Positions 1-64,000 of a stretch of 64,000 nucleotides of DNA are shown here, in pieces. The DNA is from Acidimicrobiaceae bacterium (GTDB lineage Bacteria; Actinomycetota; Acidimicrobiia; Acidimicrobiales; RAAP-2): assembly GCA_027451285.1 (NCBI GenBank), contig DAIDJP010000019.1, positions 9,041 through 73,040 of the forward strand. Direction: 5' to 3'. The position numbers and the translations under genes were made by a program. How positions within the stretch are numbered: position 1 is the first letter of the stretch; each line of letters starts with the position of its first letter. Under the pieces are notes generated by a model that made no database searches, was not told the origin of the DNA, and saw only the letters and a program-made list of their open reading frames with translations.

Positions 1-100
1 ACCGATACCTGGGGGTCGTGGAAGGTCGTCGTGACGAAGAAGTCGGCGGGCTCGACCAAGTCGACGTCGCCCACCACGACGAGCCCGGCAGGGGGCGGCG

Positions 101-1105
101 GTGGCATCGGTTTCTGATCTGCGCGAGGATCCTCTCGTACGTTCTCTGCCCGTCGTGCGTCGTCGGCCCCTCACGTCACGCGTCTATCTCCCGGCCGTCT
201 CTCTCGCGCTCGTTGCCGCGGCCCTCGTCGTCGACGGGTGGGTGAGTCGCTGGGGCGGCGCCAACTTCGCCGCCTCGATGACGAGCCTGCGCGTCGTGCT
301 GGTCGGGCCAACGACGCTCCTCGTTCTGGCGATCTTCCTCGTCGTCGAGCGCCTTCGTCCCGCCCAGCGCCGGCCGATCTTCGCCCGAGGGTACCGCCAC
401 GACCTCCTTTACACCGTCTTGAACGCGACGGTGGTCGCGCCACTGGTGGTGGCGCTCTCGCTCTCGTTCGCCAGTGTCACCCGTCGAGCGATGCCCTGGG
501 TGGTGATGCCCCACGTCGCCACGGTGCCGCGTGGAATGGTGATCGCCCTGATCTTCGTGGCGATGGACGGCTGCAACTGGTTGGCGCACCTGGCCAATCA
601 CAAGGTCCAGGTGATGTGGCGCTTTCACGAGTTGCACCACTCCCAGGAGGACATGAGCGTCCTTACGGTCTTTCGCACCCATCCTCTCATCCACGTCTCC
701 TACCTCATCGCTCTCGTGCCCGGGATCGTGCTCGTGGCCAACGGCGCGGTACCCACGACGCTTCTCGTCGCCTACGGAGCCTTCGTCGCCTTCGAGCACT
801 CCAACACCAACCTTGGATTCGGGCCCCTCGAACGAATCTTCGTCAGCCCCAACTACCACCGGATCCACCATCGACTCGAAGGGCGTCAGGACGTCAACTT
901 GGGCTTCGCCCTCACCATTTGGGACCAGCTCTCTCATCGTTCGGTGTTCCCGAGTCCCGCGACGGTCCGCGCCGACACCGGGCTACCCGGGCGGCCTCTG
1001 CCGGTCGAGCAAGCCGGCGAACGGCCCCGACACGTCGCCACGTTGCTCGCTCAGCTCTGGGGACCGTTTCGTCCCCTCGAGCGCGTCGAGGGGCCCAGGT
1101 CGTGA
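101..1105 (+). CDS. Sterol desaturase / fatty acid hydroxylase superfamily membrane protein
   Basis: His boxes HLANH, HELHH, FEHSN and HRIHH plus hydrophobic helices. Start codon uncertain. Confidence 0.85.
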   Translation: MASVSDLREDPLVRSLPVVRRRPLTSRVYLPAVSLALVAAALVVDGWVSRWGGANFAASMTSLRVVLVGPTTLLVLAIFLVVERLRPAQRRPIFARGYRHDLLYTVLNATVVAPLVVALSLSFASVTRRAMPWVVMPHVATVPRGMVIALIFVAMDGCNWLAHLANHKVQVMWRFHELHHSQEDMSVLTVFRTHPLIHVSYLIALVPGIVLVANGAVPTTLLVAYGAFVAFEHSNTNLGFGPLERIFVSPNYHRIHHRLEGRQDVNLGFALTIWDQLSHRSVFPSPATVRADTGLPGRPLPVEQAGERPRHVATLLAQLWGPFRPLERVEGPRS

Positions 1106-1599
1106 CCATCTCGTCGGCCCAGCCATCACGCCTCAGACCTCTTGCACTCGTGCTGGGCGCATCACCGAGTCCCCTGGCGCGTGACGGCGCCCTCGTGGTG
1201 GCGCGCGCCGTGGTGGCGTGGATCTTCGTGTACTACGGCGCCGGCAAGCTTTTCGGTGCCTTTGGCGGGCCAGGCCTGCATCGCACCGCGCTCTACTTTT
1301 CTCAGACCGCGCACCTGCGCCCCGGCGGGCTGTTCGCGGTGGTGGGTGGGGTGATCGAGTTCGGGGGAGCTCTCGCGATCGCGCTCGGTCTCGTGTCGCG
1401 CGTGGCGGCGCTGGCGCTCCTGGGGGATCAGGTCATGGCGATCATCACCGTCACCTGGCACAACGGCATCAACTCTCTCAGCGCGACGCCCGGATACGAG
1501 TTCAACCTCACGCTCTGCGCCCTGTCGGTGGTCGTGATCGTGTTCGGCGCGGGACGACTGAGCCTCGACGCCGTCCTCGCGCGGAAGTTGCGCGCGTGA
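1102..1599 (+). CDS. DoxX family membrane protein
   Basis: C-terminal part of ORF 238..1599; GTG at 1102 overlaps the upstream TGA; motifs YGAGKLFG-FGG-G, EF-GALAIALG, G-GRLSLD. Confidence 0.85.
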   Translation: MTISSAQPSRLRPLALVLGASPSPLARDGALVVARAVVAWIFVYYGAGKLFGAFGGPGLHRTALYFSQTAHLRPGGLFAVVGGVIEFGGALAIALGLVSRVAALALLGDQVMAIITVTWHNGINSLSATPGYEFNLTLCALSVVVIVFGAGRLSLDAVLARKLRA

Positions 1600-2264
1600 G
1601 CGCGGCATCGGGGATTCTGCTCAGACGTCACCGCTTCCCGCCATCGAACGGTACGCGTCGACACCGGCTCGCCCGCGCGGGCGCGAATCTCACGGGCGCC
1701 ACGGGTGCCGCGTTCTTCGTTCGCGCCGGCCTCCAGCACTTCCTCGCCACCCGCTCGGCGATCGGCGCCGGCTTCGTCGTCGCCCAGGTGTGGGTGGTCA
1801 TCGCGTATCTGGTGCGCCGTCCGCCCACCGCGGTGACGACACGGGCGCGCCACTGGCTCGTGGCCTTCGGCGGAACCTTCGGCGGAGTACTCCTTCGACC
1901 GTCGGGCTGGCACAGTGCGCTCGGGGTCACCGTCGGCACGGTCCTCCAGGGTGGCGGACTCGTCCTCGCCGCGGCCGCCCTCGTCACCCTGGGTCGGTCT
2001 TTCGGCTTCGCGGCCGCGGATCGGGGACTCAAGGTCACGGGCCCCTACCGTGCGGTTCGCCATCCGCTCTACGGCGCCTACGTGCTCCTCCAGCTCGGGT
2101 ACCTCGCCCAGAGCGTCTCGGTCGCGAACGTCGCGATCGTCACGGTGGTCATCTCGTGCGATGTCGCGCGCGCCCTCGCCGAGGAGCAACTCCTCAAAGC
2201 CAACGCGACGTATCGTGACTACTGCGCCCGGGTGCCGTGGCGTTTGGTGCCGGGCCTGTGGTGA
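1596..2264 (+). CDS. Isoprenylcysteine carboxyl methyltransferase / PEMT-like membrane methyltransferase
   Basis: GTGA overlap with DoxX; motifs LGRSFG, TGPYRAVRHPLYGAY, EE-LL---Y-Y---V-WRLVPGLW. Confidence 0.8.
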   Translation: MSAASGILLRRHRFPPSNGTRRHRLARAGANLTGATGAAFFVRAGLQHFLATRSAIGAGFVVAQVWVVIAYLVRRPPTAVTTRARHWLVAFGGTFGGVLLRPSGWHSALGVTVGTVLQGGGLVLAAAALVTLGRSFGFAAADRGLKVTGPYRAVRHPLYGAYVLLQLGYLAQSVSVANVAIVTVVISCDVARALAEEQLLKANATYRDYCARVPWRLVPGLW

Positions 2265-2283
2265 GTCGACGTAGTCTCGCGAC

Positions 2284-2622
2284 GTGGCCTACGACGAGGT
2301 GCTCGCTAATCGGATCCGCGAGGTGATCGGCGCGCGCCGAGACCTGCGCGAGACGAAGATGTTCGGCGGGTTGGGCTTCCTCGTCGGTGGCCACCTGGCC
2401 GTGGCGGTGATGAGCGCGTCGCGCGGCATGATGGTGCGCGTCGATCCCACGAACCACGACGCGATGCGCGCCCAACGCGGTGCGGGACCCTTCGTGATGC
2501 GCGAACGCGAGATGCCCGGGTGGATCATCGTCGAGGCCGAGGCGCTACGTACGACGCGCGATCTCACACGCTGGGTGCGTCGGGGCCTCGCCTACGCGCA
2601 GTCCCTCCCGCCAAAGAGCTGA
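2284..2622 (+). CDS. TfoX/Sxy N-terminal domain protein
   Basis: MAYDEVLA-RIR, KMFGGLGFLVGG, M-GWIIV; leaderless -10 TAGTCT (2272-2277) 6 nt before the GTG. Confidence 0.8.
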   Translation: MAYDEVLANRIREVIGARRDLRETKMFGGLGFLVGGHLAVAVMSASRGMMVRVDPTNHDAMRAQRGAGPFVMREREMPGWIIVEAEALRTTRDLTRWVRRGLAYAQSLPPKS

Positions 2623-2638
2623 GCGGCCAACGGGTCGC

Positions 2639-2908
2639 CTACTTCGTGTGACCGACGTGCCAGCGAGCGCACGTGTCGCACTGGTAGACGCTCATCGGCG
2701 AACCGTCGCGGCTGAGACGATGGGCCTGGGCGAGGGCCGCCTCGCGTGTCGGATATCCCACCTTGGGCCGTCCCCTCGCGCTGGTGTGCGAACGGGGCCC
2801 GCGCTTTAAGGACGTGCCGGCGCGGTGGCGTCCGCCGTAGCGACTCGACCAGCGCAGCACGAGGGCGATCCCCGCGGCCGCGATGACCAGCACGATCCAG
2901 GCAGACAT
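2639..2908 (-). CDS. Small hypothetical protein: N-terminal TM helix and C-terminal CxxC-H-H putative zinc finger
   Basis: ATG at 2908 after GAGGGAG SD; ends VYQCDTCARWHVGHTK. Confidence 0.6.
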   Translation of the reverse strand: MSAWIVLVIAAAGIALVLRWSSRYGGRHRAGTSLKRGPRSHTSARGRPKVGYPTREAALAQAHRLSRDGSPMSVYQCDTCARWHVGHTK

Positions 2909-2995
2909 GAACGCTCCCTCTGACGCCTCGTGGCGCCGAGTTGTGAGACCTCTCACCGTATCGGGCTCGTCCGGGTCCGATACGGCGCGTGGCGA

Positions 2996-3772
2996 TCAGT
3001 AGTCGTTGACGTGGGTGACTTCCAGGTGGCGGCGCACGTCGCCGTGGGCGATCAGCAGTTCGACGCGCTCGCCGATGTCGTGGCGCCGCAGAGCGCCCTG
3101 GACGTCGGACACGCTCGTGACCGCCTCACCGTCGATCGCGAGCAGTCGATCGCCCGCGACGACGCCGGCGTCGGCGAGCTGGCTGGCGGGTCGCGGACGC
3201 TGCAGGTCGAATCCCTCGCGGGCGGGGTCGCCGTCTCGGTAGGAGAGGGTGGCAGCGGCGCCATGGCCCACGCTGACGCAGCCGCACGCTCCCAGGCTGC
3301 ACATCGGGCACACGCAGTGACAGTCGAGACCCGCGCCGGCGAGCTCGTCACTGACGAGACGGGCCAACCCTTCGGCGAGTTCGCTCGCGGCCTGCGCGGC
3401 CTCGTTGAGGTGACGGGGGGCGATCTCTCGCAGGCGCGGGTCGTAGAGGCGCAGCGACATCTCGAAGAGCGCCGCGTAGGCGATGGCGGCGTGCGAGTGC
3501 CGCGCGTACAGGGCGATGGCCGCGACCGACGCCGGGCCGGCGACGGCCACCGTGCTGCGTGGCGCGGGCGTTTCTTTGTTGGCGTCGTGATCCCCCGCGC
3601 GCAGGTACGCGTCGAGTGCGTCGAATCTCGCGCTCGCCCTCTCGGCAAGGTGCTCGGGCATGGTCGCTACGACGTGCTCGTCGAGAGATCCGAGGTACGT
3701 GAGGATCTCGCCCTCGACGCCGCGCAGGCTCGCGACGCTCGCGGCGAGTAGGGCGGTGCGTGCATCGGTCAT
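2996..3772 (-). CDS. Ferritin-like (DUF892-like) helical domain + hexa-Cys motif + C-terminal PDZ domain
   Basis: AGGGGAAG SD; CHCVCPMCSLGACGC; PDZ signature S-LADAGVVAGDRLLAIDGEAV. Ferritin-like call is weaker. Confidence 0.7.
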   Translation of the reverse strand: MTDARTALLAASVASLRGVEGEILTYLGSLDEHVVATMPEHLAERASARFDALDAYLRAGDHDANKETPAPRSTVAVAGPASVAAIALYARHSHAAIAYAALFEMSLRLYDPRLREIAPRHLNEAAQAASELAEGLARLVSDELAGAGLDCHCVCPMCSLGACGCVSVGHGAAATLSYRDGDPAREGFDLQRPRPASQLADAGVVAGDRLLAIDGEAVTSVSDVQGALRRHDIGERVELLIAHGDVRRHLEVTHVNDY

Positions 3773-3828
3773 GACTTCCCCCTTTGGCGATTACCTCACT
3801 GTGCGCGAGCCACCGATCGCGGGATTAG

Positions 3829-4596
3829 CTAGATGGCACCCGAGAGACCGCCGTCGACGCTGATGCCCACGCCCGTGACGTAGGACGCGCGCGGCGAGAG
3901 TAGGAACGTGGCCACGTTGGCGAACTCGGCGGCAGTACCGATGCGACCGAGGGGGATTCCCGCGCGGCTGGCCATCTCGCGGTAGAACTCGTCGAGGTCG
4001 CGCTTGGCCTCGGCGGCTCGGCGCACCCACTGACCCGACTCGATCAGACCGATCAGGATCGCGTTCACGCGCACGCCGCGCGAGCCCACTTCGTGCGAGA
4101 GCGCCTTCGTGAGAGCCAGCCCGGCCGCGCGCGAGGCGGCCGTGGGCGTCGAGTTGGGCGGCGGCGTGCGCGCCATGATCGCGAGCACGTTGAGGATCGA
4201 ACCGTGAGTCTCTTCGAGCGCGGGCAACGCCCGGCGTGACAGGTGCAACGCGGCGATGACCTTGAGCTCGTAGTCCGCCCGCCAGGCTTCGTCGGTCGAA
4301 GTCGCCACCGAGGAGGCGGCGCTGCGTCCGGCGTTGTTGACGACGCCGTCGATGCGTCCGAAGCGCGCGAGAGCCACGTCGTAGAACTCGTCGAGCGCGG
4401 TGGCGTCGGTGACGTCGGCCTCGACGCACAGGGCCTCGGGGCCAAGGCTCTCCTGGGCGAGGGAGAGGCGCTGGGGGTCGCGTCCGCACACCGCCACGCG
4501 CGCGCCCTCGGCGAGCAGGCTGGTGGCCAAGGCCATGCCCAGGCCGTCGGTGCCTCCGGTGATGAGAAAGGCTCGGTTGTCCAGTTCTAGGTCCAT
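3829..4596 (-). CDS. SDR family oxidoreductase
   Basis: ITGGTDGLG, NNAG, GVRVNAI; leaderless -10 TAGGAT. Confidence 0.9.
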   Translation of the reverse strand: MDLELDNRAFLITGGTDGLGMALATSLLAEGARVAVCGRDPQRLSLAQESLGPEALCVEADVTDATALDEFYDVALARFGRIDGVVNNAGRSAASSVATSTDEAWRADYELKVIAALHLSRRALPALEETHGSILNVLAIMARTPPPNSTPTAASRAAGLALTKALSHEVGSRGVRVNAILIGLIESGQWVRRAAEAKRDLDEFYREMASRAGIPLGRIGTAAEFANVATFLLSPRASYVTGVGISVDGGLSGAI

Positions 4597-4624
4597 GGAC
4601 TCATCCTAGAAACGTCCCCGAACG

Positions 4625-4660
4625 CACGACGGCCCGGCTCTGGCGAGCCGGGCCGTCGTG
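4625..4660 (-). terminator. Intrinsic terminator hairpin after the cytochrome b module
   Basis: Perfect 16-bp stem CACGACGGCCCGGCTC / GAGCCGGGCCGTCGTG with a 4-nt loop, 6 nt past the stop at 4667. Confidence 0.8.
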
Positions 4661-4666
4661 GTCGGA

Positions 4667-5608
4667 TTAGTTGCGGTAGTGCTCTCGCCAGATCAGTCGG
4701 TAGACCTTGACCTTGCGCGGGATCGCCCGCAGGCCCGGGATCAGCGGCAAGAAGAGCAGGATGACCGACAGGAGCATCATCGTGGCCCAGACCTGGACGT
4801 CGGCGTTGGCACTCGTGGAGAACGGCGACACTTGGTACCAGAAGGTGTAGAGCCACAGCCACGCCTGACCCGGGTAGCTGTTCGTCTCGTTCATCATGCC
4901 CCACTGGCTGCCCAGGAGGTGCTGCTTCTCGGCGAGCTGCGCGAGGTAGCCGCCGTCGGAGAGGAACAAGAGGGGCTTCGTGTAGTCCATCGAGAAGAAG
5001 TTCCCGCCCTGGACGAGCGCCGTGTCCAGCGCGCCGGAACGCGCCATCGCGGTGAGGTCGTTGATGAACACGGGCACGGGACCGGCGTTGGACGCGTTCA
5101 CCGCGATCTGGCCGTTCTTGAAAGTCATCGTCGAGTCGGCCTTGGTGTAGTTGTTGACCCAGGTCGTCTGCTGGCTGGTCGACGCCGACTTCCACGTGGA
5201 CAGCGCGCTCGAGAGCTGCGCGTTGTAGGGCAGCGACTCGAGGGGCCCCAACACGAAGTCCTGCTCGGTGTTGATCGGGATGCGCACGCCCACCCACTTG
5301 GCCAGCGTGAGCGGACCGAGCTTCTGGCCGTCACTCGCCGTGTTGTAGGGCGCTCCGTAGCCGGCCGTGGTCGTCGTGCCGTTCATCTCATTGATGGCGG
5401 TCATCGCGAAGTCGGTGGGTGCGGCGTTGGCCCAGTTCTTGATGGTGATCTCGTGGTCGTCCGGCGCGCCGAAGAGGGTGGCCAGGATGACGGTGAGCAG
5501 TCCCACGACCACCAGGGCGATCGTGCCCTCCTTGATGATGTCGTAGGGGCTGTGACCGCCCTTCCACTCCGGGGCGTCGACGTCGGGACGGAATGCCTTG
5601 GAACTCAC
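4667..5608 (-). CDS. Cytochrome b partner subunit (subunit IV-like ends, large extracytoplasmic insert; no CxxCH)
   Basis: N-terminal PYDIIKEG plus TM helix, about 200-aa polar domain, C-terminal TM helix; start overlaps the cyt b stop. Confidence 0.6.
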   Translation of the reverse strand: MSSKAFRPDVDAPEWKGGHSPYDIIKEGTIALVVVGLLTVILATLFGAPDDHEITIKNWANAAPTDFAMTAINEMNGTTTTAGYGAPYNTASDGQKLGPLTLAKWVGVRIPINTEQDFVLGPLESLPYNAQLSSALSTWKSASTSQQTTWVNNYTKADSTMTFKNGQIAVNASNAGPVPVFINDLTAMARSGALDTALVQGGNFFSMDYTKPLLFLSDGGYLAQLAEKQHLLGSQWGMMNETNSYPGQAWLWLYTFWYQVSPFSTSANADVQVWATMMLLSVILLFLPLIPGLRAIPRKVKVYRLIWREHYRN

Positions 5609-6228
5609 TGTGCTTCACCAACCTTGTCTTCGTAGGGGGGGACGACGCCCTTGATGCGCACGAGCAGGACGTGCAGGGCGGTGAGGACGACCGCGGCGAG
5701 CGGCAGCAGGACGATGTGCCACATGAGCATCTGGCCGAGGTTGAGCACGTTGAAGAACGCGCCGGCTCCCGTCGAGTTGATGCCGTCCTTGGCCTGGGTG
5801 GTGATCCACTGGGAGTCGAAGTTGCTCTGGGAGGCGTAGCCGGTGAACGCGGTGGCGATCGAGGCGAGGAACGTGACTACCCCCGTCATCCACGTCGCGG
5901 TGCGACCGCCGCGCCAGGCGCCCATGAAGAACTTGCCCCACAGGTGCACCACCATGGCGAAGAAGAAGATCTCCACGCTCCACAGGTGCAGTGAGTTCAC
6001 GAAGTGCCCGATCGAGGACTCGTGCCACCACTGCGGTCCGCGCAGCGCGAGGATCAGCCCGGAGCCGATGACGACCGCGAGCGCGGACATGGTCGTTACG
6101 CCGAAGACGTAGATCCACGACGAGACGTAGGCCGGCTGGGTGTCCGGCAGGAGCTTCTCCGGGGGCAGCTTGCCGGCGACCCTGCGGCGCAGGCGAGTGG
6201 TCCACTGCTGGTCGATGCTGGTGCTCAC
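5605..6228 (-). CDS. Cytochrome b6-like (cytochrome b N-terminal domain, four heme His)
   Basis: SLHLWS, VHLWGKF, WHIVLLP, LHVLLVRIKG give the four b-heme ligands; also W-TGV and FTGY. Confidence 0.9.
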   Translation of the reverse strand: MSTSIDQQWTTRLRRRVAGKLPPEKLLPDTQPAYVSSWIYVFGVTTMSALAVVIGSGLILALRGPQWWHESSIGHFVNSLHLWSVEIFFFAMVVHLWGKFFMGAWRGGRTATWMTGVVTFLASIATAFTGYASQSNFDSQWITTQAKDGINSTGAGAFFNVLNLGQMLMWHIVLLPLAAVVLTALHVLLVRIKGVVPPYEDKVGEAQ

Positions 6229-6407
6229 TTGCTCTCCTTTCGGCGGTTACGCCCGGGGAAGGGCAGAAGCAGGGCCGCGATGAATGTGACGACCATCAGG
6301 ACTATGACGATGAAGTTGGCCACACTGATGTTGATGACACCCCAGTGCAGATAGTGGCCGTAGCCATCGAGCGGTATCAGCGCCGCTAGGAAAGAAAACC
6401 ACGCCAT
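6225..6407 (-). CDS. Small membrane protein, first gene of the cytochrome b module
   Basis: 60 aa, GHYLHWGVINISVAN plus one TM helix ending LPFPG; stop overlaps the cyt b start. Confidence 0.65.
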   Translation of the reverse strand: MAWFSFLAALIPLDGYGHYLHWGVINISVANFIVIVLMVVTFIAALLLPFPGRNRRKESK

Positions 6408-6473
6408 AGATATCCCATTTCTCCGATCTCATGGTGCTGGACCCAGTGTGGCACGTCATTGCGGAGAACTACC

Positions 6474-6489
6474 AGGGCCTAAAGCCCCC
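6474..6489. promoter_or_regulatory. DosR/DevR/OsdR-like imperfect palindrome
   Basis: AGGGCCTAAAGCCCCC resembles the GGGACTAAAGTCCC-type consensus; about 70 nt upstream of the cyt b module. Confidence 0.4.
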
Positions 6490-6506
6490 GCCTATCGTCC
6501 CTGATC

Positions 6507-7475
6507 CTAAGCCTTTGCGCTAGAGAAGGAAGGAATTGGATTTTCGACCTTCGGCGCGCGACGGGTGCCGGGCTCGCGGTCGTGCGCGCTCTGGCGCAGG
6601 TGGAACTGCGTGACGCCGATCGACAGCGAGATCGCGCCGGCCACGTGCAGCTCGACGAGGACGACCGGCACGTGGGTGAGGTACTGGGTCACGCCGATGG
6701 CCGCCTGGACGAGTGAGATCACGACGAGGCGGCGCACGCCGTGCTGGAGGGCGAGCGGCGCGCTCGAGCCCCAGATCGCAAAGACCAATCCCGTCACCAG
6801 ACCGATGAAGAGGACCGCGGCGACCGAGTGGACCCACGCGGCGTCGGCGAAGGCGAAGGGCAGGCGCCGCGCGACCAGCTGGCCCTGGGAGCCACCGGCG
6901 TGCGGTCCCGATCCCGTGGCGATGGTGCCGGTGGCGAGCAGCACCACGAAGGGGATCCACAAAAGCCGCGCGATCAGGCGAAAGTGTGGGTCGCGCACGT
7001 CGCAGCGCGCGCCGGGCCCGTAGACGTACTTGGAGCGGTGATAGAGGATCGCGCCCACGACGACCATGGAGAGCGAGAGAATCATGTGCAGTGAGACGAG
7101 CCACGGGTTGAGCTTGGAGTAGACGACGAAGGCGCCGAGGATCGCGTCGGCGACGACGCCGGCGATCAGCAGCCCCGAGAGGACGAGCAGATCGCGACGG
7201 CGCACCTCGCGCAGCCACGCGGCGATGAAGGTGGCGATCGCGACCAGGATGAGCGTGACCGTGACGATGCGGTTCGCGTACTCGATGAGCGGGTGGATCG
7301 ACCACGACCCCGCGATGCGGTGGTGATAGCAAGTGGGCCAGTCCGGACAGCCCAGGCCCGAACCGGTGAGGCGCACGGCCGCTCCGGTCAGGACTATCAC
7401 GATCATCGAGACGAAGGAGGCGAGCGCGAACCAGCGAAAGACGGGGATCGTCACACGTCGGCGAGTTCCGGTCAT
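6507..7475 (-). CDS. ctaA: Heme A synthase (COX15/CtaA family)
   Basis: TGAAVRLTGSGLGCPDWPTC, EYANR, VSLHM, WVHS, LHVAGA; leaderless -10 TAGGCT. Confidence 0.9.
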   Translation of the reverse strand: MTGTRRRVTIPVFRWFALASFVSMIVIVLTGAAVRLTGSGLGCPDWPTCYHHRIAGSWSIHPLIEYANRIVTVTLILVAIATFIAAWLREVRRRDLLVLSGLLIAGVVADAILGAFVVYSKLNPWLVSLHMILSLSMVVVGAILYHRSKYVYGPGARCDVRDPHFRLIARLLWIPFVVLLATGTIATGSGPHAGGSQGQLVARRLPFAFADAAWVHSVAAVLFIGLVTGLVFAIWGSSAPLALQHGVRRLVVISLVQAAIGVTQYLTHVPVVLVELHVAGAISLSIGVTQFHLRQSAHDREPGTRRAPKVENPIPSFSSAKA

Positions 7476-7516
7476 TTTCGTAGCCTAGGGAAGGACCGAC
7501 TCATAGAATGCTCCCC

Positions 7517-8431
7517 ATGACAATCTCGGCCACGAGCCCTCGCTCGACCTCGGACGTGGTCAAGGGATACGTCGCCCTCACCAAGCCGCGCATCATTGAA
7601 CTCCTGCTCGTCACCACGGTGCCCACGATGGTAGTGGCGGCCAATGGCATCCCCAGTCTGTGGCTGATCGTCACGACGCTGATCGGCGGCACGCTGGCCG
7701 CCGGCGGGGCGAACGCCTTCAACATGGTGATCGACCGCGACATCGACGCGGTGATGCAGCGCACCAAGCGCCGTCCGCTGGTGACCGGCGTGATGACCCC
7801 GCGCGCCGCGACCGTCTTCGCGGCCGCCCTCGAGATCGTCTCCTTCGCGGTGCTCTCGACGTGGGTCAACCCGCTGTCGGCGTGGCTCGCGCTCTCGGCC
7901 ACCGCGTTCTACGTCTTCGTCTACACGATGTGGCTCAAGCGGCGCTCCAAGCAGAACATCGTGATCGGCGGCGCGGCCGGCGCGGTGCCGGTGCTGGTGG
8001 GCTGGGCCGCGGTGACCAACTCGCTCACCTGGACGCCGGTGCTGCTCTTCGCCGTCATCTTCATCTGGACGCCGCCGCACTTCTGGGCGCTCGCGGTGCG
8101 CTACCGCGATGACTACGAGGCGGCCAACGTGCCGATGATGCCGGTGGTGGCCTCCTTGCGGCGCACGACGCTCGAGATCCTGGTCTATTCGGTCGTCCTG
8201 TGGGCGATCACGATGCTGATCGGTCCCTTCGCCCACTTGGGCTGGATCTACGCGCTGGCCTCGACGGTGCTGGGCGCACTGTTCTCCTTCTACGCGCTGC
8301 GCCTCTATCGCCACGCGGCCTCCAACAAGGCCGACGTTGCCGAGGCCATGCGGCTCTTCCACTTCTCCATCACGTACCTGACGGCCCTCTTCGTGTTCAT
8401 GGCGGTTGACGTCCTTGTCCGATTCCACTAG
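7517..8431 (+). CDS. ctaB: Heme O synthase (protoheme IX farnesyltransferase)
   Basis: LTKPRII, DRDIDAVMQRTKRRPL, WTPPHFWALA; ATG 7517 lies 7 nt after TAGAAT. Confidence 0.95.
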   Translation: MTISATSPRSTSDVVKGYVALTKPRIIELLLVTTVPTMVVAANGIPSLWLIVTTLIGGTLAAGGANAFNMVIDRDIDAVMQRTKRRPLVTGVMTPRAATVFAAALEIVSFAVLSTWVNPLSAWLALSATAFYVFVYTMWLKRRSKQNIVIGGAAGAVPVLVGWAAVTNSLTWTPVLLFAVIFIWTPPHFWALAVRYRDDYEAANVPMMPVVASLRRTTLEILVYSVVLWAITMLIGPFAHLGWIYALASTVLGALFSFYALRLYRHAASNKADVAEAMRLFHFSITYLTALFVFMAVDVLVRFH

Positions 8432-8453
8432 TCCGCGGCGGCGACCGTCGCCG

Positions 8454-8999
8454 ATGGCCCTGCTGTCGCTCGGACTGGGGGTGACGATCGCGCTCGTGCT
8501 GATCCTGACCGTGTCGTTCCTCACCAACGGCCGCTCCCCGGGCGCGTCGAGCACGACGACGCCGATCGCGACGACCGAGCTCGTCGGCAAGACGCTCAAG
8601 GGATTTTCCAGTCCGGGTCTCTTCGGTGGCACGGTGACGTCACCGTGGACCAGCGGGCATCCGACGGTCGTGATCTTCTTCGCCTCGTGGTGCGGCCCGT
8701 GTCAGGGCGAGATGCCCAAGGTCGCCGCCTACCTGCACGCCCACCACACGGGGGACGTGCGCGTGGTGGGCGTCGACGCGAACGATGAGCAGTCCGCGGC
8801 GAAGGCCTTCGTCACCAAGGACAAGGTGGGCTTTCCCGTCGCCTTTGACGCCAACGGGACGGTCACCAACGGGCTCTTCCAGTTCCTCACCCTGCCCGAA
8901 ACGGTGTTCCTCACCGCCCGGGGCAAGGTGACCAACGTCTACTTCGGGGCGATCCCGACCGACAAGCTCGCCCAGGGCATCGCGGCGCTCTCGGCGTAG
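8454..8999 (+). CDS. TlpA/ResA-like membrane-anchored thiol-disulfide oxidoreductase
   Basis: N-terminal TM helix; FFASWCGPCQGEMP; LPETVF. Confidence 0.85.
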   Translation: MALLSLGLGVTIALVLILTVSFLTNGRSPGASSTTTPIATTELVGKTLKGFSSPGLFGGTVTSPWTSGHPTVVIFFASWCGPCQGEMPKVAAYLHAHHTGDVRVVGVDANDEQSAAKAFVTKDKVGFPVAFDANGTVTNGLFQFLTLPETVFLTARGKVTNVYFGAIPTDKLAQGIAALSA

Positions 9000-9068
9000 C
9001 GCTGATACCTCGAGCGTGGCGTCGGCGCCGTGCCCGTGGTGCATCGTTAATGTCTGAGCGGGGGTCGC

Positions 9069-10478
9069 ATGCGTACGTTGAGGTTGAAGAGCGTCGTCGG
9101 CGTGGCGGTAGCCCTGGCGGTGCTGACGACCCCGGTCGCGGCGATGGCGGGACCCGTCCTCAGGGTTGGTTCGACGACGCAGATCAGCTCGTGTGCGGGA
9201 CCCAACGCCGAGCCCGTCTCGGCGGTGGACGGTCGCTACGTCTACGTCGCCTGGATCGGCTGCGCGTCGGCCACGACCAACATCGCGGTGGCCACGTCCT
9301 CCGATGGCGGCGCCACGTTCGGCGCGCCCGTTCTCATCTCGCCCTCTCCCTCGAGCTGGGATCCGACTCTGGCGGTGGGGCCCGACCACCACGTCTATCT
9401 CGTCTACATGGTGGGCCACGTGTCCTGCGTCTTCACCACGTGTTCGAGTGTGGCGGTGACCTCACCGTACGTGGCGGTCTCCACCGACCACGGCGCGAGC
9501 TTCTCGGCGGGCCAACCCCTCTATCAGCCGGTGGCGCCGACGACGTCGAACTTCGCGGACCGGCCCTTCGTCGCGATCGCGCCGGACGGGACGATCGCCG
9601 TGAGCTACGACTTCGGTCCGGGCACCGCTCCCTATAGCCTCCTGTGCGCGAAGGGTCAGAGTTGCTCGTTCGCCGCGGGCCAGTACAACGCCGTGGTCCA
9701 GGTCTCGCGTGACGGCGGGGCGACGTGGAGCAACCAGATCCCCATCGACCCGCGATACCCGGTCGGTGGCGAGTGGTCGGCGGCCCTCGTCGCCGAACCC
9801 AACGACACGTTCGATGCACTGATGTGGGACCATCTCACCGAACCCACGACCTACGCGATGTCCTCGGGTCCGATCACCTTCAGCCACTCCGGTGTGGACG
9901 GTCTGACCTGGACGACCCCGAGCCTCGTCAACGCCGCGCCCATCCCCCTGACCACGTGGTGGGTCGACGGGTCGATCGGCATCGACGCGGGCGGCACGCT
10001 CTACGCCGCCTGGGACGCGCAGGGAGTCGGCGGTGACACCCCCTACCTCGCCTACTCGACCAACGACGGCCAGTCCTGGTCGACGCCGATCGCGATGGCA
10101 CCTGGTTCGAACGCCAGTCACCTCGTCGAGGTCGTGGGCGGTGCGCCGGGGACCGCGTATCTGGCCATGCAGACGGGCGACGCGATGGGTTATCGCACGA
10201 AGGTGGCGGGATTTTCCGTCTCCACGCTTCGCCTCTCGCCGTGGAAGACGGTGTCGCCGACTCTCTACGACCCTTCCGTGTGGCCCGGCGACACGCTCGG
10301 TCTCACGTATCGTGGCGCGACGGGCACGTCAGCCCACCTCTTCGTCTACTGGGGTGGCGCGCTGATGGATTCGGGCTCGAGCGAGATCTGGGGTTCGTCG
10401 GTCAACGTGGTCCTTCGGAAGTCGCGTTTGCCCCGGGAACTTAACCAGTATGTGTGCCACATTCATATCCCACGTTGA
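9069..10478 (+). CDS. Secreted BNR/Asp-box (sialidase-like beta-propeller) protein
   Basis: Signal peptide; Asp boxes SSDGGATF, STDHGASF, SRDGGATW, STNDGQSW. Confidence 0.75.
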   Translation: MRTLRLKSVVGVAVALAVLTTPVAAMAGPVLRVGSTTQISSCAGPNAEPVSAVDGRYVYVAWIGCASATTNIAVATSSDGGATFGAPVLISPSPSSWDPTLAVGPDHHVYLVYMVGHVSCVFTTCSSVAVTSPYVAVSTDHGASFSAGQPLYQPVAPTTSNFADRPFVAIAPDGTIAVSYDFGPGTAPYSLLCAKGQSCSFAAGQYNAVVQVSRDGGATWSNQIPIDPRYPVGGEWSAALVAEPNDTFDALMWDHLTEPTTYAMSSGPITFSHSGVDGLTWTTPSLVNAAPIPLTTWWVDGSIGIDAGGTLYAAWDAQGVGGDTPYLAYSTNDGQSWSTPIAMAPGSNASHLVEVVGGAPGTAYLAMQTGDAMGYRTKVAGFSVSTLRLSPWKTVSPTLYDPSVWPGDTLGLTYRGATGTSAHLFVYWGGALMDSGSSEIWGSSVNVVLRKSRLPRELNQYVCHIHIPR

Positions 10479-10489
10479 GCGTGTGAGGT

Positions 10490-11734
10490 CTAGCGGGCCA
10501 ACACCCGTTCGACCGCACTCGCGAGGGCGCGCTGGCCCGCAACATTGGGGTGAAACGAGTAGCGCGGATGTCGCAGGTCAAGCGAGTTGAACCACGGCCG
10601 GGGGCTACAGAGCGAATGGCCGCCACCGCTGGCGAAGGACCCGGCACCCGCGTTGGGGTTGGCGAGGGTGAAGCCGCTGGCGCGCGCGGCCGTCGCGATG
10701 ACGTTGTTCAGCGCGGTTTCGGCGCGCGAGAGATAGAGCAGTGCCCCGCCGCGCAGTCCGGCGCAGCCACGCGCGAGGATCGCGCGCGTGAGAGCTTGCG
10801 GCACCGGCACGAGGCGCGGGTAGGTGACGACGACGATGCGCGCGAGGGGCGCGAGAGTGCGTATCTGGCGATAGGTCGCCGAGAGCGCGCTGGCGAGGTT
10901 CGTGATGTTGGCGCGCAGGTCGCGCACGGCGGGCACTGGCGAGTCGGCCGAGCACCAGTCGGGGATCGTGACGCAGGTGAACAGGACAGGCACGAAGTGC
11001 AGGTCGTTGCCGCCGACCGTCACGGTGACTACCTGGGCCGAGGCGAGTTCGCCCGAATCGTCGAGCTGGGGGCCCTCGTCGTGGTTGCCGCCGGCGCCCG
11101 CGAGCCCCTCACTCGCCGCCGGCGATTCCGGAGAGAGGTCGCTCGTCGTCGCCCCCGAGCACGCGAGGAACGACAACGGGGCGCGGGTGCCGCGCGCGGC
11201 GAGCCAGCGCGCGACCAGGACGGGATAGGCGATCGCCGACCGGTCGCAGCCGTCGGTGGCGTTCACGTTGTCGACCGCGGCGCCGGTGCGGTCCACCCAG
11301 CCGCTACCTGGATTGCCCTCGCCCGACGCGTAAGAGTCGCCTAGAGCCACGTAGGCACCGGCTCGCACACCAGCGAGGGAGACGGTGGCGCTGACGTGCG
11401 TCACCGACGTGCCGTCGGTGACCGTCACGTCCAGGGGCGCCGACGTGGGGCCTGCGCTCGTGTTCGGCGCGAAGCGCATCACCGGCTGGGCCGAGCAGGG
11501 CCAGACCCTCGTCGACCCACGTACGCGCAACGTGCACGCGGCGCTCGGAGCAGTGACGAAGTGGGCGGTGATCGCCACCAACCCTCCCGAGGCCGTCAGC
11601 GACGTGGGCACCAGGGAGAGTGTCACTGGCTCGCTCGCGCGCGCCGCGACAGGTGCGGCGAGGGCCACGAACAGGACGATCAGCGAGAGCAGCGATGATC
11701 GGCGTCGCCGGCGGAACCGCTCAGGGGGTTCCAT
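10490..11734 (-). CDS. Secreted SGNH/GDSL hydrolase with N-terminal beta-rich domain
   Basis: YVALGDSYASGEG, ACSGA, VGGND, FHPN; Arg-rich signal peptide. Confidence 0.9.
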   Translation of the reverse strand: MEPPERFRRRRRSSLLSLIVLFVALAAPVAARASEPVTLSLVPTSLTASGGLVAITAHFVTAPSAACTLRVRGSTRVWPCSAQPVMRFAPNTSAGPTSAPLDVTVTDGTSVTHVSATVSLAGVRAGAYVALGDSYASGEGNPGSGWVDRTGAAVDNVNATDGCDRSAIAYPVLVARWLAARGTRAPLSFLACSGATTSDLSPESPAASEGLAGAGGNHDEGPQLDDSGELASAQVVTVTVGGNDLHFVPVLFTCVTIPDWCSADSPVPAVRDLRANITNLASALSATYRQIRTLAPLARIVVVTYPRLVPVPQALTRAILARGCAGLRGGALLYLSRAETALNNVIATAARASGFTLANPNAGAGSFASGGGHSLCSPRPWFNSLDLRHPRYSFHPNVAGQRALASAVERVLAR

Positions 11735-11753
11735 GAATCCGAACGTATCAGCC

Positions 11754-12485
11754 TCAGTCGAAGCGGAACGTGCGGGCCGCGAGAACCGGCGCGGCCAGGG
11801 CCCACAGGGCGAGACTCAGCCAGTCCACGAGGCGTGGCGTGGTGCCCGAGCCGAGCACGCGGTGCAGCCCGTCGGCGAGTGCCCCCGAGGGGATCCACGT
11901 CATGACGGAACGGATCACGTTGGGCAGCGAGGTGGACGGCACGACGATGCCCGAGAGCAACAAGAGCACGAGGTAGAGGCCGTTGCTCGCGGCGAGGTTC
12001 ACCTCCGCGCGCAGTCGCCCCGCGAACGCGAGGCCGATGCCGGCGAGTCCCGCCGTGGCGAGGAGGATAAGGCCGATGATCGCGAGTGCGCCGCCGAGTC
12101 CGCCGCGCGGGTGCCAACCGAGGGCGAGCGCGACCACCGTCAAGATGACGATCTGGATCGCCTCGGTCACGAGGACGCCGGCGACCTTCGCCCCGATGAG
12201 TCGCCGACGGCCGAGCGGCGTGACGTGGAGGCGCCGCAGCACCCCGAAGGACCGCTCGAAGCCAGTCGCGATGGAGAGAGCCACCAGCGAGGTGGACAGC
12301 ACGCTCAGGGCGAGCACGCCCGGGGCGATGAAGTCGACCCGGTGGGGGGTCGGCGACGACGTGACGTGAGTCGTGGAGAAGAAGACGAGGATGAGGACCG
12401 GGATGCCGACCGTGAGCAGTAGGGTCTCGCCGCGGCGCACGGTCATGCGCACTTCGGCGAGCGTCTGGGCGAGCAGCGCTCTCAT
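11754..12485 (-). CDS. ABC-2 type transporter permease
   Basis: Six TM helices; ATGFERSFGVLRRL--TPL. Confidence 0.9.
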   Translation of the reverse strand: MRALLAQTLAEVRMTVRRGETLLLTVGIPVLILVFFSTTHVTSSPTPHRVDFIAPGVLALSVLSTSLVALSIATGFERSFGVLRRLHVTPLGRRRLIGAKVAGVLVTEAIQIVILTVVALALGWHPRGGLGGALAIIGLILLATAGLAGIGLAFAGRLRAEVNLAASNGLYLVLLLLSGIVVPSTSLPNVIRSVMTWIPSGALADGLHRVLGSGTTPRLVDWLSLALWALAAPVLAARTFRFD

Positions 12486-13390
12486 GACTGGGCCGCCCGC
12501 TCGGCGGCGATCAGCTCGAGGTAGCGCTCCTCAAGCGAGGCTCGCGTGCGCAGCGAGACAACGGCGGCGCCGTGCGCGGTGAGAAACGAGGTCAGCACGC
12601 TCATCGACTCGGGAGTCGAGGGCGTCGCGCAGCGATAGGTGCGCGCGCCGCTCTCCTCGACCGCGCAACCCAGCGCGTTAGCGAGCTCGGCTGGCGCGAT
12701 GGCGGCGCTCGTCTCGACGATCATCTCGGGGGCGCCGGCGAGCTCGTCGAGGGTGCCCTCGGCGACCACGGCGCCGCGATTCATGATCATCAGCCGGTCA
12801 CTCACGCGCTCGGCCTCGTCGAGCTCGTGGGTCGTCAGCAGCAGCGCGCAGCCGCGCTCGGCCTCGGCACGAATCAGCTGGCGGATGACCTGGCGCCCCT
12901 CGGGGTCCACCGCGGTGGTGGGCTCGTCGAGGACCAGGACGCGGGGCCGGCCGATCAGGGCGAGGGCGAGGAGCGTGCGCTGCTGCTCTCCCCCCGAGAG
13001 GCGCCGCCACGGTGTCGCCCGGCAGCGCTCGAGTTCGAGCAGTTCGAGCAGTTCACCCGGCTCGCGCGGCGCGTCGTAGTAGGTGGCGGTGAGCGCGAGC
13101 ACCTGGGCGGGCGTCATCGGGAACCACACGCCTCCGCGCTGCAGGAGAGCCCCCGTGCGCGCGACCACGTCGTGGTGGTCTCTCACGGGGTCGAGCCCGT
13201 GCAGTCGCACCGTGCCCGAGGTCGGCGGGCGAAAGCCCAGGAGTGTCTCGACCGCGGTCGTCTTGCCCGCGCCGTTGGGCCCGAGCAGGGTGACCACCTC
13301 GCCGTAGGCCACCTGAAGGCTCACGTCGGCCACGGCCACCAGCGAGCCGAAGGTGACGCGCAGGCGGCTCATCTCGATGGCGTAACTCAC
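12482..13390 (-). CDS. ABC transporter ATP-binding protein
   Basis: GPNGAGKTT, LSGGEQQR, LDEPT; C-terminal part of ORF 12482..13855. Confidence 0.95.
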   Translation of the reverse strand: MSYAIEMSRLRVTFGSLVAVADVSLQVAYGEVVTLLGPNGAGKTTAVETLLGFRPPTSGTVRLHGLDPVRDHHDVVARTGALLQRGGVWFPMTPAQVLALTATYYDAPREPGELLELLELERCRATPWRRLSGGEQQRTLLALALIGRPRVLVLDEPTTAVDPEGRQVIRQLIRAEAERGCALLLTTHELDEAERVSDRLMIMNRGAVVAEGTLDELAGAPEMIVETSAAIAPAELANALGCAVEESGARTYRCATPSTPESMSVLTSFLTAHGAAVVSLRTRASLEERYLELIAAERAAQS

Positions 13391-13457
13391 GACTAGCGAA
13401 CTTACCCGGTCGTCGCTCGTCTCGAGCCCGGGCGCGGAGCCTTTGTAGGCTTGCTCC

Positions 13458-14762
13458 ATGATCGATCTCGTCCAACTGCGCCGTGAGCCGACCGTCGTCA
13501 AGGCCGCCCTGTCGCGCCGCGGCGTGCCCGCAGAGACGCTGGACGAGATTGTGGCCCTCGACGTCGAGCACCGCCAACTCCTCCAGGAGGCCGAGTCCCT
13601 ACGCGCCGAGGTGAAGACCCTCTCGCGCGCGGTCGGAGACGCGAAGCGCGCCGGCGACGCCGTGCGCGCCGACGAGGTCGCCGCGCGCAGCCGTGCGCTC
13701 GGGGACGCCGAGCGCGACGCGACCGCGCGCACCGAGACGGTCGCGGCACGCCTGCGCGAGCTGCTGCTGTCCCTGCCCAACCTGCCCGCGCTGGAGGCGC
13801 CCGACGGACTCGATGAGACGGGCAACGTCGAACTGCGCCAGTGGTGGGTGGGCATGGACGAGGGAGCGCCCTTCCCGGACTACGCCGACTACCAACGCGT
13901 GCCCCACTGGGAGGTGGGTGCCGCGCTGGGCATCCTCGACCTCGAAGCCGGCGCCAAGCTCGCCGGCTCGATGTTCCCGCTCTTTCGCGGTGATGGATCG
14001 CGCGTGATCCGCGCGTTGAGCGCCTTCGCTCTGGATCGGCACCGTGACGCCTACGAGGAGATCCGCCCGCCGACCTTCGCCCTGACCGAGACGATGATGT
14101 CGACCGGGCACCTGCCCAAGTCGATGGACGACATGTACGCGATCGAGCGCGACGGCCTCTGGGCGATCCCCACCGCCGAGGTGCCCCTCACGTCGATGCG
14201 TCGCGGCGAGATCCTCGACGCCTCCGAGCTGCCGATTCGCATGACTGCGCTGACCGCGTGCTTTCGCCGCGAGGCCGGCGCCGCGGGACGCGACACGCGC
14301 GGAGTGCTGCGGGTGCACGAGTTCGACAAGGTCGAGCTGTTCAACTACCTGCTGCCCGAGCAGGCCCACGAGGCCTTCGCCGACGTGCTCGCGCGCGCCG
14401 AGGGGCTGCTGCGCGCGCTCGGACTGACCTATCGCGTGCTCGACCTGTGCGCGGGCGACCTGGGCACGTCCTCGGCGCGCACGTTCGACCTCGAGGTCTA
14501 CGCCCCGGGCGTCGAGCGATGGCTCGAGGTCTCCTCGGTGAGCTGGTTCCGCGACTTCCAGGCACGGCGCGCCAACGTGCGCTATCGCACCGAGGACGGC
14601 GAGACCGCCTTCGTGCACACGGTGAACGGCTCGGCCCTGGCCTGGCCGCGCATTTGGGCGGCCCTGATCGAGACCGGTCGGCGCGCCGACGGCTCGGTCG
14701 AACTGCCCGAGGTCTTGGCGCCCTATCTCGGCGGCCAGCGCGTGATTACGGCGCGCGCGTAG
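13458..14762 (+). CDS. serS: Serine--tRNA ligase
   Basis: N-terminal coiled coil; IPTAEVP, CFRREAG, HEFDKVEL, EVSS, HTVNGSALA; leaderless TAGGCT. Confidence 0.97.
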   Translation: MIDLVQLRREPTVVKAALSRRGVPAETLDEIVALDVEHRQLLQEAESLRAEVKTLSRAVGDAKRAGDAVRADEVAARSRALGDAERDATARTETVAARLRELLLSLPNLPALEAPDGLDETGNVELRQWWVGMDEGAPFPDYADYQRVPHWEVGAALGILDLEAGAKLAGSMFPLFRGDGSRVIRALSAFALDRHRDAYEEIRPPTFALTETMMSTGHLPKSMDDMYAIERDGLWAIPTAEVPLTSMRRGEILDASELPIRMTALTACFRREAGAAGRDTRGVLRVHEFDKVELFNYLLPEQAHEAFADVLARAEGLLRALGLTYRVLDLCAGDLGTSSARTFDLEVYAPGVERWLEVSSVSWFRDFQARRANVRYRTEDGETAFVHTVNGSALAWPRIWAALIETGRRADGSVELPEVLAPYLGGQRVITARA

Positions 14763-15477
14763 CGGACTCGAAGCGATACCCCACGCCGCGCACCGTGGTG
14801 ATGTGTTCCGGATTCTTGGGGTCGTCCTCGACGAGGCTGCGCAGTCGCTTGATGTGCACGTCCAGAGTCTTGGTGTCGCCGACGTAGTCGTTGCCCCAGA
14901 CCCGGTCGATCAGGACCTCGCGGGTGAGGACCCGCCCGGGGTTCTCCAGCAGCAGGCGCAGCAGCGCGAACTCCTTCTTGCGCAGCTTGATCTCCTCGCC
15001 GTTGACGAAGCAGCGCCGCGCCTCGACGTCCATGCGGATCTGTCCCTGCTCGATCCGCTCGTCGTCGACGTCGACGTCGGCGTCCTCGTGCGCTTCGCGA
15101 CGACGCACCACCGCGCGGATGCGAGCGACGAGCTCGCGCAACCGGTAAGGCTTGGTCACGTAGTCGTCGGCGCCGAGTTCGAGCATCAGGACCATGTCGA
15201 CCTCCTCGCCCTTGGCCGAGACGATGATGATCGGCACGTCGCTCAGCGTCCGGATCGCACGGCACACGTCCAGACCCGAGACCTTGGGCAGCATCAGGTC
15301 GAGCAGCACGACGTCGAAGCGCTTGGGCGCGAACTCGGCGAGCGCCTCGGCGCCGTCGCGCGCGATCGTCACGTCGAAGCCCTCGCGGGCGAGGCCCACC
15401 GTCAGGGCGTCGACGAAGGACTCCTCGTCCTCGACGACGAGGACTCGCGTGCGCGCCTCGTCGGACTTCTTGCTCAT
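14746..15477 (-). CDS. regX3: OmpR-family response regulator, RegX3-like
   Basis: LLDLMLP, GADDYVTKP, WGNDYVGDTKTLDVHIKRLR; coupled to the upstream kinase. Confidence 0.8.
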   Translation of the reverse strand: MSKKSDEARTRVLVVEDEESFVDALTVGLAREGFDVTIARDGAEALAEFAPKRFDVVLLDLMLPKVSGLDVCRAIRTLSDVPIIIVSAKGEEVDMVLMLELGADDYVTKPYRLRELVARIRAVVRRREAHEDADVDVDDERIEQGQIRMDVEARRCFVNGEEIKLRKKEFALLRLLLENPGRVLTREVLIDRVWGNDYVGDTKTLDVHIKRLRSLVEDDPKNPEHITTVRGVGYRFESATRAP

Positions 15478-16769
15478 TGCGGGTTCATCGGCAGCTCGAG
15501 CGCGAAGGTCGAGCCCTCACCCTCACGCGACTCGACGACGACGTTGCCGCCGTGGTTGTGGGCGACGTGGCGCACGATGGACAGGCCCAGTCCCGTGCCG
15601 CCGGTCTCGCGGGCGCGGCCCGGATCGACGCGATAGAAGCGCTCGAAGATCCGCTCCAGGTCCTTCGCCGGAATGCCCACGCCCTGGTCGGAGATGGCCA
15701 CGCGCGCCAGCGGTCCGGGCGTGTCCACGTCGAGCGCGTCGGGGTCGACGCGCTCGATCGACACGGTGACGGTCCCGCCGGGAGGCGAGTAGACGACAGC
15801 GTTCTCGAGCAGCGCGTGCACGGCCGAGACCAGTTGGCGACGGTCGCCGACGACGACCAGGTTGCTCTCGGGCTCCTTGAACAGGATGGTCACCTGGTGC
15901 TGCTCGGCCGACATCTTGATCCGCTCGAGCGCCTCGGCCACGAAGAGCGCGACGGGCACCAACTCGCGCGCCGGCGAGCCCTCGCTCTCGATGCGCGAGA
16001 GGTCGAGCAGGTCCTCGATGATGCGATTCACGCGGAAGGCCTCGGTGTTGATCCGCTCGGCGAGCCGGTTGGCCACGGCCGAGTCGCGCTCGTACTGCAG
16101 CGTCTCGGCCAGCAGTCCCAGCGCGCCCATGGGGGTCTTGAGCTCGTGCGAGACGTTGGCGATGAAGTCGCGGCGGATCTCCTCGAGGCGGCGGCGCTCG
16201 GACACGTCCTCGATGACGGCGAGCACACCGAGGGGCCGGCGCCCGTCGTCGATGACGTTCGCGCGAATGGTGAGCGTGCGCCTGGGCGGCCCGTAGATGT
16301 CGATCGTGCGCTCGGCCGTTCCCTGGTTCCAGCCCTCGGCGAGGATGTCGGTGACCGCCTGGGCGGCGATGGCGTCGCCGTAGCGGCTCGCCATCAGCGC
16401 TTCGGCCTGGGAGTTGCGAAACAGGACCTCGCCGGACTCGTCGACCAGGACGAGTCCCAGGGGCAGCGCGTCCAGCGAGCGTCGGAGGCGCACCGACTCG
16501 GCGCTGGACTCGCCCACCGCGCTGGTCGCCGCGCTCGTGACCTCTTCCAGGTAGGCCAGCGCCGATTCGACCCGCCCGTCGTCGCGGCTGGGTTCCACGC
16601 CGAGGCGGGTGCCGAGCGCGGTGAGGCGCTGGGCGATGGCGCGGTGGTCGCGCCGGCGGATGTAGAGGATGCCGATCAGGACGCCCAGGATGGCGACGCC
16701 CGCGGTGGCGAGGTAGAGCGCGAGGGGGGACCACTGGGAGACCACGTTGTGGACGGCGTCGAGGAGCAC
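15474..16769 (-). CDS. senX3: Sensor histidine kinase, SenX3-like
   Basis: RRDFIANVSHELKTP, N-box LLENA, ERFYRVD--R-R-TGGTGLGLSIV. Confidence 0.8.
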   Translation of the reverse strand: MLLDAVHNVVSQWSPLALYLATAGVAILGVLIGILYIRRRDHRAIAQRLTALGTRLGVEPSRDDGRVESALAYLEEVTSAATSAVGESSAESVRLRRSLDALPLGLVLVDESGEVLFRNSQAEALMASRYGDAIAAQAVTDILAEGWNQGTAERTIDIYGPPRRTLTIRANVIDDGRRPLGVLAVIEDVSERRRLEEIRRDFIANVSHELKTPMGALGLLAETLQYERDSAVANRLAERINTEAFRVNRIIEDLLDLSRIESEGSPARELVPVALFVAEALERIKMSAEQHQVTILFKEPESNLVVVGDRRQLVSAVHALLENAVVYSPPGGTVTVSIERVDPDALDVDTPGPLARVAISDQGVGIPAKDLERIFERFYRVDPGRARETGGTGLGLSIVRHVAHNHGGNVVVESREGEGSTFALELPMNPQ

Positions 16770-16843
16770 GGGAACAGTCTCGCAGACCCGTGCACTTCAG
16801 TGGGGGTAGCGACCGTTGCGAGTCCCCGATTGAAAGGTCGCCC

Positions 16844-17128
16844 ATGCCCTTTGCCTCCGTCAGCCTCAATCCCTCGGTCAACGCCCTGCCCGGCGGGGCG
16901 GCTCTGCAGTCGCTCGCCAACGGCATCGCTGGCTGGGCCCTCGTGGCCAGCCTGGTGGCTCTGGTGCTCGGAGCGGGTCTCTGGGCGCTCGGCAGCCACT
17001 CGCAGAATTACCACCAGTCGGCGGCGGGCCGGCGTGCGGTGATGACCTCGCTGCTGGCCGCGATCCTGATCGGCGCGGCGCCGTATCTGATCAACTTCTT
17101 CTTCAAGACCGGCCTCGCGGTGCACTGA
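16844..17128 (+). CDS. VirB2/TrbC-like pilin (DUF6112-type)
   Basis: GAAAGG SD; LPGG-ALQ-LANG-AGWALV ... GA-LWALGSHSQNY-Q---GR-AV--S-LAA-LIGAAP; two hydrophobic helices. Confidence 0.75.
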   Translation: MPFASVSLNPSVNALPGGAALQSLANGIAGWALVASLVALVLGAGLWALGSHSQNYHQSAAGRRAVMTSLLAAILIGAAPYLINFFFKTGLAVH

Positions 17129-18231
17129 TGGGACTGGGATGCCTGCTCGATCCGGCCACGTGCGCGACCGGTCTTGTCACCCACGCCACGCTGGGCGACC
17201 TGTTTAACGCTGTGACCAACTGGGTGGTGGGCAGCGTGCACTGGATCCTCACGTCGGCCGGCGGGGTGCTCGCGACCACGACCGATCCCGCGACCGTGAC
17301 GACCTCGGTCGCCCCGCTGTACGCGACGCTCACCACGCTGTCGCCGGTCCTGATGCTGATGGGACTCATGGTTGCGACGCTCTCGGCGCTGCGCCACGGT
17401 GACGCGGCCTCGCTATGGCGCGCCTACCTCGGGGTGGCGCCGGCGAGCGTCGCGGCCATCGCGCTGGCTCGCCCGATCGCCGGCGTGATCCTGCGCGGGG
17501 TGAACGACCTCTCGAGCACCGCGTCGGCGACGGTGCTCGTCCACGAGGGACTCCTCGCCGACGACCTGCGCAACCTGGTGGGCACGATTCCCGGCTTCGG
17601 CCTCTTTCTGCTCGCGGTCGCGGTGGTGGTGGGGTCGTGGTTCCTCTGGTGTGAGCTGGTGGTGCGTGTCGTCGTCCTGTCGCTGGTGCTCGTCCTCGTG
17701 CCCGTGGTGGCGGCGCTGGCCACGTTCCCCTCGCTGCGCCGCGTCGCCTGGCGCCTCGCCGAGACCTTCGTCGCCGTGGCGGCCAGCAAGTTCCTCATCG
17801 TCATCGCTCTCGTCCTGGGGCTCGACGAGTTGACAGGGACCTCGGCGACGCGCGTCGTGGCCGGGGCGGTCACCCTGGCCCTCGCGGCCCTCACCCCGTT
17901 CACGCTGTTGCGCGTGGTGCCGATCATCGAGCAGTCGGCCCTGCACCACCTCGAGGGGGTCCGCCAGCGCGCCACGCGCGGCACTCGTCAGGCGGCGCAG
18001 GGCGTCGCGCGAGCGGGATCGATGGTCGCGCCCGAGTCGGTGCCCGCGCCACCCGAGACGCCCGAGGACCTGGGATTCGACCTGTGGGAAGGCGACGGCG
18101 AGGTCACCTTGGCGCCGCCCTACGAGGGGCCGGTCGCGGCGCCCGTGGGCGAGCCCCAGCGCCGCGGGGGCCACGTCGCCTACACCTCGGACCACATGGG
18201 TCCCGTCGTCACGTGGCACTTCGATGAGTGA
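17128..18231 (+). CDS. VirB6/TrbL-like polytopic membrane protein
   Basis: TGATG coupling; 6-7 TM helices; WCELVVR, P--A---FP; position in the operon. Confidence 0.65.
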   Translation: MGLGCLLDPATCATGLVTHATLGDLFNAVTNWVVGSVHWILTSAGGVLATTTDPATVTTSVAPLYATLTTLSPVLMLMGLMVATLSALRHGDAASLWRAYLGVAPASVAAIALARPIAGVILRGVNDLSSTASATVLVHEGLLADDLRNLVGTIPGFGLFLLAVAVVVGSWFLWCELVVRVVVLSLVLVLVPVVAALATFPSLRRVAWRLAETFVAVAASKFLIVIALVLGLDELTGTSATRVVAGAVTLALAALTPFTLLRVVPIIEQSALHHLEGVRQRATRGTRQAAQGVARAGSMVAPESVPAPPETPEDLGFDLWEGDGEVTLAPPYEGPVAAPVGEPQRRGGHVAYTSDHMGPVVTWHFDE

Positions 18232-19267
18232 GGGCGTGCGCCTCGGCGACGCCGACGCCCCCGCGAGAATCCTCGGCCTCGACCGGCTCCAGCTGGCGCT
18301 GCTCGCCCTCGGCGCGGGGGTGCTCGCCGACGCGCTGATGCGCACGCACCTCGTGGTCCAGGTGGGTCTGGGCGTCGCACTGCTCGCCGCGGCGCTGCCC
18401 GTGGGCGAGCGGGTGAGCGTCGCCGAGCGAGTGGGACTCGCGCTCGCCTACGCAGCGCGGCCCCACGTCACCTCGGTCGTGATCGAGCGCGGCGACCCGT
18501 GCGTCGTTCACGCGCTCGCGAGCGCGACCACGCGCGGCTACGCGCTACGTCACCGGGGTCGGCTCGATCTCAGCGGGGCCGACCTCGAGTTGGCGCGTCG
18601 CGTGGCCCAGAGCCTCGACGCCCTCGCGACGGCGCCGAGCGGGCGTCACGCGTCGCTGCACGTCGTGCGCGACGACGACGTCGCCACGCTCTTGTGCCTC
18701 GGCGGGCGTGCACCCGAGGGGTGGACCCGCGACGATGACCTGCTCGCGCGCGTCAGCGGAGTGGGACTGGCCGATCACCTCTGGCTCTTAGAGCGCCTGA
18801 GCTACCTGCGTACCACCGACGGGGTCTGTCGCGTGCTGCGGGTGCGCGACTACTCGGCCGCGGCCGTGCCGCTGCTCGCCGGATTGCAGCGCGGCAAGGC
18901 GAGGACGACGGTGTCGCTGCACCTTGACGTGCTCGAGGACGCTCGCGCCCGAAGGCGGGTCGAGCGACTGAGTCACGCCGCGACGAGCAACGAGGCGGCC
19001 GCCAGCACGTGGGGCTTTCGCGAGACCTCGCGCGCGCGACGGCGCGTGGCGCGCACGCTCGAGCGCGAGGCGCGCGTCGCCGAAGGGCGCGCCCTGGTGC
19101 GTCTCGCGGTCTTCGTCACGGTGCGGGCCACGCGCCTCGATGACCTCGACGACGCGGTCGATGGGGTCCTGCGAGCGGCCCGCGAGTATGGCCTCGTGCT
19201 CGATCGCGGTCTGGGTCGTCAGGCCCGCTGGTACTGCCAGTCGCTCCCGGGAGGTCCCGGCTGGTGA
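18224..19267 (+). CDS. PrgI/VirB3-like (SCO6880-type) protein
   Basis: N-terminal two-TM PrgI-like segment (ILGLDRLQLALL) then soluble domain ending Q-R-Y--SLPGG; sits between the VirB6-like and VirB4-like genes. Confidence 0.6.
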   Translation: MSEGVRLGDADAPARILGLDRLQLALLALGAGVLADALMRTHLVVQVGLGVALLAAALPVGERVSVAERVGLALAYAARPHVTSVVIERGDPCVVHALASATTRGYALRHRGRLDLSGADLELARRVAQSLDALATAPSGRHASLHVVRDDDVATLLCLGGRAPEGWTRDDDLLARVSGVGLADHLWLLERLSYLRTTDGVCRVLRVRDYSAAAVPLLAGLQRGKARTTVSLHLDVLEDARARRRVERLSHAATSNEAAASTWGFRETSRARRRVARTLEREARVAEGRALVRLAVFVTVRATRLDDLDDAVDGVLRAAREYGLVLDRGLGRQARWYCQSLPGGPGW

Positions 19268-20415
19268 GGGCGTGGACCCACCTGGCCACGTCCGAGGACG
19301 TGCTGGACCTGCGCCTGCCGGCCCACGACGCGGGCACGGGCCTCGCGGGGCGCCCCCTCGGCGACTGTCTGGGCGGTGGCGAGTTCGTCTACGAGCCCTT
19401 CGACGCCTACGGCGCCGGTCTGGTCGCCAACCCGAACCTTCTCGTGGCTGGCTCCATCGGCGCGGGCAAGTCGACACTGGTGAAGATGGTGATCGACCGG
19501 GGCCTCGCGCGCGGCCGCGGGGTGGTCGTGGTCGATCCCAAGGGCGAGTACGGGGCGCTCGCCGCCTCCTACGGTGTGACGCCCCTGGTGCTGGGCCGCG
19601 ACGGGTGGTGCGACCCGTTCGAGGACGAGAGCCGCGCCCGCGACCTCGTACGCGCCCTGCTCGCCAGTGCGGCCGGCGGGCTCTCTGACGAACTGCACTT
19701 CGCCCTCGACGAGACTTGGCGGACGCTTCCGGCGCCGCGACCGCGCCGGCTGCTCGCGGCGCTGCACGAGCGCTTGCGCAGTGACCTGCACGGTCCGGCC
19801 GGCGCGCGTCGCTCGCTCGCTCTCATCGTGCGCCGCTTCGTCGAGGGCGACCTCGCGGGACTCTTCGACGGCGAAGGACCGGCGCTCTCGCTCGAGGGTG
19901 ATCTGGTCGTGCTCGATCTCAGCGCGCAGTGGTCGGGTGACTCGCTCGCGGTGGCGGCGCTCTCGGCCGCCGCCGCCGGTGCCAACCTGGCTCGCCCCGA
20001 CCGTCCGGGATATCTCGTCCTCGACGAGGCGTGGGTGCTGTTGAGCGATCCGGCGTCGCTGCGCTGGCTGCGCGGATCCTGGAAGCTGGCGCGATCGCGC
20101 GGGATCAGCCACGTGCTCGTCCTGCACCGCTTCAGCGACGTGGGCGCGGCCGGCGACGCCGGCAGCGCGACGCGCGAGAGCGCGCTGGGACTGCTGCGCG
20201 AGTGCGAGACGACGTGGCTCTTTCGCCAGGGCGCCGACGAGGCCCGCGAGATCGCGACGGCCCTCTCGCTGCACGCGAACGAGTCGCGCTACCTCGTCGC
20301 GCTACCGCGCGGGGCCGCCCTCGTGCGCTACGGCGCGTTTCGCTCGGTCGTGCGGGTGATCCCCGACGCGCGCGACGCGCGCTTCATCGACACCGATTCG
20401 GCGATGCGCGCGTGA
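19264..20415 (+). CDS. VirB4-like ATPase (compact)
   Basis: NPNLLVAGSIGAGKST, VVDPKGEY, VLDEAW, KLARSRG, HRFSD. Confidence 0.85.
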   Translation: MRAWTHLATSEDVLDLRLPAHDAGTGLAGRPLGDCLGGGEFVYEPFDAYGAGLVANPNLLVAGSIGAGKSTLVKMVIDRGLARGRGVVVVDPKGEYGALAASYGVTPLVLGRDGWCDPFEDESRARDLVRALLASAAGGLSDELHFALDETWRTLPAPRPRRLLAALHERLRSDLHGPAGARRSLALIVRRFVEGDLAGLFDGEGPALSLEGDLVVLDLSAQWSGDSLAVAALSAAAAGANLARPDRPGYLVLDEAWVLLSDPASLRWLRGSWKLARSRGISHVLVLHRFSDVGAAGDAGSATRESALGLLRECETTWLFRQGADEAREIATALSLHANESRYLVALPRGAALVRYGAFRSVVRVIPDARDARFIDTDSAMRA

Positions 20416-21575
20416 CCGACCGTCTCGTCCTCGGGCGGCGCACGTTGCGCGGCGTCGCTCTGGGTCCGCGACTGCGCCTCGGCGAGCGCAGCTCGCTGCT
20501 GGTGGTGGGACCCACCCAGGTGGGCAAGACCTCTTCTCTGGTGGTGCCGGCGATCCTCTCGTGGAGTGACGCGCTGGTCGTCACCAGCGTCAAGTCCGAC
20601 GTCGTCGAGACGACGCGGCGTTGGCGCGGGGCGCTCGGCGCGGTCCAGGTCCTCGAGCCCGGACGCGACGGTGGACTCACCTGGGATCCGCTCGAGCGCG
20701 TCGAGTCGCTGCGCCACGCGCTGCGCGTGGCGCACGAGCTGACCAGCCGCGCGAGCCCCCACGCGGATTCGGAGTTCTGGAACGCGCTCGCCACCAAGCT
20801 GGTGGCCGCCCTGTTCGTGATCGCGCGACAGAGTCGGCGCAGCGTCTTTGACGTCGCGCGGGTCCTCGACACGCGCGCCTTCGACGAGTGGCTCACCAGC
20901 CCGGGCGAGGCCGCGGATCTCCTGCGGGGGTTCCTCGAGCACGACGCCAAGACGGTCGACGGCGTGATCACGACGGCCGAGACGATGCTGCTGGCCTGGC
21001 GCTTCGCCCAGCCGCTCGCCCGAGTGCGCGACGTCGTCCACGGACCCCACACCCTCTACCTGGTCAGCCCGCGCGGCGAGCAACGCCACTACGAATCGCT
21101 CTTTCGCGGAGCGCTGCGCGCGGTGCTCGAAGAGCAGCAGCGACTCGTCGACGCGGGCAGCGCCCGGCGGCTGCTGCTCGTGCTCGACGAGGCGGCCAGC
21201 GTCGCGCCCCTCGAGGACCTCGACGAGCTGGCCGCGACGCTCGCGGGGCTCTCGGTCACGCTGGTGACCGTGGTCCAGGACTTCGCGCAGCTGAACGCCC
21301 GCTGGGGCAAGCGCGCGGCGACCATCGTGAACAATCACACCACGCGTCTCGTCCTGGGCGGTCTGGCCGATCCGGCGGTCGCCACCTTCCTGCCCGAGGC
21401 GGCCGGTTCCAGCGAGGCGCCGCTGCGGCGGCTCTCGCCGGGGACGGGACTCGTGGTGTCGCGCTCGGCCCCGGTCGCGCCGGTTCGCCTGGTGCCGTGG
21501 TGGCGCCAGCGCCACCTCCGTCACCGTGGTCGCCGCGACGTCGCTACGATTCGCTGGTGGAATCGACGCACCTGA
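20412..21575 (+). CDS. VirD4/TraG-like type IV coupling protein (no N-terminal TM anchor)
   Basis: VVGPTQVGKTSSLVVPAIL, VVTSVKSD, LDEAASVAPL, VQDFAQL-ARWG, NNH; GTGA overlap with the VirB4-like gene. Confidence 0.85.
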   Translation: MTDRLVLGRRTLRGVALGPRLRLGERSSLLVVGPTQVGKTSSLVVPAILSWSDALVVTSVKSDVVETTRRWRGALGAVQVLEPGRDGGLTWDPLERVESLRHALRVAHELTSRASPHADSEFWNALATKLVAALFVIARQSRRSVFDVARVLDTRAFDEWLTSPGEAADLLRGFLEHDAKTVDGVITTAETMLLAWRFAQPLARVRDVVHGPHTLYLVSPRGEQRHYESLFRGALRAVLEEQQRLVDAGSARRLLLVLDEAASVAPLEDLDELAATLAGLSVTLVTVVQDFAQLNARWGKRAATIVNNHTTRLVLGGLADPAVATFLPEAAGSSEAPLRRLSPGTGLVVSRSAPVAPVRLVPWWRQRHLRHRGRRDVATIRWWNRRT

Positions 21576-22309
21576 CGAGCGGGGCCCTGCTCGCGGTCGA
21601 CATCGGGGCGACCAACATCAAGTACTGCCTGGTCGACGCGGACGGCACCCTGCTCGAGGATCCGCGACGACGCCCGACGCCCTATCCGTGCACGCCCGAG
21701 CGGCTGGTTGGGGTGGTCGCTGACCGGATCATCAAGGCCAAGGTCGAGCGCGCCGGGGTGGGCTTTCCCGGGGAATTCACCGACGGACGCGTGGTGCACC
21801 CGGGCAACCTGTCGCGTCCGGGCGGGGTCGCCACGCCCGTGGACCCCGACCTTGACGCGCACTGGCGCGGCTTCGAGCTCCAGCGCGCGCTGCGCGAGGC
21901 GACCGGCGCCGACGTGCGCATGGTGAACGACGCGTCCCTGGCGGCTCTGGGCGCGAGTCAGGGGGTGGGTCGCGAGGTAGTGATCACCCTCGGCACGGGG
22001 TGCGGGCTCGCCCTCGTCGTCGACGGCGAGCTCGTGCGCGTGCGCGACGTCGGCGCGGCGCCCTTCGACGAGGGTCGCACGTTCGACCAGGCGCTGGGCG
22101 AGCGGGCCCGCGCCGAGGACGAGGCCCGCTGGCATCGCGACCTCGTGAAGGCGGTCGCCGGCTTCACCGAGGAGTTCGCCGCCACCGCGATCCACCTCGC
22201 CGGCGGCAACGCGCGGCGCGTGACGCCCGACGTCTTCTCCACGCTGGCGGTGCCCGTCGAGATCGACGGCAACTTCGCGCCGCTGCGCGGCGCCGCCCGG
22301 CTCTTCTAG
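21557..22309 (+). CDS. ROK family sugar kinase (polyphosphate glucokinase-like)
   Basis: VDIGATNIK, GVGFPG, NDASLAALG, TLGTGCG, GGGN-like IHLAGGN; own leaderless -10 TACGAT at 21545. Confidence 0.8.
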   Translation: MESTHLTSGALLAVDIGATNIKYCLVDADGTLLEDPRRRPTPYPCTPERLVGVVADRIIKAKVERAGVGFPGEFTDGRVVHPGNLSRPGGVATPVDPDLDAHWRGFELQRALREATGADVRMVNDASLAALGASQGVGREVVITLGTGCGLALVVDGELVRVRDVGAAPFDEGRTFDQALGERARAEDEARWHRDLVKAVAGFTEEFAATAIHLAGGNARRVTPDVFSTLAVPVEIDGNFAPLRGAARLF

Positions 22310-23487
22310 CTTCGCGCGAGCGCCAGCGCGCCCGTCGCGAGCGTCGTGGCGAAGACCCGACAGGCCTCGTCGACGACGACGAAGTCCGGGCTGTGGTGCA
22401 TGCCGCTCGAGCCGTCGGGCGCGGCCCCGCCGACGAAGAGGTAGCAGCCGGGCACGCGGTTCAAGAGCTCGGAGACGTCGTCGCTGGGACTCACCGGGCC
22501 CATCTCGGCGTAGAGGACGCCCGGGGCCAGCCCGAGCGCGTCGGCGACGATCGCCATCGCGTGGGCGTCGTTGGTCACGGCGGGGGTCGAGACCGTGAAG
22601 TCGATGTGGGCCGTGACCGAGAACTGGCTGGCGACCGACGCGACGAGCGCGTTGAGCCGCGCCAGGGCTTCGACTCGCTGGTCGTCGGTGAAGGTGCGTA
22701 GCGTGCCCGAGAGGCTGGCGTCGCGTGGCACCACGTTGGGCGCGGTGCCGGCGCGGATCATCCCGGCCGAACACGCGCACGCGGTGCCCTCGAAGGAGAG
22801 CCCCTCGACGACCTCGCCCAGGCGCGGGGCGAGGGCGCTGACCGCGAGCACGACGTTGCCGTCGACGCTCGCCATGGCGCCGTGGCCGCCCGCGCCGGCG
22901 AGGCGGATGTCGAAGGCGTGGGCCTCGCTCATGATGACTCCGGGACGCGCCGTGACGAAGCCGACGGGACCCAGGCTCGACACGTGGGCGCCGATCACGT
23001 AGTCGACGTCGCGCCCCTCGAGCAGGCCTCGCTCGAGCATGGCGCGCGCGCCGCCGAGGCCCTCCTCGGCCGGCTGGAAGACCAGCGTGAAGGTGCCGAC
23101 GAGTTCACCCGCCTCGTGCAGTCGCGCGAAGAGGTCGGCCACCCCGAGCGCCGCGGCGGTGTGCACGTCGTGGCCGCAGGCGTGCATGACGCCCGCGGTC
23201 TCGCTGGAAAAGGCGAGGTCGGTCTCCTCGCTCACCGGCAGGGCGTCGATGTCCGCGCGGATCAGGACGCGATGTCCCGGCGCACCCTCCAATGTGGCCA
23301 CCGCGCCCGTCTCGGTCGGGCACTCCTCGAGGCGCCAGCCGAGTGCCACGAGCCGCTCGCGGATCACCTGGCTGGTGCGGAACTCGGCGAAGGAGAGCTC
23401 GGGGTGGGCGTGCAGGTCGTGGCGGATCGCCACCATCGGGCCCTCCACGAGGTCGAGGAGTCGAGGCAGGTCGTCGGTCAGGGCCAT
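22306..23487 (-). CDS. M20 family amidohydrolase
   Basis: HAHPELSFAE, RADIDALP, MHACGHDVH, FQPAEEG, HHSP; leaderless TACCAT. Confidence 0.9.
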   Translation of the reverse strand: MALTDDLPRLLDLVEGPMVAIRHDLHAHPELSFAEFRTSQVIRERLVALGWRLEECPTETGAVATLEGAPGHRVLIRADIDALPVSEETDLAFSSETAGVMHACGHDVHTAAALGVADLFARLHEAGELVGTFTLVFQPAEEGLGGARAMLERGLLEGRDVDYVIGAHVSSLGPVGFVTARPGVIMSEAHAFDIRLAGAGGHGAMASVDGNVVLAVSALAPRLGEVVEGLSFEGTACACSAGMIRAGTAPNVVPRDASLSGTLRTFTDDQRVEALARLNALVASVASQFSVTAHIDFTVSTPAVTNDAHAMAIVADALGLAPGVLYAEMGPVSPSDDVSELLNRVPGCYLFVGGAAPDGSSGMHHSPDFVVVDEACRVFATTLATGALALARS

Positions 23488-23552
23488 TGGGGCATGGTAG
23501 AGGCGAGGCCGCCCTTGGTCGAGGACCGCTAGGATAGGAGGCCTGTATTACT

Positions 23553-23626
23553 GCGGCTGTAGCTCAGCGGATTAGAGCATCGGTCTACGGAACCGAGGGT
23601 CGGGGGTTCGAATCCCTCCAGCCGCA
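23553..23626 (+). tRNA. tRNA-Arg (ACG)
   Basis: Acceptor GCGGCTG/CAGCCGC, anticodon arm TCGGT-CTACGGA-ACCGA, T-loop GTTCGAATC; CCA not encoded. Confidence 0.95.
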
Positions 23627-23826
23627 CTGCGAGACCTGAATCTCAGGTTCGGGTCCACGTGTCGGTGAATCCACGTGGTCCGGGCCCGGCCATCGGAGCA
23701 ACGGTGGATCGAAGAGGTCTACGCCTGGTGTTCTAACGACGTCGAGGCCGTTCGTCGAACTGGCCGACCCCGCGCCGATGGAGCGTCGTCAGCGACCGTG
23801 ATGGTCAAGGCTCTCAGTGTTGATCA

Positions 23827-23874
23827 CTCGGCCGGCGGGTGGCGCTCGTGAAAACGAGCGACCCGCCGGCCGAG
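23827..23874 (-). terminator. Long hairpin / intrinsic terminator
   Basis: CTCGGCCGGCGGGT-(GG)-CGCTCGT-GAAA-ACGAGCG-ACCCGCCGGCCGAG, just past the stop at 23890. Confidence 0.75.
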
Positions 23875-23889
23875 TTGACGACGCTGCTT

Positions 23890-25071
23890 CTAGCGCTGGT
23901 TGTAGCGCACCGACGTGCGCTGACCGTGAGCGAACACGAGGAAGAACGTGTGTACGCCGCGCGGAGCCGACGCGGAGATCGTCACGCGAATGGTGAGAAC
24001 CTGACCCGTGTCACGAATGACGCCGACCCTGGTTCCACCCACGCTGCTGGTGAAGCGGGGCTGACCGTAGAAGTGGGCGCCGATGACCGACGTGACGATG
24101 GAGCGGTTCGTGAAGACGGCAGAGCTCATCTTGATCGCGAACGGCGCGGTGGCCACTCGGCGAGCGAGTGAGACCGTCGTGGCGTTCGACGTCGCGTCGA
24201 GGTAGATGGTGTCACCGGCCTTCATCGCGGTGACCTGGCAGGTGCCGGTGGTTGACGCACGCAAGATGCCACTGGACACCGAGCACAACGCGCTGCCGGC
24301 GCTGGTGACGGCGTAGGTGACTGCGCCCGATCCAGAACCGCCCGACGAGGTCAGGGCGAGCCCGGTTCCGACGAACCCGTTCACACTGGTGAGGTAGAGG
24401 GGCGCCTGGGTCTTCAGGGCCGTCGTACGCACCGTGATGCTCTGACGAATCTGCACGGCGGCGGCAAAGGCACCGTTGCCGGCGTCGTTGAAGTCCACCA
24501 AGCACGTGCCCGGAGCGGTGAAGCTGATCTTGTTGCCCGACTTCAGCGCGCAGCCCGTGGAGTTTCCGTCAAGGGAGATCTTCACGGTGTCGCCCGAGGT
24601 GGCCGTGGCACTCGCGCTGTAGGTGCTGTGCACGATTCCCGTTGTCGGGGCCGTGCTGGGGTGGATCGTGTTGGCCGAATACACCTGAACGTGCTGTTGC
24701 ACCTGGTTCGCCGCGGCGTAGGTCGCGTTGCCGGCGTCGTTGAAGTTGATCACGCAACTACCCGTTCCGGTGAAGCTGACTTTGGCTCCGGCGAGCGTGC
24801 AACCGGTGGAGGTGGCATCGGTCGAGATGATCACGGTGTCGCCAGAGGTGGCCGTGGCACTCGCTACGAAGGACCCGCCCGCGCTGCCGGCCGACGGGGC
24901 CGCCACCGCGGTGATGGTGTTCGTCTTCGTCCCCGCGGCTGATGCGGGCCCGGCGGCCGCGAAGTTCAACCCCGCGACCAGGAGCGCCGCGGTCGCCGCC
25001 GAGGCGATGAACGGGGTTGTGAGGGATCTCGTCAACCAACGACGAGTGTGGACGTTTGAAGTGTTTCGCAC
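23890..25071 (-). CDS. Secreted Ser/Thr/Gly-rich protein with tandem Ig-like repeats
   Basis: Signal peptide; two near-identical repeats (SATATSGDTV-IS-D--STGC-L ... G-C--NFNDAGN--(Y/F)AAA-Q) plus a third diverged copy. Confidence 0.75.
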   Translation of the reverse strand: MRNTSNVHTRRWLTRSLTTPFIASAATAALLVAGLNFAAAGPASAAGTKTNTITAVAAPSAGSAGGSFVASATATSGDTVIISTDATSTGCTLAGAKVSFTGTGSCVINFNDAGNATYAAANQVQQHVQVYSANTIHPSTAPTTGIVHSTYSASATATSGDTVKISLDGNSTGCALKSGNKISFTAPGTCLVDFNDAGNGAFAAAVQIRQSITVRTTALKTQAPLYLTSVNGFVGTGLALTSSGGSGSGAVTYAVTSAGSALCSVSSGILRASTTGTCQVTAMKAGDTIYLDATSNATTVSLARRVATAPFAIKMSSAVFTNRSIVTSVIGAHFYGQPRFTSSVGGTRVGVIRDTGQVLTIRVTISASAPRGVHTFFLVFAHGQRTSVRYNQR

Positions 25072-25094
25072 TGTGCTTCCTGTCTTCTGATGGA

Positions 25095-25113
25095 GTCTGA
25101 CGATGTGTCAGAC
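25095..25113. promoter_or_regulatory. Palindromic candidate operator
   Basis: GTCTGAC-N5-GTCAGAC, 24 nt upstream of the Ig-like gene start. Confidence 0.4.
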
Positions 25114-25342
25114 AAGAAGGAAGCAGGTTTCTAGACGTCCTGAGAAGTAGCGTACTTCGTCCATCCCCCAATTACTGGTCGGGCACGATGTCGCCTCCGG
25201 GTGGCACGTTCGTCGTAAGTATCCCGCTCAACGCCGCGTTTGCGTGCTGGGTCCACTGCCTGCGGCGTCGCCAGCGGCGCGTGGACACCGTTCACGGCGT
25301 CGCGACGTGGTGAGGGGAACCTCGTCGAGGTCGGGTCGCGAC

Positions 25343-26467
25343 TCAGGTGCGTTGACGGAGCTCTTCGAAGAGTTCCTTGATCTCGTCGGGACCCATCCCT
25401 GAGAACGGCGGCTCGTCACCACCGACGACACGCACCATCGAGGGATGACACGAGAAGTTCACCAGTCGCCCGCCGCGTCGCATCTCGAGGCGCGGATCGA
25501 AGCGCACCGACACGCGCCACTCCCCGCGCCAGGAGAGCCAGTCGACGACGCCGGTCGCCCAGCCATATCGCGGACTCTGCCGATTGGCCAGGGCGATGGT
25601 CTCGACCCTGGTGGCGAAGGTCGGCAGCTCGCGACGGGGCGCGGGCAGGATTCCCGCCGCCACGACCTGGGCGACCGCGTCGGCCACCCACCTGCCTTCG
25701 AGGGCGTCGTCGTACCGGTCCAGACGTCCGGAGAAGCCGATGTCCTCGCGCACGGCGATGTGGGCCGGACACGCCAAGAGGTGAGCGAGGTCGGCGTCGC
25801 TCCAGATGCTGATCATCCCGTCACCGAAGTGTGCGAGGGCCCGGGACCTCTCGCGTTCAGCGGCCGACTTCGTGGGGTGAGCTCGCTGGCGCGCGGGCGC
25901 GGGCGCGGGCGCTGGCGCCGGTCGCGCCGGCGCCGGCGCCGCGGCGAACTGACTCTGGCGAGAGTGGTAGAGGCGCTCGATCGCGTCGGGTGACATCTGC
26001 GAGAACGGCGGCTCGTCGCTGTCGATCACGTGCACCATCCACACGAAGGTGTCGGTGCCGTAGATCGGATAGCCCTGCCATCCGCCGGTGCAGTGGTCGA
26101 ACTCGACGTGAACGCGCCACGTGGCGGAGCCGTGACTCCACGAGAGGCTGGTGACCGTTCCGACGCCGTAGCGGCCGGCGGGACTCGGACGGCCCCCGAT
26201 CTCGATCGTTTCGACTCGAGCACCCAGACGGGGAAGTTCGTGAGTCGGCGCCGGGAGGAGACCTCGGGCCACTACCTGATGTGCGCCGTCGGCCACTGCG
26301 ACGACGCCGTCGGCGTCGTCGTCCCAGCGCAGCCCCTCAAAGAGGGCCGACGTGTGCTCGCCGAACGGGTCGGGGTTCGCGAGGACGAGGTCCAGTTCAA
26401 ACTGGTTACGCACTCGAATTGGCCCATCGCCGAAGTAGGCCCACGCGGGGGGTCGGGTGTCTTGCAT
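25343..26467 (-). CDS. Hypothetical protein made of two tandem copies of an unknown domain
   Basis: GGAGG SD before ATG 26467; FGDG, LPAP--ELP, RVETI, SW---WRV-V-FD and DEPPFS-M-PD each occur twice. Confidence 0.75.
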   Translation of the reverse strand: MQDTRPPAWAYFGDGPIRVRNQFELDLVLANPDPFGEHTSALFEGLRWDDDADGVVAVADGAHQVVARGLLPAPTHELPRLGARVETIEIGGRPSPAGRYGVGTVTSLSWSHGSATWRVHVEFDHCTGGWQGYPIYGTDTFVWMVHVIDSDEPPFSQMSPDAIERLYHSRQSQFAAAPAPARPAPAPAPAPARQRAHPTKSAAERERSRALAHFGDGMISIWSDADLAHLLACPAHIAVREDIGFSGRLDRYDDALEGRWVADAVAQVVAAGILPAPRRELPTFATRVETIALANRQSPRYGWATGVVDWLSWRGEWRVSVRFDPRLEMRRGGRLVNFSCHPSMVRVVGGDEPPFSGMGPDEIKELFEELRQRT

Positions 26468-26846
26468 GATTCCTCCATCGCATGGCGTTCGCACCGTTGC
26501 CCTTCGGCTGGTTGCGGCGACGTCACCGGGCCATGTCCCTCGGTCGCTCTTGATGTAGGCCTGCAGTGTACCGCCCACCTCTGACGGCGGCGAGGAGAGC
26601 CAACGCTACGCGGCGAGTCAGCGTGCCGGTCCGCGGGGGCGGACGCGGCACCACCGTCAGTTGAGAATCGCCTCAGACGTCTCACCGTCTCACCGGTCCT
26701 CGTCGCCAGTCGCGAACTACGTTCACAGAAACGACCGCGAAGCGGACGGGAGCGGTTCCTCAGTCGCAACGATCGTCACCTCGCGGGCCGCGGGCGACGT
26801 CCAACCCAAAGGGGGCCACGGTGCCCAGGTCACCAGATATCGCCTA

Positions 26847-27644
26847 ATGAGTGGAGATCCTCGGACCGCCATTCTGAGCCCGGACTTCATCTATTTCGGC
26901 GTCGCTCTCTCGATGGTTGGCTATCTCATCTACGTCCGTGATGTGCGCCGGGGGCGTGCGGACCCCGATCTCGTCTCGTGGGGACTCTGGACCGCCATTC
27001 CGCTGCTGGCGTTCGCAACGCAGCTGGTCGATGGCGTGGGCGTCGTGGCGCTCACGACGTTCGCCGCAGGTGTGGGTCCTGGACTGGTGCTCGTCGCCGC
27101 GGTTCGCTCCCCCCGCCCCCCGTACCGGCTGCACGTCATCGACTACCTGTGCGGGGCGATCGCGGTCGTCGGCGTGATCATCTGGATCACGACCGGAGAC
27201 CCGACGCTCGGCCTCTGGGCGTTCCTCGTGGGCCAGCTCGCGGCCGGTACCCCGACGTTGTTCAAGGTCTGGTTCGAGCCTGACTCCGAGAGCAAGACCA
27301 CCTACGTGATGGACATAGTGACCTCAGCCCTCGCCTTCTTGTGCGTCGCGCGCTTCTCCGTGGCGACCGCCGGGTTCGCGATCGTGGAGACCTCGGTGGC
27401 GGTGGCGGCTCTCACCATGTCGATTACGAAGATCGGGCATCGGGTTCACGGGATCCTGGACACGCCCGCGCACTCGGGCCACGAGGACGTTCTGGCCGAG
27501 CTGCCCCACGCCCACCGGCACCTGACGCACTTTCATCCGGTGCTTCGCCCGCACCTGCCCGAGCACCGCCCGCGATACTTCGAGCATCTGAGCCGGCTTC
27601 GCGACGAACTCGCGCGTCTCCAGGCGCAGGACGGTCAGGGATGA
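26847..27644 (+). CDS. Multi-pass membrane protein with His-rich C-terminal tail
   Basis: About 7 hydrophobic helices; tail with 12 His in about 50 aa. Confidence 0.7.
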   Translation: MSGDPRTAILSPDFIYFGVALSMVGYLIYVRDVRRGRADPDLVSWGLWTAIPLLAFATQLVDGVGVVALTTFAAGVGPGLVLVAAVRSPRPPYRLHVIDYLCGAIAVVGVIIWITTGDPTLGLWAFLVGQLAAGTPTLFKVWFEPDSESKTTYVMDIVTSALAFLCVARFSVATAGFAIVETSVAVAALTMSITKIGHRVHGILDTPAHSGHEDVLAELPHAHRHLTHFHPVLRPHLPEHRPRYFEHLSRLRDELARLQAQDGQG

Positions 27645-27676
27645 CTCACCGCGAACTAGGCCCGTACGAAGAGAGA

Positions 27677-28501
27677 TCAGACCACGGCCCGACCCGACCC
27701 CAGGCGTCGGCGGGTGTCGGCGAGGACCCAGTTGAGGGGAAAGTGGCGCAGCGGTGCGGGCAGCGCTCGCCAGAGCCGGGTGAGTGACGCGACGAGCACG
27801 TGCGCGACGCGCTCGCGCCGATGTCCCCAGGTCAGACCCAGCTCGCGGCGCAGAACCTCGGGAAGGAAGTAGGAGACGAGAAGTTCGTTCACCGGCCCGA
27901 GGACGACGGCCAGGGGGCGTGGGAGGAACTCCAGGCGGACGAAGGAGCGAAGGTAGTTGCCCGTCACGTCGTCGAAGCCGGCCTGGTCCATCTGCTGCGC
28001 CCAGTAGCGCTCGAAGGCCGCGCGGTCGCGCGGCCACCAACCCTCGGGAACCTGCAGGGTCGTGCCCAGGCGCTCGGCGACCCGGTAGAGCTCTTCGTCG
28101 GCCGCGGCGAGCTCGACGCCGGCGAGTTCGACGGCCTGGCGCGATCCCTGGTAGAGGCAGGCCGCGATCCAGCCCTGCAGGTCGGGGTCGAAGGCGCTGT
28201 AGGCCACCGGGTCGTCGGGTGCGGACCGTACGCGTGCGTGGGACCGGTCGATCTCGCGGCGCAGGGCGAGGCGTTCGGCGTCGGTGCCGAAGACGGCGAT
28301 GGCGAGGAAGGCCAGCGTCGTGCGCGTGCGCTTGATCGGGTGGTGAGTGAGGGCCCCCTCGGTCACCGGGCTGCGCGCGACCGCGTGGCCCACCGGGAGC
28401 TGGCTGAGCTGCATCACGACGTTGGCACCGGCCGGCAGGAGCGCCATACCACTCATCAGCGCGTCGCCCAGTCGAGGGCTCAGTTCGGGGACGCTTCTCA
28501 C
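27677..28501 (-). CDS. Oxygenase MpaB / DUF2236 family protein
   Basis: ANVVMQL, HPIKRTRTT, H--VRS, Y-AFDP-LQ-WIAACLY; leaderless TACGCT 6 nt before GTG 28501. Confidence 0.85.
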   Translation of the reverse strand: MRSVPELSPRLGDALMSGMALLPAGANVVMQLSQLPVGHAVARSPVTEGALTHHPIKRTRTTLAFLAIAVFGTDAERLALRREIDRSHARVRSAPDDPVAYSAFDPDLQGWIAACLYQGSRQAVELAGVELAAADEELYRVAERLGTTLQVPEGWWPRDRAAFERYWAQQMDQAGFDDVTGNYLRSFVRLEFLPRPLAVVLGPVNELLVSYFLPEVLRRELGLTWGHRRERVAHVLVASLTRLWRALPAPLRHFPLNWVLADTRRRLGSGRAVV

Positions 28502-28572
28502 GGGCTCAGCGTAGGATGACCGACCGGGGCCGCGCGACGTCATGGAGCGAGCCCGGTGACCGAGGAGCGATC

Positions 28573-29193
28573 ATGTCCGACGCGCAGGCGAGTCAGCCAC
28601 CCACAGCGAGTCCCTGGGACGAGCGCTACCGCACCCACCCCTGGCCCACCGAGCCGGACCGCGAGCTCGTCGAGCTGGTGACGACGCTCGCGCCCGGCAC
28701 CGCTCTCGACCTCGGCTGCGGCACGGGGCGCAACGCGCTGTGGCTGGCGAGTCAGGGTTGGCGGGTGACCGGCGTCGACTCCTCGAGCGTGGGGCTCGAG
28801 ATCGCCAAGGCTCGCGCCGGCGATCAGTCCCTCGTCGCCGACTGGGTCCTGGCCGATCTCATGACGTACTCGCCGGACGCGCCCGTCGATCTCGTGGTGA
28901 TGGCCAACATCCATCCGGCGCCGCAGGAGCGGGCCGAACTCTTCACCCGTGTGGCCACCGCGGTGGCGCCCGGCGGACACCTCTACGTGATTGGTCACCA
29001 CGTCGAGGCGCTCGGGGTGGCCGGCCCACCAGACCCGGCTCGCCTCTACACCGAGGACACGCTGCGCGACGCGTTCGCCGGGCTGCGCGTGGAGCGCTTG
29101 GCGCGCATCGACCGTCCGGCCGAGGGTGAGGGTCCCGCCGTCGTGGACGTCGTGCTCTGGGCGAGGCGTCCGTCGCTCGGCGAGTCCTCGTAG
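28573..29193 (+). CDS. Class I SAM-dependent methyltransferase
   Basis: WDERY, ALDLGCGTGRNALWLA--GW-VTGVD; GAGGAG SD. Confidence 0.9.
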   Translation: MSDAQASQPPTASPWDERYRTHPWPTEPDRELVELVTTLAPGTALDLGCGTGRNALWLASQGWRVTGVDSSSVGLEIAKARAGDQSLVADWVLADLMTYSPDAPVDLVVMANIHPAPQERAELFTRVATAVAPGGHLYVIGHHVEALGVAGPPDPARLYTEDTLRDAFAGLRVERLARIDRPAEGEGPAVVDVVLWARRPSLGESS

Positions 29194-29218
29194 GCCTTCA
29201 TCGCAGAGACATCGTCAA

Positions 29219-29515
29219 CTAGTTCGTCGGGCGCACCATTGCGCGCTGGCAGACTCGAGCCCGCCAGGTGCTCAGGCCGGCGAGAACCGTAGCCGCGACG
29301 GCCAACCAGGCCCAGGCGCTGCCGATGGCGAAGAGCGCGGCGGCGATGAGAGTGAGCTCGACGCAGATGACCGCGACCATGCCGAACGCGTAGGGACCGT
29401 ACTCGCGGGCTGCTTGGGTGACCTTGTCGGACTCGGCTGCGTGGTGGGTCCAGAAGGTGCGCAGCACCGCCCGCTTCTCGGTGAACGTGCAACTGCGGTA
29501 GGTCGCGAGCCCCAC
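29219..29515 (-). CDS. Small two-TM membrane protein (98 aa)
   Basis: C-terminal part of ORF 29219..29917; TACCAT -10 exactly 6 nt before GTG 29515; two hydrophobic helices. Confidence 0.55.
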   Translation of the reverse strand: MGLATYRSCTFTEKRAVLRTFWTHHAAESDKVTQAAREYGPYAFGMVAVICVELTLIAAALFAIGSAWAWLAVAATVLAGLSTWRARVCQRAMVRPTN

Positions 29516-29561
29516 ACGGACATGGTACCGAGCGCGTCGTGACGGCACCCGGCGGTCGCGA

Positions 29562-30479
29562 CTAGTGAGAGTGGCCGCGGGACTCGCGCAGCTTGTCGGC
29601 CAGGTGCTCCCACTCGCGGCTGAAGCGATACGAGTGCTGGACGGGCGGCTGGGGAGCCTGGGTCTCGATCCAGCGCACCAAGCCGTCACTACGATTCTCG
29701 AATCCGTGGTCGGCTCCGACACCGGCCCACAGCACGTCGCCGGGGTGCAGTACCAGTTCGTCCCCGTCGACCAGGGCGTGGACTTCGCCCTCGACGAAGA
29801 TGTAGGCCTCCTCGAAGGGATGGTCGTGCGGGTGGGCGATGGCCGTGGGCTGGTAGTCGACGATGAACATCGTGTGTAGCTGGGCGCCGACGCGCTGGTC
29901 GATGAGCATACGCACACCGATGCCGCTGTAGGCGAGCAGCGCGGTCGCCATGCTCGGCGACGCGGTCGGGTCGGCGACCGGCGCGCCGTGGGCGAGCTTC
30001 TTCAGGTCCATCGAGGACGCGTCGAAGCGCACCGCGTGCTGATTGCGCGGGTCGCGCATGTCGGGCACGACGGATGCAGATTCGGCGAGGGTGTCACCGG
30101 TGAAGAACGTGTCCTCACGCCGACCGTCGTCGAATTCACCCGGGGCGCTCATCTGCAGCCAGCGCGGCGAACCTTCGACCGCGCGCAGGGCGTACGTGAC
30201 GCCGACGGGGATCACGATGGCGTGATCCTTCCCGAGGTGCGTCGTTTCACCGAGCATGGTCACGGCGAGGATTCCGTCAAAGACGTAGAGGCTCACCTCG
30301 AAGGAGTGCACCACGGCGTCGACATGGCCCCCGGTGGCGAGGTGACTCACCGAGAGGCTCATGTGGGGCGAACCCGTGGCGCGACTGATGAGGACCTGCT
30401 GACGGAGCCCGTCGCTCGAGCCTGCGTACTTCGCCGGGGCCGTGGCCGCGTTGTCGTCGATGCGTGTGACGTAGTACAT
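29562..30479 (-). CDS. Bicupin (cupin domain) protein
   Basis: Two cupin motifs: VHSFEVSLYVFDG and HPHDHPFEEAYIFVEG ... HGFEN; AAAGGA SD. Confidence 0.85.
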   Translation of the reverse strand: MYYVTRIDDNAATAPAKYAGSSDGLRQQVLISRATGSPHMSLSVSHLATGGHVDAVVHSFEVSLYVFDGILAVTMLGETTHLGKDHAIVIPVGVTYALRAVEGSPRWLQMSAPGEFDDGRREDTFFTGDTLAESASVVPDMRDPRNQHAVRFDASSMDLKKLAHGAPVADPTASPSMATALLAYSGIGVRMLIDQRVGAQLHTMFIVDYQPTAIAHPHDHPFEEAYIFVEGEVHALVDGDELVLHPGDVLWAGVGADHGFENRSDGLVRWIETQAPQPPVQHSYRFSREWEHLADKLRESRGHSH

Positions 30480-30514
30480 GTCGTCCTTTCGTGGCCGTGG
30501 GCGGCCGCTCGTAG

Positions 30515-31216
30515 CTACTTGAGAAGCCAGCCGCCGTCCATGGCGAGATTCACGCCGTTCACGCCGGAGTTGTCGAGGAGAAACTCGACGGAGTGCACGA
30601 TCTCGCCCATGGTCACAAGTCGCCCGAGCGGGGTGCGGCTGATGATGTGGCTGTTGTCCTTGTTCTCCCAGTAGGGGCTGTCGCCAATGATGCCCGGGTG
30701 CACCGCGTTGATCCGAACCGGGGCGAGCTCACAGGCCAGAGAGTTCACGATGCCGACCACGCCGCCGTTCACCGTGGAGACCGTCGTCGAGCCGGGATAG
30801 GGCCGCTCGAGGGCGAGTCCTCCGAAGAGGACGACCGACGCGGTGGGGGTGAAGCGCTCACGCAAGACGTGGATCGCCTCGGTGTAGCCGACCAACTTGA
30901 GTGTGACCAGTCGGATGGCGCGTTCGACGCTGTAGTCGGCGAGGGTGTTCGAGTCACGCTCGATGGCGGCGATCACGAGGTCGTCGACGCGATCGACGTC
31001 GGCGAGCGCGGTGGCGATGGTCTCGGGCTGTGAGAGATCCACCGCTAGGGGCATGGTCCCCATGCCGATCTCGTCGGCCGCGCGGCGGGCGCTGTCGGTC
31101 GTGCGCCCCGACAGGTACACGCGCTTTCCCTTGGATGCCAGTGTTCGCACGATCTCCCGGCCGATTCCCTGCGTGCCGCCGAGCACTACGGCGGTGTGTG
31201 CTGTCTGGTCTGGCAT
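30515..31216 (-). CDS. SDR family oxidoreductase (atypical)
   Basis: LGGTQGIG, ELAPVRINAVHPG, DGGW. Confidence 0.9.
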   Translation of the reverse strand: MPDQTAHTAVVLGGTQGIGREIVRTLASKGKRVYLSGRTTDSARRAADEIGMGTMPLAVDLSQPETIATALADVDRVDDLVIAAIERDSNTLADYSVERAIRLVTLKLVGYTEAIHVLRERFTPTASVVLFGGLALERPYPGSTTVSTVNGGVVGIVNSLACELAPVRINAVHPGIIGDSPYWENKDNSHIISRTPLGRLVTMGEIVHSVEFLLDNSGVNGVNLAMDGGWLLK

Positions 31217-31398
31217 GTCGATCCCCCACGGTCGTTAAGTAGTAACGAACAATATGCGACATCGGAGGGCGTCGGAAGGGGTTCATCGATTTCCTGAGAA
31301 GTCTTTACGAAAACGAGTGTCTGACGCGTTTATCGTTCGCACCGGCGGGAAGGGGATGGCCCACTAGCGACGTCCGACCCGAAAGTGTCAAGTGTGAG

Positions 31399-31426
31399 TT
31401 GACAAGGTGAACACCGGTGCTACCAT
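31399..31426 (+). promoter_or_regulatory. Primary-sigma promoter of the amidohydrolase gene
   Basis: TTGACA (31399) -16 nt- TACCAT (31421); spacer contains GTGAACACCGGT. Confidence 0.6.
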
Positions 31427-31471
31427 CCCTCAGAACACTTGACATCCGAGACCTAGTTGGGGGGGACCACT

Positions 31472-32917
31472 ATGGCCGCAAATCCTACGAGTTCGACGGG
31501 ACAGTCGCTGGCACCGGGTCGGCCGATCGTCTTTCGCAACGGCCTCGTCTTGACCATGGACGACGCTCACCACGTGCTGAAGAACGCGGACGTGCTCGTC
31601 GTCGATGGGTTGGTCCGGTCGGTGGGCGTCGGACTCGACGCCCCCGCCGACGCTCTGGAGATCGACGCGACGGACGGCATCCTGATGCCGGGCATGATCG
31701 ACACCCATCGGCACATGTGGCAGACGGCCATGCGGGCCTACGGCGCGGACTGGACGCTGTCGCAGTACTTCGTGTGGTACTACCTTCAGCACGGTAAGGC
31801 GTTCCGCCCGCAGGACGTCTACGCCGGCAACCTTCTGTCGGCGATCGAGGCGATCGACGCGGGAGTGACGACCAGTGTGGACTGGTCCCACGGGCTGCAG
31901 ACCACCGAGCACGCCGACGCCGCCGTCGACGCCCTTGAGGCGATCCCGGGTCGGTTCATCCTCGCCTACGGAAACATCCAGCGCGGGCCGTGGGAGTGGT
32001 CGACGGAGAAGGCCTTCAAGGACTTCTACTCACGACGCATCGACGGCAAGGGCGACATGCTCGGCTTCCAGCTGGCCTTCGACGTCACGGGCGATCCCGA
32101 GTTCCCCGAGCGAGCCGCGTTCGAGGTCGCCCGCGAACTGGGAGTCGGCGTCACGACGCACACCGGCGTGCGCGGAGCCACCGGCGACGACAGCGTGCGC
32201 CTCATGTACGAGAACGGGTTTGTTGGCCCGGACACGGTTTTCGTGCACGCGTCCACGTTGTCCAACGACTCGTATCACCGGATCGCCGCCTGCGGTGGTT
32301 CGGTCTCGGTGTCCACCGAGAGCGAGCAGAGCGCGGGTCAGGGTTACCCGTCGTCGTGGAAGGTCCGCCAGTACGACATCCCGATCTCCCTCTCACAGGA
32401 CACGAGCGTGTGGTGGAGCGCCGACCTCTTCTCCGCCATGCGCACGACCCTCGGTGCAGACCGCTCACGACAGCACTTCGAAGCCCATCTGCGCGACGAC
32501 ACGGTGACCAACCTCGACTTGCGCTGCGAGGAGGTTGTCGACTGGGCGACCCGGGGCGGTAGCAAGGCGCTGGGGATGGACTCTCTCATCGGGAGCATTG
32601 AAGTGGGAAAGAAAGCTGACATCGTTCTGATCAAGAACGACGAGTCGCCGGTCATGTTCCCCATCGTGCACCCCTACGGTCACGTCTCCATGCAGGCGCA
32701 GCGCGGTGACGTTCACACGGTCGTGATCAACGGCAACATCGTCAAGCACGAGCACAAACTGGTCGGCGTCGATCTGGCACGTGCCAAGACGGTGGTTGAG
32801 GAGACGGTCGACTACCTGACCAGCACCTTGGGCGAGTCGGAGTGGGACGCGGGGATGCACCCTGAGGTTCCCGAGAAACAGAAGTTCGAGAATCCCTACA
32901 CCTACGACAAGCGCTGA
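31472..32917 (+). CDS. Metal-dependent amidohydrolase/deaminase (AtzA/SAH-deaminase-like)
   Basis: PGMIDTHRHMWQ, THTG, VHAS, SLSQD, GSIEVGKKADIV. Confidence 0.9.
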   Translation: MAANPTSSTGQSLAPGRPIVFRNGLVLTMDDAHHVLKNADVLVVDGLVRSVGVGLDAPADALEIDATDGILMPGMIDTHRHMWQTAMRAYGADWTLSQYFVWYYLQHGKAFRPQDVYAGNLLSAIEAIDAGVTTSVDWSHGLQTTEHADAAVDALEAIPGRFILAYGNIQRGPWEWSTEKAFKDFYSRRIDGKGDMLGFQLAFDVTGDPEFPERAAFEVARELGVGVTTHTGVRGATGDDSVRLMYENGFVGPDTVFVHASTLSNDSYHRIAACGGSVSVSTESEQSAGQGYPSSWKVRQYDIPISLSQDTSVWWSADLFSAMRTTLGADRSRQHFEAHLRDDTVTNLDLRCEEVVDWATRGGSKALGMDSLIGSIEVGKKADIVLIKNDESPVMFPIVHPYGHVSMQAQRGDVHTVVINGNIVKHEHKLVGVDLARAKTVVEETVDYLTSTLGESEWDAGMHPEVPEKQKFENPYTYDKR

Positions 32918-33047
32918 TCAATGCGCGGAGATGGTGCGCTGCGTTGACCTGGCCGATCGGTGGCGACTCGCGGGCGCGAGCGCGTCACGACGCGGCTCGA
33001 GCCCGTCAAACCTGAGAATTTCAACGAAATTATCTGTTCACCTGTAC

Positions 33048-33076
33048 TTGACACGTTCAGTGAACATCGGTAGTGT
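33048..33076 (+). promoter_or_regulatory. Primary-sigma promoter of the ABC importer operon
   Basis: TTGACA (33048) -17 nt- TAGTGT (33071); spacer contains GTGAACATCGGT. Confidence 0.6.
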
Positions 33077-33171
33077 CACCCCGTTGACCGTGAATCGGTC
33101 CTCGCTGGGGGCGGCGGTTGACGCAAGTCGTGCGTGAGGTGCGTTCGACGTATATGAGGGGGGAAGCACCA

Positions 33172-34179
33172 ATGGTGAAATCCAAATTGCGCTGGCTGTC
33201 ATCGGCAGCCGTGGGCGCAATATGCGTGTCGACGACGCTGGTTGGTATCAGCGCGTCGGCTCAGGCGGCGGTCAAGAAGCACAAGGTGTACCACGTCGCC
33301 TACATGTCCTACGCCGTGGCCAACAGCTACGACGCGCCGATGCTGGCCGCCGCCAAGGCCGTCGCGGCCGCGAGCGGTGTTCAGGTCACCGTGTTCGACG
33401 CGAACAACAGCCCGGCCACCCAGGTGTCCCAGCTCCAGGACGTCATGAGCTCGGGCAAGTACCAGGGCGTCGTGCTTCAGCCGATCTATGGCGCCGCGGA
33501 GATCGCCACCGTCCAGCAGGTCATCAGGCACGGGATCAAGGTCGTCAACATCGACCAGATCCTGGGCAAGAAGTACACGACCGATCAGATCCAGGTAAAG
33601 GGCCTCTCGGGCAACGTGGTGTTCTTCCCGTCCAAGATCGGCACGCAGCTCGCGGTCCTCGCGAACAAGGCCTGCAACGGTGCGAATCCCTGCAAGATCG
33701 GCCTCGTCCACAACTACAAGGGCTACGAACCCGACGTCGCGGTGTCGGCGGCTTTCGAGAGCCAGCTGGCGAAGTACCCGAATGACTCGGTGGTGGCAGA
33801 AGTGGACGGCCTCTACCAGGTCGGCGCCTCGACCACGCAGGTCCAGAACATGATCCAGGCCAACGCCGGCCTCAACGTGATCGTCGGCTCGGACCAGAAC
33901 TGCGAGGGCGCACAGATCGCCCTGGGAACGAGCACCACGACGAAGCTCGTGTGCTACGGCGCGAGCGCGGCGAGCGTGCCCGGCCTCAAGAGCGGCCTGT
34001 GGTTCGCGGACGTCGCTCAGATGCCGGCGACCGAGGGTCAGCTCGGGATGCAGATGGTGATCCGGGCGATGAAGACGGGCAAGCCCCAGGGTTCACGCAA
34101 CCCGGTAGCGGGCCTGCCCAACGGCGGCATCATCACGAAGGCCAACCTGAAGAACTTCACCCCCGAGTGGCCGGGTTGA
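33172..34179 (+). CDS. Sugar-type (RbsB-like) ABC substrate-binding protein
   Basis: Signal peptide; VFDANNSPATQVSQLQD; periplasmic binding protein type I pattern. Confidence 0.9.
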   Translation: MVKSKLRWLSSAAVGAICVSTTLVGISASAQAAVKKHKVYHVAYMSYAVANSYDAPMLAAAKAVAAASGVQVTVFDANNSPATQVSQLQDVMSSGKYQGVVLQPIYGAAEIATVQQVIRHGIKVVNIDQILGKKYTTDQIQVKGLSGNVVFFPSKIGTQLAVLANKACNGANPCKIGLVHNYKGYEPDVAVSAAFESQLAKYPNDSVVAEVDGLYQVGASTTQVQNMIQANAGLNVIVGSDQNCEGAQIALGTSTTTKLVCYGASAASVPGLKSGLWFADVAQMPATEGQLGMQMVIRAMKTGKPQGSRNPVAGLPNGGIITKANLKNFTPEWPG

Positions 34180-34237
34180 TCTCGGTCTCTCCAGGCCGTC
34201 ACCCGGAAGTCGACTGAACTAGCGGTCCTGGTCCTCC

Positions 34238-35782
34238 ATGACAGACATCACTCCCACGGGGGGCCCCGGTCGCTCCGCCGAGCACCCCGGTGACGACATC
34301 GTCGTCACCGGGGTGTCGAAGCGGTTCGGTGGGGTGCCGGCCCTCAGCGACGTCGCGGTGACCATCCGCGCCGGTGAGGTTCACGCGCTGATCGGCGAGA
34401 ACGGGGCCGGCAAGTCCACGCTGGGCAAGATCATCTCGGGTGTCATCGAACCGGATGACGGGACGTTGACCCTGGGCGATCGGCCCCTTCACTTACGATC
34501 GCCGCGCGAGGCTATGGCCCACGGAATCGTGACCATCGCCCAGGAGCTCGCGATCGTTCCGAGCCTCAGTGTCGCCGAGAACGTCTACCTCGGCGCTGAA
34601 GTGGCCAGGGGGGGCTTCGTGCGCCGACGCGAGGCGCGCCGGCGATTCCGTCAGCTCGTCGAGCGGGTCGGCTTCGACCTGCAGCCCGACGTGCCCGCAG
34701 GCACACTGTCGACGGCCGACAAGCAGAAAGTGGAGATCATGCGCGCGCTGTCGCGCAACGCCTCCTTCGTGATCATGGACGAGCCCTCCGCCGCGCTGTC
34801 TAGCCATGAGACGGCGGCTCTGCACGAGATCATTCGCTCACTCGCGCGTGGCGGCACCGCGGTGGTGCTGATCTCGCACTTCCTCTCCGAGGTCCTCGCC
34901 CTCGCCGATACCATCACGACTCTGCGCGACGGTCACCTCGTTCGTACCGTCGACGCGAAGGGCGCCACCGAGGAGATGCTCATCGAAGGCATGCTCGGTC
35001 GGTCCCTCTCGGCGGCGTTCCCCGAGAAGATCTCCGCGCCGGCGGACGCGGCGGTCGTGCTCGAGGTGCGCGACCTGAAGGCTCCGCGAGTCGACGGCTG
35101 CTCCTTTAGTCTGCGTCGAGGCGAGATCCTGGGGATCGCCGGTCTGGTCGGAGCGGGGCGTTCCGAGCTCGCGCGAGCGATATTTCGCGACGCGAAGGTC
35201 TCCGCCGGCGACGTGCGCCTGGGTGGCGACGCCTTGGGCGGCCACAGCCCGCGCCGCTCGATTCGGCGCGGGCTCGTACTCATCCCCGAGTCGCGCAAGG
35301 AGTTGGGACTTCTCATGGGCCGCTCGGTGCGCGAGAACGTCTCGCTGTCGCGCCTCGACCTCGTGAGCCGACTCGGTTGGGTGTCGCGCCTTCGCGAGCG
35401 GCGACTGGTCGGCCAACTCATGGAGAGGACCACGGTGAGGGCCGCGAGCATGTCCCTGCCGGCCAACATGCTGTCGGGCGGGAACCAGCAGAAGCTCCTC
35501 TTCGCGCGATCGGTCATGTGCACTCCGTCGGTCCTGATCGCCGACGAGCCCACGCGAGGAGTCGACGTCGGCTCCAAGCGAGCGATCTACGACCTCTTGA
35601 CGGAGATGGCTCGCGAGGGAATGGGAATCATCGTCATTTCCTCCGAGCTCGAAGAGGTGATCGGCCTCGCCCACCGAGTGCTGGTGATGCGCCACGGTCG
35701 GATCATGGCCGAGCTCGTGGGGGACGACATACACGAAGAGGCGGTTCTCGCAGCCGCCTTCGCCGAGACCAGCGCGAGCTGA
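34238..35782 (+). CDS. Sugar ABC transporter ATP-binding protein (RbsA-like, double NBD)
   Basis: GENGAGKST, MDEPS, LSGGNQQK, DEPTRGVDVG. Confidence 0.95.
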   Translation: MTDITPTGGPGRSAEHPGDDIVVTGVSKRFGGVPALSDVAVTIRAGEVHALIGENGAGKSTLGKIISGVIEPDDGTLTLGDRPLHLRSPREAMAHGIVTIAQELAIVPSLSVAENVYLGAEVARGGFVRRREARRRFRQLVERVGFDLQPDVPAGTLSTADKQKVEIMRALSRNASFVIMDEPSAALSSHETAALHEIIRSLARGGTAVVLISHFLSEVLALADTITTLRDGHLVRTVDAKGATEEMLIEGMLGRSLSAAFPEKISAPADAAVVLEVRDLKAPRVDGCSFSLRRGEILGIAGLVGAGRSELARAIFRDAKVSAGDVRLGGDALGGHSPRRSIRRGLVLIPESRKELGLLMGRSVRENVSLSRLDLVSRLGWVSRLRERRLVGQLMERTTVRAASMSLPANMLSGGNQQKLLFARSVMCTPSVLIADEPTRGVDVGSKRAIYDLLTEMAREGMGIIVISSELEEVIGLAHRVLVMRHGRIMAELVGDDIHEEAVLAAAFAETSAS

Positions 35783-35791
35783 GGAGACGAC

Positions 35792-36805
35792 ATGAGCAAC
35801 GCTACCGAGCAGAACACGATCGAGTCCCACGAGCTGGAATCGCGTGAGGGACTGCGCTCGGGATCGGCCCGACTGATGAGGTCCTGGAGGATGGCGGGGA
35901 TCTTCATTCCCTTCCTGATGCTCTTCATCATCCTCTCGGTGACGAGCTCCGCGTTCTTGCACACCACGAATCTGATCAACATCCTCGACCAGCAGGCCTC
36001 GACGTTGTGCATCGCGGCGGCTGGAACGCTGGTGCTCGTGGCGGGGGGCATCGACCTCTCGGTGGGGTCGACCTACGCCTTCGCGGGAGTGACGGCGGGC
36101 GAGATCGGCCAGCACCACTCGATATTCCTCGCCATCGGCGCGGCGATCGCCGTGGGTCTCCTGGTCGGACTGATCAACGGTGTCATCGTCACCGTCTTCA
36201 AGATCAGTCCGTTGATCACGACTCTGGCGATGTCCTACGTGATCCAGGGGGCGGCGTTGAAGGTCACCAGCGGCAACCTCATCCTCACCGGCACCATCCC
36301 CGGGTTCACGACGTTCGCGACCGCCCAGTTCCTGGGGGTGCCGAGCGCGGTGTGGATGACGATCGTCTTCGTCGTCATCGTGTCGCTCCTGCTCTCGCGA
36401 ACGACCTTTGGCCGTTACGTCGTCGCCGCAGGAGGCAACGCCGAGGCGGCTCGCCTGGCGGGCGTTCGAGTCGGCGGCATCAAGATCACGACGTTCGTCT
36501 TGAGCGGGGTAGCCGCCGCACTGGGCGGGGTGATCGACGCCGCGCGCCTCGGCAGCATCCTCGCCTCGAGTGGCGGCGCCGCCCTGTCGTTCACCGTCCT
36601 CGCCGGGATCGTCGTCGGAGGAACGTCGATCGCCGGTGGCGAAGGATCAGGATGGCGTACGGCGATCGGCGTGCTCTTCATTGCTCTCATCGGCAACGGT
36701 TTCGACCTCTTGGGAGTGGACCCGAACTGGCAGCAGATCGTCCTCGGGTTGATCCTGCTGGTGGCGGTGGGCCTCGACATGTGGGCGCGACGGACTCGTC
36801 GATGA
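35792..36805 (+). CDS. Sugar ABC transporter permease (RbsC-like)
   Basis: GGIDLSVG, GGNAEAARLAG, VVGGTSIAGGEG. Confidence 0.95.
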   Translation: MSNATEQNTIESHELESREGLRSGSARLMRSWRMAGIFIPFLMLFIILSVTSSAFLHTTNLINILDQQASTLCIAAAGTLVLVAGGIDLSVGSTYAFAGVTAGEIGQHHSIFLAIGAAIAVGLLVGLINGVIVTVFKISPLITTLAMSYVIQGAALKVTSGNLILTGTIPGFTTFATAQFLGVPSAVWMTIVFVVIVSLLLSRTTFGRYVVAAGGNAEAARLAGVRVGGIKITTFVLSGVAAALGGVIDAARLGSILASSGGAALSFTVLAGIVVGGTSIAGGEGSGWRTAIGVLFIALIGNGFDLLGVDPNWQQIVLGLILLVAVGLDMWARRTRR

Positions 36806-36836
36806 CGCGTGACCTGTAATTGACCTAGGAGGAATC

Positions 36837-38183
36837 ATGGGAATCCACACACACGGCACCAACAACGTGGACTGGGAGAGCCGCGTCGACATGGCGCGTC
36901 TGCGCGAGGAGCGCCTCGCTCGACTACAGGCGGAGCTCGAGTGCTCGGACCTCGGGGCGCTGCTGACCTTCGACTTCCACAACATCCGCTACATGACCGG
37001 CACCCATATCGGCACGTGGGCGATGGACAAGCTGATCCGCTTCGCGCTGCTGCCTCGAGGGGGCAAGCCGATCGTCTGGGACTTCGGGTCGGCGGCGCGC
37101 CACCACCAGCTCTACAATCCGTGGCTGAGCGGCGTCCAGGTCCTGCCCGACGGCACCGAGGTCCCCTACGAGGGGGCCCGCGCGGGCCTGTCCACGCTGC
37201 GCGGCGCGATTCCCCCTGGCGCGGACCGTGCCGGGGACGTGGCGTCCAAGATCAAGGAGGTGTTGCACCAGTACGGCCTCGAGAACGAGCCCGTCGGCGT
37301 CGACGTGATCGAGATGCCGATACTCACCGCGTTCGCCAAGGAGGGCATCTCGCTCGTCGACGGCCAGCAGGTCTTCCTCGCCGCGCGACGTCTCAAGACG
37401 CCCGACGAGATCGCGCTGCTGACCCAGGCGGCGTCGATGGTCGACGCCGCCTACGAGGAGCTGTACTCGTTCCTGCGAGCTGGCGTGCGCGAGAACGAGT
37501 GCGTGGCGGTCGTGAACAAGACCCTCTACGACCTGGGCAGCGAGCACGTCGAGGGCGTCAACGCGATCTCGGGCGAGCGCTGCTCGCCGCACCCGCACGT
37601 CTACAGTGACCGACTCATCCGCCCCGGGGATCCGGCGTTCTTCGACATCTTGCACAGCTTCAACGGGTATCGCACCTGCTACTACCGCACCTTCGCGGTG
37701 GGCAGCGCCTCGGTCGCCCAGCGTGACGCCTACACCAAGTGCCGCGAGCTGATCGACACCGCGATCGCGATGGTCAAGCCTGGGGTCACCACGGCCGACA
37801 TCGTCGCGTTGTGGCCCGCGGCCCAGGAGTTCGGCTTCGCCTCGGAGGAGGCGGCCTTCGGCCTGCAGTACGGCCACGGGGTCGGCTTGTCGATCTGGGA
37901 GCGGCCGATCTTCAGCCGCATGATCTCCTTCGACCACCCCGAAGTCCTCGAAGAGGGGATGGTTTTCGCCCTCGAGACCTACTGGCCGGCCAAGGACGGC
38001 TGGTCCGCGGCACGCATCGAGGAGGAGGTCGTCGTCACCGCGACCGGCTGCGAGGTCATCACCAAGTTCCCGGCCGAGGAGTTGCTCGTGGCGGGCAAGC
38101 GCTACTTCGCCGCGGGCGGAGCGCTCAGCGAGTTGCGCGAGTCCCAGTCCAACCTGAACACCCCGTGGGGTCGGGGCGAGTGA
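36837..38183 (+). CDS. M24 family (Xaa-Pro peptidase/creatinase-like) hydrolase
   Basis: LKTPDEI, FFDILH-FNGYRTCYYRTF, YGHGVGL, ALET, RIEEEV; AGGAGG SD. Confidence 0.9.
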   Translation: MGIHTHGTNNVDWESRVDMARLREERLARLQAELECSDLGALLTFDFHNIRYMTGTHIGTWAMDKLIRFALLPRGGKPIVWDFGSAARHHQLYNPWLSGVQVLPDGTEVPYEGARAGLSTLRGAIPPGADRAGDVASKIKEVLHQYGLENEPVGVDVIEMPILTAFAKEGISLVDGQQVFLAARRLKTPDEIALLTQAASMVDAAYEELYSFLRAGVRENECVAVVNKTLYDLGSEHVEGVNAISGERCSPHPHVYSDRLIRPGDPAFFDILHSFNGYRTCYYRTFAVGSASVAQRDAYTKCRELIDTAIAMVKPGVTTADIVALWPAAQEFGFASEEAAFGLQYGHGVGLSIWERPIFSRMISFDHPEVLEEGMVFALETYWPAKDGWSAARIEEEVVVTATGCEVITKFPAEELLVAGKRYFAAGGALSELRESQSNLNTPWGRGE

Positions 38184-38297
38184 CATCGTGGTTTGCCACA
38201 CCGGGCCGGAGGGGCGAGAACGACCCGTTGGTAAACTGCGCGGCACGGTGACGTGTCGAAGCGGTGGCGACGGTCGATCCGACGGAAGGGTAACGAC

Positions 38298-39089
38298 ATG
38301 GTGACGGGCGAGATGGCCACCGACAACGCGGCGGGCGTCGTACCCCCTCGTCGTACCCGCACGGTCGCCGCGGCCAACGGCCACGACGAGGTCCGTCTGG
38401 CGACGGAGCGAGCGACGGCCGACTCCGTGGGGGCTCGACTGCGCGTACGCCGCGAGGCGCGCGGGATCTCCCTGCGCCAGTTCGCTCGCCAGCTCGACGT
38501 CTCAGCGTCGTTCATCTCGCAGCTGGAGACCGGCAAGGCCAAGCCCTCGGTCGCGACCCTCTATTCCATCTGCGCCGCCCTCGACATGTCCATCGACGAA
38601 CTCTTCGCGGTGGAGGCGCCGGCTCCGCGCGACGCGGACTCCTTTGTGACGAGCAACGAGCAAGGGGTCAGCACGAGCGCGGGCCAGCGCGACACGTTGC
38701 TGCGTGGTTGGGCCGGTTCTCCCGGTGACGACCCCGTCCGTTCCCCCCTGGTATCGCCCTCGGAGCGCCGGGCTCTGGTACTGGACTCGGGCGTGACCTG
38801 GCAGCGTCTGACCGCGACCAACCATCCGCATTCGGACTTCATGTTCGTGCGTTACGACGTCGGCGGTAGCTCGACCTCCGACGGGCGCCTGGTGCGCCAC
38901 GCGGGCACCGAGTACGGATTCGTGATCTCGGGCACCCTCGAGGTGACCCTCGGATTTGAGACCTATCGCATGAATCCGGGAGACTCGATCTCCTTTGACT
39001 CCGAGGTGCCCCACCGACTGAGCAACGTGGGTGACGTGCCCGTCGAGGCGATCTGGTTCGATCAGCACTACGCCCACGGCGGCGAGTGA
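38298..39089 (+). CDS. XRE-family HTH + cupin transcriptional regulator
   Basis: ISLRQFARQLDVSASFISQLETGKAKPSVATL; C-terminal HAGTEYGFVISG ... GDSISFDSEVPH. Confidence 0.92.
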   Translation: MVTGEMATDNAAGVVPPRRTRTVAAANGHDEVRLATERATADSVGARLRVRREARGISLRQFARQLDVSASFISQLETGKAKPSVATLYSICAALDMSIDELFAVEAPAPRDADSFVTSNEQGVSTSAGQRDTLLRGWAGSPGDDPVRSPLVSPSERRALVLDSGVTWQRLTATNHPHSDFMFVRYDVGGSSTSDGRLVRHAGTEYGFVISGTLEVTLGFETYRMNPGDSISFDSEVPHRLSNVGDVPVEAIWFDQHYAHGGE

Positions 39090-39295
39090 GCCGTCACTAG
39101 GTCGTCTCCTCGCGCCTGGCGGCGCGGTCGGAAGCCGCAGCGACCCCGCGTCCTCGACGTGCGAGTCGAATCGCCATCCGCACCACAGGTGACAGGCTCG
39201 TCATCGCACGCGTGCGACCTGGCCAATGGCGCTATCGGCGGCGTGGCAATGTGGAGTCGCCGGCTCTGTCCGGCGTGGTCAAAGGAGACCAACGC

Positions 39296-42200
39296 ATGAC
39301 TGGACGCACCGATCCATCGATCGATGGATTGACCAGCGGCGCCATCGAGCGCGCGCAGCGACTTATTGATCGCTCCTCGCAACTGCGCGGACGTCGAGAG
39401 CGCGCGGCGCGCCGGCGCTTCTCGCGGCTCTTTCGAGATCCCGCGGCCCTGGACGTGACCATCACCCTCACAGATGACGTGATGCGCTTCGCGTCGGCGC
39501 GCGCGGCCGCGAGACAGCTGCGCCGCGCCGCCGCGCGCGCGAGCGTGGTGGGATTCGGAGTTGTCAACGCGTACGGACTGCGCGCGTTGTCGCGACTCAG
39601 CTCGATTCTTCCGAGTGCGGCCGTCGCGATCGTGCACACGCGGGTGCGCGCTCTGACCCGTGACCTCATCGGCGACGACGACCCGCGCGCGCTGAAGTAT
39701 CAGGTGGCGCGCCGGCGTGCGGCCGGCGAGGCGCTGAACGTGAACGTCCTGGGCGAGGCCGTCCTCGGCGAGCGCGAGGCGCAGGACCGACTCGCACGGG
39801 TTCTCGAGATGATCGCGCGCGACGACGTCGACTACGTCTCGGTCAAGCTCTCGGCGCTGGTCAGTCAGATCGTCACGTTCGATCACGACGGTTCGCGTGA
39901 ACGCGTCGCGTCTCGCCTGCGCACTCTATACCGGGCCGCCGCGACGAACGGGACGTTCATCAACCTCGATATGGAGGAGTATCGAGACCTTCGCATGACC
40001 GTGGACGCCTTTACTCTCGTCCTGGACGAGGACGAGTTCGCGGGCCTGACGGCGGGCATCGTCCTGCAGGCCTACCTACCCGAGTCGCACGGCGTCTTGG
40101 ACTCCCTGGCTTCGTGGGCGCGTGAGCGGGTGGCCGCGGGCGGCGCACCCATCAAGATTCGCCTCGTCAAGGGGGCCAATCTCGCAATGGAGCGGGCCGA
40201 GTCGCAACTGCACGGCTGGATCGCGGCCCCCTACGAGACGAAGGCCGACGTCGATGCGAGCTACCTGCGCCTGCTCGACGTCGCCCTCTCGACGGAGCAC
40301 GCCGGACACCTTCGCGTGGGGGTGGCCAGTCACAATCTCTTTCACGTCGCCTGGGCGCTCGAGGTGGCGCGTGAGCGCGGCGTTGAGGATCAGCTCGACG
40401 TGGAGATGCTCGAGGGGATGGCCCCCGCTGAGGCTGCGGCCCTCGTCGAGTCGGGTCAGCGCGTCTTGCTCTACGCGCCGGTCACGCGACGCGACGACTT
40501 CGCCGCGGCCGTCGCCTACCTGGTGCGGCGCCTCGACGAGAACACGTCGCCCGAGAACTACCTGCGCGCGGCCTTCTCCTTCGACGAAGACCCCGCGATT
40601 CTCGCCGAGCAGCGAGAGCGCTTCGTCGCCGCCGTTGCGGCCCGCCACGGGGTCGCCACGCAGCGTCGGCGACGCGGTGTGCCGGTCAGCGACGCCTTCG
40701 CCAACGAGCCCGATGGGGACCCCACCGATCCCGACTACGTGGCGGCGGTCGAGTCGGAGCTCACGGCGATCTACGACCTCTCCGACGTCGTCATTGGTGA
40801 CGCGCTCGACGACGTGGAGACCGGCGTCGACCCCAACGACGGCGGTCGAGCATGGTATCGCTATCGGGTCGCCACCCTCGATCGCGTCGACGAGGCCGTG
40901 GCGCTGGCGCGCGCGGCGTCGCTCGAGTGGGCGGGACACGACGACGCGTCGAGAGCGAAGGTGTTTGGCGAGGTCGCCCGTGTGATGGCCCAGCGTCGCG
41001 CGCGCAGCATCGCGGTGATGTCGCGCGACACCGGCAAGACGGTGGCCGAGGCCGACCCCGAGGTGAGCGAGGCGATTGACTTCGTTCGCTACTACGCCGA
41101 CGTCGCGCAGGGGGGACCCCCGTCGACGCCCCTTGGCGTCGTTCTCGTGGTGCCGCCGTGGAACTTCCCCTATTCGATTCCCACCGGTGGCGTCGCGGCC
41201 GCACTGGCCGCGGGCAACGCGGTCGTCCTCAAGCCCGCGCCCGAGGCCGTCGCGGTGGCGGCCGAGATCGCCGAACAGTTCTGGGCCGGCGGCGTGCCGC
41301 GCGACGTCCTGCAGTTCGTGCCCACCCGCGACGACGACGTGGGACGACACCTCGTCACCCACGACGGCGTCGACGCGGTGATCCTCACTGGTTCCTTCGA
41401 CACGGCTCGTCTCTTCCTGTCCTGGAAGCCCACGCTGCGCCTGCTGGCCGAGACCAGCGGCAAGAACGCGATCCTCGTCAGCGCGTGCGCCGACGTCGAC
41501 CAGGCGGTGCGTGACGTCGTGTCCTCGGCCTTCTCGCACGCCGGTCAGAAGTGCAGCGCCTCGAGTCTGGTCATCGTCGAGCGCTCGCTCTGGGAGGACT
41601 CGACCTTCGTCGCCCAGCTCACCGACGCGGTCACGAGCCTCGCGACCGGTTCGGCCCGCGACGCGTCGACGGTCGTCGGACCCCTGATTCGCCCGCCGGG
41701 TGAGGCCCTCGAGCGGGCGCTGACCTCGTGCGAGCCGGGCGAGAGCTGGTTGGTCGAGCCCCGTCGGCGTGACGCCGAGGGGTTCTCCTGGTCCCCCGGG
41801 GTGAAGGTCGGGGTCGCGCCGGGCTCGTGGAGCCACCGTCACGAGTGGTTCGGGCCGGTGCTCGGCGTCATGATCGCCCCCGACTTCGCGACCGCACTGC
41901 GCTGGCAGAACGAGGTTCCCTTCGGGCTCACCGCTGGCATCGCGTCGCTCGACGAAGACGAGTGCGCGACGTGGATCGACGCCGTCGAGGCGGGCAATCT
42001 GTACGTGAACCGCGGTGTCACCGGCGCCGTGGTGCGCCGCCAGCCCTTCGGCGGCTGGAAGATGAGTTCGGTGGGCCCGACCGCCAAAGCCGGGGGCGCC
42101 CACTACGTCGACGCCCTGCGCGCCTGGGCTCGCGTGCACGACGCGGCGAGCGCGCTCGAGGACGCGGCGCGATGGTTTGGCGAGTTCGGCGGGGCGGCCC

Positions 42201-42649
42201 TCGACGTCTCGGGACTCGAGGTCGAGCGCAACGTCGCGCGATTCCGGCGCCGCGGGCCGATCGTGGTGCGCGTCGCGGCGGACATCGCCGGCGTCGAGCG
42301 CGACTATCTCGCCGGCCTCATCGACCTGCTGGGCGTGGAGGTGTCGCTCAGTTGCGCGGCCCCCGCCGACGGGTTGGACGTGGTGGTCGAAGACGTCAGC
42401 GGAGTGGCCACACGCGCGCGCGGCGCGGCGCGGGTGCGTTGGCTCAGTGAGGAGGCGGCGCCGGTGCTCGCGCTGCTCGACGCGGGAGTGAGCGTCGACC
42501 CACGCCACCTGGCCCAGGCGGGATCGGTCGAGGCGCCGCGCTGGCTCTTCGAGCAGAGCGTCGCGATCACGCGCCACCGCTACGGCAACGTGCACGCCGG
42601 TCCCCAGCCGCGCTGTGAGGGTTTGAACAACTCGCGCACAACCCTTTAG
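39296..42649 (+). CDS. putA: Bifunctional proline dehydrogenase / P5C dehydrogenase
   Basis: INLDMEEY, RLVKGAN, GVASHN, LVRRLDEN, PPWNFP, ETSGKN, AGQKCSA, FGG-KMS; AAAGGAG SD. Confidence 0.95.
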   Translation: MTGRTDPSIDGLTSGAIERAQRLIDRSSQLRGRRERAARRRFSRLFRDPAALDVTITLTDDVMRFASARAAARQLRRAAARASVVGFGVVNAYGLRALSRLSSILPSAAVAIVHTRVRALTRDLIGDDDPRALKYQVARRRAAGEALNVNVLGEAVLGEREAQDRLARVLEMIARDDVDYVSVKLSALVSQIVTFDHDGSRERVASRLRTLYRAAATNGTFINLDMEEYRDLRMTVDAFTLVLDEDEFAGLTAGIVLQAYLPESHGVLDSLASWARERVAAGGAPIKIRLVKGANLAMERAESQLHGWIAAPYETKADVDASYLRLLDVALSTEHAGHLRVGVASHNLFHVAWALEVARERGVEDQLDVEMLEGMAPAEAAALVESGQRVLLYAPVTRRDDFAAAVAYLVRRLDENTSPENYLRAAFSFDEDPAILAEQRERFVAAVAARHGVATQRRRRGVPVSDAFANEPDGDPTDPDYVAAVESELTAIYDLSDVVIGDALDDVETGVDPNDGGRAWYRYRVATLDRVDEAVALARAASLEWAGHDDASRAKVFGEVARVMAQRRARSIAVMSRDTGKTVAEADPEVSEAIDFVRYYADVAQGGPPSTPLGVVLVVPPWNFPYSIPTGGVAAALAAGNAVVLKPAPEAVAVAAEIAEQFWAGGVPRDVLQFVPTRDDDVGRHLVTHDGVDAVILTGSFDTARLFLSWKPTLRLLAETSGKNAILVSACADVDQAVRDVVSSAFSHAGQKCSASSLVIVERSLWEDSTFVAQLTDAVTSLATGSARDASTVVGPLIRPPGEALERALTSCEPGESWLVEPRRRDAEGFSWSPGVKVGVAPGSWSHRHEWFGPVLGVMIAPDFATALRWQNEVPFGLTAGIASLDEDECATWIDAVEAGNLYVNRGVTGAVVRRQPFGGWKMSSVGPTAKAGGAHYVDALRAWARVHDAASALEDAARWFGEFGGAALDVSGLEVERNVARFRRRGPIVVRVAADIAGVERDYLAGLIDLLGVEVSLSCAAPADGLDVVVEDVSGVATRARGAARVRWLSEEAAPVLALLDAGVSVDPRHLAQAGSVEAPRWLFEQSVAITRHRYGNVHAGPQPRCEGLNNSRTTL

Positions 42650-42721
42650 AGTTCTCTGAGACCTCAAGTCGCGCCGGTCCAAATCCAAAGATTCGCCGAC
42701 GGGTGCCACTACGATTCCCCC

Positions 42722-42775
42722 ATGCTGGCGCGCCGTACATCCGTGTGCGCTCTCGATGCCCCACGACGAACGTGA
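42722..42775 (+). CDS. Putative leaderless 17-aa upstream ORF (MLARRTSVCALDAPRRT)
   Basis: TACGAT (42710) + 6 nt + ATG; its TGA overlaps the GTG (42772) of the next gene. Confidence 0.4.
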   Translation: MLARRTSVCALDAPRRT

Positions 42776-44946
42776 CGAACCACCACACACTGGCACCGGG
42801 GCGCTCGCGACGCTCTCGAACGTTGCTCGCCGGAATCGCACACCCGCCGCTGCGCGAGCGGCGGTTCTGGCTGGCTGAGTTCATGGTGCTGGTCGCCGTG
42901 GTGCTGTACTCGCTCGGCGACGACCTCTACGAGCACCACGTGGTCGCCGTGCCCGGCTTCGTGTGGGTCCTGTTGCTGCTCCTGCCCGTCATCTACGCGG
43001 GGACGTCCTTCGGCCTCGGGGGCTCGCTTGGCGTGGCGGCGACCGGGGCTGTCCTCGCGATCCCGACGATCCTGGTGACGACCCATCAGCGTGACCAGCT
43101 CTGGGGAGCTTCGAGCGACCTCGCGATCGTGATGGTGGTGGCGGTCGTGGTGGGCTGGCGCTACGAGTCGATGCGCGCAAGCGTGACCCAGAACGCGATG
43201 TTGGGCTCCTTCGCCCTTGACGATCAGCGGTTTCGCCTGGCCTTCGAGGACAACATGGCGGCCATGGCGGTGGTCGGACTCGACGGCAAGGTCCTCCGAG
43301 TGAACGACGCCCTCGTCGAGTTCCTCGAGCGCCCGCGCGAGCAGATCGTGGGCACCAGCATGATGGAGTTCACTCACCCCGACGACGTCGGCAAGTCGCG
43401 CGAGCTCAACCGGCGTCTCGATTCGGGTGAGGCTGAGCAGATCCGTATCATCAAGCGCTACGTGCGAGGCGACGGCTCCATCGCGATCGCCGAGGTGTCC
43501 AAGTCTGTCGCCAAGGACGAACTCGATCGGCCCCTCTTCGCGATTACCTCGATCCGCGACATCACCGACCAGCAGGTTCTCACCGATCAACTGGCTCATC
43601 AGGCGCTGCACGACTCTCTCACCGGGCTGGCCAATCGAACGTTGCTGGGCGACCGGATGAACCACACGCTCGAGCGCGTGCGCCGGCGTGGCGGCATGAT
43701 CGCACTGTTCCTGCTCGACCTCGACAACTTCAAAGAGGTGAACGACACGCTCGGCCACCTGGTGGGCGACTCCTTGCTCGCGGCGATCGCGACGCGCCTC
43801 GAACGCATGGTTCGCGCCTCGGACACCGTGTCACGCTTCGGCGGCGACGAGTTCGTCTACTTCGCCGAGGACGTGGCGGACGTCAACGACGTGCACGCGA
43901 TCGCGGCCCGATTGCAGATGGCCTTCGCCGAGCCCTTCGTTCTCTCGGGGCACGTACTGCGTCAAGGGGTCAGTATCGGCGTTGTTGTCTGCAATGGTGA
44001 GGAGGGGCGCACCGGCGACGACATGTTCCGCGACGCCGACATCGCCATGTACGAGGCCAAGCGTCTCGGGCGGGACCGCTATGTCGTCTTCGACAGCGAG
44101 ATGAGCAAGCGGTCTTCCCTGCACTTCAAGCTCAGCCAAGACCTCAAGCTCGCGCTGTCGCGGCGCGAGCTCTCGATGCACTACCAGCCCTTCGTTAACC
44201 TCAACTCGGGCGAGGTGCTGGGTTTCGAGGCCCTGATGCGTTGGCACCACCCTGAGGAGGGACTCGTCTCGCCCGAGGTCTTCATCCCGCTGGCCGAACA
44301 GAGCGACCTGGTGCGCCACCTCGGCGTCTTCGCCCTCGAGACGGCGACCTTCGAAGGCGCGCAGTGGCGCGAACTCAGCCCCACGGTCGATGGTCCCTAC
44401 ATCGGCGTCAACCTCTCGGCGCGCCAGTTCCACGACCCGAACCTCTTCGAGATCGTCAAGCGCGTCCTCTCCGAGAGTGGATTGGCCGCGAACCGGCTGG
44501 CCCTCGAGGTGACCGAGAGCGTGGCGCTCTCCGACGTCGACACGACTATCGGAGTGCTCGACCAACTCAAGCGACTCGAGGTGGTGACCGCCCTCGACGA
44601 CTTCGGTACGGGCTACTCGTCGTTGGCGTACTTGGCGCGCCTGCGTCCCGACGTGATCAAGATCGACCGCAGCTTCATCGGCGCCGCGCTCGACTCGACC
44701 TTCGACGAGCGCGTGCTCGAATCGCTGATCGCGCTGTGCCATCGCCTCGACATGCTGGTCCTGGCCGAGGGGATCGAGACCAGCCGACAGCTGGCCCTGC
44801 TGCGCGAGATGGGCTGCTCGCTGGGCCAGGGTTTCCTGTTCTCGCCCCCGGTCCCTGCCGAGGGGGTGCGCGAGCTACCGCGAATCGTGGCCGAACACTG
44901 GCGCGAAGCGAGCAATGAGACGGACGTGTCGGGCTCGCTCTCCTAG
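42772..44946 (+). CDS. Membrane-bound PAS-GGDEF-EAL diguanylate cyclase/phosphodiesterase
   Basis: TM region, PAS (THPDD), DLDNFKEVND, RFGGDEF, FEALMRW, DDFGTGYSS. Start uncertain. Confidence 0.92.
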   Translation: MTNHHTLAPGRSRRSRTLLAGIAHPPLRERRFWLAEFMVLVAVVLYSLGDDLYEHHVVAVPGFVWVLLLLLPVIYAGTSFGLGGSLGVAATGAVLAIPTILVTTHQRDQLWGASSDLAIVMVVAVVVGWRYESMRASVTQNAMLGSFALDDQRFRLAFEDNMAAMAVVGLDGKVLRVNDALVEFLERPREQIVGTSMMEFTHPDDVGKSRELNRRLDSGEAEQIRIIKRYVRGDGSIAIAEVSKSVAKDELDRPLFAITSIRDITDQQVLTDQLAHQALHDSLTGLANRTLLGDRMNHTLERVRRRGGMIALFLLDLDNFKEVNDTLGHLVGDSLLAAIATRLERMVRASDTVSRFGGDEFVYFAEDVADVNDVHAIAARLQMAFAEPFVLSGHVLRQGVSIGVVVCNGEEGRTGDDMFRDADIAMYEAKRLGRDRYVVFDSEMSKRSSLHFKLSQDLKLALSRRELSMHYQPFVNLNSGEVLGFEALMRWHHPEEGLVSPEVFIPLAEQSDLVRHLGVFALETATFEGAQWRELSPTVDGPYIGVNLSARQFHDPNLFEIVKRVLSESGLAANRLALEVTESVALSDVDTTIGVLDQLKRLEVVTALDDFGTGYSSLAYLARLRPDVIKIDRSFIGAALDSTFDERVLESLIALCHRLDMLVLAEGIETSRQLALLREMGCSLGQGFLFSPPVPAEGVRELPRIVAEHWREASNETDVSGSLS

Positions 44947-45114
44947 ATCGAGCTCGGGTCCGGAAAGCAGGCCCCACGAGGGTCGGACCGTCGTTCGCGG
45001 CCGCCTTCACGCTCTGGGCGGGGGTCGCGGAGATCGCCTTTGGTAGGGTTGCTTCCGACCGATTGCGTGGTCAGTCGGTGGGCCCGTCCCCGGGCCAGTC
45101 ACGAAGGAGTGAAG

Positions 45115-46311
45115 GTGAAGGTTCTCGTACTCGGGGGAGACGGCTTCTGCGGTTGGCCGACATCGTTGCATCTGGCCGACGTGGGACACGACGTCACCAT
45201 CATCGACAACCTGAGCCGACGGGCGATCGACCTCGAGCTCGAGGTGGACTCCCTGACCCCGATCCGCCCGATCGGCGAGCGGATCCGCGTTTGGAAGGAG
45301 TTGTCGGGCCAGGAGATCGGCTTCGTCAACCTGAACCTGGCCACCGAGTACGACCGGTTCGAGAACCTGCTGCGCGATTTGCGCCCCGACGCCATCGTGC
45401 ACTTCGGCGAGCAGCGCAGCGCGCCCTACTCCATGCGCTCGAACGCGGCCAAGCGCTACACCGTCGACAACAACGTGCGCGGCACCCACAACGTGCTCGC
45501 CGCCATCGTGGCCTCGGGGCTTGACATCGCGCTCGTTCACCTGGGCACGATGGGCGTCTACGGATATGGCTGGTCGGGCTCGGCGCCGATCCCCGAGGGA
45601 TACCTCACGGTGAAGGTCCCCACTCCCGACGGCGACATCGAGCGCGAGATCCTGCACCCGGCGAACCCCGGCTCCGTCTACCACCTCACCAAGACGCTGG
45701 ACCAGCTGCTCTTCACCTTCTACGCGGCCAACGACCAGATCCGCATCACCGACCTGCACCAGGGCATCGTCTGGGGCACCCAGACCCCCCAGACCGCCCT
45801 CGACGAGCGGCTCATCAACCGCTTCGACTACGACGGCGACTACGGCACGGTGCTCAACCGGTTCTTGATGCAGGCCGCCATCGGGCACCCGCTCACCGTG
45901 CACGGCACCGGCGGCCAGACCCGCGCCTTCATCCACATCCGCGACACCGTGCGCTGCATCCAGATCGCCCTGGAGAACCCGCCGACGCGCGGGGACAAGC
46001 CGATGGTCTTCAACCAGGTGACCGAGACCTACCGCGTGCGCGACCTGGCCGAGCTGATCGCCCGTCTCACGGGCGTCGAGATCGCGAACCTGCCCAACCC
46101 GCGCCGCGAGGCCGCCGAGAACGAGCTCAACGTGAGCCGCGACCGGTTCATGGCCCTCGGCCTCAACCCCACGTACCTCTCCGAGGGGCTGCTCGAGGAG
46201 GTGCGCGACGTGGCCGAGAAGTACCGCAACCGCGCCGACACCACCAAGATCATCGCGCGCTCCACCTGGCGTGCCGGCATGGAGACGTCGCCCGACCTGA
46301 TGAAGAACTAG
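45115..46311 (+). CDS. sqdB: UDP-sulfoquinovose synthase
   Basis: VLGGDGFCGWPTSLHL, HFGEQRSAPYS, HLGTMGVYGY, YHLTK, DLHQGIVWG, RFDYDGDYGTVLNRF, AENEL. Confidence 0.88.
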   Translation: MKVLVLGGDGFCGWPTSLHLADVGHDVTIIDNLSRRAIDLELEVDSLTPIRPIGERIRVWKELSGQEIGFVNLNLATEYDRFENLLRDLRPDAIVHFGEQRSAPYSMRSNAAKRYTVDNNVRGTHNVLAAIVASGLDIALVHLGTMGVYGYGWSGSAPIPEGYLTVKVPTPDGDIEREILHPANPGSVYHLTKTLDQLLFTFYAANDQIRITDLHQGIVWGTQTPQTALDERLINRFDYDGDYGTVLNRFLMQAAIGHPLTVHGTGGQTRAFIHIRDTVRCIQIALENPPTRGDKPMVFNQVTETYRVRDLAELIARLTGVEIANLPNPRREAAENELNVSRDRFMALGLNPTYLSEGLLEEVRDVAEKYRNRADTTKIIARSTWRAGMETSPDLMKN

Positions 46312-46351
46312 CCATCCACACGGCGCGCCCGCGCCGTGTGAGAATCGGGCT

Positions 46352-46828
46352 ATGTCTCCTATCTACGAATACCACCGTCACCCGCGCGTGGGCGAGCTGG
46401 CCAAGGGCGAGCCCGTCAAGTCCACTGACGTGCGACGGCTCAACCACCCCAACCTCTTCGTGCGCTTCAACTCGCGCTTCGGGCTCAAGATCACCCTGAT
46501 CGTGGGAACGATGTGGGCCGCGTACCTCTTCACGATCCTCGCGCTCTTCGCCCTGCCTTCGGCGATCCACCAGGGCGTCTACTACGTCATCGTGTGGCTC
46601 TCGTCGAGCTTCTTGCAGTTGGTTCTCCTGCCCATCATCATCGTGGGTCAGAACATCCAGGCCGCGACCGCCGACAAGCGCGCCGAGGACACCTACAAGG
46701 ACGCCGAGGCCGTCTTGAAGGAGTCCGAGGAGATCCAAAAGCACCTCCTCGCCCAGGACCAGGTGATCTCGGACATCCTGGCGCACCTGGCGGCGATTCG
46801 CTCCGCGCCCCCGGCCCCGACGGCGTAG
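46352..46828 (+). CDS. DUF1003-like membrane protein
   Basis: GTMW--YLF, WLSSSFLQLVLLPIIIVGQN, DKRAE-TY. Confidence 0.7.
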   Translation: MSPIYEYHRHPRVGELAKGEPVKSTDVRRLNHPNLFVRFNSRFGLKITLIVGTMWAAYLFTILALFALPSAIHQGVYYVIVWLSSSFLQLVLLPIIIVGQNIQAATADKRAEDTYKDAEAVLKESEEIQKHLLAQDQVISDILAHLAAIRSAPPAPTA

Positions 46829-46837
46829 CGTGGCGGG

Positions 46838-46972
46838 GTGGATCTCGCCGCGCTGACCACCCTCTCGACGAACGTGCACCGCGGGGTGGCCCTGCCCATC
46901 GCGCGGGCCGTCGTGATCATCATCCCCCTCACGTTGCTGAGCGTCTTCTGGTGGCTGCGCCGACACCGTTGA
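46838..46972 (+). CDS. Putative 44-aa single-TM microprotein
   Basis: MDLAALTTLSTNVHRGVALPIARAVVIIIPLTLLSVFWWLRRHR; TAGCGT -10 + 6 nt + GTG; TGA overlaps the TTG of the next gene. Confidence 0.5.
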   Translation: MDLAALTTLSTNVHRGVALPIARAVVIIIPLTLLSVFWWLRRHR

Positions 46973-47769
46973 CATATTCGGCGCTCGACCCCCGCGGCTG
47001 GCGCCTGGCCATGGGGCTGCGGCCCCTCGCTCCCGAGCACTGGCTCGAGGTCGACGCGAACCGCGACGCCGAGCTGGCCCGAAAGTCCGATCTGCTGGCC
47101 CGCGAGCGCTCGACGGTCCTCGCCATCACGGGCGAGGGCGAGGACGCCTGCCGCGAACTCCTCGAGGAGGTCACGGCGTCACTGCGCCGCTACCACCCCG
47201 GCGTCGCGGTGGAGGTGGACGAGTCCGAGCACCCCCTCGTCGCCGCGAGCCGACTGGTCCAAGAGGACCTGTGCGTCCTGGAACGCCACGACGAGTGGCG
47301 CCTGGTCGCGGCCTGCGTGTGCTTTCCCTCGCGCTGGAGCCTGGCGGAGAAGATTGGCACGTCCCTCGACGCCATCCACTCGCCGGTGCCGGGTTACGAC
47401 GAGTCCCTGGCCGCGCCGACGCGCAAGGTCTTCGACCGGCTCGAGCCCGACAGATCGTTCTGGCGCCTGAACTGGACGCTGCTCGACAACGCCGACCTGT
47501 TCCAGCCCGCGGTGGCGCGCGTGCCCGGCGAGTCCGCTCCCGAGGACTGGTTCTTTCGCGTCGAGCGCCAGACGATCCGCCGCCTCGCGCGCAGCCGGGC
47601 GATCGTCTTCACGATCCGCACCTACGTCAGCGCGCTCTCGAGCCTGCTCGGCGACGAGGAGTTCACCGAGAACCTGCTGCGCGCACTGCGCAGCGCGCCG
47701 CCGGCCACGCGCGAGTACAAGGGCTGGGGCGACATCGCCGAGCGTCTGGCGCAGAGGACCGGCCGATGA
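46969..47769 (+). CDS. DUF3445 / heme-dependent oxidative N-demethylase alpha-subunit-like protein
   Basis: MGLRPL----WLE-D, VQEDLC, CFPSRWSL-EKIG, IH-PVPGY, R-NW, RVERQT-RRL, FTIRTY. Confidence 0.85.
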   Translation: MTYSALDPRGWRLAMGLRPLAPEHWLEVDANRDAELARKSDLLARERSTVLAITGEGEDACRELLEEVTASLRRYHPGVAVEVDESEHPLVAASRLVQEDLCVLERHDEWRLVAACVCFPSRWSLAEKIGTSLDAIHSPVPGYDESLAAPTRKVFDRLEPDRSFWRLNWTLLDNADLFQPAVARVPGESAPEDWFFRVERQTIRRLARSRAIVFTIRTYVSALSSLLGDEEFTENLLRALRSAPPATREYKGWGDIAERLAQRTGR

Positions 47770-48254
47770 GAGCACGCGTCGTGCTCGTGGCGGCGCTGGC
47801 CCTGTTCGCGACGGCCCTGCCGGCCGGCGCCGCGCGCAACCCGGGCCTTCCCAACGCGCGACTCACGCCGGGGGCCACGAATCCGGCGGTGCGCCAGACG
47901 ACGATCCACTCGACGATCTGCGTGGCGGGCTACTCCTCGTCGATCCGCCCCTCCGAGAGCTACACCGAGCGGCTCAAGTTCTCCCAGCTCGACGGCGGCT
48001 ACAACCTGCGCGGCGACACCCGCGCGTCGCACTACGAGGAGGACCACCTGATCCCCCTCGAGGTGGGCGGCAGTGCGACCTCGGTGAAGAACCTCTGGCC
48101 CGAGCCGCGCTACGTCACCTGGGGCGCGGCGAAGAAGGACGCGCTCGAGAACCGCCTGCACGCGCTGGTGTGCTCAGGCGTGGTGCCCCTGGTGACGGCC
48201 CAGCGGGTGTTCGCGACCAACTGGATCGCCGGCTATCAGCGCTACGTTGGCTAG
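47766..48254 (+). CDS. Secreted HNH-like protein
   Basis: Signal peptide; TPGA-NP, TIC--GY---IRP, EEDHLIPLEVGG---KNLWPEP. Confidence 0.7.
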   Translation: MRARVVLVAALALFATALPAGAARNPGLPNARLTPGATNPAVRQTTIHSTICVAGYSSSIRPSESYTERLKFSQLDGGYNLRGDTRASHYEEDHLIPLEVGGSATSVKNLWPEPRYVTWGAAKKDALENRLHALVCSGVVPLVTAQRVFATNWIAGYQRYVG

Positions 48255-49459
48255 CGGGCCAACAGATCCTTCGCGATGGCCACGACCTGCATCTCGTCGG
48301 TGCCGGCGTAGATGCGTAGCACCCGCGCGTCGCGGCTGAGCTGCTCGACCCGGTAGTCGGTCACGTAGCCGTTGCCCCCGAAGACCTGGATGGCGTCGTC
48401 GGCGACCTGACAGGCGGCCTGGGCGGCGTAGAGCTTCATCGCCGAGGCCTCGGCGAGGGTGGGCGTCGCGCCGGCCAGGCTGCGCTCGACGTGGGCGAAG
48501 ACGAGGTTGGCGACGTTCACGCGCGCCACCTCCATCTGGGCGAGCTTGAGCTGGACGAGCTGGAAGTCGGCGATCGGCCGGGACCAGAGCGTGCGCGACT
48601 TCGCGTAGTCCACGCTCAGGCGCAGGCACTCTTCGATGATGCCGAGCGACATCGCCGCCACCCCGGCGCGCTCGGTGACGAAGTTGTCCTTGGCGCTCGC
48701 GCGACCGCCGCCGCGCGGCGTTTCGCTCTCGCCGAGCAGGCGGTCAGCCTCGACGCGCACGTCGCTCAAGAAGACGTCGCCGGTGGGCGAGGCGTGCTGG
48801 CCCATCTTGCGCATGGGCGGGCGCTGATCGAGCCCGTCCATGCCGGCGTCGAGCACGAAGGTCAGCACGGGGCGCTGGCGCACGTCGAGACCGGAGCCGT
48901 CGTCGAGCTTCGCGTAGAGGACAATGGTGTCGGCGTAGGGGCCGTTGGTGATCCAGGTCTTCTGGCCGTTGATGATGTAGCCGCCCTCGACGCGCCGCGC
49001 ACTCGTGCGCATGCCGCCCAGGGCGTCCGAACCCGAGTCGGGCTCGGTCAGTGCCCAGGCTCCGACCTTGTCGAGGGTGACGAGATCGCGGCCCCAGCGC
49101 TCCATCTGGGCCGGCGTTCCGAGCTTGGCGATGGTGCCGGCGGCCAGGCCCACCGAGACCCCGAGCGACGTGACGAGTCCCGGGCTCACCCGGCACAGTT
49201 CGATGGTCGACAGCAGCGAGGCTGAGGGGTCCGAGGGGCGCTCGCGCGTCTCCACGTTGTCGACCTTGCGCGCGAGGGACCGCTCGAAGGACTCCAGGGC
49301 CATCTCGCGGATGCCGAAGGTTCGATAGAGCAGGCGCAGCACCTCGTAGGGCGGCTCCCCGTTGTGCTCGAGGTCATCGAGGCGCGGGCGGATCTCTTCG
49401 TCGACGAAGCGGCGAAGCGCCTCGGCGATCGCACGGTGCTCCGGCGACCACTCGTACAC
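48251..49459 (-). CDS. Acyl-CoA dehydrogenase
   Basis: ALTEPDSGSDA, NGQKTWITNG, A-QVFGGNGY--DY-VE---RDA---IYAGT-E-Q. Confidence 0.95.
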   Translation of the reverse strand: MYEWSPEHRAIAEALRRFVDEEIRPRLDDLEHNGEPPYEVLRLLYRTFGIREMALESFERSLARKVDNVETRERPSDPSASLLSTIELCRVSPGLVTSLGVSVGLAAGTIAKLGTPAQMERWGRDLVTLDKVGAWALTEPDSGSDALGGMRTSARRVEGGYIINGQKTWITNGPYADTIVLYAKLDDGSGLDVRQRPVLTFVLDAGMDGLDQRPPMRKMGQHASPTGDVFLSDVRVEADRLLGESETPRGGGRASAKDNFVTERAGVAAMSLGIIEECLRLSVDYAKSRTLWSRPIADFQLVQLKLAQMEVARVNVANLVFAHVERSLAGATPTLAEASAMKLYAAQAACQVADDAIQVFGGNGYVTDYRVEQLSRDARVLRIYAGTDEMQVVAIAKDLLAR

Positions 49460-49463
49460 GGCG

Positions 49464-50030
49464 CTAGGCCTCCCAGCTGACTCGCTTCAGGGTGTTGCGG
49501 TCCGTGTGCATCACGACGGTCGGGGACTTCTTGTGCTCGATGACCGTGGTCTCGTCGTAGGAGAAGGTGTCGCCGTTGACCGTGATCGTCACGTCGAAGC
49601 GGGTGGTGTGGGCGATGCGGTCCAGGTACGGGTTCGAGAGGATCCCGTAGATGTTCGATCCCAGCACCGACTCGAGACGAAACGACGTCGCGTCCGCCTC
49701 GACGGTGCCGCCGGCGATCAGGGTCTGGGCGCGCGGGATGATGAAGCAGCGCATCACCTGCTTTTCGGCGGCGTCCCACATCCAGTAGCCGATCTCGGTG
49801 TGAAAGGGCAGGTCCTCGCCCTCGCGGTAGATCGCGGTGCGGTAGTCGAGCCCGTAGAGGTGCTGCTCGCCGTTGTCGACCGGCCCGAAGTTCTTGAAGG
49901 TGGTCTTCTCACGGTAGGGCGTCTCTTCGATCTTGCCCTCGATGTTGTGATACGAGACGTCGAGGCCGTCGAGGCCAGATTCCCAGGTGCCGATGAGTCC
50001 GGCGAGCGGTCCCCACTCTTCGAAGGCCAT
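49464..50030 (-). CDS. Nitrobindin / FABP-like heme-binding beta-barrel protein
   Basis: GPLAGLIGTWE, FHTEIGYW, C-terminal HTDRNTLKR; GGAG SD. Confidence 0.85.
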   Translation of the reverse strand: MAFEEWGPLAGLIGTWESGLDGLDVSYHNIEGKIEETPYREKTTFKNFGPVDNGEQHLYGLDYRTAIYREGEDLPFHTEIGYWMWDAAEKQVMRCFIIPRAQTLIAGGTVEADATSFRLESVLGSNIYGILSNPYLDRIAHTTRFDVTITVNGDTFSYDETTVIEHKKSPTVVMHTDRNTLKRVSWEA

Positions 50031-50070
50031 GTTGATCTCCTTTGTGGGCGCGCCTCGCCCGAGGATCATT

Positions 50071-50682
50071 CTAGGACTCGACGAGCGTCGAGCCCGAGGG
50101 CGTCGCGTCCAGCGCGCCCAGGGCGCCCAGGTGGGTCAGTCCCACGAGGACCGGCGCGACGGCCAGCCAGGCCTGGGCGTGGGCCCCGGCGATGAACACG
50201 ATGAGGATGACGGCCTCGGAGACGACGCGCCGCGTCGGCCAGCGCCCCTCGAGCGCCTCGCCGAGCAGGCCCGAGACGAAGAGGACGTTCACCCCCGGCA
50301 GGACCGCCGTGGGCGTCCATCGCCCCAGCAGCGCGCGGGCGCCCAGCGCGTAGAGGACGCTGCCCAGCGTGAGCAGTCCGATCGCGAGGTCCGAGGCCGC
50401 GAGGGCGAACCATGTGGGCGAGGGGTGCGCGGTGCCCGGCCAGTGCGCCAGGACGCTCACGAGCAGACCGAGCCCGGCGAAGAGACTCACCACGCCGTAG
50501 CGGCGAAGGAACGCCGGCGCCGACGCGTAGGTCGCGGTCCTCGGGGGCCGCGCGTCGCGCGCGAGCTCGCTGTAGGGGCGGGTGGTGTCGGACCACTCGG
50601 TGCCGGTCCAGACCCGCCACTGGCGTTCACCGCCCGGATCGGGGTACCAGCCCGGCGGCGCGGGCGACGTCGCGGAATTCAC
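50071..50682 (-). CDS. DUF2510-domain membrane protein
   Basis: PPGWYPDPGG--QWR-W-G-EWSD-T followed by four TM helices. Confidence 0.75.
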   Translation of the reverse strand: MNSATSPAPPGWYPDPGGERQWRVWTGTEWSDTTRPYSELARDARPPRTATYASAPAFLRRYGVVSLFAGLGLLVSVLAHWPGTAHPSPTWFALAASDLAIGLLTLGSVLYALGARALLGRWTPTAVLPGVNVLFVSGLLGEALEGRWPTRRVVSEAVILIVFIAGAHAQAWLAVAPVLVGLTHLGALGALDATPSGSTLVES

Positions 50683-50722
50683 CGCTGTATCCTCCCATAC
50701 CAACGGGGGGAAGGATACGGCG

Positions 50723-52462
50723 ATGACATACGTGCGAGGCGCGGCGGCGCCTACGTCGGGCAACCAGGACCGCGGACCGTTCGAGACCTCAGTCCTCGAC
50801 GCGGCGCTCGAGCGCGTGGCGGCGACGGCGAGCGAGTGGGTGGCGGTGAGCCCGCGCGATCGCGCCCGCCTGCTCGAGCGGGTGATCGCCGACACCATGG
50901 CCGTGGCCGAGGAGTGGAACGACGCGGCCTGTGCGGCCAAGGGCCTCGACCCCCACGGTCCGGACGGTGGCGAGGAGCTCTTCAGCGGCGTCGGGACGTT
51001 CGTACGCATGGCCCAGGCCCTGCGCCAGTCGATGCTCGACCACGCCGCGACAGGCCGTCCGCGCTACCCCGGCCCCGTGCACCACCGTCCGGGTGATCGC
51101 ATCGCGGTCCAGGTGATGCCGGCAAACGTCTTCGAGCGAATCCTCTACGCGGGCGTCTCCGCCGAGGTCTGGATGGAGCCGGGGGTGACCGAGGACGAGG
51201 TGCGCGCGACCCAGGCCCGGGCGTACCGCGAGACCCCGACCGCCGGGGTGGCCCTCGTGCTCGGCGCCGGCAACGTCGCCTCCTTGGGACCACGCGACGT
51301 GTTGAGCAAACTCTTCGCTGACAACCGGGTCGTCGTCTTGAAGGCCAACCCGGTGAACGACTACCTCGTGCCCTACTGGGAGCGGGCGATGGCCGCGCTG
51401 ATCGAGCGCGGGTACCTCGCGATCGTCGCGGGCGGCGCCGAGATCGGCGCGTATCTGACGGGCCACGACCTCGTCGACGAGATCCACGTCACGGGCAGCG
51501 ACAAGACCCACGACGCGATCGTCTTCGGAGTCGGCGAGGAGGGCGAGCGGCGCAAGTTGGCGCGCGATCCTCTGATCACCAAGCCGGTCACCTGCGAGTT
51601 GGGCAACGTCTCGCCGGTCGTCATCGTTCCCGGCGAGTGGAGCGAGGCCGAGATCGCCTACCAGGCCGCTCACGTGGCGACGATGCTCGTCAACAACGCC
51701 GGGTTCAACTGCTTGAGCCCGCGCGTGCTGATCACCCACGCGGGCTGGGCCCAGCGTGAGGCGTTCCTCGCCGCCCTCGAGGCCACGTTCGCCGCGATCC
51801 CCACCCGGCGCGCCTACTACCCGGGCGCCCGTGCGCGCTGGGACTCGTTCATCGTGGCGCACCCCGACGCGCGCCAGATCGGCGACGCGCCGGGCGAGAA
51901 CCTGCCCTGGACGCTGGTGCGTGACGTCGACGCGAGCGACACGACCCAGATGTGCCTCAACGTGGAGGCCTTCTGCTCACTCACGAGTGAGACCGCGCTG
52001 GCCGCCGACTCGCCCGCCCAGTTCGTCGAGCGTGCGGTCGACTTCTGCAACGACGTGGTCTGGGGGACACTGTCGATGACCATCCTGGCGGACCCGCGCA
52101 CGATGAAGGACCCCGTCACCGGTGCGGCCATTGAGCGGGCGGTCGCCGATCTGCGCTACGGATCCATCGGCGTCAACCTGTGGCACGCGATGAGCTTCGC
52201 CTTCTCGACCACCACCTGGGGCGCGTACCCGGGACACGACATCACCGACATCCAATCGGGAGTGGGTTTCGTGGGCAACGCCTACCTCTTCGCCCGGCCC
52301 CAGAAGTCGGTCGTGCGCGGACCGTTCGTCTCGCGCCCGGCGCCACCGTGGTTCGCGACCAACCCGAACGGCGCCACGGTGATGCGCAAGCTGCTGGCCT
52401 TCGAGGCGCGCCCGTCGTGGTCGCGGCTGCCCGGCCTTCTCGCCGCGGCGATGAAGCGCTAG
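50723..52462 (+). CDS. Aldehyde dehydrogenase family protein
   Basis: LGAGN, VLKANP, TGSDKT, CELGNVSP, GFNCL, E-FC. Confidence 0.88.
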   Translation: MTYVRGAAAPTSGNQDRGPFETSVLDAALERVAATASEWVAVSPRDRARLLERVIADTMAVAEEWNDAACAAKGLDPHGPDGGEELFSGVGTFVRMAQALRQSMLDHAATGRPRYPGPVHHRPGDRIAVQVMPANVFERILYAGVSAEVWMEPGVTEDEVRATQARAYRETPTAGVALVLGAGNVASLGPRDVLSKLFADNRVVVLKANPVNDYLVPYWERAMAALIERGYLAIVAGGAEIGAYLTGHDLVDEIHVTGSDKTHDAIVFGVGEEGERRKLARDPLITKPVTCELGNVSPVVIVPGEWSEAEIAYQAAHVATMLVNNAGFNCLSPRVLITHAGWAQREAFLAALEATFAAIPTRRAYYPGARARWDSFIVAHPDARQIGDAPGENLPWTLVRDVDASDTTQMCLNVEAFCSLTSETALAADSPAQFVERAVDFCNDVVWGTLSMTILADPRTMKDPVTGAAIERAVADLRYGSIGVNLWHAMSFAFSTTTWGAYPGHDITDIQSGVGFVGNAYLFARPQKSVVRGPFVSRPAPPWFATNPNGATVMRKLLAFEARPSWSRLPGLLAAAMKR

Positions 52463-53472
52463 TTGGAGAAGGCCACGAGGGTGCTCGCGCCGATCGCGAC
52501 GCAGGTGTGCTTCGCGCAGGCCGCGCCGATCAGGGGTTCGGGCACGTAGGCGAGCGCGAGGGCGCGCTCGCGGCGCTTTAGAACACGCGCGAGCGAACCC
52601 TGGCCGCTCGGCGTCTGTCCCGCCACGATGCAGTGCGTCAGGTCCGAACAGGCGACCGCGCGCGTCGACGCATCGAGCGCGAGCGTCGTCCAGGTCGCAC
52701 CGAAGTCGCGGCTTCGCACCAGGGAGGCGCCGCCGCCCACGGCGAGGGCCGCGCAGTGCGTGGACCAGCAGGTGAGATCGCTGAGCGAGCGCCACGTACT
52801 CGGCACCGCCAGCGCCGTCCACGTCGCGCCCGCGTCGCCCGTCGACTCCAATAGAACCGACGTCGCGGCGCTCGCGGCCACCAGGCAGTTCGTCGCGGCG
52901 CACGAGAGGGCCGTCACGGTCGCGTTCTGCGTCCAGGGCACCGCCACCGGCGCCGTCCACGTCGCGCCCGCGTCGCTCGTGAAGGCGAGACGCGCGGGGC
53001 CCACCGCGCTCGTCGAGTCCACGAGCGCGCACGCGCTGTCGCTCGCGCACGACAGGGCACGAACGTCCTGGGCCCCGGGCGGCGCGGTCAGTGGGCTCAG
53101 CGTGTGCGACGTCGCGTCGAAGCGCCACAGGAACGTTCCCGCGGGTTGTGCGCCACCCACGAGGCAGGTCGTCGCGGCGCACGAGATCGCCTCGATTCGC
53201 GCCGACGGTGCCGCCGGGGCGATCAGGGCGCGCCAGGGACCGCGCGCTGCGCGGTACTCGGCCACGGTGGTGAGCCCACCGAGGCGATTCGACGCGCCGA
53301 CGGCGAGGCAGGTGCCACTCGTCGTGCAGGCGACGCTCGACAACGGGACCTCGATGCTCGCCGAGGGAACTCCGGTGATCGGCGGAGCCGCCGCCGGCGC
53401 GGATCCGCAGGCCGACAGGAGGAGTGACGCCGCGGCAATGGCCATCGGGCGCCCCCTTCGCAGAATCCTCAT
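52459..53472 (-). CDS. Lipoprotein with seven Cys-pair repeats (probable beta-propeller)
   Basis: Lipobox LSAC; repeats such as LSSVACTTSGTCLAV and IEAISCAATTCLV; partial Asp boxes TSDAGATW and TGDAGATW. Confidence 0.7.
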   Translation of the reverse strand: MRILRRGRPMAIAAASLLLSACGSAPAAAPPITGVPSASIEVPLSSVACTTSGTCLAVGASNRLGGLTTVAEYRAARGPWRALIAPAAPSARIEAISCAATTCLVGGAQPAGTFLWRFDATSHTLSPLTAPPGAQDVRALSCASDSACALVDSTSAVGPARLAFTSDAGATWTAPVAVPWTQNATVTALSCAATNCLVAASAATSVLLESTGDAGATWTALAVPSTWRSLSDLTCWSTHCAALAVGGGASLVRSRDFGATWTTLALDASTRAVACSDLTHCIVAGQTPSGQGSLARVLKRRERALALAYVPEPLIGAACAKHTCVAIGASTLVAFSN

Positions 53473-53573
53473 CGCACTCAATCTCCCCGGGGCGACGCGG
53501 CGTCGGTCGCTGGGACGATGTTACGGGGCTGGGGTAGCGCCGATGGCGCAGGTCCAGACCTAGCCTGGGCCTG

Positions 53574-54722
53574 GTGAGCTGGGTCGACCTCTTCATTCTT
53601 GCGGTTCTCGTGCTCGCGGGACTGCGCGGGTGGGTCGCCGGCGCCCTGCGACAACTCGGCGGACTGGTGGGATTCCTGGTGGGGTTCCTCCTGGGTGTTC
53701 AGTTCGCCCCGGCGCTCGCGACTCGCATCACGCAGTCCGCGTGGCGTCCGGGCATCGCCATCGGGCTCATCTTGGGGTGCGCCATCGTGGTGTCCTCGCT
53801 CGGACACCTCGGGGGCGCGGCGGTCAGTCGCGCCCTGCACGCGGTCAAGCTCGGGCTCGTCGACCGTCTGGGCGGCGTCGCGGTTGGCGTCGTCGGCGCG
53901 CTGCTGCTGTGCTGGCTGGTGGCGGGACTCCTCGCCTCGACGGCCTGGGGGTCGCTCGCCGGAGGCATCCAGAACTCGGCGGTGTTGAGGTTCCTCGACA
54001 CCGCGCTGCCGCCGGTGCCGGCGGTCGAGGCGCGCGTGCAGGCGCTCTTTCGCGGCGTGGACTTTCCCAACGTCTTCGCGACACTCATCTCGCCGACGCC
54101 CCCCAACGCCGGCCCGGTCACGCTCGGGCCGCTCGAGCCCAACCTCGCCGGACCGACGTCGGTCGTGAAGATCCTCGCCGGCGGGGGTTGCTCGGTGAAC
54201 CACGAGGGAACCGGATTCTTCGTAGCGCCCCACGAGGTCGTCACCAACGCGCACGTGGTGGCTGGATCGCACGTGGTGACCGTGGGCGGCTCACCCGCGA
54301 GCGTCGTGCTCTTCGACCCTCTCCAGGACCTGGCCGTGCTGCGCGTGAGTGGCTTGTCGGAGAGTCCGCTCGCCCTCGACAATCGGGCGCCGGCCCCCGG
54401 CACCGCCGCGCGCGTCGTGGGCTTCCCCCTCAACGGCACGCGCACCGGTGCACCGGCGGTCGTTCGCGGCGACGTCTCGGGTCAGGCGCGCGACATCTAC
54501 AACCGTCAGCTCTTCACACGCACCCTCGAGGTGGTCAGTGTCGACGTTCAACCCGGCAATTCGGGCAGCCCCCTGCTCGTAGGGGGCCACGTCGCGGGCG
54601 TCATCGTCTCCAAGTCACTCAGTGAGGCCCAGACCGCCTACGCGATCCCGGTCTCGGTTCTGCGCACCGACCTCGCCCACGTATCGGGCGCGGCGGTGTC
54701 GACGCAGAGCTGTTCGCCCTAA
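53574..54722 (+). CDS. marP: MarP-family serine protease (CvpA TM domain + trypsin domain)
   Basis: VVTNAHVVAG, DLAVL, PGNSGSPL, N-terminal colicin V production-like helices; leaderless TAGCCT. Confidence 0.85.
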   Translation: MSWVDLFILAVLVLAGLRGWVAGALRQLGGLVGFLVGFLLGVQFAPALATRITQSAWRPGIAIGLILGCAIVVSSLGHLGGAAVSRALHAVKLGLVDRLGGVAVGVVGALLLCWLVAGLLASTAWGSLAGGIQNSAVLRFLDTALPPVPAVEARVQALFRGVDFPNVFATLISPTPPNAGPVTLGPLEPNLAGPTSVVKILAGGGCSVNHEGTGFFVAPHEVVTNAHVVAGSHVVTVGGSPASVVLFDPLQDLAVLRVSGLSESPLALDNRAPAPGTAARVVGFPLNGTRTGAPAVVRGDVSGQARDIYNRQLFTRTLEVVSVDVQPGNSGSPLLVGGHVAGVIVSKSLSEAQTAYAIPVSVLRTDLAHVSGAAVSTQSCSP

Positions 54723-56056
54723 CTGGCCGCGCGTACCGCCGCGGCGAGGACGCCGAGTCCGTCGGCCAGCTGCTCGTCGCTGATCACCAGAGGCGGCAGC
54801 AGACGAATCACGTTGCCGTAGGTGCCACACGCGAGGGCGATGACGCCCTGGGCGTTGCAGTACGAGACGATCGACTTCGCGGCGGCCGCGTTGGGCTTCT
54901 TGGTGCCCGGCTCGACCAGCTCGAAGGCGATCATCGCTCCGCGTCCGCGCACGTCGCCGATGATGGCGACGTCCTGGGCGAGGGAGTTCAGGTGCGCGAG
55001 CATGGTCGTTCCCAGCTCGCGGGCCCGGCTGGGCAGGTCGCGATCGCGCATCACCTTGATCGTCGCCAGCGCGGCGGCCGCGGCGACGGGGTTTCCGCCG
55101 TAGGTGCCGCCGAGTCCGCCCTCGTGCACCGCGTTCATCAACTCGGCGCGGCCGGTGACGCCCGCGAGCGGCATGCCGCCGGCGAGGCCCTTGGCCGTGG
55201 TGACGATGTCGGGGATGACCCCCTCGTGGTTCACCGCAAACCAGTCACCGGTGCGGCAGAAGCCGCTCTGGATCTCGTCGGCGATGAAGACGACGCCGTT
55301 CTTCTTGGTCCAGGCCGACAGCGCGGGCAGGAAGCCCTCGGCCGGCACGATGAACCCGCCCTCTCCCTGAATGGGCTCGATGAGCAGGGCCGCGACGTTG
55401 TGCGCCCCCACCTGGGACTCGATCTCGCCGATCGCACGCGCGGCGGCCTCGGCGCCGGAGAGTCCGTCGTGGAAGGGGTAGCTCATCGGCACGCGGTAGA
55501 TCTCGGGCGCGAAGGGCCCGAAGCGGTCCTTGTAGGGCATGTTCTTCGCGGTCAGGGCCATTGTGAGGTTGGTACGACCGTGGTACGCGTGGTCGAAGAC
55601 GATGACCGCCGGGCGACCCGTGGCCAGGCGCGCGACCTTGACGGCGTTCTCCACGGCCTCGGCGCCGGAGTTGAACAGGGCGGTCGTCTTGGCGTGATCT
55701 CCCGGGGTCAGGCGGGCCAGCTCCTCGCAGACCTCGACGTAGTTCGCGTAGGGGGTGACCATGAAGCACGTGTGCGTGAAGTTGGCGACCTGCGCGGAGA
55801 CGGCCTCGATGACCTCGGGCACGGCGTGGCCGATCGAGACCACCGCGATTCCCGAGCCGAGATCGAGCAGGTGGTTGCCGTCGACGTCTTCGAGGATGGC
55901 GCCCTCGGCGCGCTCGATGTAGACGGGAAAGCCGGTGGACAGACCCGCGCTGACGACGGCCTGGCGGCGCTCGTGCAGGGCTCGTGACTTCGGCCCGGGG
56001 ACTTCGGTGACCAGCTTGCGCTCGGTGCCGAGCGATGACGAAAGTGACGAAACCAC
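54719..56056 (-). CDS. gabT: 4-aminobutyrate aminotransferase
   Basis: DLGSGIAV, NSGAEAVENAVK, YHGRT, EPIQGEGG, DEIQSG, AKGLAGGMPL, CGTYGNVIR. Confidence 0.93.
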   Translation of the reverse strand: MVSSLSSSLGTERKLVTEVPGPKSRALHERRQAVVSAGLSTGFPVYIERAEGAILEDVDGNHLLDLGSGIAVVSIGHAVPEVIEAVSAQVANFTHTCFMVTPYANYVEVCEELARLTPGDHAKTTALFNSGAEAVENAVKVARLATGRPAVIVFDHAYHGRTNLTMALTAKNMPYKDRFGPFAPEIYRVPMSYPFHDGLSGAEAAARAIGEIESQVGAHNVAALLIEPIQGEGGFIVPAEGFLPALSAWTKKNGVVFIADEIQSGFCRTGDWFAVNHEGVIPDIVTTAKGLAGGMPLAGVTGRAELMNAVHEGGLGGTYGGNPVAAAAALATIKVMRDRDLPSRARELGTTMLAHLNSLAQDVAIIGDVRGRGAMIAFELVEPGTKKPNAAAAKSIVSYCNAQGVIALACGTYGNVIRLLPPLVISDEQLADGLGVLAAAVRAAS

Positions 56057-56139
56057 GGTGACTCCTCTGGGATCTGACTGGCGACTGGCCAGTCGCTGCC
56101 AGCGTAGTTCCACCCCCGCGAGGGTCACCAGTCGAGAAA

Positions 56140-56173
56140 CACGCAACGGGTGGCCGAAGCCACCCGTTGCGTG
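56140..56173 (-). terminator. Terminator hairpin downstream of tRNA-Ser
   Basis: 15-bp perfect stem CACGCAACGGGTGGC-CGAA-GCCACCCGTTGCGTG. Confidence 0.8.
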
Positions 56174-56174
56174 C

Positions 56175-56262
56175 TGGCGGAGGAGGTGGGATTTGAACCC
56201 ACGGTGCCCGTAGACACAGCAGTTTTCGAGACTGCCCGATTCGGCCGCTCTCGCACCCCTCC
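56175..56262 (-). tRNA. tRNA-Ser (CGA), CCA encoded
   Basis: Reverse complement GGAGGGGTGCGAGAGCGGCCGAATCGGGCAGTCTCGAAAACTGC ... GGTTCAAATCCCACCTCCTCCGCCA; long variable arm. Confidence 0.95.
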
Positions 56263-56368
56263 GTGGACCAGTCTATCGGGGTGGCGTCGAGGGCTTCAGG
56301 GCCCTGGCGGCGCGAGTCCGCCCGTCGTATGCTGCGGCGAGAATCCGCACTTCGTCGGGGGAGGGGCC

Positions 56369-56940
56369 ATGACGGCACGTGGATGGTTGCGACGGCGCGT
56401 TCCCGAGGGCCGGCGTCGCACACGGAGTCTCGTCGTGGCGGGTGCGTTCGCGGCGCTCGTGAGCGTGGCCCTAGCCGGTGGTGCCGGCGCGTCGTCAATG
56501 ACCGCGCACGCGCTGGGGGCCGGGGACGTCTACTCGATGTCCATACCCGGGATCACGGGCACCGGAGCGACCGGAGGGCCGGGTGACATCGCGATCCAGT
56601 CGTGGTCCTTTGGCACGTCGCGCTCCGCGACCATCTCGCCCGACGGCCGACAGTTTCGACCGGGGCACGCCAAGGCCGGCACGATCATCATCACGAGGAA
56701 GATCGATGCGGCGAGTCCCTCGCTCTACGGCGCCATCACCACCGGCAAGTTCTTTCCCACGGTGACCCTCTACGTCACGCCGCCCGCGTCGGCACCCGGG
56801 GCGTTCGGCGGGGACTCGGCGACGATCGTGTTCTCTGACGTCGTCGTCACTGGGGAGAACTGGAGCGGAGTCGCCGACAGAATCCCAAGGAGACGCTGAC
56901 GATGACGTACGTGAGAGTGGCGATCTCCTACAAGCCCTAG
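56369..56940 (+). pseudogene. hcp: Hcp (T6SS tube)-like protein with N-terminal signal peptide; apparent one-base frameshift near 56879
   Basis: IAIQSWSFG, ITRKIDAASPSLY, GKFFPTVTL, FSDVVV; the Hcp-type end NPKETLTMTYVRVAISYKP* is in the -1 frame (56881-56940), while frame 0 stops at 56899. Confidence 0.75.
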
Positions 56941-56972
56941 GCAGAGCTCTCGCCGTTTCCTAGAGTGGCGAG

Positions 56973-57452
56973 GTGAGAAACGCCACGTCCTCGGATGACG
57001 ACTTCATGGCGCTGGCCCTCGACGCGGCGCGCGCGGCGGCGAGCCACGACGACGTGCCGATCGGCTGCGTGGTGGTGGTCGACGGCGAGGTGGTTGCGAC
57101 GGGTGAGAACCGTCGCGAAGTCGACGCCGACCCCACGGCCCACGCCGAGATCGTGGCGCTGCGGGCGGCTGCCGCAGCCCGGGGCCGCTGGCGCCTCGAG
57201 GACGCCACAGTCTACGTGAGCGTCGAGCCGTGCGTGATGTGCGCGGGGGCTCTCCTGAACGCTCGCGTGGCGCGCGTCGTGATCGGCGCCCTGGATGAGA
57301 AGGCCGGTGCCGTGGGCTCGCGCTACAACGTCCTTGCCGACCCTCGGCTCTTGCACGAGGTGCCGGTCACCTACGACGTGGGCGCCGAAGCGTCGGCCAC
57401 TCTCCTGCGCGAGTTCTTCGTTGCTCGTCGGGGCGGAGTCGATCGCGGGTAA
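56973..57452 (+). CDS. tadA: tRNA adenosine(34) deaminase
   Basis: DVPIGCVVV, DPTAHAEIVALR, VEPCVMCAGA; leaderless TAGAGT. Confidence 0.93.
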   Translation: MRNATSSDDDFMALALDAARAAASHDDVPIGCVVVVDGEVVATGENRREVDADPTAHAEIVALRAAAAARGRWRLEDATVYVSVEPCVMCAGALLNARVARVVIGALDEKAGAVGSRYNVLADPRLLHEVPVTYDVGAEASATLLREFFVARRGGVDRG

Positions 57453-57469
57453 CGACTAGACGGACACGA

Positions 57470-57513
57470 CAACGGCCGGCCGCTGGACCTCGTGGTCCAG
57501 CGGCCGGCCGTTG
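57470..57513. terminator. Bidirectional terminator between convergent genes
   Basis: Perfect 20-bp stem CAACGGCCGGCCGCTGGACC-TCGT-GGTCCAGCGGCCGGCCGTTG. Confidence 0.8.
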
Positions 57514-57527
57514 CGTAATCGGTGGTG

Positions 57528-57902
57528 CTACGCCGAGACGGACGTGGCCAGGATCACCGACGTGGACTTGCCGACGTAGTGACCGACCACCGAGACCTTG
57601 GCGTTCTTGGTGATCAAGGCAGCGCGGCCCTTGGTGAACTTGGCCGCCTTGAAGTCGACGCGGTACGTCTTGGCACCGTCCTTGAACCAGAAGATGTCCT
57701 TTGACGCCTCGGTCTTGACCACGGTGCCGGCCAATTCGACGGCGGCGCTCTTGGTGGCCGTCGGGTGAGTCGTCGTCTTGGTCTTCGCGTGGGTGGCGGT
57801 CGTCGTGGTCGTCGCGCCCGCCGTAGCCGTCAGGGCCGCCGCGCCGAGCGTTCCGACTGAGAGGACCGCGGGAAGAATGATCTTGGCAAACTTGGTGTTC
57901 AT
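57528..57902 (-). CDS. Small secreted Thr/Lys-rich protein (possible OB-fold)
   Basis: AGGAG SD, signal peptide, Thr-rich linker, about 65-aa beta-rich basic domain. Confidence 0.7.
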   Translation of the reverse strand: MNTKFAKIILPAVLSVGTLGAAALTATAGATTTTTATHAKTKTTTHPTATKSAAVELAGTVVKTEASKDIFWFKDGAKTYRVDFKAAKFTKGRAALITKNAKVSVVGHYVGKSTSVILATSVSA

Positions 57903-58088
57903 GGTGGTGTTCTCCTATTTGGATTGGGTGGCTGACTCCCGCCCGACCCTCCGCGGTGGGGTCGTAGTGGACGTCAGTTCAACGGTAACGATGGGGTCGG
58001 CGCGCTCGCCGTCACGTACGTCCAAGAATTGGTAAAGGTTGGCTCGCGCCAGCCGTTCTTCATGATCCTCTTACGCGTTTCTTCAGCG

Positions 58089-59501
58089 CTATTCATCGAC
58101 CGAGGCGCCATCGATGCTCATGCTGACGTTCGGGTTGACGCGACGCAGCGTGACGGTGGCGTCGACACCCCCACTGGGGGCTTCGCGCAATTCGATGCTG
58201 CCGCCCGAGAGTCGCACGAGCTGTTCGGCGATGGCCAGGCCGAGACCCGAACCTTCCGCGGTGTTCTCGCGAGCGCGCCAGAAGCGTCGAAGGGCGAGAC
58301 GGCGGTTGGCCGGACTCATGCCGACACCGTTGTCGATGACGTGGACTTCGGCGTGCTCGTCGGCGTTGCGCGCGTCGACCACGATGCGACCGCCGGAGGG
58401 AGTCGCGTCAAAGGCGTTGGCGAGCAGATTGTCGATGACCTGCTCCATTACCCCGTCGATTGCGAGGGCACCGAGCTCGGGGCTCCCCGACGAGTCCAGC
58501 GTGATGCCGTGTTCGGCGGCGAGCGGTCGCCAGTAGTCGACGCGCGATCGGGCGATGGCCGCCAGGTCGATGACCGACAGGATCGCGGGCCGCGACTCGT
58601 TGCGGGCGAGCTCGAGGAGGGACTCGACGAGGCGTCGCAGCCGGCTGAGCTCGGACAGTACCGGGATGAAGTCGTCGGGGCCGGTCTCGCCTCCGTACTG
58701 GAGGTTTTCGAGGTGCAGCTGCAGGGCGGTCAGGGGGGTGCGCAGTTGGTGCGACGCGTCCTCGACGAACGTGGTCTGGGCCTCGAGCAGTTCGACGAGT
58801 CGCGCGGACATGGCGTTGATCGACTCGGCGAGGCGGCGCAGCTCCGGGGGACCCTCGTCGACCGGCGCGCGGATGCGCAACTCGCCGGCGCCGATCGCTT
58901 CGACCGCCCGGCCGATGCGCCGCAGGGGACGAGTCAGCGAGGTCGAGATGAGGAACCCGAAGCCGACGGCCGCCAGCAGCATTACGAGCCCGTAGAGCGC
59001 GAGGTTGCGCCAGTTGCCGTGCACGGCCCTCGTCACGATGGTCACCGGGAACGTGACGACGAGCACCGCCTGGTCGATGCGCGCGACGTTTGACCTGTCG
59101 TAGGGCAGGCGCATCGCCACGTAGTACTGGGCGCCCTCGACGGACGAGCGCGGGATCACTCCCGAGAGCGGGGTCGCTCCGACGCTGTGCGCTAACCGCG
59201 CGATCTCCTCGTCGACCGCCTGGCGGTGCTTGCTCGCTATCAGCGTGCGGCCCTCTCTCAGCACCAGGATCTGGCGCTTGGTCGCGCGCGAGTACGTGTC
59301 GGAGAACCTAATCGCCGCCTGTAGGTGATTGCGTCCGATGTCGTTCGCCAGGACGGCGGCCAGCGCTCCGGTGTCGCGACGAAGTGCGGACAGGGTCGAG
59401 GAGTTGGCGTTCGAGTTCAGCGTGTAGCCGACGGGGATGACGAGCAGGACCATCGCCACCACCGCGAACAGGATGAACCCGGCGAGGAGCCGACGCCTCA
59501 C
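58089..59501 (-). CDS. HAMP-domain sensor histidine kinase
   Basis: Two TM helices, HAMP, DASHQLRTPL, NLLANA, GSGLGLAI; GTGA overlap with the response regulator. Confidence 0.92.
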   Translation of the reverse strand: MRRRLLAGFILFAVVAMVLLVIPVGYTLNSNANSSTLSALRRDTGALAAVLANDIGRNHLQAAIRFSDTYSRATKRQILVLREGRTLIASKHRQAVDEEIARLAHSVGATPLSGVIPRSSVEGAQYYVAMRLPYDRSNVARIDQAVLVVTFPVTIVTRAVHGNWRNLALYGLVMLLAAVGFGFLISTSLTRPLRRIGRAVEAIGAGELRIRAPVDEGPPELRRLAESINAMSARLVELLEAQTTFVEDASHQLRTPLTALQLHLENLQYGGETGPDDFIPVLSELSRLRRLVESLLELARNESRPAILSVIDLAAIARSRVDYWRPLAAEHGITLDSSGSPELGALAIDGVMEQVIDNLLANAFDATPSGGRIVVDARNADEHAEVHVIDNGVGMSPANRRLALRRFWRARENTAEGSGLGLAIAEQLVRLSGGSIELREAPSGGVDATVTLRRVNPNVSMSIDGASVDE

Positions 59502-60157
59502 GGTGTCAGAGCCAATCGGAATCCGATGCCTCGATGGGTTTCGATTGCCTCGGCTAGACCGAGCTTTCGTCGCAGGGAGGCCACGTGGACGTCGATCATC
59601 TTGGTCGAGCCGAACCAGTTGGGCCCCCACAACTCGTCGAGCAGTTCTTGGCGGGTCACGACCGCGCCCGGGTCGCGCGCCAGTAGGTCGAGGATCCCGT
59701 ACTCCTTGGGAGTGCAGGCGATCTCGGCGCCGTCGACCGTGATCGTGCGGGTGCGGCGATCGATGGTGATCGGGCCGACCTGTTGGACCCGGCTCTCGGC
59801 GTCGGTTCCCGTCGTGCGCCGGGTGACGGCGTTGATGCGCGCCACCAGCTCGCGAAAGCCGAAGGGCTTGACCACGTAGTCGTCCGCGCCCAGATCGAGT
59901 CCGGCGATCCGGTCGTGTTCCGCGCCACGCGCGGTCACCATGATGATGGGTGCCGAAGTGGCCGCCCGCAGGTCTTCGAAGAGCTCGATGCCGTCGCGAT
60001 CGGGCAGCCCGAGGTCGAGGAGGATGAAGTCGGTGGGCAGGCTGCGCAGGGCCTCGGCCCCGGTGGCCGCGCGCACCGGCGTGAAGCCCTCGCGCGTGAG
60101 CCCGGTCACGATCGCCGAAGCGATGGCCTCGTCGTCTTCGATGACCAGAACGCGCAC
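59498..60157 (-). CDS. OmpR-family response regulator
   Basis: LLDLGLPD, GADDYVVKPF, DVHVASLRRKL, THRGIGFRL. Confidence 0.93.
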   Translation of the reverse strand: MRVLVIEDDEAIASAIVTGLTREGFTPVRAATGAEALRSLPTDFILLDLGLPDRDGIELFEDLRAATSAPIIMVTARGAEHDRIAGLDLGADDYVVKPFGFRELVARINAVTRRTTGTDAESRVQQVGPITIDRRTRTITVDGAEIACTPKEYGILDLLARDPGAVVTRQELLDELWGPNWFGSTKMIDVHVASLRRKLGLAEAIETHRGIGFRLALTP

Positions 60158-60207
60158 GCCTCATTATGGTGCCAGCGCGTGCGAGCGGCGCACTCGCCCG
60201 GATGGGG

Positions 60208-61431
60208 CTAGCGGCCCGCGTCCACCAGTGACTCGAGGTAGTAGCGAATCTGGATGGCGACGGCCGCACCCTCACCCACGGCCGACGCCAGCTGCTTGGT
60301 CGAGCCCGCGCGCACGTCGCCCGCGGCGAAGACGCCCGGCACACTCGTCGCGAAGTCGTGATCGGTCACGAGGAAGCCCCGTTCGTCGGTGGCGAGCGAG
60401 CCGTTGAGAAAGCCGGTGTTGGGATCTAGCCCCACGAAGACGAAGGCGCCGGCGGTCGCGAGCCGTTCGCTCTGGCCCGCGCGCTCGATGACGACCGCGG
60501 CCAGGGAACCGTCGTCGGCGGCGTCAAAGGACGTCACCGTCGCGTCGAGGACGACGGACATGCGCGGGTGGTTGGCGACCTTGTCCTGGAGGAGCCGGCT
60601 CGCGGTGAGCTGGGGAGCCCCCTGGAGGATCGTCACGTGCTCGGCGAACTGGGTGAGGAAGAGTCCCTCCTCCAATCCGCTGTTGCCGCCGCCGATCACG
60701 GTGAGTTCGTTCGCCCCGCGGTAGAAAGGGCCGTCGCAGGTCGCGCAGAAGTGGATGCCCGCACCGATCAGGTCGGCCTCGCCTTCGGCGCCGGTGCGAC
60801 GGTACGTCGAGCCCGTCGCAACGAGGACCGCCGGGGCGTGGACACGCGCTCCCGTGGAGAGGTCCACGCGGATCATCGCCCCGTCGCGCTCGACGCCGGT
60901 CACGGCGACCGCGGACAGGATCTCGACGCCGTAGCGTTCGGCCTGTCGGGTCATGCGCTCGGCCAGCTCGGCGCCGCCTACTCCTTCGGGGAATCCGGGG
61001 TAGTTGTCGAAGCGCTCGGTCACCGCGGCCTGACCGCCGGGGGCGGAGCGCTCGACGATGAGGGCCCGCAGGTTCTCGCGCGCGGCGTAGATCGCCGTTG
61101 TGAGCCCGCTCGGCCCCCCGCCGATGATCACGACGTCGTACTCGCTCTTCGCCGCGGCGCGGCTGAGACCGACGCGCTCGGCCAACTCGTCGTCGGAGGG
61201 CTCGGCGAGGAACGAGCCGTCGGGAAAGACGATGGTCGGGATGATGCGCTTGCCGGCGTTTCGACTCTCGACCTCGGCGACCTGTTCGGGGTGCTCTTCG
61301 AGGTCGACCCAGGTGAAGGGGATGCGGTGCGTCGTGAGGAACTGCTTGGAGCGGCGGCAGTCGGGGCACCACGGCGCGCCGTAGACGACGAGTCCCTCGT
61401 CAGATTGGCTGGACTGCTCGGTCGTGCCCAC
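60208..61431 (-). CDS. Glutaredoxin-like domain fused to thioredoxin reductase
   Basis: N-terminal WCPDC ... IPTI; then GGGPSG, CATCDG, GGGNSG, TSVPGVFAAGDVR. Confidence 0.9.
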   Translation of the reverse strand: MGTTEQSSQSDEGLVVYGAPWCPDCRRSKQFLTTHRIPFTWVDLEEHPEQVAEVESRNAGKRIIPTIVFPDGSFLAEPSDDELAERVGLSRAAAKSEYDVVIIGGGPSGLTTAIYAARENLRALIVERSAPGGQAAVTERFDNYPGFPEGVGGAELAERMTRQAERYGVEILSAVAVTGVERDGAMIRVDLSTGARVHAPAVLVATGSTYRRTGAEGEADLIGAGIHFCATCDGPFYRGANELTVIGGGNSGLEEGLFLTQFAEHVTILQGAPQLTASRLLQDKVANHPRMSVVLDATVTSFDAADDGSLAAVVIERAGQSERLATAGAFVFVGLDPNTGFLNGSLATDERGFLVTDHDFATSVPGVFAAGDVRAGSTKQLASAVGEGAAVAIQIRYYLESLVDAGR

Positions 61432-61553
61432 GGTTCCCCCTTGCGACTCTTCGAGGGTATCGGTCGGGCGGGGACGACGCGTCGCTCGCGAGGAACCCCG
61501 GCGATGACGCGGATGAGGCGGGTCGCTAGACCCGCCTCATCCGTTGGATCGCG

Positions 61554-61994
61554 TTACACGCTGAGAGCTGACATCGCCGAGTCGTGGCGCACTTCGATGC
61601 GCCGCGGCTTGGCCTCCTCGGCGACGGGAATGGACAGGGTCAGGACGCCGTCGGCGTAGTGGGCGTCAATCTTCGTGGTGTCCAGGTTGTCGCCGAGAAG
61701 GATCTGGCGGCTGAACGTGCCGTGCGCGCGCTCGGCCACGAGTGCCTCGACGCCCTCGGAGACGAGCGGCGGCTTGCGGTCGGCCTTGACGATCAACGTG
61801 TTGTTGTCGACGGTGAGCTCGATCGACTCGGCGTCGACGCCGGGCAGGTCGAACTGCACGAGGAACTGGTCCTCCTTGCGGTAGGCGTCCATCGGCATCG
61901 TGAGCAGCGTGGCCCGACGGGTGGTCTCTCCCATCATCTGCTGGAAGAGGCGGTCGAAGTCACGAAACGGTTCGGAACGAACAAGAAGCGGCAT
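61554..61994 (-). CDS. Hsp20 / alpha-crystallin small heat shock protein
   Basis: PMDAYR, DLPGV, ER-HG-F-RQ--LG, A-Y-DGVL-L-IP; AAGGAGG SD. Confidence 0.95.
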   Translation of the reverse strand: MPLLVRSEPFRDFDRLFQQMMGETTRRATLLTMPMDAYRKEDQFLVQFDLPGVDAESIELTVDNNTLIVKADRKPPLVSEGVEALVAERAHGTFSRQILLGDNLDTTKIDAHYADGVLTLSIPVAEEAKPRRIEVRHDSAMSALSV

Positions 61995-62038
61995 TGCCGT
62001 AACCTCCTTACATCACTTCAGTATGTCCCCCGAGGCGG

Positions 62039-62065
62039 TTGGCACTCAAGGGCTACGACTGCCAA
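62039..62065. promoter_or_regulatory. CIRCE element (HrcA operator) upstream of hsp20
   Basis: TTGGCACTC-N9-GACTGCCAA versus consensus TTAGCACTC-N9-GAGTGCTAA. Confidence 0.8.
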
Positions 62066-62159
62066 TATACCAGGTGAAAGCCGATATAGTCTGAGAATTT
62101 GGTAAGAGCCGGCCCCCTCGCGATGGCCCTGATCGGCTGTGGTTGTCTCGTGCGATCTC

Positions 62160-62804
62160 CTAGGACTCCGCCCGGACGGCCGCGCCCACGACCAGCGGGC
62201 CGATCAGGGGCGAGATCCAGCGGAGTCGATCCGCGCGGGTGGTCTGCAGTTGCAACGGCGAGGCGCGTATCAGCGCCATCGTGTCGCGGTTGCAGTTGCA
62301 GCCGCACGCGTAGAGGCCCCACGCGTGGTTGAAGCGGTCCTGCCACGCCGCGGCCCGCGGCGACGTCGCACGAACGTGTTCGGCGAAGAGAAATACGCCT
62401 GCGGGGCGCAGGACCCGCACGACCTCACCAAGGACTCGCTGCGGATCGGGGACGGTGCACAGAACGAGGGTGCAGACCACGGCGTCGACGCTGGAGTCAG
62501 CGCACGGGATCTCCTCGGCGGGTGACTGCGTGACGACGACGTTCGAGGCGGACCCGACGCGTTTGCGCAGCCGAGCCACCATGAATGGATCGGGCTCGGT
62601 GAGAAGGAGCGACGACACCGATGGCGAATAGTGCTCGAGGTTGAGGCCGGTGCCGGCGCCGAGCTCGACGACCCGTCCGGTGGCCTCACCGATCAAGGTG
62701 GCGCGCAGGTCACGCAGTCCGCGACGTTCGGCGAGGATGAACGCCGCGTCGTAGAGCGCGGCGAACACTCGACGCCACGCGGTCCCGACAGTGCTGTCTC
62801 TCAT
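62160..62804 (-). CDS. Class I SAM-dependent methyltransferase (METTL7-like)
   Basis: VVELGAGTG-N, EPDP-M, LVLCTV, LRPAG-F-F-EHV, GCNCNRD. Confidence 0.88.
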   Translation of the reverse strand: MRDSTVGTAWRRVFAALYDAAFILAERRGLRDLRATLIGEATGRVVELGAGTGLNLEHYSPSVSSLLLTEPDPFMVARLRKRVGSASNVVVTQSPAEEIPCADSSVDAVVCTLVLCTVPDPQRVLGEVVRVLRPAGVFLFAEHVRATSPRAAAWQDRFNHAWGLYACGCNCNRDTMALIRASPLQLQTTRADRLRWISPLIGPLVVGAAVRAES

Positions 62805-62865
62805 GGACCCCCGACCCGAACATATCGTCGCGCTCGGCGAGTGCGCCCGCGCAGGCCCGGGATGA

Positions 62866-62899
62866 ATAGTTGACTAATTCCATTAGATTTGTGTAGTAT
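62866..62899 (+). promoter_or_regulatory. metY promoter with possible Rrf2-family operator
   Basis: TTGACT (62870) -18 nt- TAGTAT (62894) in an AT-rich patch; ATAGTTGACTAATT matches an IscR type-1 half site. Confidence 0.45.
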
Positions 62900-62949
62900 C
62901 ACCGGCTACTTGGAACTCGCACAGAGCCATGTCGACAGGAGGAGTAGCA

Positions 62950-64000
62950 ATGACTGAGTGGGGATTCGAGACACGCCAGGTCCACGCCGGTGCGTCACCG
63001 GACCTGGCCACGGGAGCTCGCTCCGTGCCGATCTATCAGACCGCCAGCTACGTCTTTCGCGACACCGAGCACGCCGCGGCCCTCTTCGGACTGTCCGAGC
63101 TGGGCAACATCTACACCCGGATCATGAACCCCACGCAGAACGTCTTCGAAGAGAGGATCGCGTCGCTCGAAGGCGGTGTCGCCGCGCTGGCGGTGGCGTC
63201 CGGTCAGGCCGCCGAGACCGTCGCGCTGCTCAACCTCGCCGAGGGTGGCGGGCACATTGTGGCCTCGTCGTCGCTCTACGGCGGCACGTACAACCTGCTG
63301 CACTACACGTTGCCCAAGCTGGGCATCGAGACGACGTTCGTCGACGACCCCGACGACCTCGACCAGTGGGCGGCCGCAGTTCGACCGACCACTAAGGCGT
63401 TCTTCGCCGAATCGCTGGGCAATCCCAAGGGCGACGTACTCGACTTCGAGGGCGTGGCCACGGTCGCCCATAATCACCGCATCCCCTTCGTGGTGGACAA
63501 CACGCTCGCGACGCCCTACCTCGTGCGCCCGCTCGAGCACGGCGCCGACGTGGTGATCCACTCGGCGACCAAGTTCATCGGTGGCCACGGGACCTCGATC
63601 GGCGGCGTCATCGTCGATGGCGGAACGTTCGACTACGAGAACAGCGGTCGCTTCCCCTCGTTCACCGAACCCGACCCCAGCTACCACGGCCTGGTGTTCG
63701 GCCAGCTGCCGGCGCCGCTCTTTGCCGCGCGCTTCGTCCTCAAGGCGCGCCTGCAGTACTTGCGCGACATGGGAGCAGCGATCGCGCCACTCAATTCGTT
63801 CCTCTTCGTCCAGGGACTCGAAACGCTCAGCCTGCGCATGGAGCGCCACGTGGCCAACGCCACCACGGTCGCCAACTGGCTGGAAGCGCGCGGTGACGTG
63901 TCCTGGGTCTCCTACCCGGGTCTCGCCTCCAGCCCCTGGCACGAGCGCCAGCAGAGGTACCTCCCCAAGGGCGGCGGGGCCATCGTCTCCTTCGGCATCG
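62950..64000 (+). CDS. metY: O-acetylhomoserine/O-acetylserine sulfhydrylase (3' end beyond window)
   Basis: Read directly (absent from the ORF track because there is no stop): MTEWGFETRQVHAG, PIYQT, NIYTRIMNPT, ASGQAA, HSATKFIGGHG; AGGAGG SD. Confidence 0.93.
   Translation, partial: MTEWGFETRQVHAGASPDLATGARSVPIYQTASYVFRDTEHAAALFGLSELGNIYTRIMNPTQNVFEERIASLEGGVAALAVASGQAAETVALLNLAEGGGHIVASSSLYGGTYNLLHYTLPKLGIETTFVDDPDDLDQWAAAVRPTTKAFFAESLGNPKGDVLDFEGVATVAHNHRIPFVVDNTLATPYLVRPLEHGADVVIHSATKFIGGHGTSIGGVIVDGGTFDYENSGRFPSFTEPDPSYHGLVFGQLPAPLFAARFVLKARLQYLRDMGAAIAPLNSFLFVQGLETLSLRMERHVANATTVANWLEARGDVSWVSYPGLASSPWHERQQRYLPKGGGAIVSFGI

Follow-up and report, generated by a model that had tools for sequence, protein, structure and literature searches.

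On the evidence of its sequence, the unit at 4667-6407 (minus strand) of the 64-kb stretch of DNA analysed here (the window) is a non-canonical dihaem cytochrome b unit with neither a Rieske protein nor a cytochrome c encoded at its locus. It is made up of three genes: one for a small peptide with a single predicted membrane helix, one for a cytochrome b6-like protein and one for a partner subunit in which a large outer segment separates two membrane helices. The original prediction had described a non-canonical diheme transmembrane electron conduit at this place; all the features it listed for the module were recovered at 4667-6407, and the description holds as that of a Rieske-less dihaem cytochrome b module whose three genes form one unit. 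The unit and its surroundings contain the following features:

6225..6407, minus strand: small subunit gene, a 60-aa ORF.
5605..6228, minus strand: cytochrome b gene, a 207-aa ORF (Pfam PF13631 and PF00033).
4667..5608, minus strand: partner subunit gene, a 313-aa ORF with no match in Pfam, NCBIfam or PDB sequences.
4617..4666, minus strand: hairpin, located by folding energy, directly 3' of the partner stop codon.
6507..7475, minus strand: ctaA, haem A synthase (Pfam PF02628), the same-strand upstream neighbour, outside the core unit.
7508-8431, plus strand: ctaB, haem O synthase (NCBIfam NF003349, 413 bits against a cut-off of 246), context only.
8406-8999, plus strand: TlpA/ResA-like thioredoxin with a WCGPC motif (Pfam AhpC-TSA/Redoxin), overlapping ctaB, context only.

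The GC3 of the three genes (0.93-0.94) is as expected for real genes in this genome. Both junctions, that of the small peptide with cytochrome b and that of cytochrome b with the partner, have a GTGA start/stop overlap, and judged from these overlaps the three genes are translationally coupled. Upstream, the 99-nt spacer between ctaA and the small ORF has no significant structure (fold z = +0.9). At the other end, the partner stop codon is followed by a hairpin with a perfect 16-bp G+C-rich stem and a 4-nt loop: its folding energy is -44.9 kcal/mol (z = -6.3), and 0 of 200 shuffles were equally stable. The strong terminator that had been proposed to close the unit is thus present as a stable hairpin, but it is not of the consensus form: the tail after the stem, CGUUCGGGGACGUUUC, has no U-tract, and because the T-run is missing the hairpin is absent from the consensus terminator scan. 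It is probably a terminator of the actinobacterial hairpin-only type.

The cytochrome b subunit is, by homology, a b6-like four-helix dihaem domain. It clears the Pfam cut-offs of both its families (PF13631, 53.8 bits versus 27; PF00033, 33.6 versus 27.2), and a search of the PDB with the family profile places cytochrome b6 as its closest solved relative (E = 5.5e-17). In NCBIfam it falls below the cut-off of each of four cytochrome families: b6 (NF002990), 50.1 bits and far under 325; ExtP (NF040969), 49 versus 290; QcrB, 28 versus 500; and SoxC, 26 versus 740. All four haem histidines are present, as anticipated: H81/H95 (H-x13-H) and H171/H186 (H-x14-H) align with the four ligands in solved cytochrome b6 structures, and none of them varies among 20 family members drawn from four phyla. 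By this alignment both bis-histidine haem sites are kept, stacked across the membrane. The predicted replacement of the b6 haem-ci cysteine by valine is likewise upheld: in the profile alignment with real b6 chains the family's 'iyVfG' sits on the 'fyClGG' of b6, which puts Val41 (IYVFGV) at the haem-ci position, where no family member has a Cys and where only the first Gly of CxGG is kept. The outer cd loop is polar and invariant (Q140, W141, Q145, D148, N151, N160 and Q166). His69 and His75 in the outer AB loop were considered as a third cofactor site and rejected, being absent in the members from Sulfobacillus and from two further loci (L096 and L100). Within the clade of the window the subunit is 80-100% identical.

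The partner subunit starts with a cytoplasmic N-terminus bearing the motif PYDxxKE, which leads into helix 1 (about 24-47) and then into an all-α outer domain of about 200 aa (about 55-235); there follow a conserved membrane-proximal segment, QWGxMNExxSYPGQAWLWLYTFWYQ, helix 2 (about 269-293) and a basic cytoplasmic tail. The hydrophobic stretches themselves span 23-51 and 269-297. It had been described as a Cys-free protein with an extracytoplasmic insert of about 200 aa and a PGQAWLW motif; it does have 0 Cys, the motif lies at 246-252, and the outer segment between the two helices comes to ~220 aa and is largely taken up by a helical domain, folded in the AF2 model (mean pLDDT 71; 85-95 in the core of the insert). 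A PDB fold search with this partner-only model gave no match below E = 3. The fold of the modelled cap is hence unmatched in the PDB, and we make no claim for its novelty.

Sequence comparisons leave the partner, labelled 'hypothetical' in the source databases, similarly isolated: it has no match in Pfam, NCBIfam or PDB sequences, nor does the family profile match the PDB at E <= 10; PF00032, the cytochrome b C-terminal domain, has no match at E <= 10 in 21 partner members, and Pfam at E <= 10 returned nothing for 5 further distant members. In hhalign the best match of the partner family to an approximate PetD query covers WY and helix F (probability 18%, not significant), and that to four plasmid-borne full-length cytochrome b proteins covers PY..K(D/E) and helix E (probability 0.6%, not significant). 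The C-terminal halves of even true actinobacterial QcrB proteins escape profile HMMs (Kao and Hunte, PMC4122944). An AF2 model of a fused homologue, whose quality (pLDDT 62, pTM 0.53) is too low for interface claims, retrieves full-length QcrB/cytochrome b first in Foldseek, with a probability of 0.99 over about 510 columns and TM-scores of only 0.21-0.28. Of the 'subunit IV-like TM ends' of the original prediction, then, the two flanking membrane helices stand, but the likeness is not demonstrable by sequence statistics: no comparison of the partner with subunit IV reaches significance. The gene and fusion order, the Foldseek ranking of the fused model and the places of the best hhalign matches, which are those expected, would fit the C-terminal half of cytochrome b.

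The partner lacks the Qo motif P-[E/D/V/P/A]-W-[Y/F] with which the ef helix begins and whose known variants are catalogued in PMC4122944; the PEWY-equivalent register is ambiguous between P246...W250 (YPGQAW) and T255-F-W-Y258 (TFWY). Neither Cys nor His appears in the lists of conserved residues, and no Met is kept throughout the wider family; the partner therefore cannot replace a Rieske protein or a cytochrome c as redox carrier. This removes the suggestion that the insert may stand in for such a protein electrically; it could only fill the same space.

The small subunit has one predicted membrane helix, with the N-terminus outside and a basic C-terminus inside, and a conserved motif, G(H/R)YxHW...S.AN...PFPGR; at 55 loci an ORF homologous to it lies ahead of the cytochrome b gene. 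His21 of this peptide was rejected as a haem ligand, since it is substituted in several members.

Gene order and natural fusions show that the three proteins belong to a single unit. Wherever a related locus extends far enough upstream (about 90 of 97), all three genes lie side by side, and in many lineages two of them or the whole set are joined into one chain. Triple fusions, in the order small peptide, cytochrome b, partner, make up more than 120 protein clusters of 579-663 aa, in which the small subunit stands at the N-terminal end of cytochrome b; in several lineages the partner is fused behind cytochrome b (e.g., P0127 and P0126). A metatranscriptome contig of a relative covers the junction of cytochrome b and partner; the RNA evidence consists of short metatranscriptome contigs of relatives at 90-95% identity, which cannot tell whether ctaA is co-transcribed.

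The partner family comprises more than 7000 proteins in 897 clusters at 50% identity, and the family, for which genomes were scanned with an alignment of 6 sequences, occurs in at least 600 GTDB species of four phyla: Actinomycetota, Bacillota, Chloroflexota and Bacteroidota. It is common in Acidimicrobiales of soil and peat, Amycolatopsis, Streptosporangiaceae, Solirubrobacteraceae, Chloroflexota and Bacteroidota; DNA of the window itself is present in mine-drainage metagenomes. In tblastn searches of 72,556 plasmids the partner had no match and cytochrome b found only canonical or orphan cytochrome b genes. The family is missing from Pfam and NCBIfam and its outer domain has no fold match in the PDB. 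Full-text literature searches found no published description of the module.

The claim that the module has no Rieske protein and no cytochrome c was borne out well beyond the window. No ORF in the 64 kb has a CxxCH or a Rieske-type CxH...CxxH motif, and no Rieske or cytochrome c1 homologue is found there. Among 86 loci scanned for motifs none had that of a Rieske protein and CxxCH ORFs were sporadic and unconserved, and phmmer with three Rieske and two cytochrome c1 queries gave 0 matches in the 20,992 ORFs of 1.73 Mb of DNA from the window and related loci. Taken together, the absence covers 97 loci of four phyla, with 10 kb on each side, plus the 64-kb window; in none of these loci does a homologue of the module lie beside a Rieske or cytochrome c gene.

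The explanation we tentatively favour, at slightly less than an even chance, is that the three proteins make up a small membrane complex derived from a split cytochrome b6/subunit IV pair, which falls outside the Rieske/cytochrome b class and acts as a stand-alone dihaem electron relay. The two helices of the partner would be helices E and F of cytochrome b/subunit IV, and with PYDxxKE at its N-terminus it would retain the Lys-acid pair of the quinone site on the cytoplasmic side (Qi/Qn). The Qo pocket, in turn, would be rebuilt, with YPGQxW...WYQ in place of the PEWY glutamate, and from the topology the helical domain in the ef loop would roof it just where the head of a Rieske protein would dock. 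A pocket that is rebuilt in this way, lacks the PEWY glutamate and is capped at the Rieske docking site would therefore support no bifurcating Q cycle. Most likely, electrons would pass singly via the two haems between menaquinone/menaquinol on the cytoplasmic side and the remodelled outer site, where either another quinone or a small hydrophilic molecule that gives or accepts electrons may bind. A relay that had a quinone site on each face and no other substrate would be futile, and a further partner or substrate must therefore exist.

The gene context points to another possibility, a link to haem A. The complex might deliver electrons to CtaA and oxidase biogenesis or draw them off, or its bis-His sites might hold haem A or haem O in place of haem B; in this second case it would be the bacterial equivalent of the haem-A-bearing cytochrome b homologues ('ba complexes') that acidophilic archaea possess. 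In 19 of the 71 long related loci, all from one clade, the module lies directly downstream of ctaA, with ctaB and TlpA co-conserved beyond it; in the window ctaA is directly upstream on the same strand, across the unstructured 99-nt spacer. The reported position next to heme A/O synthesis and TlpA genes is accordingly real but limited to this clade, plus the ctaA of Sulfobacillus acidophilus, which belongs to another phylum. Between Sulfobacillus and the clade of the window CtaA is only 27-29% identical (about 28%) as compared to 43% for cytochrome b; with CtaA this divergent a recent block transfer is unlikely, and ancient co-transfer may be the source of the adjacency. CtaG is close by in 9 loci, the window DNA occurs in mine drainage, SoxC is among the weak NCBIfam matches, and there is precedent for haem A in the bc-type cytochromes of acidophiles (PMC12808453, PMC10669018). 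However, 52 of the 71 long loci are not beside ctaA, and neither are the members from Chloroflexota, Bacteroidota, Amycolatopsis and Streptosporangiaceae; the Sulfobacillus ctaA is set apart from the module by a terminator-like hairpin and about 400 nt; and the linkage in Acidimicrobiales could be inherited synteny. To our knowledge most haem A-making bacteria lack the module, and CtaA can therefore have no general requirement for it. While we regard a haem A function as unlikely, the recurrence of the ctaA adjacency in Sulfobacillus makes the link worth testing.

Less probable still is a role as the cytochrome b core of a conventional Rieske/cytochrome b complex whose Rieske and cytochrome c genes lie at other places in the genome. 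The cytochrome b does keep its four haem ligands, and a W-Y pair stands close to the ef helix; only 20 kb around each homologue were examined, and in other lineages Rieske genes are not always next to cytochrome b genes (PMC5600118). Against this, there are zero Rieske or cytochrome c1 neighbours at 97 loci of four phyla; the Qo-motif position has no acidic residue and the cd loop is polar; a ~220-aa segment is inserted in the ef loop; and the unit travels as a self-contained cassette into unrelated contexts, e.g., beside cas1/cas2 in Amycolatopsis. Actinomycetes such as Amycolatopsis are, furthermore, expected to have a canonical qcrCAB as well. Full-length actinobacterial QcrB proteins numbered 613 in the count of Kao and Hunte (PMC4122944).

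A second kind of context is formed by regulator and stress islands, in which 12 of the 71 long loci lie: the genes of these islands encode GAF-HisKA_3 kinases, LuxR-type response regulators, USP, PNPOx-like proteins, phosphoketolase/acetate kinase and PfkB. Directly upstream of the module there is a HisKA_3 kinase with a GerE regulator in one locus (L101), a GerE regulator is nearby in another (L100), and USP genes flank the module in three (L093-L095). These hypoxia-type islands, like the natural fusions, are features that the original prediction did not contain. That the module recurs beside ctaA and in such islands suggests that it helps to remodel or maintain the aerobic respiratory chain as the oxygen supply changes. 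From the islands one might also read the module as a hypoxia- or stress-induced device for quinone-pool sensing or redox balancing, one that signals, for instance, to an adjacent NarL-type two-component system; we consider this very unlikely, given that such loci are a minority, that islands of this type gather many unrelated genes and that the module carries no fused sensor output domain. As a physiological role, sensing is compatible with a dihaem relay. A general function in iron or metal redox, which had also been raised, is rejected by the spread of habitats and taxa and finds no conserved metal-ligand motif.

A more far-reaching form of the relay explanation, which we think rather unlikely, is that the module represents a new class of respiratory membrane enzyme in four phyla or more, with a site formed by the outer domain and the cd loop, coupled to menaquinone and possibly containing haem A in acidophiles. 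Were this so, the outer site would be a catalytic or docking site that serves a non-quinone substrate or CtaA/oxidase, and haem A would perhaps be found in the ctaA-linked acidophile lineages.

The bc-type cytochrome b is nearly always discussed within the Rieske-dependent Q-cycle enzyme, whereas the module is a compact, highly conserved unit with neither Rieske protein nor cytochrome c. In published surveys of how cytochrome b evolved, unpaired N-terminal domains are put to one side, and families such as this one would thus have been dropped from them. The repeated adjacency to ctaA touches on a long-standing gap, the electron donor of bacterial CtaA, and prompts one to ask if bc-type cytochromes receive haem A in bacteria too, as they do in acidophilic archaea. 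Three culturable strains, Sulfobacillus acidophilus, Amycolatopsis orientalis DSM 43388 and Actinocrinis puniceicyclus DSM 45618, have the module, and this puts its haem type, partners and activity within direct experimental reach.

Among known systems, cytochrome b6 and subunit IV of the b6f complex and the Bacillus-type QcrB/QcrC are split in the same way, a four-helix dihaem protein of ~210 aa being followed by the C-terminal helices. Of the solved structures b6 is the closest in sequence to the module cytochrome b, with which it shares the H-x13-H and H-x14-H spacing and an Arg five residues past the last haem ligand. The differences lie in VFGV for CxGG, in a partner of two helices rather than three with its ~220-aa ef-loop segment, and in a locus with no PEWY/PDWY, Rieske protein, cytochrome f or cytochrome c. 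The QcrB of the actinobacterial bcc-aa3 supercomplex, found in the same phylum, is the top Foldseek match of the fused homologue (8ovc_H, probability 0.99), and in both the C-terminal half is invisible to profile HMMs (for QcrB, PMC4122944). Unlike the module, QcrB has PDWY and forms one chain of ~540 aa, and its gene belongs to ctaE-qcrCAB together with those of the Rieske protein QcrA and the dihaem QcrC.

Dibrova et al. (PMC5600118) mention cytochrome b domains that are encoded away from Rieske operons and whose functions are 'yet to be established'. As subfamilies are outlined there, the 600-aa fusions could belong to subfamily H; subfamily K has lost one haem ligand, whereas the family of the module keeps all four.

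The Cbc-type complexes of Geobacter and ExtP (NF040969) resemble the module in the use of a b6-like dihaem protein with no Rieske protein, and ExtP scores as well as b6, though at 49 bits versus 290. The partners of these systems are periplasmic multihaem c-type cytochromes whose genes lie next to them; the module has no CxxCH protein at its side. In the archaeal SoxC/SoxG and the 'ba complex' of Acidianus a bc-type cytochrome b of acidophiles is tied to haem A supply, just as the module stands beside ctaA in an Acidimicrobiales organism of acid mine drainage and in Sulfobacillus. The archaeal haem-A-bearing cytochrome b homologues are long chains that work with Rieske proteins. The dihaem subunits FdnI and NarI and the cytochrome b561 superoxide oxidase CybB belong to unrelated folds and families and are functional analogues only; all have two transmembrane-stacked haems, one quinone site and a single-electron relay, and CybB works without any other redox subunit. 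It is the working mode of these proteins, rather than that of complex III, that a stand-alone dihaem relay of the kind favoured here would share.

The module comprises a dihaem b6-like core, a tightly associated two-helix partner and a third, small subunit; no gene for an Fe-S or c-haem partner lies close by. Its three minus-strand ORFs are arranged head to tail:

6507-7475, minus strand: ctaA, upstream of the module
6225-6407, minus strand: small peptide ORF, 60 aa
5605-6228, minus strand: cytochrome b ORF, 207 aa
4667-5608, minus strand: partner ORF, 313 aa

The third-position G+C of the module ORFs (0.93-0.94) matches the signature of a genome of 65-70% G+C, indicating that they are real genes, and the GTGA overlaps at both the small peptide/cytochrome b and cytochrome b/partner junctions imply translational coupling. 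The strong closing structure noted in the original prediction is present directly 3' of the partner stop codon as a perfect 16-bp G+C hairpin (-44.9 kcal/mol, z = -6.3; 0/200 shuffles fold as well), albeit without a U-tract and unlisted by the consensus terminator scan. The 99-nt spacer between ctaA and the small-peptide ORF has no significant structure. The reported proximity to haem A/O synthesis and TlpA genes likewise holds: ctaB and an overlapping TlpA/ResA-like thioredoxin gene run divergently from ctaA.

The cytochrome b clears the Pfam thresholds for an N-terminal cytochrome b domain. Among solved structures cytochrome b6 chains come closest and actinobacterial QcrB next, and the family profile matches b6 over the whole four-helix domain (E = 5.5e-17). 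H81/H95 and H171/H186 align to the four haem ligands with the b6 spacing (H-x13-H, H-x14-H) and are invariant across 20 members from four phyla, bearing out the prediction of a full ligand set. The predicted loss of the b6 haem-ci Cys is also borne out: when the family profile is aligned with real b6 sequences, its 'iyVfG' sits on 'fyClGG', which places Val41 at this position, and no family member compared has a Cys there. At ~50 bits, against NCBIfam cut-offs of 290-740 bits, the protein falls outside the named b6, ExtP, QcrB and SoxC families. In canonical enzymes the outer-face cd loop is a hydrophobic wall of the Qo pocket, whereas here it is polar and invariant (Q140, W141, Q145, D148, N151, N160, Q166).

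The partner is Cys-free, as predicted, and none of its four His is conserved; its outer domain is cofactor-free. Two hydrophobic helices (~24-47 and ~269-293) flank an outer segment of ~220 aa. Sequence searches of Pfam, NCBIfam and PDB yield no match to the subunit, and neither a family profile nor a threshold of E <= 10 changes this. Its family-wide motifs are PYDxxKE before helix 1 and SPD after it, followed by YGPPYN, DFVxxPL, QWGxxNExxxYPGQxWLWxYTxWYQ, NAD, PFIPGLRxIP and YRLIWR. The AF2 models, which are of moderate quality, predict a confident all-alpha domain at residues ~55-200 (pLDDT 85-95), and Foldseek finds no PDB relative of the partner's predicted fold. Confidence is low over conserved residues 236-251, which probably depend on their neighbours for folding.

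Homology of the partner to subunit IV is unsupported by sequence statistics (hhalign probabilities of 18% and 0.6%). We consider it likely, if unproven, that the partner is a diverged homologue, as several lines agree: it is encoded right behind the b6-like domain or fused to its C-terminus; the weak hhalign matches, both located where expected for subunit IV, place PY..KE and helix 1 on PY...KD and helix E of authentic cytochromes b, and WY and helix 2 on the WY of PEWY and helix F of an approximate PetD sequence; Foldseek with a fused homologue model has full-length QcrB and cytochrome b as its top hits (~510 aligned columns, probability 0.99, poor TM-scores); and profile HMMs miss even genuine actinobacterial QcrB C-terminal halves (Kao and Hunte, PMC4122944). 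The PEWY-equivalent register is ambiguous. The proposed replacement of PEWY by PGQAWLW is favoured by the predicted start of the ef helix at A249/W250 and by P246, G247 and W250 being the most conserved residues, whereas hhalign prefers T255-F-W-Y258. In either register the acidic residue of PEWY/PDWY is absent, the closest conserved carboxylates being E241 and D270.

The module has the properties of a self-contained cassette. Wherever a related locus includes enough upstream sequence, the one-helix ORF (conserved pattern GhYxHW...SvAN...PFP), cytochrome b and partner are adjacent. Cytochrome b-partner fusions occur in several lineages (e.g. protein P0127, loci L044 and L072), and all three proteins are joined in gene order in >120 clusters (579-663 aa), of which two derive from MAGs labelled Streptosporangiaceae. 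A mine-drainage metatranscriptome contig of a relative spans the cytochrome b/partner junction. A fourth ORF, small again (69-86 aa) and perhaps encoding an additional subunit, overlaps or abuts the partner stop in distant lineages, Sulfobacillus among them:

L091, 10968-11177: fourth small ORF
L093, 9002-9253: fourth small ORF
L096, 8996-9229: fourth small ORF
L100, 2716-2937: fourth small ORF
L101, 8977-9237: fourth small ORF

It is not found in the window, where the hairpin follows the partner immediately.

A word-indexed search puts the partner family at >7000 proteins, none of them with a name beyond 'hypothetical'. The family forms 897 clusters at 50% identity and is present in at least 600 GTDB species. 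Members come from Actinomycetota (Acidimicrobiales, Amycolatopsis, Actinocrinis, Solirubrobacteraceae, Streptosporangiaceae), Sulfobacillus acidophilus, a Chloroflexota-labelled group and one Bacteroidota contig that also bears a Por secretion-tail gene. The closest relatives are Acidimicrobiales MAGs. DNA near-identical to window positions 4300-8600 comes mostly from mine-drainage metagenomes, and also from soil, sediment and aquifer; hence, the source organism is probably an acid-tolerant Acidimicrobiales bacterium.

Gene context was counted over 71 loci of at least 12 kb. In 19, all from the window's clade, serS, an ABC transporter and tlpA-ctaB are followed divergently by ctaA-small-cytb-partner, often with CtaG and DUF2252 genes beyond. 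In Sulfobacillus acidophilus, of another phylum, the module is likewise immediately downstream of ctaA, with ~400 nt and a hairpin between them (identity to the window: CtaA 27-29%, cytochrome b 43%). This two-phylum adjacency and the precedent of the archaeal 'ba complex' (PMC12808453; PMC10669018) prompt the main rival explanation, a specific haem A link in which the module feeds electrons to CtaA or carries haem A as a cofactor; we regard it as unlikely, at about one chance in five. Two other window genes may be recorded here. At 9069-10478 (plus strand) tlpA is followed by an inserted gene for a 469-aa BNR/sialidase-like repeat protein whose N-terminus is signal-like, whereas in related loci the ABC transporter genes come straight after tlpA. 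Two genes downstream of the module, a 258-aa protein (2996-3772, minus strand) carries a PDZ domain at its C-terminus and also a stretch rich in Cys, CHCVCPMCSLGACGC, which could be a metal- or redox-related site.

A second rival, that the module belongs to an ordinary Rieske complex whose other subunits are encoded at a distance, is improbable. CxxCH and Rieske-type motifs are absent from all ORFs of the 64-kb window, as are homologues of Rieske proteins and cytochrome c1. Motif scans of the called genes 10 kb either side in 86 loci found no Rieske-type motif; CxxCH was scattered and not conserved. With three real Rieske proteins and two cytochromes c1 as queries, phmmer gave no match in 20,992 ORFs (1.73 Mb; window and 97 loci), with exactly one cytochrome b per locus. 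Hence, as predicted, neither partner is encoded beside the module or its homologues in these loci. A second, distinct kind of orphan cytochrome b exists in Actinomycetota: the Streptomyces sp. NBC_01334 plasmid NZ_CP130719.1 (L089, 2171-3811) encodes a solitary 546-aa 'ubiquinol-cytochrome c reductase cytochrome b subunit', its start overlapped only by a 103-aa hypothetical ORF; within 2.5 kb there is neither a Rieske nor a cytochrome c gene. Cytochrome b genes of ~15 large Streptomyces plasmids match the same query segment, mostly with the same annotation.

Twelve other loci of the 71 lie in islands with GAF-HisKA_3 kinases and LuxR-type response regulators (DevS/DevR architecture), universal stress proteins (USPs), PNPOx-like proteins, phosphoketolase with acetate kinase, and PfkB; distant members adjoin HisKA_3/GerE pairs or USP genes. 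The least probable rival, a role in hypoxia that is mainly regulatory or redox-balancing, is compatible with the relay mechanism proposed below. The remaining loci are variable (MFS transporters, methyltransferases; cas1/cas2 in Amycolatopsis). On Chloroflexota-type contigs (L093-L095, 1015-2814, minus strand), with USP genes flanking the module on both sides, a 599-aa MsrQ-MsrP-like chain fusing a Ni_hydr_CYTB-type cytochrome b (PF01292) to a molybdopterin oxidoreductase domain (PF00174) is encoded 5 kb away from it. L100, which has a distant copy of the module, also encodes, a few kb from that copy and amid DUF2249 genes, a membrane protein of 427 aa (6041-7324) that weakly matches COX1 (PF00115, E = 1e-4).

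The cytochrome b superfamily and its Rieske-less uses are already known, and cytochrome b subfamilies, among them a subfamily H to which this family could belong, are set out in one survey (Dibrova et al., 2017, PMC5600118). A full-text literature search found no published study of the module, and no description of its subunit composition, outer domain or gene contexts. The alignment of partner K26-E27 with the Qi-site Lys-Asp, and a b6-like Arg after the last haem ligand, suggest that the inner-face quinone site is retained. The outer Qo site would be rebuilt and roofed by the partner's insert, which would make bifurcated quinol oxidation impossible. The most economical mechanism would be a relay of single electrons through the two haems between inner-face menaquinone and the remodelled outer-face site. 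We tentatively prefer this dihaem relay, in either direction, while giving it slightly under an even chance; it would be analogous to FdnI, NarI and CybB, not to complex III.
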